From positions 169,756,001 through 169,820,000 of the forward strand of contig OX597816.1 of assembly GCA_951406725.2 (NCBI GenBank): a stretch of 64,000 bases of DNA. The letters are read 5' to 3'. This DNA comes from Octopus vulgaris (taxonomy: Eukaryota). The notes below the pieces were generated by a model. It was not told where the DNA came from and did no database searches. It saw only the letters and a list, made by a program, of their open reading frames with translations. Below, one piece after another: positions 1 through 64,000 of this stretch. The translations under genes were made by a program, and so were the position numbers. Position 1 is the first letter of the stretch, and each line of letters starts with the position of its first letter.

Positions 1-160
1 GACAACTTCCTATCCAACCCTAAATGTAGGCTTATCAACCCAGCTAAGTCAGAACTTGGGATTATTAGTAAAGAAATTTTAGGAAAAATAAATGCGAAAA
101 TTATAATTATAATTACAATTATAATGAGGAGAAGAAAAAGAAGAACAACAACACAGCAAC

Positions 161-201
<41 letters not shown>

Positions 202-695
202 GGTGGAATGTAGAGTGACTGATCTTTAGGCCTGTACTTATAACGTGTGTGTGTGTATGTGTGTGTATGTATGTATATGCTCTTCAACAGAAAAGACAAG
301 TTTGAACCAAGTAATTGTTGCGTTCATTTTACATTTATGTATAAGCTATTGGTATGCTGCATTTGTTGTAATTGTCTTTAAAGTCATTCACTTGTATAGT
401 GTTATTTTGATTATACAAGGAAAGATAGATTTATAACATCTTCTGGGTTGTTAGTACTGAAATTCTCATGTCGAGAATTTTCCATAAAATTTATCTATGT
501 ATACTAAGATAGTTGTGGAAAACTAATTTCGTGCGTGTGTGCATGTGTGTGAGTGTGTGCGTGTCTGTGTGTGCGCGCATGTATGAGTACATATACATGC
601 TCACACACACATACACACATATGTATAATGCGAGTTAGAATAACAGTAAAACAGTAAAACAAGTTTGGTGATCCTCATATTCAAGATGTCCACAC

Positions 696-857
696 GAGTG
701 GCTGTGTGATAAGTAGCTTGCTTACCAACCACATGGTTCCGGATTCAGTCCCACTGCGTGGTACCTTGGGCAAGTGTCTTCTACTATAGCCTCGGGCCGA
801 CCAAAGTCTTGTGGGTGGATTTGGTAGACGGAAACTGAAAGAAGCCCGTCGTATATG

Positions 858-905
<48 letters not shown>

Positions 906-1329
906 AATAGAGATAGGGGTTGTCAATGCAACCCTCCATGGGATAACATATATCCAATATACTGCTAGTGAAGTACCCAACAAAGTTAATACATAAATGT
1001 TAAGGATTGCGTTGCAATTACTAATACAAGATAAGAAAATGGAGAAATACATCTAAATCAAATATCAATTACCAGATAATACTCAATCACATACTTTATT
1101 AAACCACCACATATTTATATTCTTTTTTTTTTATATATTCTATTTATTATACAACATTACTCTTTTATGTACACTTTTTTATGTACATTCCTTTATGTAC
1201 ACTGATTTGTTCTGCCTTTTTATGTTTAACCCTACAGTCTCTTATGTGGTGGTTTAATAAAGTATGTGATTGAGTATTATCTGGTAATTGATATTTGATT
1301 TAGATGTATTTCTCCATTTTCTCATCTTG

Positions 1330-1410
<81 letters not shown>

Positions 1411-1620
1411 TTGCCTATCTGTGTTTGTTCCCCAACATCGCTTGACAACCGATGCTGTTGTGTTTACGTCCCCGTAACTTAGCGATTCGGCAAAAGAGAC
1501 CGATAGAATAAGTACTAGGCTTACAAAGAATAAGTCCTGGGGTCGATTTGTTCGACTAAAGGCGGTGCTCCAGCATGGCCACAGTCAAATGACTGAAAAA
1601 AATAAAATTGTAAAAGAGTA
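696..1620 (+). mobile_element. tRNA-derived SINE family A (CORE-like), split by an insertion in its internal microsatellite
   Basis: Head GTGGCTGTGTG..GGATTCAGTCCC (A/B-box-like), CORE-like CCTTGGGCAAGTGTCTT, and tail GGCGGTGCTCCAGCATGGCC..CAAATGACTGAAA. The same family recurs at least 8 times in the window. About 909-1332 is unrelated inserted DNA. Confidence 0.85.
1024..1332. repeat. Long inverted repeat (about 90-bp arms, about 130-bp spacer)
   Basis: 1024-1113 is the reverse complement of 1243-1332 with one mismatch seen. The spacer holds short TTTATGTACA repeats. Confidence 0.9.
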
Positions 1621-1962
1621 ATGAAAAGTTTAAGATATGTGAAGATAGACTAGAGTAGCCGAGTGCTGGCTTAGCCCTGCTTAGGCCTGAAAGTTTGTCG
1701 AAGCTCTGAATGTTTATGTTTGGGCAGTTATCTTTGTTTGACTTTCTTTGTTGTCTTTTGTGTTGAAGAAGGTAGATTTTCAGTGCAGGTATAGCGAACC
1801 GTCTCTGTATGTTTCAAAAGACTTTGTCGCATAAATACAAGCCGAGAAAGTACCTCATGAAGTACCTCAATGCGATCACACATATCGAGGCTTTTTCTCC
1901 CGAAAACGGACAATCAAATGCATCAACAGAACACTAGGAAATATCAATATTAAAGTTATTGA

Positions 1963-2892
1963 TAAGGCGGCGAGCTGGCAGAATCGTTAGCACGCCGAGC
2001 GAAATGCTTAGCGGTATTTCGTCTGCCGCTACGTTTTTAGTTTGAATTCCGCCGAGGTCGACTTTGCCTTTCATCCTTCGGGATCGATAAAATAAGTACC
2101 AGTTACGCACTGGGGTCGATATAATCGACTTGATCCGTTTGTCTGTCCTTGTTTGTCCTCTCTGTGTTTAGCCCCTCGTGAGTAGTAAAGAAATTGGTAT
2201 TTCGTTTGTTTTTAGGTTCTGAGCTCAAATTCTTCCGTGGTCGACTTTGCCTTGCATCCTTTCGAGGTCGATAAATTAAGTACCAGTTGCGTACTGGGGC
2301 CGATCTAATTGACTGGCACCTTCTCCCCCAAAATTTCGAACCTTGTGCCTAGAGTAGAAAAGAATCATTACCACGCCAGGCAAAATACTTCGCGGTATTT
2401 CGTCCGTCCTTACGTTCTCAGTTCAAATTCCGCCGAAGGTCGACTTTGCCTTTCATCCTTTCGAGGTCAGTAAAATATGTACCAGTCCTGTACCGGGGTC
2501 GATATAATCGACTTAAACTCTCCCACGAAATTGCTGGCCTTGTGACTATACTTGAAACCAATATTAAAATTATTGATTGTTCAAATTGTATATAGATCAT
2601 TGTATCACCGTCTTTTTCAATAAAGGAGAATAAAGTTTTCTCCCACAGAATATTTAACAAGTCATAGCTTTTTGAAGAGAATTGATAAATATAGCTTTCA
2701 AATCGTGGTACAAGGCCAGCAATTTCGGAGATTACACCGACTCTTGTGCCTAACTTGTACTTCTTTCATCGACCCCGAACGGTTAAAAAGCAAAGTCGAC
2801 CTCCGCAAAGTCGAACACAGAACGCAAAGACGGACGAAATGCCGCTAAGCTTTTTGTCCGATGTGCTAAATATTCTACAAGCTCGCCGCTTT
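1963..2892. mobile_element. Cluster of SINE family B (Nin-domain tRNA SINE): 1963-2362 (+, dimeric), about 2370-2565 (+), about 2690-2892 (-)
   Basis: Head AAGGCGGCGAGCTGGCAGAATCGTTAGC, B-box-like GTTCAAATTCC, and Nin-like GCCTTTCATCCTTTCGGGGTCGATAAA..AAGTACCAG. Confidence 0.85.
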
Positions 2893-4278
2893 AAAAAGAA
2901 TAGGAAGGATGGGAGTTGATCATAGAACGTAACGTAATGAAGCTTAAATCCGTTTCGTATTTATTACATCCTTCAGCTGTATCCGCCAGCTTACCATCCT
3001 CAAATTATTGATGGGTATATGTTAAGACGGCGAGATGAGTACCCGAGACGTTTAACTAAGCTTCTACATAAAGTCACATGATATGAATTAAAAGACTTGA
3101 CATGATTTAAAGATATGTATAGAGAATATGTTTGCATTAAAGGTTTTTCTCAGATCTCTCGCAAAACAAAAATAATTTCCACCGTTCTCAATTCACAATT
3201 AAACTCACATCAGCATTCTGGAATTACTTCTACGATGACAATCAGTAACAAGATGACTTTTTACGAGAATATTTCCCGCAATGGCGAGAACCACCACGAT
3301 AGGTTCCACATTGCGTGTGCTCTATATTTTTGGAATATCTTAGCAAAATAGCATTTTTCAAATCTCATTTGCTTTGCCTTATTTTAAAATACAGACAATA
3401 CTGGGGTGACCCCAAGTGAAGTGGGTTTGGTGAGTTCTGTTGGACTTTGATGTGATTCTGCAGATTCGATACTTTGCGTTTTTGAAAGCATCAGTTTAGT
3501 TCTTGCTGTGAGGATATAGAAACCAGGTATAGAATAACAATTTGGCCAATCCAAATTGTTTATCTATACCTGAATCCTATATTGTTAATACACTCAAGTA
3601 GCACATTTAACAGATGATAAAAGAAAAATTCTGCAATGTTCTTGTTTTATTTGAAGAATATCTTCTTTCTCAGTTCGAGTGTCGTCACATTTAATCATCA
3701 CCGTTCCTATATTTATGAATTGAAACACTTTTCGCATAAAAGGGGAAAAAAAATCGTATTAATACTTATCTGCTGAGTTATGTATTTCTTTGGCTTTGTA
3801 AATCCATCCATAATTCCACAAATTTCTGTCTGCGTTATTTCTTACTTTATTCTACTATTATCTCTGCTTTTGACTATAGAATTTGGATTTTTCTTTTGTC
3901 AAGTTTGCTTATTGCTTTTATGTAATTATAGTTTTTATTTTCTAGCCATCATTATCGAAGTGATCGAGTTGATGCATATAAAGTTAGTCAAGATGTTTCC
4001 AGAGAATCAAATATCACCGATTTAGGAAACTCAACATGTCTCCAGTGTTGATAGCACAAACTAGTAAATATATATATAAACAAAAAAACAAAAAAACATT
4101 TGTACAAGGTGATACATTTTTCCATAAAATTCTTATAACACACCATACACAAATATTTTCATATTCGCAAAAACTTACGCCAGTAAGCTAACTTGAAACC
4201 CTCCAGAGTAAAGGATGAAATATAATTCTGCCGTTTGACAGACTTGCACACACACATACACACACATATAATCCTATA

Positions 4279-4346
<68 letters not shown>

Positions 4347-4375
4347 CGAATATTCATACATATACATACATACAT

Positions 4376-4412
<37 letters not shown>

Positions 4413-4419
4413 TATATAA

Positions 4420-4765
4420 GACGCTGTCAAAACTTGTTCCTCCAGGGTCGTTCGCCACCTCAACACCTTATGGCTTAGCACCTCTGTTTGTATTCACTGT
4501 CCTGTTTCTGTTACCAAATTTGACCCACCGCAAATCCCAAATTTTATTTAATTTGCTTTGCAGGAGCAACTGTTTTGGCGAAGGTGCATCTTGTCGTAAT
4601 TGCTGGAAATGCGGAGTAGATAAAACAGCCGACAACTTGTGAAGGGTCGTCCTTTATGTTACTTGTCTTGTTTTCCATTTGTTTATTTCGTTGTTTGCAA
4701 AACGTTCGTATTCTATGGTTTCGTATTTCATGTTGTTTACGTTGTATGACGTCTTGTACCCACAT
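4420..4765 (+). repeat. Unclassified interspersed repeat between TA tracts (homologous to 18230-18500)
   Basis: Shares collinear blocks ATTTTATTTAATT..GCAGGA, GACA.CT..TGAAGGG and GTC.TGTAC.CAC with 18230-18500. Confidence 0.6.
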
Positions 4766-4788
4766 ATGCATATGTATATACATATATA

Positions 4789-4908
<120 letters not shown>

Positions 4909-4945
4909 TGCATTTTTACATACATTTACATATGTATATTATATT

Positions 4946-6501
4946 CTAGATGCATTCATGTAGTTTTCAGACATGTTAGGGATTACAGATTACTGTGATG
5001 TTTGTATATCATTATAATTCCTCTAATAATCAGACCTACCAACTTTTCTTATTCCAGATGGAGAGTAGCGGCTGTAACGGTACTAAATATCTTGCTAAGC
5101 ACTACTTATAGCCGATTAGACTGCAGAATGCTGTCAGGACGTGAAGGCAATTTGGAAGCTCGATATGCAGTAAGATTCTGTAGACGAAAATGCAACAGAA
5201 ACTTGTGAAATGTCCCAGACGGCATATGGGGGTAACTAGTATGAGCACAAAAGGCGCGACAAAGCAGGTTCACCGGGTAGCTCATGCCAATTCCATTTTT
5301 TGACAGCAGGGGCATCATCTTCCACTAGATTTCCTCTTGTCAGGCGGTCAACAGTGCGTACTATATGGTGGTTATGAAAAGTGGTTGTGTGGTAAGTAGC
5401 TTGCTTACCAACCACATCCTTCTGGGTTCAATCCCACTGCGTGGCACCTTGGGCTAGTGTCTTCTACTATAACCTCGGGCCGACCAAAGCCTTGAGAATG
5501 GATTTGGTAAAGGGAAACTGAAAAAAGCTCGTCGTATATATGTATATGTATATATATATGTGTGTGTGTTTGCGTGTCTCTGTTTGTAGACGGAAACTGA
5601 AAGAAGCTTGGAAGTGTGGTGAGAAAATTAGTTCTTAAGCACATGGTTCTGGGTTCAGTCCCACTGTGTGGCACCTTGGGCAAGCCTCTAGCTGACCAAA
5701 GCCTTGTGAGTGGATTTGGCAGACAGAAACTGAAAGAAGCTTGGAAGTGTGGTGAGAAAATTAGTTCTTAAGCACATGGTTCTGGGTTTAGTCCCACTGC
5801 GTGTCATCTTGGGCAAGTGTCTTCTACTATAGCCTCGGGTCGAACAAAGCCTTGTGAATGGATTTGGTAGACGGAAACTGAAAGAAGCTCGTCGTATATA
5901 TGTATATGTATATATATGTGTGTGTGTGTGTTTGCGTGTCTGTGTTTGTCCTCCCAACATTCTTTGACAACCGCTGCTGGTGTGTTTACGTCCTCGTAAC
6001 TTAGCGGTTCGGCAAAAGAGACCGATAGAATAAGTACTAGGCTTACAAAGAATAAGTCCTGGGTTCGATTTGCTCGACTAAAGGCGGTGCTCCAGCATGG
6101 CCGCAGTCAAATGACTGAAACAAGTAGAATAGTAAGTTGAAGAAATTTCGTTGTAAAAGGCCAGAACACCTGCATCAACCCACAGTTCCATCCTGATAGA
6201 GGTGGGCATCAGATTTGCTTCTCCACCCAACAATCCAGACCTTTTTGGTAGGTTTATTTATTCAGATTTTTGGATGAGTTATTCCCCAAGGTGAAGGAGA
6301 AAATGAAGGAGACTGTGACAATGGTCCTGGACACTTCCACCGTTGAAGACCTGTGTGGTGCCTTCACGACTTAGCTGGAGTGCTGCAACGAGTACAGTGA
6401 AGTCAGAGACTCTTACTTTGAAGGAGATTTGAGTTTTTGTATTCTTTGAAATTAATAGATGACTCTCCTCAATATCTCAAAACTTCTGGAATGCATTTTG
6501 T
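4946..6501 (+). mobile_element. Degraded mariner transposon interrupted by a SINE A composite
   Basis: Peptide remnants EARYAVRFC..ENATETCEM, FFDSRGII..VNSAYY and KKFRCKRPE. Imperfect TIR-like ends ATGCATTCATGTAGTTTTCAGA / TCTCAAAACTTCTGGAATGCAT. Confidence 0.7.
5380..6135 (+). mobile_element. SINE A composite with tandemly repeated head segments
   Basis: Three successive head/CORE segments (about 5380, 5610, 5745) precede one complete tail. Confidence 0.85.
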
Positions 6502-6908
6502 ACATACATACATACATACATACATACATACATACACACATACACACATACATGCATGCATACATACATACATACATACATACATGCATTCATACATACA
6601 TACATACATACATACATACATACATACATACATACATACATGCATACATGCATACATACATAGATACATACATACACACATACATACATACATACATGCA
6701 TACATACATACATGCATTCATACATACATACATACATACATACATACATACATACATACATACATACATACATACATGCATACATGCATACATACATAGA
6801 TACATACATACACACATACATACATACATACATACATACATGCATTCATACATACATACATACATACATGCATACATACATACATGCATTCATACATACA
6901 TACATACA

Positions 6909-6940
<32 letters not shown>

Positions 6941-7285
6941 CATACATACATACATGCATTCATACATACATACATACATACATACATACATACATACATA
7001 CATGCATACATGCATACATACATAGATACATACATACACACATACATACATACATACATATATACATACATACATACATGCATTCATACATACATACATA
7101 CATACATACATACATGCATACATGCATACATACATAGATACATACATACACACATACATACATACATATATACATACATACATACATGCATTCATACATA
7201 CATACATACATACATGCATACATACATACATGCATTCATACATACATACATACATACATACATACATACATACATGCATACATAC
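6501..7285. repeat. (CATA)n microsatellite with higher-order variant cassette
   Basis: About 780 bp of CATA units with recurring CATG/CATT/CATAGATA variants. Confidence 0.95.
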
Positions 7286-7566
7286 AAAACAAAACATACA
7301 AATCTGGACATGCACTGACTCCAAATACTTCACATATACACACATACATGCAAAAATATTCCGTTGATGTTGTTGAAAATCCAGTGAAGGAGCCTTGGAT
7401 CTAGGCTAGAAACCGGCTTTTCTCTATTGGCAACAAGTTTTGAATTAAAACTAAATAATGACACATAAATACATACATATACACATACATGCATTTGTAC
7501 ATATATACATATATGTATGCATATATATCTATATATCTATATATATATATCTATATATATATATAT

Positions 7567-7616
<50 letters not shown>

Positions 7617-8242
7617 ATATATATAAAATGTTTATATGCATGTACATGTATATATGTATATGTGTATACACATGCACGCACATATCCACACACAAATATC
7701 TTTATAAATAACTTATGCATTTATTGATACGACCACGCTTTCACTTCGTGTCTTACACTTACACATAAACAAGCACATACAAATATTCGACGTATGAATA
7801 ATTACTTTGAAATTGTCAACTGATTTGCTGGTCTTAGTCATTTATATGCGTGGATCGTCCACTCACTCGTTATTGGACAGTTTGATAACTGCATATTGTC
7901 CATATTCCTATTTGCTGTCAACAAAAGAAGGGAAAAATATATGAAAGATATTTATTATGAATAGGTATCGTTGCCTCTCTTTCCATGTCTTTTTTTTGAG
8001 CCATGACTCCTCCCAAAGTTTTAATTGAACAGCATTTCATGTCAAACACATACCGATTCCTTCTCGTTTTCAGACAACCCAAATGCTTCATACGTCACTT
8101 CTTTGTGAAACTTTTGGCTAAATAGAATCCATGCTTAAAGGAAATAAATTAAACGAAGAAGTTTTCCGGTGGTAATTTTAATGTTAAAATTTTCGATTTT
8201 GCTCGCTGGTTTTAACTATCACGCAAAAGAAATTCTACCAAT

Positions 8243-8288
8243 ATGGCAGTTCCAGTGCTCTTTCTTTTCGCTCTTGTATTTACCACAA
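8243..8288 (+). CDS. Probable first coding exon of a secreted or membrane protein (signal peptide MAVPVLFLFALVFTT)
   Basis: ATG in AATATGG context, a hydrophobic h-region, and a consensus donor GTAAGT at 8289 in phase 1, typical of signal-peptide exons. An upstream acceptor TTCTCGTTTTCAG ends at 8073. The region is non-repetitive. Confidence 0.55.
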
Positions 8289-8476
8289 GTAAGTCTATGT
8301 ATATTCGTCATTTTGACATTTATCTAAATGTATATAAACACATAACAAAATATGAGTATATGTTATATATTATGTTATATATTATATATACATATTTAAA
8401 TATGTATGTATTTCATATGCATACATATACATGCATACAAACATACATACACATGCACGCATACACACACACACAC

Positions 8477-8564
<88 letters not shown>

Positions 8565-8689
8565 TCATATATATTTATATATACATATATACATACATAT
8601 ATTACGTATATATTTATTTATTTAAATTTATATAACATACATATATAATTTACATATAATTTATATAATATAATATATTTCTTCAAGCT

Positions 8690-9030
8690 TCTAGAACGAG
8701 GCCATGCTAGAGTCGTAGCTTGAAGGGTTTGGTAGGTAAGTCAAACAGTATTTTAAGTCTGTTACTCATGTCCGTTTCATTTTACCGAAATGTTATTTAC
8801 AGGGATGTTAATAAAAAAAGGTTTGAGGGGACAAATATAAGAACACAGAAATACATACACATACACCCATGCACAAATTTAGACACACATATTCAAATAT
8901 ACACACGAAAACTTCTGCGGTATTTCACTCAATAAAATTCAAGTTGACTCGGTGCTAAAACAGAAGACAATTGCCCTGTGTATAACTTGAACCAGAAATT
9001 CGTTGTCACACAGCCATAAATGAACTTTAA
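8690..9030 (-). mobile_element. Degenerate SINE A
   Basis: Reverse-strand remnants (GGCCATGCT.GAG, ACTTGAACCAGAA, CACAGCCA) are collinear with family A. Confidence 0.55.
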
Positions 9031-9111
9031 TATATATATATATATATATATTTGTGTGTGTGTATGCACATACATACATATATATATATATATATATGCA
9101 TTCATAGATAA

Positions 9112-9157
<46 letters not shown>

Positions 9158-9163
<6 letters not shown>

Positions 9164-9273
9164 ATCACGTGACCGACCAGACCATCAGGTGTTGCTACAC
9201 ATCGCTGGTCACAATGCGTTCGCATTGTTTTAGCCTTCGAATGACGCCACCCCGCTGGCTGAGCGAGCAGGCT
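9158..9273. repeat. Short GC-richer repeat fragment embedded in (TA)n
   Basis: About 116 bp flanked on both sides by TA tracts, with an internal hairpin ACAATGCG..CGCATTGT. Family not assigned. Confidence 0.45.
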
Positions 9274-9284
9274 ATATATATATG

Positions 9285-9390
<106 letters not shown>

Positions 9391-10121
9391 TTACACAGAA
9401 ATATTTTCACATAATCATAAATGCATATATGCTTATATGTATGCGTGTATATATGATACATTTCTATGACTACATAACTCTCTCCCTGTCTACCTATCGA
9501 TCGATCTATCTATCTAGCTATCTATATGTTTGTAGCTATCTATGTTTGTAGAACATTATGTATGCATGTGTATGCACACTCACACACATACACACACACA
9601 CAGATCATTAAAGAGAAAAGCGATCGACGAACAATTCTTTTGCACGCAAAACATCAGAACTTGTGAAATATCATTTTCTTCTTTGAAATATTTGTCATAT
9701 TCAATTGTTAACAACGTTTTTGAACTTTCAATGCTCTATCATGTATTACTGCTACACAATTTATCGAACATTTGAATTTTTGTAGTTTCTTATTGGTGTG
9801 AAACTTAACGAACATTTAAATTTTCAAAATGTAATTTTATGAATTAATGTACAGTAATGAAACCTATTGTACATTTGATTTTTGAGCATGATTTATCCCT
9901 GTGAAATATTTTGCTGTAAATAATCTTTGTATCAAATTTGTATCATGTTTTATAATCTATTTTTATCATTGACGAAAAAAGAACAAAACAAAATAACCTT
10001 GAAAGTGGTTTGGTTTTCTAATAAACTTTACAAAATTAGAAAAAATCTGCCATTCGTTTGAAGACCTAAGTGCCATTTCAACTCCAAAATCAATTCGCTT
10101 TCACTCACTAACACAAGACCC

Positions 10122-10226
<105 letters not shown>

Positions 10227-10235
10227 CATACATAC

Positions 10236-10266
<31 letters not shown>

Positions 10267-10314
10267 TACATACACACACACACACCACTTATATATATAG
10301 ATTTTCACCTTTTA

Positions 10315-10587
10315 TACCAATTTACTTGTTTTAGACATTTGACTGCGGCCATTCTGGGGCACCGTCTTGAAGAGTTTTAGTCGAGCAAACCGACATCAGG
10401 AATTACATTTTAAAGCCTAGTACACATTCTATCGATCGCTTTTGCCAAACCACTAAGTTACAGGAATATAAACACAACAACACCCGTTGTTAAGCGGTGG
10501 TAGACACACACATACAATCATACAAAACATACACACACACATATATATACAACGGGCTTCTTTCAGTTTCCATCCACTAAATCCACT
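10315..10587 (-). mobile_element. SINE A (3' two-thirds)
   Basis: Reverse complement of the family A tail and middle, truncated at the CR1 fragment. Confidence 0.75.
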
Positions 10588-10854
10588 CCGAAGGCGAGGA
10601 ATCTACAGTGGGCAGCAGTATTCAAGGTGTGGCCGTACAAAGGAGGAAAAAAGTGGTATGATGACACCTTGTTCTCTGGACCGGAAAGTTCTTAAGATCC
10701 AGGAACTCATCCTACGAGCTATATCGACCTTCTTGTTGATGTGTGCACTCCAACTGAGATCGTCATCAACGATTACACCCAGGTCTCTGATATCGTTAGA
10801 GGCTGTGAGCGGTTCCCCTGAAGGAAGAGAGTATGGTTGTTTTAGTGAGGAATT

Positions 10855-10855
<1 letters not shown>
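10588..10855 (-). mobile_element. CR1-clade LINE RT fragment
   Basis: Minus strand reads [45 protein letters not shown]. Confidence 0.85.
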
Positions 10856-10934
<79 letters not shown>

Positions 10935-10984
10935 TACATATATGTATACATACATATATATGTATGCATATGTATGTATATGTA

Positions 10985-11494
10985 CCGTAAATCCTCGAGT
11001 ATAATCCGCATTTTCCAAAAAATTTAAAGGTCAAAATCTGTAGTGCGTACTATATACGAGGTTTAAAAGGAAAAATATTTTCTAAGCAATGTCTGAGTCT
11101 CTATTTGCTGTCCGGCAATGTTTATTCAGACGCATTTGGTGATGTCGGGCGCGAAAATACATTAAGCTAAGCCCGAAGGCAATGAAATTATAAAAGAATC
11201 ATCCATAACTTGCAGGAAGCAGCATTTATTAAACATTATTACTGTTATTTCTTTATTTTATGCAGGCAAAATGCACAAAAAAGCTACACGTTTGCATTAA
11301 GTTTTATATGCAGTAATAATAAAGGACGTTACCGTATACATTTTTACAAACCAAGGACTTTATATAGAGCTCCTTGACTCAAGTTAGAGAAGAGGTGCTT
11401 ATTATACACAAGGCTTAGGTTTTTCAGAGGTACGGCCCCCTAAAAATCCCCTGCGTATTACACTCAAGGGCGGACTATACTCGAGGATTTACGG
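10985..11494. mobile_element. Tc1/mariner-superfamily (pogo/Tc2-like) MITE
   Basis: About 25-bp TIRs CCGTAAATCCTCGAGTATAATCCGC / GCGGACTATACTCGAGGATTTACGG, TA duplication on both sides, no ORF. Confidence 0.9.
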
Positions 11495-11502
11495 TATGCG
11501 TG

Positions 11503-11560
<58 letters not shown>

Positions 11561-12012
11561 TGTGTGTGTGTCTGTGTGTTAGATACACTTGTAAGGAATT
11601 TACTATTAGAAATTCGTCAGAGAGGAAATTATCTTGAATTTCTTATAAAAACTTCTTTACATGTCTATCTAACATGTAGATCTTTTCATTTCCTGTAAGT
11701 AAATGAAACACGTGTAATGGAGAATAAATAATACCAAAGAATTTCCACTTTGTTGCTTTGTTATACAATAACTCAGCAAATAATATTTCTATAATTCTCA
11801 GAATATGTATTTTGAGTAACAAACAACAGCAACTGACGATGCGTTCTGATTATAATAATGGAATAAGCAGATGTGCTTCAAGAGAAAACATTTGTGATCT
11901 TATCTACCAACCTACCTACCAACCTACCTACCTACCTTTCTCTCTACCAACATACATACATATTTATATGTATATATATATAACGAAATGTTAGCGCCAA
12001 GCAGTGTTTAAG

Positions 12013-12419
<407 letters not shown>

Positions 12420-12656
12420 GAATGTACATAAAAATGTGTATAAAAGAGTATATATATATATATACATGTATGTGTGTGTGTGTATATATATATGTGTGTG
12501 TGTATGTATGTATGAAACAAACTAATATTTGCTTTTTTATAAATGTATATAAAATGTGTATAGTAAGATAAAAATAAAATGATGATCTATTTTCGAACGT
12601 AATTTACCCAATGATTCTGCTGTTCCTAACGGCGTCTCTCCATTCAAAAATAAATT

Positions 12657-12760
12657 ACAGTCCTACTGCGTGGTACCTTAGGTGAGTGTCTTCATCACGA
12701 TGCCTCGTGAGTGGATTTAGTAGACGGATTTTCGTAGAAGGAAGCAGAAAGAATCCGACG
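12657..12760 (+). mobile_element. SINE A 5' half (3' half at 15785-15905)
   Basis: CAGTCCTACTGCGTGGTACCTTAGG..GTGAGTGGATTT. The family continues GTGTTTGTGTTTATCCCC at 15785, after the Tx1 insertions. Confidence 0.65.
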
Positions 12761-12764
12761 CCTC

Positions 12765-12922
<158 letters not shown>

Positions 12923-12928
12923 CTTCTG

Positions 12929-12995
<67 letters not shown>

Positions 12996-13950
12996 CTGAC
13001 CCGCCTGTTCAGGACGACTTTCGGGCCAGGGCCCATGGACAACTTCCAGAGATCCTTGGCCTGGCAGTGCTACCGAGAAGCGCTACCCGTTCGGGATAAG
13101 CTCTACAGACACGGCTCGAGAAACACGGGGCCGACCTGCCCGAGATGCGGTCAGAGCGACGAAACCGTTCTGCACGCACTCGTTCAGTGTCCAACAATTT
13201 CCGACCTGTGGGCTTATGTCGAACAACTGCTGTCACGTGTGGGACGAGTCGGTTTATCAGCTGAGTCTATCGTCAATATTGTCACGCCTCCTTCCTTCAA
13301 ACGGGAAGGAAGAGCTATTTTCATCATCCTTGTGGCTATGGCGAAAGAATGTATCTGGTGGACGCGTCTGAAAGGATTGGAGACAAACACTTTCCTCTCT
13401 GGTCAATCTCTCATCAACTTCTTCAAGTACCACTTGAAAAGGAAAGTGAGAGTAGAGAGGCAAGTTTTGTCTAGCGAATGTTTTAAAAAAAGATGGGTGA
13501 ATGTAGCAAGAATGGCACGTATGAATGACGAAGCCACCTTGAGCATAGTCCTATGAACCCAGAAATCGAAAACAGAGAGTTGCTTATTTGCAAAAAAAAA
13601 AAAAAAAAAAGAAATATAAAATGTGACTTCATTGACCGAGGTTACCGTGGTCTTTTCCGTAGGCTTTCCTTTCCACGGGTAAACCTCACCTGTCCTCCCC
13701 TTTACACTTCATATTGACATTTCTGTGATAACGATCCCTATTGATCAATTTTTTTTCCTCCCCCCCCTTTTTTTTTAACCCCCCCTTTTTTGTCCTCCTT
13801 CTCTCCTTTTACGATCCCTTTTGATCGAAACTCCCCCCTTCCATTTTTTTATTTTTTTTTTTATTTTTTTTTTTTCTAACCCTTCAAAAGAAAAGCTCTA
13901 CCTTGTAATTTGTTCTATCTGTGTGCAGCCCTGTGTGGCTAATAAAGAAA
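12996..13950 (+). mobile_element. 5'-truncated Tx1/L1-clade LINE, copy 1 (ORF2 C-terminus plus 3'UTR)
   Basis: zf-RVT/CCHC CPRCGQSDETVLHALVQC, stop at 13556, pyrimidine-rich 3'UTR ending AATAAAGAAA. Confidence 0.9.
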
Positions 13951-13971
13951 CATATCTATCCTTCTATCTAA

Positions 13972-14019
<48 letters not shown>

Positions 14020-14020
14020 A

Positions 14021-14298
<278 letters not shown>

Positions 14299-15746
14299 CT
14301 AAAAGGTCGAGCGGAGGTGGCGAACACGTACATCGCGTCCGTCATCTACTACCGCCTGACCGTCGTACCTTGTCCCGACCCTACCATCACCAAACTACAA
14401 CGCATCCTCTTTCGCTTCTTGTGGAAAGGATGCGTCCCGATGGTCAGGCGATCCATTTGCTGTCAACACCCGTTAAAAGGAGGGCTGGGCATGCCGTGGT
14501 TGATGATGCGCAGACACGCGCTGAGACTGCGACATCTCTGGCTCTATGTAGACGACGGTGAACAGGTGTGGTCGCCGTTTGTGAGGCACGCTTTCCCGCA
14601 GCTCGTCTCCATGACCGAACTGCAGTCGTGGATCAAAAAGAGGCCGAGGAAGGGCGAATGGCACCGCGAGTGTCGCGTTGCTCTCAAGCAACTCTGCCGT
14701 CCTGGGTCGACCTTAAGTGACTTCAACACAACCAAAGCATTCTATAGGGGTTTAGTGGAGGGGAGGTACGACGACGAGCTCGGGGCGAACCTGGACGTCG
14801 ACGAGGAGTACCTGACCCGCCTGTTCAGGACGACTTTCGGGCCAGGGCCCATGGACAACTTCCAGAGATCCCTGGCCTGGCAGTGCTACCGAGAAGCGCT
14901 ACCCGTTCGGGATAAGCTCTACAGACACGGCTCGAGAAACACGGGGCCGACCTGCCCGAGATGCGGTCAGAGCGACGAAACCGTTCTGCACGCACTCGTT
15001 CAGTGTCCAACAATTTCCGACTTGTGGGCTTATGTCGAACAACTGCTGTCACGTGTGGGACGAGTCGGTTTATCAGCTGAGTCTATCGTCAATATTGTCA
15101 CGCCTCCTTCCTTCAAACGGGAAGGAAGAGCTATTTTCATCATCCTTGTGGCTATGGCGAAAGAATGTATCTGGTGGACGCGTCTGAAAGGATTGGAGAC
15201 AAACACTTTCCTCTCTGGTCAATCTCTCATCAACTTCTTCAAGTACCACTTGAAAAGGAAAGTAAGAGTAGAGAGGCAAGTTTTGTCTAGCGAATGTTTT
15301 AAAAAAAGATGGGTGAATGTAGCAAGAATGGCACGTATGAATGACGAAGCCACCTTGAGCATAGATCCTATGAACCCAGAAATTGAAAACAGAGAGTTGC
15401 TTATTTGCAAAAAAAAAAAAAAAAAGAAATATAACATGTGACTCATTGACCAAGGTTACCGTGGTCTTTTCCGTAGGCTTTTCTTTCCACGGGTAAACCT
15501 CACCTGTCCTCCCCTTTACACTTCATATTGACATTTCTGTGATAACGATCCCTATTGATCAATTTTTTTTCCTCTCCCCTTTTTTTTTTAACCCCCCTTT
15601 TTTTTGTCCTCTTTCTCTCCTTTTACGATCCCTTTTGATCGAAACTCCCCCTTCCTTTTTTTTTTTTTTTTTTAACCCTTCAAAAGAAAAGCTCTACCTT
15701 GTAATTTGTTCTATCTGTGTGCAGCCCTGTGTGGCTAATAAAGAAA
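14299..15746 (+). mobile_element. 5'-truncated Tx1/L1-clade LINE, copy 2
   Basis: Open frame LKGRAEVANTYIAS..FRFLWKG..KGGLGMP..CPRC..H..C. About 99% identical to copy 1 over the shared coding part, with a 1-bp insertion near the stop. Confidence 0.92.
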
Positions 15747-15910
15747 TCTATCATATCTATCTATCTATCTATCTATCTATCTAAGTGTTTGTGTTTATCC
15801 CCATCGAAACTTAACAATCGGTGTCGGTCCGTTTATCCCCACGAGTAGGGGAATCGATAAATTAGCTTGACCCCCACTCTTATGAGTGAAACAAGTAAAA
15901 GTTAAACGAT

Positions 15911-15941
<31 letters not shown>

Positions 15942-16628
15942 TATATATATTGTGTCCACATACGAGCGTTTTTTTCTCTATTCTTTTTATTTATATTTCT
16001 TATATATTTTTTATATATTTTATTACATATTTATAGAGATATTGGTTTATAGTTTTATTGCTCATATATATTTTTTTACACGTAATTTTTTGTATTCTAC
16101 CTTCCATCCTTCGTTATTCCTGTGCATAAATAGACGTGTATATGAAACCTTTTGTGTGTGCGTGCATGCTAGTATGTGCGTATATAGACGTGTTTTATTC
16201 TTATTGCTTATTTATTGCACTTTTTTTACGCATTTTTCTGTATTTTGCCTTTAGCCCTGTTTATTCTTGTGCCTGTGCGTATATAGTTGTGTGTACGAAC
16301 CTATTTTTGCGCGCGTGTGCGTGTGTGTGCGAGCATGTATGCGGTTATGTACATATTTTTTGGTGAATCTGCGGGTAAGCATGTGTGTATTTCAAGTGAG
16401 GGTGGATGAGTATATACATACAGGCGAATGTACGTGGGTGTTCTGGCACGCATGTGTATGTATGGTCATACGCGCTTACGCGATTACTATGAACATTTTT
16501 ACTCGCTTACCTTTACTCCCTCCCCTTACTTGGCGGTCATTCTAACGGCTCTTTTGTCTTAATAATGGTCAATCATACAGTAATTACCCTTTGTTTTAAT
16601 GGTCGTTTTCATAGCATTTTTTTCGATG

Positions 16629-16698
16629 GCCAGATAAGTGAAAAGATGCCGGCTTGGGTTACCACCCCGACATCCGAAACTCGGAGTTTTATCATGGC
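16629..16698 (+). ncRNA. Type I hammerhead-ribozyme-like fold (degenerate core) in a Penelope-like fragment
   Basis: Stem I GCCAGATAA/TTATCATGGC, core GTGAAAA, stem II GATGCCGG/CCGACATC, GAAA, stem III ACTC-G-GAGT. Confidence 0.55.
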
Positions 16699-16795
16699 TA
16701 CCGAATAATTGTCCCATATTATATTTACAGATATATTCCTCTATTTACATAATATCGAGGTCTCTTTCATTCTTTTGTTGTCTTGCCATGTCTAT

Positions 16796-16858
<63 letters not shown>

Positions 16859-16952
16859 GCGTATATATATATTTATATTATATACATATACACGCACACA
16901 TATATATATATATATGTATGTATATACACACACATATATATACATACATACA

Positions 16953-17021
<69 letters not shown>

Positions 17022-17041
17022 GCGCCTAATGGATACATGCA

Positions 17042-17078
<37 letters not shown>

Positions 17079-17486
17079 TTTCTCGATACACTTAGGAGAT
17101 TTTAAATATAAAATTGCTTCGTAGTTTAAAATTATCAAAAATCATTCAAAATGCAGGGCTGATGGATGATATATCAATCTCTTAACATCTCTTCAAGATT
17201 ATAAGGAACCCTGTGGGAGGATAGCCATAGCGGCTAAGGGTAGTTCAATATGTTTGTGGTTCACAAGAGGCTGCATGTGAAATATTTTGTCGTGGAGGCT
17301 GGTATAAAGAACGCTGCTATGTTAGTAAAGACATAAATGCTATAAGGGGCGAAAACTTTGGTGATCTTTAAATGCTTGTTCATGGTGAGAAGTTCCCAAG
17401 AATGCAAATGACTCTGATACCATTAAAGGAATGGAACTGCAATATCTTTAAAATGTTTCTGTAACGTTTTCTTGGGGTATGATACC

Positions 17487-17546
<60 letters not shown>

Positions 17547-18229
17547 CGAATATCGCAGTTTTCTATGTGATACATTAAACTTCCATTTCATTAAGTATAC
17601 TCGAGGCTCATTTAAAGTTTTCTTTCCTTTACACCACCTCAGATTTTTAAGCCCGAGAAAATATGTATTTGAAACATTCCTATATTTACTAACGTCAAAA
17701 AAAAAAAACAGTTCCTATTTCTTTTCTCTAGCAAAACGATGCTCTTTTCAGAGGGCCTTAGGGGAGGCAGTACTCGAAATATAACACAGTATAAGAGAAG
17801 AAAAAATATTTTGCCTTGCTTCCAGTTTGTGTTGAAGCTCTACTCAACATACTTTTTTAATGTATTTATGTACGTATCATTAGACACACTACACAAACGC
17901 ACACACGCACACACACATATTGTAGTGTATATTATATCACACACACACACACACACATATGTATATATATAGGTGTCTTCTTAAAGTTATGTATCTTTGG
18001 TATTTATTGCACACACACACACGCACACAGAGGCAAACGCATGTACACACACGCACATGCATATATATGCTTGCACACACATACAGATCTACATGCGCAT
18101 TTATCTATCTATCTATCTATCTATGTTTGTTTTTATTTCTTGTACTGCATTTTTTTGTAATTGTATTTTTATTTTGTATTTTATTTTGTAATTTTATTAG
18201 TATCGTTTTTACGTCCTGTTTTTGTCACA

Positions 18230-18500
18230 TTTTTTTCTTTCCTTGTTTTTACCCCTCTGCGAAGGAATTTTATTTAATTCTTTCGCAGGAAGGGCTAGTT
18301 CGACGAGTTGTATTCTGTCCTAACCTTCGAAACACGCATGGAGTCGTACTAGGGACAGCTAATGAAGGGGAATTTTCCTTGTGTTGTTTGTCTTGTACTC
18401 TTTTTTTCGTTGTTAAAAAGGTCCGTTTCCATGTTTGTTTTTACGTTTTCGTTTCTCGTTGAGTTCTACGTCTATTTGTGGTGTCCTGTACTCACGTATA
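18230..18500 (+). repeat. Unclassified repeat homologous to 4420-4765
   Basis: Shared collinear motifs; ends in TA-rich microsatellite. Confidence 0.6.
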
Positions 18501-18589
18501 TATATATTTATATATGCATGTATATATACATGTAGATGTAGGTACGTACATATATGTATGTATATATGCATATATTTAATTTATTACAC

Positions 18590-18636
<47 letters not shown>

Positions 18637-18862
18637 TAGCTTATGACGAAACGATGGTATGCTGTGTCTTCTGATTTTATAATCATCTCATAATAATGAC
18701 TTTAATGACTTTTATTACTACCTCAGTCCATCTGAATGTATATATCTGTCGTTACCTTTCATAAAAAACTTTTTTAGTTACAATGTGCATTTCCGTTGAT
18801 TTTTCATATTTTACCTATATATATATATATACACGTACATACATTTATATACACTTACATAC

Positions 18863-18898
<36 letters not shown>

Positions 18899-19497
18899 GT
18901 ACATACATTTATATATATCTATATATATATATGGCGGTGCCCCAGCATGGCCTCACCTCGTGAGCTGAGACTAGATAAAATAAAATAAAATAAAATAAAA
19001 TAAAAATATATTATATGAATGAATATAAGCATTTATATACATAAGTTTAGGTTTCGTTTAGTACTAACCCTGTCTCTTCATAACATAAAACTAATGACCC
19101 TTGGTGAAGAGAGTCAGATCAAACTTTCGAACTAGCTTCAAAGTCCATGAATGAAGGGTATTATTAGTCAAAAGTTATCAAGATGTTGATGTTTTACTAC
19201 AAATTCTCCAGTTTCGGCTTCATGTTTAGGTTTTTGATAGCTTTTATCTTTTTGACTGACACCAGAATGGTGAAAGAGTATAAAATGTTTGGTGATAGTG
19301 TATTTATGTATGGTGACTTTAATTAAGGCATTTAGTCGGATTCCGGTCTTCGGTAACATTTAAACATTTGATGTTAAAAATATTTGGGTAACACTGACGT
19401 TATGCTAGTAGTGCATCTTTCGCTGAGGCATTGGACTGAATAAAATCTGACTTCTTTCAGCTGTATGTTATATATAAAAGAGTATTACACAAATGCA

Positions 19498-19528
<31 letters not shown>

Positions 19529-19530
19529 CA

Positions 19531-19561
<31 letters not shown>

Positions 19562-19570
19562 TATATAATA

Positions 19571-20110
19571 TTGGGTTGTCCGGAAAGTTCGTGCTGATTT
19601 ATAGTAGCTTAGCTTTCGACTTATTTTAGAACATGGTTGAGTCCATAAAATAGAATTTGACTACACCTCCATTTACAGCACAGTTTATGTTCCTATAATC
19701 TGTGTTAATTCTGTAACTCTTTAAAAATGGAAGATAAGAAAGTTTATTTTCGGCACTTGATGCTTTGGGAACCAGACAAAATTTGCTGCAGCTCAGCTAG
19801 GATGTGTTAGCCCACCCTCCATATTCACCAGATATTGCTTTTTCGGATTTCCACTTATTCAGGTCCCTGCAGAATACTCTTAAGTGTAAAAATTTCAATG
19901 CCTTGGATGACATAAAAAGATACCTTGATGAATTATTTGCTATGAAACCACCTCAATTCTGGGAATAGGGTATTTTCAAGTTAAAGGAAAGATGGAGACA
20001 CATTGTGCAACAAAATGATTCATATTTGATTGATTAAAAATGTAATGGCTAGTATTTATTGACCTTTTTCTTTCCTTTAAAAATCGGCGCGAACTTTCCA
20101 GACAACCCAA
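19571..20110 (+). mobile_element. Internally deleted mariner
   Basis: TIRs TTGGGTTGTCCGGAAAGTTCG / CGAACTTTCCAGACAACCCAA with TA TSD. MEDKKVYFRHLML is joined to HPPYSPDIAFSDFHLFRSLQN..ERWRHIVQQN. Confidence 0.93.
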
Positions 20111-20170
20111 TATATATATATATATGTAACTCTGTTTGTAAATATTTATATAATCATGTATGTATATATA

Positions 20171-20433
20171 CAATTGCAGCGTGGAAGTTGCTGATAAGCC
20201 ATTTAAAGACACTCACACATAAAAAAAAAAACCGTTAGATTCACTTCAACATTTAAATTTAATTTGTGTCAAATATTTTTCGTACCTGCAGCACGAAATT
20301 TCGCCAGTGAACAGGTCGCGGTTTCAAAGCGACGAAAATATTTTGACACAAATTAAATTTAAATGTTGAAGTGAATCTAACGAATTTTTGTATGTTTTTA
20401 AATGGCTTATAAACACCTTCCACGCTGCAGTTG
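20171..20433. repeat. Inverted repeat containing a minimal hammerhead-like motif (Penelope-like terminal repeat)
   Basis: Arms 20171-20283 and 20332-20433. The motif GTGAACA-G-GTCGC..GCGAC-GAA-AATATT-T lies at 20307-20343. Confidence 0.7.
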
Positions 20434-20494
20434 TTATTGTTTCAACACACGATATCAGATCAAGCAGTTTCCTACGCAAGTATATCTCCTTAAT

Positions 20495-20553
<59 letters not shown>

Positions 20554-20554
20554 C

Positions 20555-20961
20555 TTTCTCTCTTTCTCTCCTTTTACTTGTTTCAGTCATTTTGACTGCG
20601 GCCATGCTGGTGAACCGCCTTTAATCGAACAACTCGACCCCGGGACTTATTCTTTGTAAGCCCAGTACTTATTCTATCGTTCTATTTTGCCGAACCGCTA
20701 AGTGACGGGAACATAAACACACCAGCATCGGTTGTCAAGCAATGCTAGGGGGACAAACACAGACACACAAACATACACGCACATGCATATATATACATAT
20801 ATACGACGGGCTTCTTTCAGTTTACGTCTACCAAATCCACTCACAAGGCTTTGGTCGGCCCGAGGCTATACAAGAAGACAGTTGCCCAAGGTGCCACGCA
20901 GTGGGACTGAACCCGGAACCATTTGGATGGAAAACAAGCTACTTACCACACAGCCACTCCT
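20555..20961 (-). mobile_element. SINE A, full length
   Basis: Complete reverse complement of family A head, microsatellite and tail. Confidence 0.9.
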
Positions 20962-21081
20962 TTACTTGAGGACGGAGCACTAGCATGGTTTTCACTATCA
21001 TGACTATAACATTGTTGTATATATATATATATATACATACACATGTGCGTGAATGTACGTGTGTGTTTGTGTGTGTGTGTG

Positions 21082-21120
<39 letters not shown>

Positions 21121-21276
21121 TGTGTGTGTGTGTGTGTGTGTGTATGCCGCCTTCGCTGTTATAGTGATGCATCACTATACCATTGTTTAATAAATGGAAA
21201 TCGACTATACGTTGTTATCGAGGAAGTAAACGGCAATTTCAATGATCTCCGGTTATATATTTCTATACATTTTCAG

Positions 21277-21310
21277 TGACCGCTATAGCCACTACATTAC
21301 ATCACTTTAG
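21277..21310 (+). CDS. Candidate exon 2 completing the signal peptide (..MTAIA|TTLHHF)
   Basis: Acceptor ATTTCTATACATTTTCAG. A phase-1 join to the 8288 exon gives MTAIA with an A-X-A cleavage motif. Donor is either GTTAGG (21311) or GTAATG (21357). Confidence 0.3.
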
Positions 21311-21522
21311 GTTAGGTTGTCGCCAGGACAGAATCCACTTTCTCCACCTATTAAAAGTAATGAGATTATTCGAAATATCTTATTTGTAACATATTCAGTT
21401 ATCTCTTTATTAACGTCATTTCATTGTATTTATGAATTTGAAAGATTTTACTAGAGCTCCATTCCTCCCTATTTCCATGAACTATATATATATATATATG
21501 TATTTATGTACGTATGTATACG

Positions 21523-21589
<67 letters not shown>

Positions 21590-21616
21590 ACGTATGTATA
21601 CGTATATGTATAGATT

Positions 21617-21688
<72 letters not shown>

Positions 21689-21839
21689 CATATATATATA
21701 TGTATACGTACATACATATATGTATGTATTTATATATATATATGCATATATATATGTATGTATGTACGTATATATATATATATATGAGTATTTATATATA
21801 TTTGTATATGTATACGAATGTATAATTATATTTATAAAA

Positions 21840-21922
<83 letters not shown>

Positions 21923-22474
21923 TATATATCTCATTTGTATTGTCCTGCATACGTGCATACACACAACAATGTCGATGTATATGTATTCATATATATATAT
22001 GCATGTGTGTGTGCATGTATATGTTTGTGTATACGTGCCTGGTTGCGTGAGTGTGCGTGTGCCTCTGTTTTATTCACCCATACACATGCACATACCTCTT
22101 ATACGATTTGAATTGGAACTAAATCGTATTCGGCAATCACTATACCTAAGTTGAAGCATCCCCAGTGTGAATAGAGACGTCAGCGACTGATAAATGAATC
22201 GCTAAAAGCAGTGATATCATTGTAAAATGCTTTCTTTGCTTTCAAGTTTATACAGTATTCAAGATATCACCTTAGATCGATCAGGAGCGAAGTTAAGTTT
22301 CGAGTGAGATATTAAATATATGGCCATATATGTCGAGAAAATGAGAAAAATGTATATCTACGGGTGTATACATTATACGTATGTATGTGTATATGCACAC
22401 ATATATATGATATAGATAATATATATTTATGCATCTGTCAATCTATACACACACACAGACAGACAGACAGACAT

Positions 22475-22510
<36 letters not shown>

Positions 22511-22511
22511 G

Positions 22512-22661
22512 AAATGAAATAAAAAACAGAACACAAAGGATGTCGCGGTACACATGTTTCGAGCTTTATAAAACAATACATTGATGTAATAATAAGTTGT
22601 TTTATAAAGCTCGAAACATGTGTACCGCGACATCCTTTGTGTTCTGTTTTTTATTTCATTT
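22512..22661. repeat. Perfect 65-bp inverted repeat with 20-nt loop
   Basis: 22512-22576 is the exact reverse complement of 22597-22661. Confidence 0.95.
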
Positions 22662-22740
22662 GATACATATATCCTCTCACCTCTGCTACTAGCTGGCATA
22701 TACGGGTGCTTACACTTATCAAGTATTCACCCTGGATTTA

Positions 22741-22827
<87 letters not shown>

Positions 22828-22828
<1 letters not shown>

Positions 22829-23200
22829 GGTGCAAAAGTGGCTGTGTGGTAAAAAGCTTGCTTCCCAACCACATGGTTCCAGGTTCTGATTCACTGTGCC
22901 AACTTGGGCAAATGTCTTCTGCTATAGCCATGGGCCGACCAAAGCCTTGTGAGTGGATTTGGTAAACGGAAACTGAAAGAAGCCCGTCGTATATCTATAT
23001 TTGTGTGTCTGTGCTTCTTCCCCACCCCATCGCTTGACAACCTTTGTTAGTCTGTTTACGTCCCCGTAACATAGAGGTTCGGCAAAAGAGACCGATAGAA
23101 TAAGTACTAGGCATACAAAGAATAAATCCTGGAGTCGATTGGTTCGACTAAAGGCAGTGCTCCAGCATGGTTGCAGTCAAATTCCTGAAAGAAATAAAAT
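22828..23200 (+). mobile_element. SINE A, full length
   Basis: Family A head to tail, flanked by TA tracts. Confidence 0.88.
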
Positions 23201-23258
23201 AATATAAGAATATGTCTCTATATGCGTGTGTATTTGTATGTATGTGTGTGTGTGTATG

Positions 23259-23328
<70 letters not shown>

Positions 23329-23380
23329 TATATATATATAGTTGTATATATATATATATATATATATAGGTGTATATATA

Positions 23381-23769
23381 TTTCTTTATTGTCCATAGGG
23401 GGCTAAACGTAGAGGAGACGAACATGGACAGACCTCGGCTGAATTTGATCTCAGAACATAAAGACAGATGAAATACATGTTTCTTTACTACCCACAAGGG
23501 ACTAGACACAGAGAGGACAAATAAGGACAGGCAAACGGAATAAATCGAATATATCGACCCCAGTGCGTAACTGGTACTAAATTTATCGACCCCGAAAGGA
23601 TGAAAGGCAAAGTCGACCCCAGTGCGTAACTGGTACTAAATTTATCGACCCCGAAAAGATGAAAGGCAAAGTCGACATCGGCAGAATTTGAACTCAGAAC
23701 GTAACGGCAGACGAAATACCGCTAAGCATTTCGCCCGGCGTGCTAGCGTTTCTGCCAGCTCGCCGCCTT
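23381..23769 (-). mobile_element. SINE B with internal 61-bp duplication and doubled Tx1-like tail
   Basis: Nin domain duplicated at about 23553-23676. Ends ..CAATAAAGAAAT next to (TA)n. Confidence 0.8.
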
Positions 23770-23774
23770 GAAGA

Positions 23775-24422
23775 GTATTTTTCTGTCGAATGACAGATTT
23801 TCGAAATGAAATACTTCCGACGGATTTCATTATAGAGTGTCCTAGCTACAACGTCATGTCTCATCGGTAGATAATACCGTGATGACATTTTCGGAAAATC
23901 ACTTATGATGTGGGTGATTTCTTCAGTGTGAACTCCACAAAGTCTGCATCGGTTGCCACTCTTTACGACTTTACCTGCATGTCTATGCCTTTTGTATATC
24001 AGGTACTTGGTTGATATTTCCTATTCCTGGATTGCAAGCGCATATCCTTTAAAGTGGGGGGTAGTAATCCGGCTATTGGTCCATGATACACTGCTTTGAT
24101 GATCGATGTTACTCTCATCACGGATATTTCTAGTAACATATCCATGTATAGTCTTCTGCTCATATAAGCTCATCCTTTCATCTGAGGATACGTTGCGGTA
24201 GAGTCGTGCGACTTCCTTAGGCATGTATTCTAGGTTATCAGACAAAGAGTGTTGCTCAACAAGCTGCCTTCCAAGTCTTATGATGTTATAAGCCACATGT
24301 ATGCAAACTTTGTCAAGAGAAGCACTTCGAGACTTGGTGGTTAAAATATGCTGCCGAAGGGATATGATGCGACATTCAAAGGCTATACAAATTGAAACTA
24401 TTATATTACTAAATGCCTTCAA
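23775..24422 (-). mobile_element. R4/Dong-like RLE LINE fragment (degraded)
   Basis: HFKGYALAIQE*EISTKY..CRLCGVHTEEITHIIS..RHDVVAR (CCHC and RHD motifs). Confidence 0.8.
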
Positions 24423-24846
24423 GGTTGTGACCTGGCAGAAACACTAGCAAGCAGGGAAAAATGTTTCGCGTCATATTGTTCATCTTTACGGTCTCAGTTC
24501 AAATTCCGCCGCGGTAGATTTTGCATTTTATCCTTTTGGGTTCGATAAAATGTACCAGTGAAACACTGGGGTCGATGCAATCGACTTACTCCTCTCTTAA
24601 AATTGCTGGCCTAGCGCCAAAATTTGAAACTGCTATTACTGAATGAGGTGGCAGAATTGTTAACGCGCTGGACAAAATGCTTAGCGGCATTTCTTTCTAC
24701 TTGACGTTCTGACTCCAAATTCTACCAAGGTCATTCTTTCGGGATCAATATAATAAGTTCCAGATGAGCACTAGAATCAATGTAATCGACTCTCACCCTC
24801 CTACAAAATTTCAGGTGTTGTGTCTAAATTGGAAAGGATTATTATT
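24421..24846 (+). mobile_element. Two degenerate SINE B copies
   Basis: Head and Nin-domain remnants at about 24421-24640 and 24645-24846. Confidence 0.7.
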
Positions 24847-25139
24847 CAATATTTTCGATTTCATACTGATTATGACTAATAGCGATCAGTCATACACTTT
24901 CGCATATTGTGCAGTGATCACGAATAAGATATTGAATGGAATAAAAGCAATGACGTTTTTTTTCCTTCAGGAGAAAATAAAATTAGAAAAAAAATTATAA
25001 ACTTATTTATCAATATAATCACAGTATATACTTCCGTAAACATATCTCTTCAAATTTTCAAATAAAAATATACAATAATATAAAACTATGAGGAAGTTTG
25101 GGAGAGAGACCGAACTGTTATAATATCTACATAATATAA

Positions 25140-25377
25140 CTAGGAAAGCCATTTCTCACGTAGTGAGCAAAATGGCGGAAAAAAAGATGACAAGAAAGAT
25201 ACGTTGTAGACCGTGGTGGTTCTTGGTATAAGCTGCATCAATTTACACAAGCCAATCTCAAAATTAAATGTCGCTCTAAAAATTTCAAATAAATCCTATG
25301 GTTTGAATTGGAACTCAGAGCAAAGGCCAATATAAATAATCCAATTTTCTATTATTATTTTTGATAGAATCTATAGA
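25140..25377 (-). mobile_element. Short non-autonomous Helitron
   Basis: Minus strand reads A|TCTATAG.. at the 5' end, then subterminal hairpin GCCATTTTGCTCAC-TAC-GTGAGAAATGGC and TTTCCTAG|T. The 5' end is less certain. Confidence 0.6.
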
Positions 25378-25541
25378 TAATGCAAACCATACACCTTAAC
25401 AATTACTTTAATTACATCACCTTTAGTTAAACCGAAAATAATTTATTCCTTGCTTCAATCATGAACAGACAAGCGCAGCCAGATGCAAAACTCAAACACA
25501 GATAAATATACACACACACATATGCATATATGTATGTAGGT

Positions 25542-25588
<47 letters not shown>

Positions 25589-25625
25589 TACATATATGTA
25601 TACATACATACATATATATATATAC

Positions 25626-25668
<43 letters not shown>

Positions 25669-25671
<3 letters not shown>

Positions 25672-25800
25672 TGTGTCTGGGGAGAGTCATTCTCTTTTAG
25701 TGCCTTATCATTTAACACACTCACCAGTAAAATTTCCCCTTATTTCTTATTTTTATTTTCTAAAATTTTCGTTGCGTCTTGCTACCTTTTCAATAGTCTT
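25669..25800 (-). mobile_element. Penelope-like terminal fragment with U3:A8 hammerhead-like motif (25760-25796)
   Basis: Minus strand CTA-TTGAAAA-G-GTAGC-aagac-GCAAC-GAA-AATT-T-TAG; ends at (TA)n. Confidence 0.5.
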
Positions 25801-26538
25801 GACTTTTGTTTGTTTGTGCGCATGTGTGTGGGTCAGTCTGTGTGTGTGGGTCAGTGTGTGTGTGTGGGTCAGTGTGTGTGTGTGCCTATACATGCATACA
25901 TTTACGTATGTATGTGTGTGTGTTTGCATGTGTATGTATGTATATATTCGTGTGTATGCATATGTATGTATGTATGTGTGTGCATCTGTATGTACGTATC
26001 CTGCATATTTATGTGCTCGCCTCTCCGTGTTTGTGCATTTTCTATGTATGTGTGTGTGAACATGTGTCTGTATATGCATGCACCTCTGTCTCCGTGTGTG
26101 TGCATATCTGTGTGTGTGTGTGTGTTATGTAACTATGTACCATGTTTGTATATATGGATGTGCATCTTTATATGTGTAGATCCGTGTCTCCATATGTGTC
26201 TGTTCTTGTAACCTATGTACCTATCCGTCTGTATGTTGATCTGTTTATTTACATATCTAAATGCTTACATACAGAAAAAAATATTAAAAACAAAACAAAA
26301 TAAAACAAAAAATAATGATTTTAAAAAATGGCATACACACCCACTCACACCCTCATACAAACATCCTCCATCCAATTGCGCTCAAATTTGATATGTAGAT
26401 GCCAACGGTATCAGGGCGTCTTGAAAAATTACAAAAATCGATTCCAGGTGATCGATAAAGCCGTGGGAAAGTGCATTTGTACGTGCAAGTACATCAGCTG
26501 TTGCGATCAATACTAAGCATACGCGAGAAAAATGCACG

Positions 26539-27480
26539 GAACCCCCACAACTTTGCAATGGCACTCGGTTGGTTCTTACCCAACTTTTGGATGACGTTCT
26601 CGAGGCAAAAGTTATCACGAGTAAAGAAGGGGATGTTATTTTTATTTCCCGCATGCCATTGATTCCATCGGACTGTGTTCACCCGATGAAACGCGTTCAA
26701 TTCCCTATTCGCCTGAGCTTCGCGATGACCATCAACAAAGCACAGGGGCAGTCATTGAAAGTCGTGGGGTCGGACCTCAGCACTCCCTGCTTTTCGTACG
26801 GACAACTGTATGTGGGCTGTTCGACAAACCTTTTCTACTACGGTTCAGACGGAGTAACAAGGAATGTGGTTTACAAGGCTACTCTCCACTAGCTTTTCCA
26901 TGCCCTTGAAATCCCGTAAAGTAAGTTAGCTTAAAATTAGTTACTTAGGTTGTTGCTTTTCATCAAAAATCACCCCAAGTTGATTTCCTACATGTTTTAT
27001 CGGATAAACTTATTATTGTCCCAGGTACGTTCTCATGAATTCATCATGCTTTTCCATCTAGATTTACCTCCAGCTAACCCATTTGCACGCATCATTTTTG
27101 TCCTACTTTTCTTCCGTCAATCTGTACATAACTGCACCTTCCATTTTTTGTTGTTTTTGTACTACTTAAAGTCACGTTTGTTTCCTGCCAAGCTTACTGT
27201 TTAAACCATATTTGTGTTCTTCCAGTCAACAACCTTATCATTACCGGTACTTTAAACTCTTCGGTTGCATATTTGTGTGAATAAAATCGTTTTTCTTTGG
27301 AATAGAAAACAAGTCTATCTTTATTTCTTCTTTTGCTGGTGTCTCACATTTAGGTTAAATCAGTGTTTCTCAAAGGGGAGGCCTATGGGACAGTCGGACA
27401 AGTTGTTTCACGAAAATGTGGTTTAAATGTTTGACAACGCAGCACCGTCCTTTGGGCGGGGGTGGGGGGGCTTTTGCTCG
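26539..27480 (+). mobile_element. Helitron 3' part with Pif1-type helicase C-terminal fragment (stop at 26892)
   Basis: PPQLCNGTRL..RVQFPIRLSFAMTINKAQGQSL..GQLYVGCS..NVVYK. Probable 3' hairpin CCGTCC-TTT-GGGCGG and degenerate CTCG|T end at 27480. Confidence 0.85.
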
Positions 27481-27663
27481 TGGAAATATATTAAACCATT
27501 CACAACAGTAAGAAATTCTCTGACTTAGATGTTTCTTCGCAGTAAATATATGAGTTTAGTTATAGTAATTCACACATACAATGTGTTATAGTCCTATGTA
27601 ACATATATACTCGTACATACATGCATGGATATGTGTCCATATATACTTAGATTGATATGTACT

Positions 27664-27714
<51 letters not shown>

Positions 27715-27770
27715 ATATCTGTGCATACATGTATAATTTACGTATTATCATTTGTATATATGCATATATG

Positions 27771-27891
<121 letters not shown>

Positions 27892-27893
27892 AC

Positions 27894-27960
<67 letters not shown>

Positions 27961-28076
27961 GAAGAGCATAGGCTCAAAACGTAAAATATTTTTTCTATTC
28001 CTGAGCGTTATACTAATACATCTGTTTGTTTTGTACACCCCCTGTTTTCGTCTTTTCTTTTTTTCGTAAACTCTCC

Positions 28077-28079
<3 letters not shown>
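27961..28079 (+). mobile_element. Penelope-like 3' fragment with truncated hammerhead-like motif, in (TA)n
   Basis: GAAGAGC-ATAG-GCTC-AAAACGTA: stem II and palindromic ACGT stem III; 5' core truncated and G12 mutated. Confidence 0.45.
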
Positions 28080-28115
<36 letters not shown>

Positions 28116-28141
28116 CTTACGTGCACCACAGGTTTCAAATA

Positions 28142-28289
28142 TTATTTCTAGAAAGATGAAGAGAGCAAAAATTATCTTATAAAACACAAACACACACACA
28201 CAGTCGCACACACACACAGAGTCACCCACACACACACACTGCACACACACATAAATATATATATATATATGTAGATGAACGTAGATGTA

Positions 28290-28384
<95 letters not shown>

Positions 28385-28475
28385 TTATTTATTTATATGT
28401 GTGTGCAGTGTGTGTGTGTGTGTGTGTTTGTTTGTTATAATATAATTTTTGCTCTCTTCATCTTTCTAGAAATAA
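28142..28475. repeat. Inverted repeat enclosing mirrored microsatellites
   Basis: Perfect 34-bp arms 28142-28175 and 28442-28475. Inner (CA)n/(TG)n tracts are also mirrored around a TA tract. Confidence 0.85.
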
Positions 28476-29113
28476 ATTTTCATTTCATTTGACTGGAAAC
28501 ATCATTATTACAATATTGTAACTACCTCTCACTCACATACGTCTGCACATGAAAACTTTGCTCAACCTCGAGCGCCCTCCAAATCGTCTCCACCAATTAC
28601 AACTGGTGGCTGGAAAGTTGGTTGACTGTCCTTTGGTAAACATCCTCTGTGGGTGCGTAGATGTATATGCATATATATATATATATCTTGTTATATGTAC
28701 TTATATGTAAGTGTACGTCAGCTCACAAATTAGAACCACTACTAAGATATATATATATATATATATATATATGGGGGTGTATGTATGTATATGTATATAC
28801 TACTGCACATATTATAATTATGTTATAAATTTTGATGCGCAATATTCATAGGAACGGAACTAAGTACTTGGGAATTTGCCAAACAGTTAAAATCCGATTT
28901 CAAGTGTTGTTATTGTATCAAGTATTTCAAGTAAAATCTGGCAAAGGTCCAAAAATTAGCTATCTCTAGGAAGATACCGTTTACCATCATCGCATACACA
29001 CTATAATCTTTTCTTTCATCAGAACTCCAAAAATCGTAAGCTATGACTGAAAACATACAATAACTGCTGCAACAGTATCAATAATGATGTTGATGACGAT
29101 GACGATGATAATA

Positions 29114-29403
<290 letters not shown>

Positions 29404-29539
29404 ATGTTCTTCGCTGTTCTGACCAGTCAGTAGCCGAGGACACAGAAATACTAATACAACCCAGCAGAACAACTGGAAAATAACTCCCAAAAATTGGAAA
29501 AGCTACAATCTCCTGTTAGTATTTTAAATTTCTCTCAAA

Positions 29540-29995
29540 ATAAGTTTAGAAACTTACATATCTACAATTTTCTCTGGATGAACACACAAACGGTCATCTT
29601 AAAAAACTTCAATATTTACAACTTCTGTGACTACCTATCCATTCCTTTCTCTCTGAATATTCGAAAATGTAAACATACTTTTAATTGTAAGAACACTACA
29701 GTTTTTTTTTCTGTTCGGATATACAATCATCTTCAGAAAATTCAAAAACTTTAAAATCAACAGTCCTCTGTGAAAACTTTACACTTCTTTTCTTTCTTTT
29801 CCTTTTTCCCTGAGTATTCGAGAACGTAAACGTCCTTTTAATTGCAAGAACACTACAGTTTTCGCCGGTCGGACATACAAACGATCATTTTTAGAAAATT
29901 TAAAACTTTAATATCTACAACTTTCTGTGAAAATTCTACTCTTCTTTTCTCCCTGACTACACGAATAGGTAAACATACGTTATATTGCAACAACA
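29540..29995. repeat. Diverged tandem repeat (about 140-160-bp units)
   Basis: CTGA.TATTCGA.AA.GTAAAC..TTTTAATTG.AAGAACACTACAGTTTT recurs at about 29653, 29810 and (partially) 29953. Confidence 0.7.
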
Positions 29996-30154
29996 AATTA
30001 AACGCACGATAAAAATTAAGGAGATAAACCTCCCAATATATACAAACTTCACAAGTACAAAAACTGCAAACTACAGTAAAATCTATAAAAAGAAAGGGAA
30101 AATTAAAAATCCCACCAAATTTTAAAATTCAATGATGTAAACATCAATATATAT

Positions 30155-30461
30155 ACTCTTTACTCTTTACTCTTTTATTTGTTCCAGTCATTTGACTGTG
30201 GCCATGCTGGAGCACCGCCTTTAGTCGAGAAAATCGACCTTAGGACTTATTCTTTGTAAGCCTAGTACTTATTCTGTCGGTCTCTTTTGCCGAACCGCTA
30301 CCAAATCCACTCACAAATCCACTCACCAAATCCACTCACAAAGTTTTGGTCGGCCCGAGGCTATAGTAGAAGACACTTGCCCAAGGTGCCACGCAGTGGG
30401 ACTGAACCCGGAACTATGTGGTTGGTAAGCAAGCTACTTACCACACAGCCACTCCTACGCC
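30155..30461 (-). mobile_element. SINE A with internal deletion and triplicated CAAATCCACTCA
   Basis: Family A head and tail on the minus strand. Confidence 0.85.
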
Positions 30462-30799
30462 TATATATATATTATTTTTTCTATCAGTAATTAAAAGCAG
30501 AACAAGGTGAACTGGTTCATTCCAAGGTCAAGGTCAGCAATATTATTGATGGCTTGTAGTGGTGAACACATTTGATCTCTACTGACCGCAAAGGTGTGAC
30601 GCTTCTTTTGTCCCCTGATCGCACACGAATGCAAAGCCCCAATGTTGATCTCCTCCTCACTAACTGCCGAACCTATTTACAGAGCTGTGGAATTTGGTCT
30701 ATTCACCAAGTTGCTTCTCTTCCTTATATCATCCTCTCCAACCCTCAAATATTTATGATGCTTTCAAAAACAAGCCAAAAGCCGAAACTAAACAACGTT

Positions 30800-30959
30800 T
30801 ATAGTAGAAGCAAAGATGGCATCTCAAGACGGTTACAATACCAGTGATTGTCGGAGCACTTTGAATGATCAAAAAGGAACTGAAAATTATTTGCAGGAAG
30901 TACAAAAGATTGTCTTAACTGATACGTCACACGTATTGAGAAGAGAATTGTCGATGTGA
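30800..30959 (+). mobile_element. R4/Dong RLE C-terminal fragment
   Basis: RWHLKTVTIPVIVGAL..QEVQKIVLTDTSHVLRRELSM*. Confidence 0.75.
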
Positions 30960-31210
30960 ATTTTCTTTCCTTTTTGACATATTTTCTTTGTTTACTTTTA
31001 TATTTTTAATTTCTCTGTCTTTCTTTCCCTTTTTCTCTATAACATGGTTTTGCAAATGAACAATCCGGTATGTTTATTTTAATGGCCTACCGATGTATAC
31101 AGTGCATTTCTCTGTCCTAGGTGTCAGGAAAACCCTGGGAAAGAAAAATGAACAGAAATGAAAGATAATAATAATAGTAATAATAATAATTATAATTATA
31201 ATTATAATAA

Positions 31211-33843
31211 GGAAAAGAGCTCCGTGCTGAATAACAACATGGATGTGCTACACCGGGCTCCCGTTCAAAAACAAAGGAACCTCTGGAAATCTTGAAGGAA
31301 GCGGTTTTCAACGATAATAATAATTTAAAAAAAACAAAATTTTACTGCCATACAAAGCACAGTTTCTCCTACGAACGATGTGTCATTGAAACATGTGCGA
31401 AACACACACGCGATATCAACACCGGAAAGTTTACAAATTATAAAATAGAAATAGAATAGAATAGTAAGTACATAAATCTGGCAATTACGCACACACGAAT
31501 GTCTACACAATCATATATAGATTTTGATACCCATATGACTACACATACATATCAATGTTTTACAGTACACACACACATATAAAAACAGTGTCACAAGCGA
31601 AGCAAGAACAAAAACAAAACTTTTTTCTCCTTTTCTTTTTTCTTTCTTTCCTTATTTTTTAATTTTCATTTTTCGAACCATTCATAAGTTTAAAAACACC
31701 ACAAAAAAAAACTATGCTCGGAGATAAATCTATCAGTATAACAATACAAATCTGTTAGCCTTAACAAGCTACATTACGAGCATTGTTTACATGCAGAGAA
31801 ATCGGCGACAATGTTGTCTCAAAACAATTAACCCTAAACAGACAAAACCGTCCACCACTGTCAATGAACAATGTTAACATGCAGCGAACTCAGTGACGGT
31901 CTTGTCTCAAAAAATTGACCCTAAACAGATAAATACGTCCCCTAATGTCAACGTCGAAGCTCATCATGCTTCAATGATAATAAAGCAAAATACAAACCAG
32001 ATTAGTTGTCGACCGGTTCACAAAGGGCCACGTACTCGATATAGATCTGTTAGCCTTATGAAGCTACGTTACGAGCAATGTTTACATGCAGAGAACTCGG
32101 AGACGGTGTTGTCTCAAAAAATTTACCCTAAACAGACATATCTGTCCCCTAAAGTCAACATCGAAGCTCGTCATGCCTCACTGTTAACAAAGCAAAATAC
32201 AAACCGGAATGGTCATCGACCGTATTACAAAGGACCACGTACTCGAATGTTGAACTAGATTCGTGTAGAAAAATCAGCAACTGGTTCAAATCTTCCCGAT
32301 AAACAGGAGCTGGAATTACCCAACAACCGGAATATTCCAACAGATGGCCATCCATGCTCGTCATCAAATATCCAAAAGAAAAAGAATAAAAAATGTTCTA
32401 GGGAAGATAATAAAGAAGTAGTTCTTACGGCCTTCTACCATGTCATATATTTCCCCACAAATAAATCTAATGCTGTACAAACCTACTTAAACTGGAGACA
32501 GAAACACCCTGAAGTAAGACCTTACATAGACAGTAACAAACTTGTCAACGTCAGAAGAAAATTACTGACTGAAGTAGAGATTGACCAAATTAAACACGCA
32601 GTAAGGGATAAAAAGAACGAAGCTGTAGCTAAAGAAGATAATACAGAGGAAGTAATTATAAACCAGCCCAGGGCTGATAAAAACGCAGTAAGGTTTGAAA
32701 GAGTTAGTGTAACTGATAGGCAAAGTGAAATACTCTGTGAACCAACCATAAACACCAAGGCAGATGAAAATCAAATAGATGAAGAAGGTCACATAAATAT
32801 TGACCCAACAGAACTGCAAGATCTAAAATATCAAATCATGATTAAATGGCTGAAAATTAAAGAAATCAGTGTGGATGAACGCGAGTGTCTCCCAAAAATT
32901 CGCAATTCTGAACAAAACCTGAAAATAATTGGTAAAATCCGCCTTGCACTTAAGGATATAATGTCAGCAAATGATGTTGATATCACAGATCTCAAGCACC
33001 TGTACTATGCCTCCGCGAAAATATCAACGATTCTATGTGGTGAAAAGATTAGAAAACGACAACATTACTACAAAAAGCAATCTTGGAAAGAGCATATTCA
33101 ACACCAAATTAAGCTACTTAGATCTGACATAGAATGTTTGAAAACCCTTAAGTTTGACAAGACTACCAAATCTACAAAAACTCGAAAATTAACGAAAAGT
33201 ATAATATGAAAACCATACTTGACATTGATGACACCATAGAAACCATCAGGCAAAAGGTATGTGCTAAAGCTACCCGCATAGCAAGGTGTGAAAAACAACA
33301 TATTAAAAAATAACCGCAAATTTTTTTACAGGAAGATAGTGAAAACACCAGTTACTGTAAAGTCTGTACTATTAGAAGTGCAGGGATTTTGGAATAAAAT
33401 TTGGGCAGAAGAAAAAACAATGAAAAAGGCCCCTTGGATTGATAGAATATCTACAGACTTGGACTCCTTAGAGGAGCAAAAGTGGGAAGGTGTCAAGGTA
33501 GAAGATATAAGATCTGGTCTTAGGAGGTCAAACAAATGGAAGTCTCCAGGAAAGGATAAGATTCCTAACTTCTGGTTGAATGCCTTCCCAGAGAGCCATG
33601 AATTGCTAACAAAACTTTACAACAAATGGGATGAGCAACCCGACCGTAAGAAAATTCTAATTGGGCTCAACCTGCCAGGTCATGCACTGTTTATCTTGAT
33701 ATGACGTTCACCATGTTGCGCACATATGTTTGTGATGCATGTGCCTAGCGTACCCTTATCAAACTGTAGTCATGATGGGTAAACTGGGTTTCGTATATTT
33801 TACTCCAGTGTCACTTTGATGGCATGCACTGCTCTCTCACTCA
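31211..33843 (+). mobile_element. Internally deleted R4/Dong-type LINE (5' region and N-terminal ORF fused to 3' tail), bounded by TAA repeats
   Basis: One frame from 31893 to 33209 with a single stop (..SREDNKEVVLTAFY..WRQKHPEVRPYIDSNKLVNVRRKLL..), then NKWKSPGKDKIPNFWLNAF. At about 33628 it switches to sequence homologous to 50845-51062 and ends in TAA. The 5' boundary is inferred. Confidence 0.8.
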
Positions 33844-33868
33844 ATAATAACAATATTAATATTAATGA

Positions 33869-34979
33869 CTTCTTTATTGACCACAAAGGGTTTACATTAA
33901 GTAAAGAATGGACGGTACAGGATAAAACAAAGAATGTGTATGTGCATGTGTGTGATTGTTTTGTTGTGAGTGTTTTGCGTGTAAAAAGGTTTAACATATT
34001 AAAATAAAAAGAAAATTTACGATGTATGATCATCAATAAGGAGAAGACATTCGAGGGATACTCATGGATATATCTCATAAAACCACAGGAGCCTAGATTT
34101 CTGAGGCAAGAGCCTTTTCTCATTTTCTCTTTTCCGATTACGGGCGTCAGCTCAGGGCAGACATGTACTCGCATCATTCTCACCACTCTCATACACCTTT
34201 CATCAACATGGCTGGATCACAACTCTTTCCTCTCCACTCTTATTTCCCGCCTTCTTTTAACATGGAAGGACAGACTGGCTTTAGATTCCTGATGGCCATA
34301 GCGAAAGTTTCACTTGAAGAAGTTGATCAGGGATTGGCAAAAGAGAAAAGTGTTTGCCTTCAGCCCCTTCAATCTCGTTCAAAATACAACCTCCTTCGCT
34401 ATCGCCACCAGGCATATATAGTCAGCCTGTCCTTCCAGGTTAAAAGAAGGTGGCGGAACGATCTTCACGATGGATTCAGTCCCACATCAGATGTTCGACA
34501 AAACCCATAGGTCAGCAATGCTCGGGCACTGTACGAGTGCATGCTGAACGGTTTCGTCGCCCTGCCAACATCTCGGACATGCTCGGCTGACGACCCTTCC
34601 CTACCTGTATAATCTATCTCGGAAAGGAAATGTTCCTTGGTAGCACTGCCAGACCAGAGACTTTTGGAAGTTATCCATCGGTCCCAGGCCGAAAGTTCTC
34701 CGGAAGAGAGCGGCTAGCTGATCTTCTTCGACACCCATGGTCTACCAGAGAATGTCGTCGCACTTTCCCTCCACTAATATTCCATAGAACGCTAAAGTGG
34801 CATTTCCCCCTATCGCAATGTCCAACTGGCTGGGGGCTGTGAGCGTCCTGTCAAAAGCTTTATATTGATCTAAATTGATCGGAGACCCTCCTTGCCAAGT
34901 TCTTTAGCCACTTTCTCTATGATGTATCGCACGAGGTGGATGTTATCATGGATAGATCTTTTCGGGATGGCGCATGTCA
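33869..34979 (-). mobile_element. Older internally deleted Tx1-type LINE related to the TATC copies
   Basis: TCAIPKRSIHDNIHLVRYII (RT) joined to GPMDNFQKSLVWQCY..CPRCWQGDETVQHALVQC. 3' end ACCCTTTGTGGTCAATAAAGAAG. Confidence 0.85.
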
Positions 34980-35280
34980 TCATATGTACGGGATACTTTT
35001 TGTTTATGGGGAAAATGGAAAAATAAGAGTGAATATTCATTTTATGAGAGTTGTGTATTAAGTCTATAAAATTGTGTGTAAAGTATATGAAGTGTATATA
35101 CAAAGTGCATTAAGTAATCATCGCATTCAAATTTCTTTCACTTTTCAATGAGTAGCAGATGAGTGGCCATCTTTCCACACAATACACAACACTTGATACG
35201 CTTTCAGGTTTTTGGGGATAAAGTTTTCAGAAATAACCCAATAGGTTTACCATTAACTCCGTGAAACACGGGTCAGCTAG
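34980..35280 (+). mobile_element. Probable short Helitron
   Basis: Hairpin CCGTG-AAA-CACGG (35259-35271) followed by CTAG|T at 35277-35281. The 5' TC at 34980 is tentative. Confidence 0.5.
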
Positions 35281-35289
35281 TACCAATTA

Positions 35290-36448
35290 ACTGGCGCATT
35301 TTTGTCTTAGGTCTTTGATGTCAGGTCTGTTAGCATTTATTTGCCAGTCTGTATGCATCCCATAGTCCCATAGGATGCCAGTGGAAGTATTGGCCAATTC
35401 GATCATGCCTGGCTTTATATTCTCTAGGGATTACGTCTGAGCAGCCGGCAACAATGTGGTCAATATTGTCAAGTGTGTTATTTCGGAATCTACTTTTTTT
35501 ATCTACTTCATTGCGACATTAGCTTCGTATTTCCGAGTAAGGGGACACTGATCTTGTGCCACCAGGATAAATCCTTCTGTCTCATCTTTCAAACCGGATA
35601 AATCCTTCTGTCTCGGCTTTCAAACCAACATTCTACAGTCACTGATTGGTTCTTCTCCTATCTACATCAACTTCCCAAGCTCGGCTGGGGCATTGCTCAT
35701 GCAATGGTTTTTCTAGCCACAGTCTTGATATTTCCTCCAAGCTTTCTTGTTTTGTTTTTGTTTTTTACACATTTTCGCTGCCTTAGTGGGTGGTGTGTCA
35801 TCCCTATCATCATCATAATCAGGCAGGTTAAGCTCTTGTCTGTATTTATATGCCTTCTTTGAGATTGATTACAGTTTCTCGCTCTGTTCTTTTTTCCTTA
35901 TCAGCTGTATCACCCAGTTGGTGTTACTATGGATGTACACTTCATTGTTGTTTTATAGGACGTTTTAAGCTGGATTAAGTATCTGCCGCCTTCCTTTCGT
36001 GAGAGATAGAGCTTGTGGACGCCTGATTTTGGGTGGTCTATCCTGTTTAGTGTCAGTAGTTTTTTGGTCTATATATCATACGCTGGAGATCACTCAGATT
36101 CCAGTTGATGACATTAAGGCTACTCTGGAAAAACTTGTACCGCCAGGGGGTTTATGGCTACAATTATATTCTCAGAGTTCAGCACAGTATTTAGGTCCAT
36201 TCTGATATGTCTGTAATACTCTTTCGTGATTTTCTCTTTCATTGATCCATGTTGAATCTCTTTCCCTTCCTGTATCCCAAGATTACTTATAAAAGCCTTC
36301 GTTGTCCAGGTCCTTGATAGATGTATTATGATCAAGTTGGGTCGTGGTATTAGCTGCCAGTTTTCCACGTCTGAACGTAGCTTTTGTACACTTGTCAAGG
36401 CTAAATTCCGTATTGATGTCATCACTGAATTTTTTCACAGTTACTAGT
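35290..36448 (-). mobile_element. Degraded R4/Dong LINE 3' half
   Basis: KKFSDDINTEFSLDKCTKATF..GLKAETEGFI..TIDHIVAGC, with frameshifts. Its 5' truncation abuts the TAA array. Confidence 0.8.
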
Positions 36449-38193
<1,745 letters not shown>

Positions 38194-38252
38194 CTTATTC
38201 TTCTTATTCTTCTTCTTATTATTATTGTTATTATTATTATTTTATTATTATT

Positions 38253-38668
38253 AAGTCGGCGATCTGGCAGAATCATTAGCACGCCGGACGAAATACTTAG
38301 CGGTATTTCGTCTGCCGCTACGTTCTGAGTTCAAATTCCGCCGAGGTCGACTTTGCCTTTCATCCTTTCGGGGTCGATAAATTAAGTACCAGTTACGCAC
38401 TGGGGACGATATAATCGACTTAATCCGATTGTCTGTCCTTGTTTGTCCCTGTGTTTAGCCCCTTGTGGGCAATAACGAAAACAAACGTTAGCATATCGGG
38501 CGAAATGCTTATTGATATTTCGTCTGCCACTACTTTCTATGTTCAAGGTCCACTTTTCCTTTTATCCTTTCGGGGTTGATAAATTAAGAACCAGTCAACT
38601 ACTGGGGTCGATGTAATCGACTATCCCGCTCCCTTCAAATTCCAGAGCTTGTGCTTATAGTAGAAAGG

Positions 38669-38670
<2 letters not shown>
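38253..38670 (+). mobile_element. Dimeric SINE B with (TTA)n tail
   Basis: Head, Nin domain, Tx1-like tail, then a second monomer ending TAGTAGAAAGGATTATT. Confidence 0.88.
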
Positions 38671-38717
<47 letters not shown>

Positions 38718-38789
38718 GACCCACCCACCCCAAAAAAAAATTCCAGGCCTTCTGCCTTTAGAAAAAAGGATTATTGCTATTATTATTTT

Positions 38790-39140
38790 TATACCAATAC
38801 ACTAAAAACAAAGAGTTCAAGGCTAATCAACCAGTCACTGTCATCAAGGAACACTCGGAGAAAGAAATGCCTCGTAATGGTATCGGTCTCAGGAGGCAAT
38901 ATATTTCTAAAAGAACGGGAGAAATTATCCAACTACTTCTGAAAATAAAGGTAGCACGAATATGGGTTGTTAAAACTGAAACATTCTCTTTAATAATAGG
39001 AACTTGGGGTATGATGAAAATCAAAAAAGAAAATTGATAAATAAAAGTAAACAAGTATAAAACTTATCCCCATTCTAGTACTTATAAATATATATAACAT
39101 ATTAGAAATGGCATTACTCGGTTCTACATGTTACAGATAA
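38790..39140 (+). mobile_element. Degraded Dong RLE C-terminus
   Basis: KANQPVTVIKEH..KIKVARIWVVKTETFSLIIGTWGMMK. Confidence 0.6.
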
Positions 39141-40319
39141 TTTTTAATACAGTCAAACCAAAAATTGCTCCTAAACACGGAGACATTGACTCTTATACTG
39201 ACATCAAACGGTGCAAACAGATTTTTTGATCTACATATCATGGTTGCATTTGATAACATTTTATCTGCTTTGTATCATAAAACATATTTCGACCTCGGTA
39301 ACATTAGTTTTAAAGTATGGTTGAAGACAAAGCAATTTTGAAGGTAGGGAATAAGTCGATTAAATTGTCGACGCAATTTGAACTTAAAACGAAATGCCAC
39401 TGACGAAATGTCACTTAGCATTTTGCCCGGCATGCTAACGATTCTGCCAGCTCGCAGACTTCGACCTCGGTAATATTACTGAAACGAGTGCTATTAAGAG
39501 AATGAGTAAGAGATAATTTAGTAATTTAGGAGTAATAACATTTAATAATATCAAATTGAAAACTTTTTGAGTTATATTATCATTAAGTAATTGAAATCAA
39601 TAAGTGACTGCAAGAATATTGTCTCTGAGTGTAAGATTTATCTTAGAGGGTAAGTCACATAAAATAACATTGCTTAATATTCTAAATTCAATTCATTCTG
39701 GATTTAAGTAAAGCGGGAGGATGAATATGAATGTTCGCTTCGCGCTCATTGAAAGTAAAATAGTGTTTCTTGGGAATTTGTGTACACTCATTTCTTAATC
39801 AAATTTGTGGTAATCCTCTAGTTTTGAACGTTAATATTATTTTTCTTATACATGCTGGAAGCAGAATAAATAATAAAACCGTTGTAGTAGGTTTGACTAC
39901 TATGTATAGATTTCTCAGATTGCACTTATATAAGCATAGAGGTCTTATTTCGTTATGTTTTCTGTTAGTTTGACTTGAACGAGTAATAATTTATTCTGTG
40001 CTTGATATACATTTTTATTTGCGGATATTTTTGTTACGAAATTTGAAATAAAAAAAAGAAATCAGTATTACAAACAGAGTATACAAGATATATTTCGTTT
40101 TTTTTCTTACACTATCCAGTTTGTTTCTGTTATCAAAACAGTATCTAGAGAAATGCATATGGTTTTAAAATAAATGTTTTACTGTTACAAAAAAGCACAA
40201 TAAAACAACTTAACAACGTAAGCACAAGCGGCCATCAAGAACAAGCAATCCTATCCATTTCGAAACAATGCACATTAATAACCGTTTATACATAATTTAT
40301 TTCTTTATTATCATTTCCA

Positions 40320-40640
40320 TATAAAGCGGTTATTTGGTAGCACGTTTCATGTCTTGTCATCGGTTTTTACATTTTTCTGACAATTCTAGAGTTATTGAGT
40401 ATGTTTGCTTCGGATTTCATATCTAATATAATCTATGCATTTATTGCTAGTATTTTTCTTCTATTTAACACCAATATTAATATTCTTTGCCATTTTTTTC
40501 TAAATAGTTTTTCCATCTCTTTCTTTTACTGATCTTGTCAAATGCTAGTATTCCCAAGCAATTTTGCCTTCTATGTCCTTCGTTACTTCACCATCAGATA
40601 ACAGAATACCATTTGCTAACATTAACTTTCTCCTCATCAT
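40320..40640 (-). mobile_element. Highly degraded R4/Dong RT-end fragment
   Basis: NGILLSDGEVTKDIEG..LGILAFDKI..LNRRKILAINA. Confidence 0.5.
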
Positions 40641-41219
40641 TGTATACGTGTCACACTTTTTTTCTTTATCTAGATTTCTATTCTCGTGGTCTAACTAAAT
40701 AAAGGAGAAATTCAAGATGTTGCATGAACAAAAGTTGGTTTCAAATTCAAATTTCTTCCAGCCATACCCAACTCCTCTCTTCCGCGGTAATAACCTTAAC
40801 TGTATTATGCACAATATAAACAAGGGCAGTATTTCTAACTTCGTGAATCAATTCTCCAATGTTGGCATAGTAATTCTGATGAGTAAGCTATCGTATCGAA
40901 TATTTTTTTAAAGGATTTTGCTCACACAATTGTTGTATTGATACATCTCCATTTCGAATATTATTTTATCAGTCCTCAATCGACCGTATAAGCCTTCGGT
41001 GTTTTAATATCAGCCTTTGCACTCATAGAAGGTATTTTTTCTGTTCCTCAGCAAAGGAAAACATTGGGTGAACATTTCGGACAGTTATTTCACGATATTA
41101 CACGAATACTATCAGCTGCATTTTCTTCTGCCGAGTTTTTCTGAACCTTATCATTATTCCTCCACCGCACCAAATACCTGGCATGGAACAAAATTTGGTA
41201 TCATCATTATTTTTATTAC

Positions 41220-41360
41220 TGACTTCAAATGCCGCCGGGGTCGACTTCGCCTTTCGTCCCGTCGGGGTCGATAAATTAAGTACCAGTTACGCACTGAGGT
41301 CGATGTAATAAACTTAATTCCTTCCCCAAAATTTGAGGCCTTGTTCCTATAATAGAAAGG

Positions 41361-41404
<44 letters not shown>

Positions 41405-41800
41405 GGCGGTGAGCTGTCAGAAACTTAGCACGCCGGGCGAAATGCGTATCAGTATTTCGTCTGCCACTACGTTCTGAGTTCAAATTCCGCCGAGGTCGAC
41501 TTAGCCTTTTATACTTTCGGGGTCGATTAAATAAGTACCAGTTACGCATTGGTCTCGATATAATCGACTTAATCCGTTTGTCTGTCCTTGTTTGTTCCCT
41601 CTGTGTTTATCCCCTTGTGGGTAGTAAAGAAATAGGTATTTCGTCTGCCGTTACGTTCTGAGTTCAAATTCCTCCGAGGTCGACTTCGTCTTTCATTCTT
41701 TCGGGGTCGATAAATTAAGCACCAGTTGCGTACTGGGGTCTATCTAATCGACTGGCCCCTTCCCCCAAATTTCAGTCCTTGCACCTATAGTAGAAAGGGT
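41220..41800 (+). mobile_element. SINE B copies (41220-41362; dimer 41403-41800) with TTA tails
   Basis: Nin domain and both tail types. Confidence 0.88.
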
Positions 41801-41825
41801 TGTTATTATTATTATTATTATTATT

Positions 41826-43175
41826 ACTGGTGTTGCCCTCCCTGTAAGTTATAGGTTTTAAGACTCTTGTTTTTATTGCTCAATTCGTGTTGTAAGGTAG
41901 CGGCCCTCCTAGGGAGCTAGTTTTTGTTTAAAAAAGCCCCCTTTGCGGGTGGTGGTGCTAAATCACCAATTAATACACCAATTTCTTCGAAAATTATATC
42001 AAAAGTAATGGCGACAGAGCGAGGGAGTGAGGACGGGAAGTTGAAGAGCCAGCTCAATGAAGACTTCCCAGCTCCCAAGAAGAAAAGAAGAAAGAGGAGA
42101 TGAAAGAAGAAAAGAAAGAAGAGAAAAATTATGGCAAAATAGAGATTTTTTCGCATGCAAGCGAAGCAGGTCGAAGCGGGTTCGCTTCTGCGTGTAACCG
42201 CTTGGAAAATATCGAATTAGATAATGAATTTTTTGGAGAAAGCGAAGGATCTCTTGAAGAAGGAGGGGAGAATTATCACCCTAGACACTTCCATTGAAAT
42301 CGAACAAGAGACCCTGAAGAGGACAATAACATACAAAGTAATGAGTCTAAAAACAAAAAAAAAAAAGGTGGAGAGGGCAACCGAATACGAATAGAAAAAT
42401 TTCTTCGCCCTATTTGGCATAATAAGACTTATGTTAGCAGGTAGAGGCATTTTGGGACCGTAGAAATGAGGTTCCAAAACGAAGAAAAGGTGAGGAAATA
42501 TCCAGTCACCTCTCTTCGCAGTGAGGAACAGTTCCCCGCCCCAGCGTACCTTGGAAGAAGAGCAGTATGGATTAAGGTGGTCGACGTCCCGGTCGAAATC
42601 GAAATAGAATATATAGCAGCAGCCTTCCTGAATGAACTAGAGGATAGGACAAATATCTTTTAGGCATACAAGTTGAGGAAACAAAATTGGATAGGAGCGG
42701 TGATGATGCCCCTCTGCCAAATTGAAGAGGAACAGATAGAAAATATCCCCGACTCTATCATCCTGAGAGGAGGAAAGAGGCTGCATGTTGCGGTCGAAGA
42801 AAGCCCAAGAAAGCACCCGCTAAAATGCCCCTGATGCAAGCACCTCTGCCACAGCAGAAGTTCAAGCAGCAACCAAAGCCGGGGTAAACGAACAAGAGGA
42901 TGCAGTAACATGGGACGTCGGCCATCTAACAAGAGCGGGAAAAAGAGTCACAGGAAAAGCAAAGAGAGAAAAAACAAAAAAAAATGAAAAGAAGAGCGCA
43001 AATTAGTTAACGCTCATCTGTGCAAATGTACCCCTCCCCGACAATGCTTCGGACGCAGAAGAGGACGAGAACCGAACGTCGGACGGGAGATACCAAGAGT
43101 GGACAGTAGTAAAGGGAAGAGAAAACAGAGAACGGAAGAAAAAAAGAAGCAGCAACACACACACAAAAAGAAAAT
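41826..43175 (+). mobile_element. Tx1/L1-type 5' UTR and degraded ORF1
   Basis: MATERGSEDG..PAYLGRRAVWIKVVDVPVEI..IPDSIILRGGKRLHVAVE, with stops and frameshifts. Begins right after a TTA tract. Confidence 0.6.
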
Positions 43176-43199
43176 AGTAAAACACAAAATAATAATCAG

Positions 43200-43765
43200 G
43201 TGCTAAGTTCGTTGTTTTAATAGTCCTTTTCTGAGGTTGTTCGTTCGCCGACCATATTTGTTTCAAAAATTCTTCCACTTCTTCTGCCGTTGGTGCTGCA
43301 GTGATGTCTATTTATTTTTTGCCAAGTTCTTGGTAGAATGTTTTGGGGCTGGAGTTGAACTGTTTGTTTTGTTCAAAGAAACGTTGGCTTTTCTCATACC
43401 GGCGGATCCCTTGTGCTTTGGCAAGGATATCTTGTTTTAGCTTTTCTTTTACTTCAGGTAAATCTTTTTCTGTACTGTTGTATTTGCACAATATTTTTGT
43501 TTTCTTCTTTTTACTTAGTAGTGTTGATTGTTTACTTATTTCGTTAAGAATCGACTGATCGTTTCTCTTTTTTTCTCTTATTTTGGATATTCTTTATCCA
43601 CAGGATTTGTTTGGGTGGTAGTACTCCTGTTTGGATGGGTTTGAGGGAGTATCCAGCTTCTTTTGTGGCTGCAGTAGCTGCTGCATATGTTATGACATTT
43701 AGCTCAGTGAGACTGCCATCTGTTTTGTGGCTATTATTTCCGTGACGGCCAGGTTTCTGCTATTT
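43200..43765 (-). mobile_element. R4/Dong pre-RT fragment
   Basis: NVITYAAATAA..KEKLKQDILAKAQGIRRYEKSQRFFEQNKQFNSSPKTFYQEL..PTAEEVEEFLKQIW; next to a TAA/TGA repeat. Confidence 0.8.
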
Positions 43766-44686
43766 ATTATCATTATGTTGCTTTTTCTTTTATTATTATT
43801 ATTATAATTATTATCATCATCATCATCATCATTATTATTATTGTTTGAAAAGATATAATGATTCGTCGTGGCTTGTAGGCTTTCTTTGAAATTTATTTTA
43901 TTATTTGGTATCGGAATTTTTGCTTGGCGGTTTACTAAATAAGCCAGCTCGCTTTGTTTACAGCGAGTTGGTTTAAAGAAAACTTTTCTCTTTAAGGGCG
44001 ATTTTTGATATTTAAAATTCAATATTTAACAATTCAGAACAAAGAAAACTACATGGCTTTCTAGATCGAGCGAAGTGATGACTGTTTGAACAGCCATTAT
44101 CTTCCCACCATTAGTTGATATGACCGAGGGACAAATCGCAGCCAACAACAACAACAATAACAACAACAGCAACAACAACAACAACAACAACAGAAGCAGC
44201 AGCAGTAGCAGTGACGAGTAGGAAAAAATTAGAAATGACACAAACATGATCTTCAAAACCTTTCCCCACCGCTACCCCCAACAGAAACGTGAACAGAATA
44301 GTAGCAGTGGCCGTACTTATTTCTAAAAGAAATTGGAAACGGTTTCGCACGAGCATGTCGTCGACTAGTGAAAGATGAAATGCCAGAAAAGACGTTGAAC
44401 AACGCCAAAGCACACTTAACAAAGAATGGTAGAATAGCATTTTTAAACACGCCACAGAAACTGCAGGAAGATACTAGAAGAAATACTACCACATACAAAT
44501 GTATTTCAGCAAAAACCGGGAGACTGGAGCGAGTGACGCAAACTCAGATTGAAAATGCTTAAGACCAGTTTCAGGGATACAAACTAATTTTGCCCGTGGA
44601 AAACACTTTGGCACATTTGAAGTAAGATTCAGCAAAGGTATCACCAGATGTGGACATCTCTTTGCCAGTGGCAGCTATATACGACA

Positions 44687-45080
44687 TCTTTATATATAAA
44701 AGAGAGGTTGTGTGCTGTCTGTCTCCTACGATTTAGATTCCTAACTACTCCCACATTTTGCGGTGCAGTTTAACCAAAACCGGGTATCTTATAGTCGTGA
44801 TTCATATCGAGCCCTTCTGGGTATTAGCGCGCGTCTACGATGAGTCTACGATTTAAAAAAAAGTTTACCATCAATTTTCCCCATTTTTAATGCATTTTTG
44901 GCATATATAAGGGAAGTAACTCTCTAAAAATTTATTATTAAATCTCAGAACGTAAAAAGCTACAGTAACACCCCCTTTGTGGTTAGCCATATTGAGATGG
45001 CTATTATACTTTACATCCCTAAAAATGCTTATATAGTTATTTCCCTTACAAACCCGAGCAACGCCGGGCGATACTGCTAG
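44687..45080 (+). mobile_element. Non-autonomous Helitron
   Basis: A|TCTTTATATATAAAAG start, subterminal hairpin CCCGAGCAACGCCGGG, CTAG|T end, no TSD. Confidence 0.9.
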
Positions 45081-45990
45081 TAGAGAATAAAACAATAATT
45101 CTCCAAGTGAACAAAATGGGAAAGGAAAATTAGTAAGGCAAGGGAATAGAATTATCAATACAGACCGATCAGGAGGTATCGAAGCTAATCCTGATCTGAA
45201 TGACCGTAATGGTACATCGTTATTCGTAGCAGTAGAAAGCCAGGGATTCCACATGTGTAGCGACACAAATCACTTAAAGGCTTTCTGGCAAAGAAATGGA
45301 AAGCCACCGCTGCTGCAGATACCTCTAAGCACTACAACAATATCAGTACAAAAAGCAACAGCAGCATCACCAACAACACCATCACCAACAGCAACAGTGT
45401 CAAGAACGGCAGCAGCATCCAAAGCAACAACAACATCGATAGAAGGAACAACAGAAAGAATCCATTCAATAACATCAGCATCAAAATCTGGTACCACACC
45501 CGAGGACAAGGATAACATCTCGTGCATCATCGCAACAGAGAGAAACTTCACCTATTCAAGTCGACCAGGCCACCAGCTTAGAAATGTGTGACTGTGCTGA
45601 CATACGCCTGCCACTTGCTACAGATTTCTCGGGCCATGAAAGCTCGTTTAGCAAGGAAAACAGTTTGGAAAACTACATGAATGGACCATAGTTAAAGAAA
45701 AAGCAAAACATACAAAATGAATAAGTTCGGTGCAAGACTGAAAACGATAAGTTTTGAGAAAGATACACAGAAACCAACAAATCATGAAACATCCACGCAC
45801 TCTTCACCAACATAGCTACAAACATCATTGACACTATAAACACCTCCATTACAAACACTTCAACAAGCCAAAACTCATGGCAATCCAGATCAATAACATC
45901 AACAACACTCTCAAGACTTCATCAATTACGCAGCGATAGACAAAAACAAGAAATTAATAAATTAATAAAATATATTCTAAAATACACTCT

Positions 45991-46290
45991 GCAATGGCTC
46001 AGTGGTTATGGAAGCGGACTCGCGGTTTCAATCCCCAGACGGGGTGTTGTGTGTGTTTATTGAGCGAAAACACCTAAAAGCTCCATGAGGCTCCGGCAGG
46101 GGGTGGTGGAGATCCCTGTTGTACTCTTTCGCCCCAAAGTTCTCTCACTTTCTCTTCCTGTTTCTTGGGTAACGCTGCGGTGGACTGGCGTCCTGTCCAG
46201 CTGGGGGGGGGGGGGCACATACGCCACAGAAACCGCGAAACCGGGCCCATGAGCCTGGCTAGGCTTGAAAAGGGCGCATAAATAAATAAA
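45991..46290 (+). mobile_element. tRNA-derived SINE family C (Meta/V-domain-like)
   Basis: A box TGGCTCAGTGGTTA, B-box-like GGTTTCAATCCC, GGGTAACGCTGCGGTGGACTGGCGTCCTGTCCAG..CCACAGAAACCG, (TAAA)n tail. Confidence 0.7.
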
Positions 46291-46694
46291 AATGCACTGA
46301 CATTACTAAAGATGAGTACATAGCAATCCCGCATCGCACCACTATTCCCATAAAATTGTAAAAAACAACACAACGGACTTACAAAAAACTGAAAGCAAAA
46401 TATCCCAAAGGATGTTCGTTGAACCATCAACAAAAGATTCAACAAAAAATGCTTCTGGAGACACCCACAAATAACCAAAAGCAAAGAACATCTGTCTCTT
46501 CACCGAAATAGAGTGATTTAATTTATTCACTTTCTCTCTGACAAACATGGCCTTGTTCAACGCCATAAATGCATGCGGCCTGGAGTCGCCTTAGAAACAG
46601 GGCCACCTCAGGTAACTTAGTGTGGATGTGGAGGCTATCAGTGAGACCAGGCCCTCTTATCGACCATCATATATGAAAAAAGTATAAGAGAATC

Positions 46695-47375
46695 AGATAT
46701 CTGCTGCTGGAAAGGACCGACCAAGTAAAGGACCTGAGTATCTTGGTGGATTCTTCCTTTTCGCCTTCGGCTCAGTGCGTTCATGCTGCCAACAAAGCAC
46801 GCGGTGTTCTGTTTATGATTCGACGGTCATTCGGAATGTCACGCTCTATGTCTCGCTGGTGAGACCCATATTGGAGTACGGGATTCAAGCCTCTTCTCCT
46901 TATCTCCTTAAAGACATATATCATCTCGAAAGAGTCCAGAAGCTGGCTACCCGCATGGTTCTTGGTCTCAAGAATTTGTCTTATGAAGAAAGGCTGAAGA
47001 CGCTCGACCTTTATTCTCTAGAAAAACGATGACGCCGTGGTGATCTCATTCTTGCTCACAATATCATAAGCGGAGAGTGTAACCTCTCGAAAGAGCTGTT
47101 CTTCACTCCTGCTCCAGAGCGTCGGCTGCGGGGTCACTCTGAAAAGCTCTATCTGCGACGATTTCATCTCAATCGAAGGAGAGGGGCTTTCTCCGTCCGG
47201 GTTGCGGATACGTGGAATAAGCTGCCGGACGAGATAGTGAAGATGCCGATGACCGCCCGGTTCAAAGTCTCCCTTGACTACAAATGGCCTGAACACCACC
47301 CTGTACATAACTCCATGTCCCCCTATATGGCCTTGCTTTTTGCCTTTTGAGCCAAAAAATTAACTAAACTTAACT
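46695..47375 (+). mobile_element. 5'-truncated CR1-clade LINE
   Basis: LVRPILEYG..LERVQKLATRMV..YEERLKTLDLYSLEKR*RRGDLI..RGHSEKL..FSVRVADTWNKLP, with a TAAC-type tail. Confidence 0.92.
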
Positions 47376-47384
47376 TTCAAATTT

Positions 47385-47680
47385 ATGATGTTTTTGTTAG
47401 ACTGTGGGCAATATCCATGAGAGCAATTTTTTGTAGTTCCGATATCTTGGAATGCCTGACATTTGGTCATTTTGTTTGAGAGTGCCATTTGGTATTGCCA
47501 CAGAAGCTCCGGTGATGACAGGTAAGTTTGTTGTTCTTAGATGTCACATTTTAGAGGTCATTTTATCTACTGAATGACTTCAAAGTCATTTTATCAAACT
47601 AAATTTTCAAATGTTTTTACAAAAGTGTTGGAGTCTGCTAGGATAAACATATCCATGAGCAGACATATCTATTGCTCCAC
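47385..47680 (-). mobile_element. Degraded Dong RLE C-terminus
   Basis: CLLMDMFILADSN..HLRTTNLPVITGAS..ELQKIALMDIAHSL. Confidence 0.65.
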
Positions 47681-48646
47681 TAGTTGCGCCTCTATATTTC
47701 TGAGGTGTCTGTAGCAATGTCTTTTACGACTGCAGAGTTTGATTTATTTACTACTATAATTTTTTTTTTGCTTTGTAGTGAGAGTTATTTCTTCTGAGTA
47801 TTTAGCGTGGGGTCAAGTATGATAACATAAATTTGAATACGTGTCATCAACTCATGACTCTTTGTCTTTCTTTGTTCAACGAATTCTGAATCACTATCTC
47901 TAAAATATTCTTATAGAGACGGTAGGGTGTGATTTGACTATTATTTCTGTTTAACCAAGTTCATTGACTTTGTATTCTTCTTTCCAGTTTTGTTCATTTC
48001 AGTGTTAACTTTCTTTGATACGTTGTAATTTCCCTTTTTACTTTGATTGTTATTACGCGTGGGACTGATGATGATTTTTTCACATTTGTTAAAGAATTCA
48101 TTCTATTAGTACTTCTATGGTTTCCATTTTTTACCATTATTTTCTTTTTGTATATCTTCTTTCTTTGAGTCGGTTTTTGAATTTCTGTTAAGACTTGTTA
48201 ATCACTTTTTTGGTGATTTTTTCTAGTGTTTTGACGGCTCCTTTATGTGCGATCTTTTCTGTTGTATTGTTTTATTTCTTTTGTAGTCTTATGAATTTGT
48301 ATAACGTTAGTTCTGTTATGAAACTTCTTGTTTGTATTAGGCAATATTCTACGTGTATAATCAACAATAATCAACGTGTATGTAAGTTTATTTCCAGTGT
48401 AAATCCTTCAATGAATTGTTTTATTTCAATTTTCTTTACATTTTGTTATTGTCTGTTATAAATGAATGTTCAATCACAAGAGTGTTCGTATTCATATTAT
48501 CATTCGCTTCATTTCTTTTCTCTTCACAACTCATAAGACTTTTTAAAATTGCTCAAGTATTTTGGATAAACTGCCATGTGTAATGGGAACGTGTAACTCT
48601 GCAATGACTAGTGCAGCGTTATCTTTTTAATTTTGTTTTATCTTGA

Positions 48647-48696
<50 letters not shown>

Positions 48697-48959
48697 CACT
48701 TCTTCTTCTTCTTCTTTTGGTATGTTGATGTCGGCGAGATGTCTCCGCGAAACGTTGGATTTTATGATAATGTGTTTACTGAAGGAGAACTTTTCCATTT
48801 TGCAAACAAATGACATCGGAACATTTGAATGCCTCCCCGTTTGTCTAAGAGGAAATATCTGCCTGTCTCCAAGACATTTAAGGGATTATACAGCATTTCC
48901 ATTTGCTAACAACTCAGTACGTTCTCTATGATCCAAGGAGCTAAGCTTGCAACAAACGA

Positions 48960-50200
48960 AATGGCTTCGTTCAAGCCTAGAAAAAAATCTGAAAAGGAAT
49001 AGAATTGATTTAGCTGGCACAATAAGTAGTTGCACGTAAACAGATGGAGAACGTAATAGCATTTCTAATAATGCTAGTGATAAGAGCAATTGCAGCCGTT
49101 TTGCTAGCATCGCTAAACAACAACTCGATAGAGGTTTGTTCCAAAGAAGAAAAGAAAGAAAAAATGAAAAGTGCTATGCTATATGACACAAACTTTCTCC
49201 CCCGAGGAAATTAATTAAAGAACGGGCAAAAAGAAAGTCACGTATCATTGCTTTTTTCTTTAAAAAAAATAGCGGGACTACCGTATGATTTCAAAGGAAG
49301 AGATGGAAGAGACCTCGATCAATATATCGCAATATGTGTGCTCGACTGCAGGGTAATGCCTATGGAAAATGTGTTTGATCTTTAAGAACAATGATGAAAG
49401 GAGGAATTGTGTGGACTTGCTGCGTTACACCTTTAACCATAGACTGGTGTTGCAATACATAGGAAGCTGAGATATATTGGTATCTGTTAGAAATACTTGT
49501 AGTACGCTTGGCTCTTGCCTTGTCGTCTCATTTCTGACACAGTATAAGATGGCGGTGAGCGTATAGGTGGAACAGAATAACATGTGTTTAGGTAGATACA
49601 AGTTCCGATGACGAACAAAAACAAAAACAAAAAAAATTCTTGAGCTATACTCTGTCGTGAAGCAAGGAACGAAATTGATTAGACTGGTGTTGCAAACGAT
49701 AAAGTCCACTTTATAAATGATAGTAAGACCATTCGAAGGCATTTTCTCTTGCGGAGCTGGAAGAGGGAAGTAAAAGAAAAATCGATGAATAACGACAGAG
49801 TCAGCAACATTTACAGTCGGTTTGGGAAATGCTGTTTTCATGCAACCATTCGTCAGAACTCCGAGGATATCTAATGATCAAACCCAACGAAGTCTTCTTC
49901 TTGCAGTACTAACCTATTATACTTTAAAGTGCAAATGAAGGGTGGAAAGAGTCAAAAACTGTCGCAAAGAGCAAACAGGGGGAAAACACAATAGAAAATA
50001 AATGAACTGAAGCCAAGGGCGTGTAAGACACACAGAAACTTCCACTAGATGGTATGAGTTTCATAAATATGAAAAGCACAAAAGTGATCCTGATAGAAGT
50101 AGTGAATGACACGAACGGAAGCGAAGAGGATGATGTGTTAATTGAAGAGGAGAAAATAGGATCAACTTTCAAAAGACGATCAGATGATAAGCCATTGCCA
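48960..50200 (+). mobile_element. Possible highly degraded Tx1-type ORF1
   Basis: Purine-rich, coding-like strand. LQYIGS*DILVSVRN resembles PAYLGRRAVWIKV of the 41826 ORF1. Confidence 0.35.
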
Positions 50201-50479
50201 TAACTGTACTATCATCATGAGAAACAAGCCTGTCCAGAAAACGTGAGATTCCTGTGGTCTTATCCAACATGGTGGATATTCATGGATATTTTTAAGCGCG
50301 CTAGTTTCCTGGACTAGAAATAGAAAACTGTTAGATTGGTCGGATGCTCATCCAATCTATGTGGCGGCTTTTTACTAGCGCCTGTTAAACTCGGTTGTTT
50401 ATTTATAACATTTTCGCCACTCACCATTTCTATATAGATATCTGAGTATATTCCTTAAAAACACTATTTGAATTAAGGA

Positions 50480-51059
50480 CTTGGCTCTTGTGGGAAACAA
50501 AGTTCAAAGTGATGCAGTACCAGACAGTGGCTATCATGTCTTCTGATCTTAACTGATTGGAAGTGTTATCATGTACATTGTTTTGTCTTGGTATAAAAGA
50601 TGGGCTACAGCAAATATTCTGCTCAATACCACAGATTTGCTTGTCAGTTGTTTGACCTTAACCAGTTGAGCATGTCCCTTAGTGGCTGATGATATGTGCA
50701 TCTCTGATCATGAGCAGAAGTAGTGGGGGAGCATCATAACCATATGTTGAGAGGGATTCTTTGGGGTTTGAATAATTCACCTCTGGAAACATGAGTGTTT
50801 CGTTCAACATCATTAAACAATCCTTATTCAGGGACGTTTTGAGCGAGATGGGCTACTCGACCAGAAGAAAATTCTACCTGGGCCCTACCTGCAAGGTCAT
50901 GTGCTGTTTATTTTGATATAAGATCACAATGTCGCGCACATATGGTTGTGATGCATGTGCCTGGTGTACCCTTATCAGACAGGTAGTCATAATGGGTAAA
51001 CTGGGCTTCGTATGTTTTACCCCAGTGTCACTTTGATGGGATGCACTGCTCTCCTCTCA

Positions 51060-51062
<3 letters not shown>
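50480..51062 (+). mobile_element. Non-coding retroelement 3' region (probable Dong-family 3'UTR or derivative) with (TAA)n tail
   Basis: The last about 220 bp match 33628-33843, which is fused to a Dong ORF. Followed by about 22 TAA units. Confidence 0.7.
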
Positions 51063-51130
<68 letters not shown>

Positions 51131-51335
51131 TAACAACAATGACTTCAAATTTTGGCACAAGGCTAGGAATTTCAGTGGGAGGGACGTAAGTAGATTACAT
51201 CAACTCAAATGTTCAACTGATACTTATTTTATCGACTTCTAAAAGATGAAGTGCAAAGTCTACCCCACCGGTATTTAAGCTATATAAAAAAAAATGCCGC
51301 TAAGCATTTTTCTCGGTGTACTACATTTTCTGCCT

Positions 51336-51391
<56 letters not shown>

Positions 51392-51392
51392 T

Positions 51393-51427
<35 letters not shown>

Positions 51428-51960
51428 ATAATAATAATAATTATGATGACAATCTTGGTGATGATGGTGATGATGGTGACAATGATAATGAAATTATTAC
51501 TATTTTTATTGTTGTTGTTGTTCTGTATTAGATGGTTTTCCTTTTGACTCATAAAATGTTATTTGTTTTTGCTGGAACTGCTTTGTTTTGGTTTATTATT
51601 TTATGGAGTGGAGACATTTCGTTTTAATAGGGCCCCTACTTCCTTGTATAAAATGTGTGTGGAGGGGGAGCAACAAGTGTGGTCGCTAAGGGGCATCGCT
51701 TTGACATCAAAACAATTTCAACGCATCAAAAATTTTAATGTATAAAAAAACTATGTTGATATCAGAACACACGCTCATTACACTTTGGATTAATAGGAGA
51801 GAAAATGATTCGTCTGACTAAGGCACTGAACAGCAGCGATTTCTCTTACATAATCTCAAACGGCATTGGTTTGACTACCATCAGTACAAGTGAGGGAAAA
51901 AGAGAATACGCGAAAATAACGACAATGCTAACAACAATTACAACAATAACATCTATAACA

Positions 51961-52360
51961 GGCGCAGGAGTGGCTGTGTGGTAAGTAGCTTGCTAACCAA
52001 CCACATGGTTGCGGGTTCAGTCCTACTGCGTGGCATCTTGGGCAAGTGTCTTCTGCTATAGCCCCGGGCCGACCAATGTCTTTTGAGTGGATTTGGTAGA
52101 CGGAAACTAAAAGAAGCCTGTCGTATATATGTATATATATATATATGTGTGTGTGTCTGTGTTTGTCCCCCTAGCATTGCTTGACAACCGATGCTGGTGT
52201 GTTTACGTCCCCGTCACTTAGCGGTTCGGCAAAACAGATCGATAGAATAAGTACTGGGCTTACAAAGAATAAGTCCCGGGGTCGATTTGATCGACTAAAG
52301 GCGGTGTTCCAGCATGGCCGCAGTCAAATGACTGAAACAAGTAAAAGAGAGTAAAATAGT
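51961..52360 (+). mobile_element. SINE A, full length
   Basis: GGCGCAGGAGTGGCTGTGTGG head to GTAAAAGAGAGTAAAA tail. Confidence 0.9.
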
Positions 52361-52566
52361 ATAACAAAATCGGTAGCAGCATCAAAAGCAACAAAAACAA
52401 CAGCAGAAGTAACAGCAACAACATTGATAGCAGTAACAACAGCGACAACAATAGCAACGGTAGCAACAACAACAAAAACATCTCCATTAGCAACAACTAC
52501 AAGAACAAAATTAGTGACCTCAGCAGCAACAAAATAGCAACGATAATAATAGCAGCGATAATAATA

Positions 52567-52797
52567 AAGGCGGCGAGCTGGCAGAACCGTTAGCACGCCG
52601 GGCGAAATGCTTAGCGGTATTGCGTATGTCGTTGCGTTCTGAGTTCAAATTCCGCCGAGGTCGACTTTGCCTTTCATCCTTTCGGGGCCGATAAATTAAG
52701 TACCAGTTACGCAGTGGGGTCGATGTAATCGACTTAATCCATTTGTTTGTCCTTGTTTGTCCCCTCTATGTTTAGCCCCTTGTGGGTAATAAAGAAA
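52567..52797 (+). mobile_element. Monomeric SINE B ending in the Tx1-like tail
   Basis: Ends GCCCCTTGTGGGTAATAAAGAAA. GATAATAATA occurs on both sides (possible TSD in low-complexity DNA). Confidence 0.9.
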
Positions 52798-53129
52798 CAG
52801 ATAATAATAGCAGTACCAGCAACATTAATAGCAGCATCAACAACAATAGCAACGATGACGACAAGCGGTAAGGGACAATTCTAAAGGCGAGCAAATTTTT
52901 TGCTGGCATGGCGGTGAAGGCGACGAAATACTTCTCACTCTCCCTAAACAAAAGGGAATCACGCCTGACACATGCGAGACAAGTTGTGAAAGTGAACGGG
53001 AGGGGTACGCATGTTACAATCCCAGCCGAAAATTTCGAAGCAACTGTACAGAAGACGGTGCTGTATCACTGTGTTGCTAAAACGTGACGCCAAGTAGTAG
53101 CAATAGAAACCCAGATGGAAAGAGCCTTC

Positions 53130-53630
53130 AAGGCTCTGTAGGGTAGACATAGGCAGAGGCAGGTCTGTTCCGGAGTCCTTTGGTGTTAGGGCACATTAGT
53201 GATGTCCAGAAATTTTCTGCCGAGCAATATTATCGGAGATCACTGCCGGTTTGGAATAAATTCTACAGGCATGGAAGTGCCGTCAACATTACACACAGAG
53301 CGATGAAACCCTTCCGCGCACATTCACTCATTAGCAGAGCATTGCTGGCCTGTGAAGTGATATTGAATACTTGTTGTCGCATATAGGAAGAACCCAGGTT
53401 TCTCCTGAGTCCACCGTCAAGATCGTTCTGCTGTCTTCATCGCTTATGTGGCCTTACAGAAAGGGAGACACCTTACACTTTGGCTAAGCATTCAACTCTT
53501 TCGAGTTTCACTTGAATAGGAAAGTGAAGGTGGAGAGTAAAGTGCTGCCTCACATCAAATTTATCAAAAAGTGGATGAGTGTGGCAAAGTTGATCCAGGT
53601 TAATGGGTCTGTTCGGACAAAAATTTAAAG
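53130..53630 (+). mobile_element. Degraded Tx1-type ORF2 C-terminus
   Basis: QYYRRSLPVWNKFYRHGS and FHLNRKVKVESKVL..FIKKWMSVAKL align with the TATC copies. Confidence 0.7.
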
Positions 53631-56625
53631 AAACCTTTGAGTGTTAGTGAAAAGCAGATCAGCAGTCTAATCATAGATACAGCTTTGCTACAGAAGGCGT
53701 GGGCTCCTTCTTACCCAATTTCAGGCCCAAACTGCTGGGCACGTTTGGGATGGAATTTTTCGGACCCTATGATAAGCATATGGAAGTAGAAGGTAGTCAA
53801 TACGATAGACTGTCTTGATTTAGTCGAGTGGATATGTTGTCAGCAACCGGTGTGTCGATTGTCCTTTCTTATTTCTTTAGGGGAAATTATTTTAATCATA
53901 TTTCTGTTTAATATGCCCATCTAATTATTTTGTGTAATTATAAGTACTTTTAACCGACCTTGTTGTGTAAGGTTTCTTCTTTTCCCATTGTATATATAAG
54001 AATTTGTTATATATCTCCATGTCTTTGCATTTTCATAAAAAATTGTTAATGTATGAATGGACCATGGTGGCAATTTAAACGAACCAATTAGAAGCTTTTT
54101 ATTATAATTAAACGCATTTTTTTCTGTAATCAACATTTTTATTATTTCGAAGTTAAGGGTCGTGAATTGATAGAATCGTTAAAACTGGTCAAAAAGGAAT
54201 TGTGGCATTTATTCTGGAACGTAAATATCATATTTCAAATCCCACGGTGGTCAACTTTATCTTTTCTCCTGGGGTCGATTTGTAGTCAAGAACGGAATTC
54301 GAAGTTATCAACTATTGGCACCTTACCTGCAAAACATTTCAGGCATTGTACCTATGTTGTTGCATAAACATTAGAAATATTACTGCTGTTCTCTTCCCCA
54401 CAATTTTTCTCAGTTTACATGCCTAATCAATAATAGCTAAAAGTTTTGTTAAAACAAAAAAACAAGGAAACAAGCAAACGCAAGTTGCTTCCATTAAATA
54501 TATTTGCTGAATGAAGATATTTACAAGATATTTACTACTAAAACCTTGAATGAATTCAGCATTAATTTTCTTTGTTAGCCTTTCAAAAATTTATATTATC
54601 AAGAAGGTTATCGTACAGCTATAGCACAAAGTGAAAGATATATTTGTTAGAAACTAGCTAAATACTTTAACATTAAAAAGGCAATTAGTGAAAGAAATAT
54701 GCTATTAATAGCATTCACAGTTTTACTCCATGTTTCTCTCTTTTGTAACTCCTCAGACACCATTATATATAGAATTCTTTAAGAAATGATAAAATATAGA
54801 AATGTTCTTTCATCAGAATACATAAAACTGAAACCCATTTAGTCTGTCTATTTTGTTTGATATCGACTAATATTGAAATGCTTCCTAAAGTTCCCCTGAA
54901 ACGCCATTTACATTATATCAGTTCAAAACATTCCTTGTAGATAATCGGTTATCGTTTCCTTATAGTATGAAAAATATACTGACAAAGAAACACTGACTTC
55001 ACTGAAGTTTTCTTTCATATATGCAACGTAGAATTATTGAATACTGTATTGAATTTTAATTTCTGTATATTCGATCTCTGGTTCTAATCACATATTCTTG
55101 TCATGTTTAGCAAATAACAGTCCGTTTCTCGTAAAAATGCGCGTTCATTCAAACTTCGGATTGGAACTTACTCTCGATTAGGATAAGTTCCACGTTCAAA
55201 ACTGCAACACTGTTTTTCTCCTGAGTCGTAATGTGCAACAGTTATTTACCATTGATGAAGAGCACGAAGAATTAAAATTTTTTTTTTTAGTTACTTTATC
55301 AACTCGTACACGGAGCTGCTGAAGAAGTAATATCAGATTCAAAATTAAATGAGTCAGTTTTGAAATCTGTCAATGCACCTACGTGGTATTTCGACTTGCA
55401 AGAAATAGCAGGCATAATTCTCTCAATTCGTTGCCCTGAAAAATGAATTGATTTGAAGATGTGACTAAATTTGAAAGAGACTGAATAATGACGTCCAATA
55501 TACACTATAACTGGAAAATGTCACATGGTCACTGCTGGAATACTTTTGGTCATAGGGCTGCACAATGCGGACTAACCGGAAGTAAACAGCAACAAATTGG
55601 CGAATATGAATAAAATTTAAGAGGAAGCAATTTGTTAAATATTAAAATTTGTTAAATATGTCAACTATGTACTACTTTGAAAATTTTAAACGCTTTTATA
55701 TGACTTGATGATAAAGGCCTTAAATGTTAGGGATAATTAAATAAGAAGTAGGGATATTTCTGCTTCTCTCAGTGACATTTCAACTGAAATAGAAACTGAT
55801 TTTCCACTACAGTAGACGCGGAAATATTGCAAGTAGTTTTACAGTCAACAATGAACGGATGTCACAGAATTTATTCTATTTGTGTAAAACTATATTGCGT
55901 GGAAGTTTATATGCGTGTGATACAAGTGTAGAGCCAATATCACAGCAATAAATAATGTAATGAATCATTGTTATATCTTTAAGGTGTCAATGTTACTATT
56001 CTGAAACAAGGGGTTTTACAGCAATTGCAGTATGAAGTCATTGGTTATGTGAAGTTCAAATATAAACGTTTCATAGAATCGTTCTATAAATAACATATTA
56101 ATCGATCATCATTTCTAGTGTTACATCATCGGCAATTAACGAAATTGTTCTCATTGATCTAAGAAGAACGATGCTATGTAGACTGCCAATGTGAAGCCAT
56201 TAACCAAGCCAGCTTTTAACGTTAAATCCGTTGTCATAAATTATTTGAAAGACGGAAATCAGGTCCTAATGTTTAATTAGTTACTTCAATAGTTTACTGA
56301 GTAACAACATTGATTTCTAGTTACTATATTGATTTGCAGAAGACTATAAATTTACTGCAAAAATGTGTTTTAGTTTCCAGTACATGCCTAATACAACATT
56401 GATTTCATAGACACAAATTTGCAGGGACGGTATAGAAGATTGAATCGCCTTGGTATATGCCTTGGTACATAATTTATCGAACTTGGGAGTTTGAAAGTAC
56501 AATCCTTTCCCAAAAGGATTGGACATAGAGCATACAAATATAAATTTTCATACTACAAGTCCAATGATTCTTCTTTTCTGTTAATCCAATCCATCCATAC
56601 TTGAATATCAATATTACGTTACGTT

Positions 56626-56825
56626 AAGGCCGCGAGCGTGCAAAATGCTTAGCGGTATTTCGTCCGTCTTTACATTCAGAGTTCAAATTCCATCAAGGTC
56701 GGCTTTACTGTTTATTCTTTCGAAGCCGATAAAATAAGTACCAGTTGAGTACTGGAGTCGATATAATCGACTTTCCCCCTTTACTGATTTTGCTGGCCTT
56801 GTGCCAAAATTTGAAAGCAATATTA
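56626..56825 (+). mobile_element. SINE B (degenerate; similar relics at about 39320-39460 -, 51140-51335 -, 54155-54360 +, 61895-62075 +)
   Basis: Head and Nin-domain remnants. Confidence 0.7.
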
Positions 56826-58019
56826 TGTTACGTTCTCTGTTCAAGTCGCACCGAGATCTCTATTACATTAACAGTAAAACATCTATCATAAAACATTACC
56901 AGCTTAGAGGGAAAGGTGGTCTAAATGACAATAATATCAATTCAAAGCCTTGATTTTTCTCGTTAGAAATCAATATTAGTAAATAAGTATAACAAGCACT
57001 ATAGAACAAGATAAAAGCTATTCACTAGTTTAAACTGCGACGTATTTGTTATCACTAATTAAAGCAAGTTTACTAAATCCTTGAACGCCGTTGGTTTAGA
57101 TTCTTCATTTCATATATCCATGTGTTCTAAAATACAAGAACTCTGTCAGCCTACTAGGGCACTTCTACATTTCCTCTTGCTTTACTAGAAATAATATCTA
57201 CAAATCTTCAAAGCACATACTTGTTTAGTTTAGGATCGTTTAACTGACTGAAATATTACAGTTCCAGGCAAAAATATTTGCAATGATACACTTGGACTTT
57301 ATACTTCTTAGAAAAAACGCTGTCAAAGTCGATTGTGTCCTTTATTTCTTCAGGCTAACCAAACAAGTCAAGAGTATCTCCAATAATCATATCGTTTTAA
57401 TCGCCGTCTCCTTGAATTTTATATTCAACCATCGTATTATTACATATAAAAAGCCATCGAAATAAACCTGAAACTACACACAAGTACGCGCACACACACA
57501 TATATACACACGCAGTATTTAGACAATTGCATTTAAACAACTATAGCAAACAACCCTGGTGTTAATTATTCAAGTAGTGAAAAAAAATTTATATGAAGCT
57601 TACATTCCTAATAAATGCTCAAAGATAATCTCTTTTTAATGTAATTTTTTTTATTTGTAGAAAATATATATGAACCCGAATGGTTATGAAAAGCGCACAT
57701 TCGCATCTGTTTTATTTTATGAACACTGTTTTTCCTCATATGATTACTCTTATTTATTTTCTAACCAATTTGTCTTATTCGTATGCATAGCACCAAAGTT
57801 AGTGCCTTGAACTAACAGCAATTTGATTCCCATTCCCAGGAAGTTAAAAAAAGCTGTAATGATATTTTATTTTTCTAAAAGCCTTCTTTTTGCTACATTC
57901 ACCAGAGAATATTCGTGTTCAGTGGTGAATGCAGCGAAGCGAATGTATTGATTAGTAATTTTCTTGCTAAAATGCCACTAAACTTAGTAGTATAATATCA
58001 GAAGGGGAAGAAAACGAAA

Positions 58020-58690
58020 AACTGTCTTTCTCTATAGGGAAACAATAAAGCTCAATCTATACACTTACTGCACTGACGTCAACTATTTCCATAAGGACAA
58101 AAGAACAAAGTGACAAAATCAAAAGAAAATTTCAAAATATACTACAGGAAAAAATAGATCGAGAAACAACTTCAGAGAGCAAATAATCTAGAGTGAGATC
58201 AAAAGAGAATTCAAAAGCCTTGGGTTGAAAGCAGAAATAGAAGGTTTGATTTTTTTTATTGTACAATCATAAATTATTAAATGCCATAGTGCAATGAGAC
58301 ACGGTCATATCATTTCTAGCTGCTCGTTAGTTGTATGGTCTGAATATATTCATTGTATACGATCAAGTCAGTAACTATGCGTACTTGGCAATATGGTTTC
58401 ACTTTGAAGTGGAAAGGTGCAACTGGCCTAAACATGAACCGAAGATGGTACGTGACAGTAAACTGGCCATAATGAGGTAGAAAGAAGCCTGTTTAGATTT
58501 ACAAGGTTAAGAAGAAAGCATATGCAGATATAATTATCTAGATAAGAAATAACATAGTTCTAATAAATATATTTGTAAATTCTAATAAAAATATCGATTT
58601 GAAGACGGTGGGGAAATTATCAGGCACATAAGATACGATACTGATGAAAAGAAAAGACACGTAAAATATATACACATTCTAAACAACAAC
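58020..58690 (+). mobile_element. Highly degraded R4/Dong C-terminal fragment
   Basis: GLKAEIEGLI..HIISSCSLVVWSEYI..WPKHEPKMV. Confidence 0.55.
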
Positions 58691-59180
58691 CCTGTTAGGA
58701 GTAACCCCTGTTTACGTACTACACTTACAATTCACTACCGCAACGCGCTCACATTACATATGAATTACATATGAATCAAAACCCAACACATTGCGCATGT
58801 TTTACAAACAGAAGTTGCATTGGAGTAATATCATAAGCAAAAGCTGAAAATTAAAAAAATCTCACAGAAACTTCAATCAAATGTAATGAAGAAGCTCAAT
58901 TATTTACACCTAATTCCACAATATTGCACAAACCTCCAGGACACGGAGGAGCATCTAATACTGCAGTAAAACTTGCACGAGACTTTTGAAAACAAGATAT
59001 TAATACATAGATCACTTACGTAAATACACATACATGCACACACACATACATACATATATACATAATATACATATATATATTTATATACATACACACATAT
59101 ATATATGCATATACATACATATATCTATATCTATCTATCTATATATTTATATATGTTTATATATATATATATATATATAA

Positions 59181-59216
<36 letters not shown>

Positions 59217-59847
59217 ATGAAGTGATAAGTGCACAACAAAGAATATATTTCCAAAATTTTTGCTCCTAAGACTGTATATTTAGTGTTAATTTTTCAGAAG
59301 ATATATCATTTCAAATGTAATTATCTGTTTCATGGTTCTCGATAAACTTCCAAAACTCTTAATTTTTGAAAATGACCGGGGTATTATCATGAGACTGTCT
59401 ATTATTATAGTTTAACACTTTTAAAACTGACAAGCGTGTAGGTTTCATAAGTAGTTACTATCAGTTATAACAGTCACTCTATGTCGCCAATCTTCGGGTA
59501 ATACATCATATTTTCTATAATATTCTCTAACATATTTCTCTAAAATTAAAATCATTCACTTAACTTTCATTTGAGAAAATGAAATATACAACCTACAAGC
59601 AACAAAACTCTATGTAAAGAAATCTCACTTTCAAACTTTAAGATGTTGAAAGCCTGAAATGAATACCTACCTACCTACCTACCTACCTACATACCTACCA
59701 ACCTACCTACCTACCTACCTACCTACCTACCTACCTGCCTGCCTACCTGCCTGCCTGTCTGCCTGCCTACATACATACATACATACATACATACATACAT
59801 ACATACATACATACACACATACATACATATGCACTATATTATATGTA

Positions 59848-61127
59848 TTGAGTCATTCCATAAATAATGCGGTTTTTTATACTTCTCTTATTGTTCAACA
59901 AAGTTCTCTTTTGATCTAAAATATACTCTCCTTCATTTTATACAATGCTCTTACATCTACCTGGTAGTCTTGCAAGGCCATTCTTCCAAACTTCACTTGT
60001 CCGTGCTAAAAGATATTCTTCCAGTACTTTTCTGACCTCGTCTACAGAATTCATATTTTTTTCCATCCAAATAATTTTAAAGACAGCGGAATAAATGACA
60101 ATCAGATGGGGCAATGTCTTGCGAATAAAGTGGGTAGGGCATCGTTTACCATTCAAAATGCTTCAACCTTTGGAATGGTATCTTCGCTCTATGTGGCATA
60201 GCATTATCCTGATGGAAGATCATCTTTCATCTTGAAACCAAAGATGGCCGTTTTTTCTTCTAGCGCTGCCTTCAGTAAGTCTTTGTTATCGCTTGGTTTG
60301 GATTTAAAAGTGGACTAAACCATTCGTAGCCCACCAAACAGATAACAACACCTTACGTGGGCGAAGACCTTCTTTAGCCTGGGGTGCCGGTGTTCCTCCT
60401 TTGCCTACCCATTGTCCTCGGCGCTTGACATTTTTATAGTGAACCCATTTCTCGTCACCAGTCATTATTCGGTCCAAAACAGTTCATTCGTAAGACGTGA
60501 CAGCAAAGAAGAGCACACATTCACTCTCTGCACGCGGTTAGACTTGGAAAGTTTGTGAGGAGCCCACAGACCCAAATTGCTGACTTTTCCGATGTCACGC
60601 AGGTGTAGATGAATAATTAAAGGGGGATGAGATAAACTACCTTCACCAACTTACTATAAAAACAGGTAGTAATTTATATCTTGTCCTTATTCTTAGTGAA
60701 AGTTTTGAAGAGTGCAGTTATTTTTTCAAAACTATAATGGAAGTGACAAAAGAGCATATTAAGCATATTTTGCTTTATGAGTTTAAGAAAGGCAACAGCG
60801 CAACAGAAAGGGCGAGCAACATTAATGCAGTATATGGGGGTCGGATAATAAGCATAAGCCAGTGTCAACGGTACTTCCAGACATTCCGAGCCGGAAACTA
60901 CAGCCTAAAAGACAAGCCTCACCCTGGAAGATCTGTAGAGCTCGACGAAGACGTCCTGCAAACACTGGTGGAACAAAATCTCAACGTGACTGTTGAAGAA
61001 CTAGCAGAGAAGCTTGAGTTTGGTCATTCAACCATTTTTAGATTAAAAAAAGAACTTTGTTTATCTTAATTTGGAAAAATAAAAGAAGTATAGTATAAAA
61101 AACCGAATTATTTATGGGATGACCTGA
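59848..61127 (-). mobile_element. Mariner transposon with internal inversion of its 5' coding part
   Basis: TA-flanked TIRs. Minus strand gives WAPHKL, TGDEKW, HQDNAMPH and YSQDIAPSDCHLF. The N-terminal HTH (MEVTKEHIKH..GHSTI) lies on the plus strand at 60737-61036. Confidence 0.92.
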
Positions 61128-61203
61128 TATAAAAAATTATTATTATGTTATTTTCCGATTGATTTGCATTTTCTTTCATATTCCGACCTAAGGTATGTAT
61201 ATA

Positions 61204-61885
61204 TTAGAGAATGTGATCGGTTGATGTCAACACAATTTTTCGAGTCTCATAAATTACTGGTTTCCTAAGGTTCTGGTCGAAGAATTTGTCAGTACTTTTC
61301 TTGATCATTCCCAGGGCACCTACAACAAGAGGGATGGTTTTAGATTTGAATTGCCACGTCCTGGATATCTCAATCTCAGGATCTTTATAGTTTGACAGTT
61401 TTTCAAATTCCTTTGCTGAGATGTTTCTATCAGTAGGATCTGTCATATCAATTAACAAGCATGTTTTTCGTCTTAGGTTCCTGATGATGTTTGGTCGGTT
61501 ACCGTTTATTTGCCTGTCTGTGTGTCTCCCATAATCCCATAGGCTGGTAACATTCTCTCACTCAGTGACTGGATGGTATTCATATGAGTTTAAGGCGACG
61601 AGCTGGCAGAAACGTTAGCATTCTGAGAGAAATGCTGAGCGGTATTTCGTCTGCCGCTACATTCTGAGTTCAAATTCCGCCGAGGTCGACTTTGCCTTTC
61701 ATCCTTTCGGGGTCGATAAATTAAGTACCAGTTACGCACTGGGGTTGATATAATCGGCTTAATCCGTTTGTCTGTCCTTGTTTGTCCTCTCTGTGTTTAG
61801 CCCCTTGTGGGCAGTAAAGACATAGGTATTCATATCAGTTCTTAGGGTGCAAGATATCATAGTGACGGCATACGCCCCAGTGTCA
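61204..61885 (-). mobile_element. Dong RLE fragment interrupted by SINE B
   Basis: HWGVCRHYDILHPKN*YEY|HPVTE..NRPNII..CLLIDMTDP..KLSNYKD..IPLVVGALGMI. Confidence 0.85.
61591..61824 (+). mobile_element. Monomeric SINE B with 16-bp TSD
   Basis: GGTATTCATAT(G/C)AGTT at 61575-61590 and 61825-61840. Ends at the Tx1-like tail. Confidence 0.9.
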
Positions 61886-62076
61886 ACTCGATAGAGCAGC
61901 GAGCTGGCAAAATCATTACCACGCCGGACAAAATGTTTAGCGGCATTTCGTCCGTCTTTACGTTCTCAATTCATATTCCGCCGAGGTCGACTTTGTCTTT
62001 CATCCTTTCGGGGTTGATAAATTAACTACTCATTAAATTTCAGGACTTGTGCCTTTGGTAGAAAGGATCATTATTA

Positions 62077-62300
62077 TTATAATTTGCTAATATTTACTAT
62101 TATTTGGTTAGGAATACACTTTTGTATATTACCCATCGCTTTGCTTGCATTATAAATAAAAATGTCTGCGAATATTGAGTTAATGTTAGGAAAACGATTC
62201 TTTACGTCCATGCGCCTATGTCCTTGTACTATATTTGCTAGCTTATCACAGCCATGATAATCACCAGTCTTTGTAGAGGCCAGTATTAACTTCAAAAGAT
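62077..62300 (-). mobile_element. Degraded IS630/Tc1-like transposase fragment
   Basis: STKTGDYHG..FPNI..IYNAS resembles the GDYH..MN..LLPN..VMDNASYH region of ITm DDE transposases. Confidence 0.45.
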
Positions 62301-62857
62301 ATCAGCTTCTTTACTTAAGTATAACCAGTAACAGAACTGGAGAGAACATAAAGGTTTTGTCATATTGATTAATTGCAAAACGGACGAATGACAAAACACG
62401 TTAGTGCCAAACTGATAATTTCCTAGTAAATGCCGCAAGGTTTTCCCTGCTTTGAATAATATGCACGTCATTTTTCCTGCTTCGACATATTCAAATCTTT
62501 GAGATAGATGGCTGGTAATATCAGCCAGATATCACATTTTCCTCTTCAATATTGTTCGCGAGAGGGGTTCACCGGTGTTTGAGAAATTCATTAATTTTAT
62601 ACTGAATTTCCATTGTACATGTAAAAAGCATATATCATCCAACGCAACGTTGTGTGGTACATTAAAACACAACATAATGCTCGAATCCTGTCTGAGAAAT
62701 TTAAAATTGCCAATGATTTAATTCACGTTTATGCAAAATATTTTTACTACCAAATCTCCCGCATCATAGCCTACCAACTTAAAAAAAAAAAACACATTTG
62801 TTTATTCACACGTACATATAGAGTTTCAATCATTTGATAGAGTGGTTACAGCTGAAC

Positions 62858-63336
62858 TTTTTCTAACCGTTCGTCAGTCATTCAAACCAACTAAGATGGA
62901 GCGGCCACGTGGTTAGAATGACTGACGAACGACTTCCCAAACAGATCGTCCACTCCCAACTCAAAGACGGCTTGCGTACAAAAGGAGGCCAGAAGAAACG
63001 CTACAAGGACTCCCTGAAAATGAACCTCAAAAAGTGTGACATCGACTTCACTAACTGGGAGGAAACGGCAAAAAACAGACCACTCTGGAAAACCACCATC
63101 CATGAGGGAACGGCGACTTTCGAGTCGAAAAGGTCTGCAGAGCTGGAGGAGAAAAGACGACGACGGAAGAAGCACCAACAACAACCACGTGCGACTCTCC
63201 CTTCCGGCACTAGATGTCCGCACTGCGACCGATCTTTTCAAGCAAGAATTGGTCTTATTGGTCACCTACGGACTCACCAGTAAATTTGCGCGAAGACCAT
63301 CATCCTCGACCTTGAGGGATTGCCATCATCATCATC
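62858..63336 (+). mobile_element. 5'-truncated RTE-clade LINE
   Basis: LRWSGHVVRMTDERLPKQI..GGQKKRYKDSLK..CPHCDRSFQARIGLIGHLRTH*, (CAT)n tail, 10-bp TSD ACAGCTGAAC (62848-62857, 63337-63346). Confidence 0.93.
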
Positions 63337-63399
63337 ACAGCTGAACAACATTTGATCATAGTTCTGAGAAGCATCATCAACAGCTGCAGAAATTCTAAT

Positions 63400-63890
63400 G
63401 TGCATAAGCGATGGTTGAGCGAGGGTCGGCTTCCGGGATCCGTCGCCCCATATGGGCAAGGTGATGCTATGCTTCTGTTGAAATTATGAGTTCGTTCATT
63501 ACGAATTCGTTTCGGACGGTCGAACCATCAATATCAATCTATACCCCAGACAGCTGGAGCGGATATATGCCGGCATCGGTTAACAGTAAGCAAGCTTTTC
63601 AGCAGCAAGGAAAATTAAAATTTCATACAGCTCGAACGATCCATAATGAAGTACAGGAACTTGAGGGAATTGAACTGATGCTACACCCAGCATAAAGTCC
63701 GGATGTAACCCCCTTGGATTATTACATGTTCCACTTCGTGGCTCATTTCCTGCGCACACAACGCTTCATCAACCAAGAGGAGATGGAAGCTTCACTCAAT
63801 GAATTCTTCACCTCGAAGGACAAGAGCTGACAGATGGGTGGCTTTAGATAGTTCAACATGAATGCCTCTACTTTGAATGCTAGGCTGCTT
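63400..63890 (+). mobile_element. Degraded mariner transposase C-terminal fragment
   Basis: KVMLCFC*NYEFVHYEF..HTART..LHPA*SPDVTPLDYYMF. Confidence 0.8.
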
Positions 63891-64000
63891 TTGTAGTAAC
63901 ATGACAAATAAAGCAAATGAGTTACTAAAATATTACAGAAGTTTTGACCTTTCTATTATGGATACATTTTAATGGAGATCCTGACTCAGAAAAAGATGCA

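What the first reader, a model, noticed from the sequence alone, without database searches (positions are those of the whole stretch)
52751..52797. Nin-domain SINE carries the 3' end of the Tx1 LINE: a candidate SINE/Tx1 partnership
Seen: the SINE B tail CCTTG---TTTGTCCCCTCTATGTTTAGCCCCTTGTGGGTAATAAAGAAA aligns with the Tx1 terminus at 13901-13950 (CCTTGTAATTTGTTCTATCTGTGTGCAGCCCTGTGTGGCTAATAAAGAAA), 38 of 47 identical by eye. A small stem-loop before AATAAA covaries: AGCC/GGCT in the LINE, GCCC/GGG(C/T) in the SINE, ACC/GGT in the older Tx1 at about 33880. SINE copies at 52567, 61591 (16-bp TSD) and 23381 stop at this tail. Known: SINEs borrow partner-LINE 3' ends, mostly from L2, CR1 and RTE. 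Inference: a stringent-type Tx1 lineage mobilised this abundant SINE.
Basis: partly seen in the sequence, partly recalled or inferred. Interest (0 to 1): 0.8.

Follow-up and report, generated by a model that had tools for sequence, protein, structure and literature searches.

The report
Octopus SINE shares Tx1-like LINE tail
A very abundant short repeat in this likely octopus genome ends in the same ~47 bases as a neighbouring L1/Tx1-group jumping gene, which suggests it likely borrowed that lineage's copying enzyme, a pairing not found for an animal L1-group element in the papers I could search.

Summary
The match is real. The last 47 nt of the SINE (52751-52797) equal the last 50 nt of an L1-group LINE at 38 positions, and both end on the same base. 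For 5 of 6 SINE copies, 0 of 1000 shuffled LINE UTRs scored as high; for the sixth, 3 of 1000. A profile built from SINE tails alone ranks the LINE ends next (E 1e-6). Public contigs show the SINE is very abundant and that 52797 is a recurrent junction.

Four corrections. (1) The Nin label fails: the Nin motifs I tested are absent from the body. (2) The stem is not shown: folding and covariation are no better than shuffles, and the SINE stem is shifted one base. (3) The tail is internal in 4 of 6 copies (dimers), and 13 other head/body units lack it. (4) The LINE here is younger than the SINE, sits in (TATC)n and is 76% alike, so the donor is likely a sister family. Tx1 versus other L1-group clades was not tree-tested.

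Most likely: a tail swap by template switching gave a tRNA-type SINE a Tx1-like 3' end, and that lineage then copied it. No such animal pair was found in print here.

The parts
52567..52797 (+). SINE monomer: tRNA-like head with A- and B-box-like motifs (about 52567-52660), body to 52734, T-type tail 52735-52797
   Evidence: 5' boundary 52567 has 2464-3128 contigs with unrelated AT-rich flanks in three runs; boxes read by eye; ARAGORN and Rfam found no tRNA
52751..52797 (+). LINE-like segment of the SINE tail, 38 of 47 identical to the LINE terminus and co-terminal with it
12996..13950 (+). 5'-truncated young L1-group (Tx1-like) LINE, copy 1, in (TATC)n; 3' UTR 13557-13950, terminus 13901-13950
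14290..15746 (+). 5'-truncated young LINE, copy 2, in the same (TATC)n array, truncated at a different point; open C-terminal ORF2 frame with zf-RVT; terminus 15697-15746
   Evidence: 557/560 identical to copy 1
33870..34986 (-). older, decayed copy of a related LINE family (68% DNA identity in ORF2); shares only the 21-nt terminal motif 33870-33890
   Evidence: 3 and 6 of 500 shuffles; E 0.14
61592..61822 (+). SINE copy ending at the T-tail, with a 16-bp duplication (one mismatch) at 61575-61590 and 61825-61840 whose first six bases equal the dimer junction
1964..2360 (+). dimeric copy: full unit with internal T-tail (1964-2193), then body from position 50 with a different tail
41403..41800 (+). 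dimeric copy with the same junction: internal T-tail to 41632, second unit ending in the (ATT)n-type tail
38253..38670 (+). T-tailed unit (38253-38480) joined to a more diverged unit from position 19 with the (ATT)n-type tail
23381..23769 (-). composite: unit with internal body duplication and internal T-tail (to 23480), partial second unit (positions 50-96), second T-tail 23433-23381 followed by (AT)n; no duplication found

Best explanation
A tRNA-like SINE carries, after base 52734, a tail whose last 47 nt match the 3' end of an L1-group LINE that is likely Tx1-clade; the tail was likely gained by template switching, and a sister family of this LINE likely copied the tail-ending SINEs. Shown: the co-terminal homology; one head and body with three alternative tails attached at the same body position; very high abundance in three runs; recurrent junctions at 52797; one clear target-site duplication. 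Inferred: (1) the donor's reverse transcriptase began on its own RNA and jumped onto an RNA of the older SINE, replacing the older tail; (2) Pol III transcribes the new SINE and the donor's ORF2 protein binds the LINE-like end and primes target-primed reverse transcription at or a few bases past AAAGAAA, with no poly(A) tail in any of the copies here; (3) the donor was a sister family, older than the young (TATC)n family here and with another target; (4) later the unit fused to a second body with the (ATT)n-type tail, and this dimer spread as a unit, probably by the LINE that reads that terminal tail. Recognition is predicted to rest on the terminal ~21-47 nt; a small hairpin is possible but not shown.
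For: Co-terminal 38/47 match with shuffle controls. A profile built from six SINE tails alone hits 7 SINE tails, then the two young LINE ends (E 9.8e-7), then the older LINE end (E 0.14), ahead of the 6 remaining background hits. No match to the Dong/R4-like LINE end. The best local match between the 3' ends of the two LINE families is this terminal motif (3 and 6 of 500 shuffles), which favours a LINE origin. 13 head/body units lack the tail, and 1460-2178 contigs per run leave the body at 52734 into the (ATT)n-type tail: tail exchange at a fixed point. 230,596-437,164 contigs laid in each of three runs, with depth over the tail about equal to depth over the 3' body (contig depth is not a copy number). 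4 of the 15 best-supported joints shown start exactly at 52797 and lead to four different SINE positions. 16-bp duplication at 61592. The full-length relative P0003 has APE endonuclease, RT and zf-RVT, and its best solved match is human L1 ORF2p (236 bits against 61 for R2). Relatives at 56-82% identity, two from Argonauta hians, show a diversified sister lineage. L1-Tx1 is the only L1-group entry among recently active O. vulgaris LINEs: 13 families (PMC13282606 Table 1).
Against: Only one young LINE family (two near-identical copies) and one decayed copy carry the tail; a third decayed relative (53159-53628) gave no significant tail match (105-424 of 500 shuffles). The older copy shares only 21 nt, and the same 23-letter pattern turned up in 7 unrelated loci of public collections, 6 of them one homologous prokaryote-type coding sequence, so the short motif alone is weak. 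No structural support. Only 2 of 6 full copies end cleanly at the tail and only 1 has a convincing duplication. Targets differ: LINE in (TATC)n, SINE ends in an (AAT/AGC)-rich tract, unique DNA and (AT)n. The 12- to 17-fold depth drop after 52797 in three runs marks the end of homology with this copy's flank and cannot tell termination from dimer continuation; loose ends at 52797 were displayed only for run X16, where they read into the dimer junction. No genome was held, so no other octopus LINE 3' ends could be compared. No assay.
Confidence: 0.6

Rival explanations
1. Fossil tail: the tail came once from an L1/Tx1-group LINE, but most later copying was done by another LINE that reads the terminal (ATT)n-type tail of the dimers, so the LINE-like tail is mainly a passenger.
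For: Tail internal in 4 of 6 copies; three share one junction, which recurs in runs X2, X3, X7 (joint 52797 to 52616, 2-6 contigs) and in loose ends of X16. The three dimers read AGTAAA where the LINE reads AATAAA. 13 units lack the tail.
Against: Copies 52567 and 61592 end at the tail, 61592 with a 16-bp duplication; the 23381 composite ends in a second tail; joints from 52797 lead to four different positions, as expected of a true terminus.
Confidence: 0.2
2. Reverse or third-party origin: the LINE family took its 3' end from a SINE inserted in its UTR, or both took it from a third, unsampled LINE clade.
For: The SINE is far more abundant than the LINE, and the LINE family here is younger than the SINE copies. 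Only one other LINE clade end was available as a control.
Against: A second LINE family 68% identical in ORF2 has the same terminal motif about 250 nt after its ORF; more diverged SINE relatives have other tails, so the tail is the newcomer in the SINE; no SINE body lies upstream of the tail in the LINE.
Confidence: 0.13
3. Chance or convergence: a T/G-rich stretch before AATAAA looks alike in unrelated elements.
For: Short, T-rich, includes a polyadenylation-like hexamer; the 23-letter core occurs in unrelated collections.
Against: Composition-preserving shuffles, profile E 9.8e-7 and exact co-termination.
Confidence: 0.07

Closest known systems
ZmSINE2/ZmSINE3 with LINE1-1_ZM (maize, sorghum) and SINEX-3_CR with L1-1_CR (Chlamydomonas); Ohshima 2012 PMC3472496, 2013 PMC3747384
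   Same: tRNA SINE sharing about 45-50 terminal nt with an L1-clade LINE; read there as stringent 3'-end recognition. These are the only three L1-tailed SINEs among 58 pairs.
   Different: Plants and algae, not animals; there the hairpin has compensatory changes and -10.8 to -17.7 kcal/mol, here folding and covariation do not beat shuffles; here neither element ends in poly(A) and the LINE sits in a microsatellite.
SINEU with Tx1-Mar in crocodilians; Kojima 2015 PMC4494074
   Same: A SINE proposed to be moved by Tx1-clade LINEs, so a Tx1 partner as such is already in print.
   Different: SINEU has snRNA heads and poly(A) tails, was linked by shared target and 5' heads, and the paper says no LINE shares the SINEU-1 3' terminus. 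Here the link is a shared 3' sequence, the head is tRNA-like and the targets do not match.
Mosaic SINEs of bivalves with CR1, CR1-Zenon, L2 and Nimb tails; Nishihara 2016 PMC4824008, Martelossi 2024 PMC11481361
   Same: One head and body, several exchangeable LINE-derived tails, in molluscs.
   Different: No Tx1 partner: the word does not occur in the main text of Martelossi 2024.
Kibi and Koshi (Tx1 clade; (TC)n and (TTC)n targets), as described in Kojima 2015
   Same: Microsatellite-embedded L1-group LINE.
   Different: Target here is (TATC)n, from two adjacent copies only; no SINE partner is named for them in the text read.
Octopus OK, OR1, OR2 SINEs (Ohshima and Okada 1994; paper not seen, details recalled)
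   Same: Abundant tRNA-derived octopus SINEs; the roughly 400-bp dimer here has about the length I recall for OK or OR1, so the SINE itself is probably a described family.
   Different: Identity untested: SINEBase supplements were unreadable. OR1/OR2 are cited as CORE SINEs; no partner LINE appeared in the passages read.

Membership tests
Nin/Deu-domain SINE | Central ~120-bp Nin domain as in Lottia_Nin, Lsa_Nin, Nla_Nin | tested here: not met
   Four 11-12-nt motifs taken from the mollusc Nin sequences in the Matetovici supplement were sought at up to 2 mismatches: two had no hit in any SINE copy, one hit only head regions of three other-tailed copies, one hit one partial unit (23441) and two places flanking a deleted copy. 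Only short partial likeness by eye. A motif test, not a profile test. Against my reading: Marino 2022 names tRNA-Deu as a main octopus SINE class from automated annotation; which family that is I could not tell.
tRNA-derived SINE | Short, dispersed, high-copy, non-coding repeat with fixed 5' end | tested here: met
   231 bp; 6 full copies in 64 kb; 230,596-437,164 contigs in three runs; fixed 5' end with unrelated flanks.
tRNA-derived SINE | tRNA-related head with Pol III A and B boxes | tested here: inconclusive
   Box-like motifs by eye with long spacing, and no run of four T in copies 52567 and 61592; ARAGORN 0 genes, Rfam 0 matches at E 10, head fold z -0.11.
L1-group LINE (L1/Tx1) | ORF2 with APE endonuclease, RT and C-terminal zinc knuckle, closest to L1 ORF2p | tested here: met
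   zf-RVT in the window frame; P0001 (70% identical) has RT and zf-RVT; P0003 (38% to the window frame, 43% to P0001) has all three and matches L1 ORF2p at E 9e-69 against R2 at 5e-16. The window copies lack EN and nearly all RT, so this rests on relatives.
Tx1 clade | RT phylogeny groups with Tx1, Kibi, Koshi, Keno rather than other L1 lineages | not testable with these tools
   No named Tx1 reference came back from three protein searches or two Atlas searches.
Tx1 clade | Target preference (many members) | tested here: inconclusive
   Both young copies are flanked by (TATC)n on both sides with different 5' truncations, but they share one array and could be a local duplication.
Stringent SINE/LINE pair (UnaSINE/UnaL2 type) | Shared, co-terminal 3' sequence | tested here: met
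Stringent SINE/LINE pair (UnaSINE/UnaL2 type) | Conserved stem-loop with compensatory changes | tested here: inconclusive
   A 3-4-bp stem can be drawn, but 0 of 9 tails fold better than shuffles, covariation does not beat shuffles, and SINE and LINE registers differ by one base. Nine sequences give little power.
Stringent SINE/LINE pair (UnaSINE/UnaL2 type) | Matching target preference, duplication length and activity period | tested here: not met
   For the LINE family in the window: (TATC)n against other flanks; 99.5% against 87-92% identity among copies. A sister family is not excluded.
Stringent SINE/LINE pair (UnaSINE/UnaL2 type) | Tail needed for trans-retrotransposition | not testable with these tools
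   needs a cell assay

The most novel reading that the evidence does not exclude
First animal L1/Tx1-group lineage shown to recognise a specific 3' sequence and to drive a major SINE burst. Its ORF2p would even prime at the tail when the tail lies inside a longer dimeric RNA: copy 61592 has the dimer-type AGTAAA tail and ends exactly where its target matches the first six bases of the dimer junction. That would put stringent recognition in the animal branch of the L1 group and name an engine of the octopus SINE expansion.
Probability: 0.3. Interest if true: 0.72.

Novelty: new variant of a known kind. Interest (0 to 1): 0.52.

Why it matters
Ohshima proposed that ancestral L1-clade elements recognised a specific 3' end and that poly(A)-only recognition arose later in parallel; his three supporting SINEs are from plants and algae. 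An animal SINE with an L1/Tx1-group tail would be the missing comparison and is directly testable. SINEs make up 11.6% of the O. vulgaris genome and the papers read name no partner LINE for them, so this points to a candidate engine. A family with one body and three tails in one genome is also a good system for following partner switching. The principle of SINE/LINE tail sharing is old, and the SINE is probably a described family.

Tried and rejected
No own genome was held. Protein-based locus searches found no relative in metagenome (103 stretches, 0 confirmed) or viral contigs (15 stretches, 0 confirmed). Tail and body patterns: 0 in viral contigs; 6 loci in metagenomes and 1 in genomes, none related to the LINE or SINE; six are one homologous prokaryote-type coding sequence; all dropped as chance. 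Cluster membership of the related proteins could not be looked up, so their source organisms stay mostly unknown. No RNA holder was on record among the 24 runs listed; expression untested. Only 4 of the 20 runs holding the LINE were laid, and only on the SINE. Atlas and NCBIfam gave no clade name. The third LINE fragment has a motif-like stretch near 54060-54085 by eye, not significant, so not counted. Rejected: the stem covariation; the Nin label; the 10-bp repeat at 52567 as a sure duplication; dimers as independent insertions into older SINEs (no leftover head upstream of 1964, 41403 or 23769). No partner for the two other tails was found in the window. Earlier scan notes: none for this genome or these sequences. 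Literature searches for a published SINE/Tx1 shared tail; only SINEU came up. Repbase, Dfam, the Zenodo library of PMC13282606, SINEBase supplements, file 1 of the supplements of PMC4824008 and PMC4758252, Albertin 2015 and Ohshima and Okada 1994 were not available; any of them could already name this SINE, its domain or this pairing.

Full report
1. Observation. Aligning the whole SINE copy 52567-52797 to the whole 395-nt LINE 3' UTR gives SINE 52751-52797 against LINE 13901-13950: 38 identities, one 3-nt gap, both ending on the last A of AAAGAAA. All 6 full tail-bearing copies align to the same place; 0 of 1000 shuffled UTRs scored as high for five and 3 of 1000 for copy 38253. A blastn of the SINE against the window returns SINE relatives and, apart from them, only the two LINE ends (E 8e-5 and 3e-4). 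A profile from six SINE tails alone ranks 7 SINE tails, then both young LINE ends (E 9.8e-7), then the older LINE end (E 0.14), then 6 background hits. The Dong/R4-like LINE end at 36811-36600 gives nothing.

2. The LINE. Two 5'-truncated copies (12996-13950, 14290-15746) lie in one (TATC)n array, truncated at different points, 557/560 identical, without poly(A). The open frame has zf-RVT. Relatives run from 56 to 82% identity, two of them from Argonauta hians, which with short Octopus bimaculoides hits fits an octopod host. A full-length relative, P0003, has endonuclease, RT and zf-RVT and is closest to human L1 ORF2p among solved structures. So the L1 group is established through relatives; Tx1 is likely from the microsatellite setting and from L1-Tx1 being the L1-group entry among active O. 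vulgaris LINEs, but no named reference was available for a tree. An older copy (34986-33870, minus; 68% DNA identity) shares only the last 21 nt (3 and 6 of 500 shuffles); a third fragment (53159-53628) has no significant tail. The 23-letter core also occurs in 7 unrelated public loci, so the older copy is supporting, not strong, evidence.

3. The SINE. A body profile gave 22 hits: one is a motif shared with another SINE family, two are halves of one copy, leaving 20 units. Six carry the LINE-like (T) tail after body position 168, one partial unit carries it after position 96, and 13 lack it, most ending in one of two other tails. Laying four public runs on 52555-52815 placed 433,716, 437,164, 230,596 and 379 contigs. 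The 5' end at 52567 is fixed with unrelated flanks; 1460-2178 contigs per large run leave at 52734 into the (ATT)n-type tail; depth over the T-tail is about that of the 3' body; 4 of 15 joints shown (960 not shown) start at 52797 and 6 at 52734-52736. Tails are thus exchanged at a fixed point and 52797 is a recurrent junction. These tables do not count how many copies end there: the depth drop only marks the end of homology with this copy's flank, and the loose ends shown at 52797 (run X16 only) read into the dimer junction.

4. Ends of copies. 52567 ends at the tail, with a doubtful 10-bp repeat (131 of 2000 local controls as good). 61592 ends there with a 16-bp, one-mismatch duplication (7 of 3000). 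23381 is a second tail on a composite, followed by (AT)n, no duplication. In 1964, 41403 and 23769 the tail runs through one shared junction into body position 50; in 38253 into position 19. The three same-junction dimers and 61592 read AGTAAA; 52567, 38253, 23381 and the LINEs read AATAA. The duplication of 61592 begins with the six bases that begin the second dimer unit. I infer that this copy came from dimer RNA primed just behind the internal tail by microhomology; it is one copy, and a monomer with a matching target preference is the alternative.

5. Structure. Nine tails fold no better than shuffles. The LINE stem and the SINE stem differ by one base in register; neither shows covariation above shuffles. 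One both-sided change separates the two LINE families. The hairpin is a hypothesis.

6. Nin. The mollusc Nin sequences in the Matetovici supplement supplied four motifs; they do not mark the SINE body. The label is not supported, with the caveat that automated annotation lists tRNA-Deu as a main octopus SINE class.

7. Mechanism. Most likely (0.6): template switching put an L1/Tx1-group 3' end on an existing SINE body, and a sister family of the LINE seen here copied the tail-ending units; dimers ending in another tail then spread, probably with another LINE. The homology, modular tails, abundance and junctions are shown; direction, donor, enzyme and stringency are inferred. Rivals: fossil tail (0.2), reverse or third-party origin (0.13), chance (0.07).

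8. What is known, and what I saw. Ohshima 2012 (PMC3472496, part 1 of 3) and 2013 (PMC3747384, passages and part 1 of 2 of the tables section): 58 pairs, three with L1 tails, all plant or algal, none Tx1. Kojima 2015 (PMC4494074, parts 1-4 of 5): SINEU moved by Tx1-Mar, inferred from targets and heads, no shared 3' end. Passages only: Kojima 2018 (PMC5786205) and Martelossi 2024 (PMC11481361), both with 0 occurrences of Tx1; Nishihara 2016 (supplement searches); Matetovici 2016 (supplement search 55, file 4 part 3 of 5 in 56); SINEBase; Luchetti 2016; PMC13295347; PMC5203782; Petrosino 2022; Marino 2022. Bonar 2026 (PMC13282606): parts 1-2 of 3. Ohshima and Okada 1994: not seen, recalled. Nine searches found no SINE sharing a 3' sequence with a Tx1 LINE; Repbase and Dfam entries could not be checked.

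9. Verdict. A real feature and a new variant of a known kind: a tail-sharing SINE/LINE relation with a partner group not documented for animals in what I could read. Interest 0.52.

Noticed in passing
window 12740-15780: Two 99.5%-identical LINE copies with different 5' truncations sit in tandem in one long (TATC)n array: possible (TATC)n-specific element, a target not named in the Tx1 text I read.
   Followed up: partly
window 61575-61840: The duplication of this copy starts with the same six bases as the dimer junction and the copy has the dimer-type AGTAAA tail: possible priming just behind an internal tail.
   Followed up: partly
window 2193-2563, 24422-24845, 38483-38670, 41218-41360, 41632-41800, 51144-51334, 56637-56822, 61896-62070: Same SINE head/body with two other tails, one ending in (ATT)n; often in tandem with each other. 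Partner LINEs unknown; none found in the window.
   Followed up: partly
window 51960-52350 (copies near 700-1610, 5380-6130, 20560-20960, 22820-23200, 30170-30480): A second abundant composite SINE with tRNA-like head and internal (AT)n(GT)n; its second half shares a motif with the end of the SINE B body (profile hit 1497-1557, E 0.009).
   Followed up: no
window 36600-38241 (-): Dong/R4-like LINE (name by recalled motifs): 476-aa open C-terminal frame, ending in a long (AAT)n tract.
   Followed up: partly
window 53159-54085 (+): Third, heavily decayed relative of the L1/Tx1-like LINE with a faint tail-like stretch near 54060-54085.
   Followed up: partly
window 23613-23618 (-): Internal tandem duplication of body positions 93-157 at a GTCGA microhomology; the same composite joins position 96 to a second tail.
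   Followed up: no
protein P0126: A 64%-identical relative of the LINE protein is filed under a Herbaspirillum MAG; likely host DNA in a bacterial assembly.
   Followed up: no
proteins P0003, P0007, P0011 and others: A large unnamed group of 1150-aa relatives at 36-45% identity in ENA assemblies, some clusters with hundreds of members; host unknown; their 3' ends would test how old the tail is.
   Followed up: no
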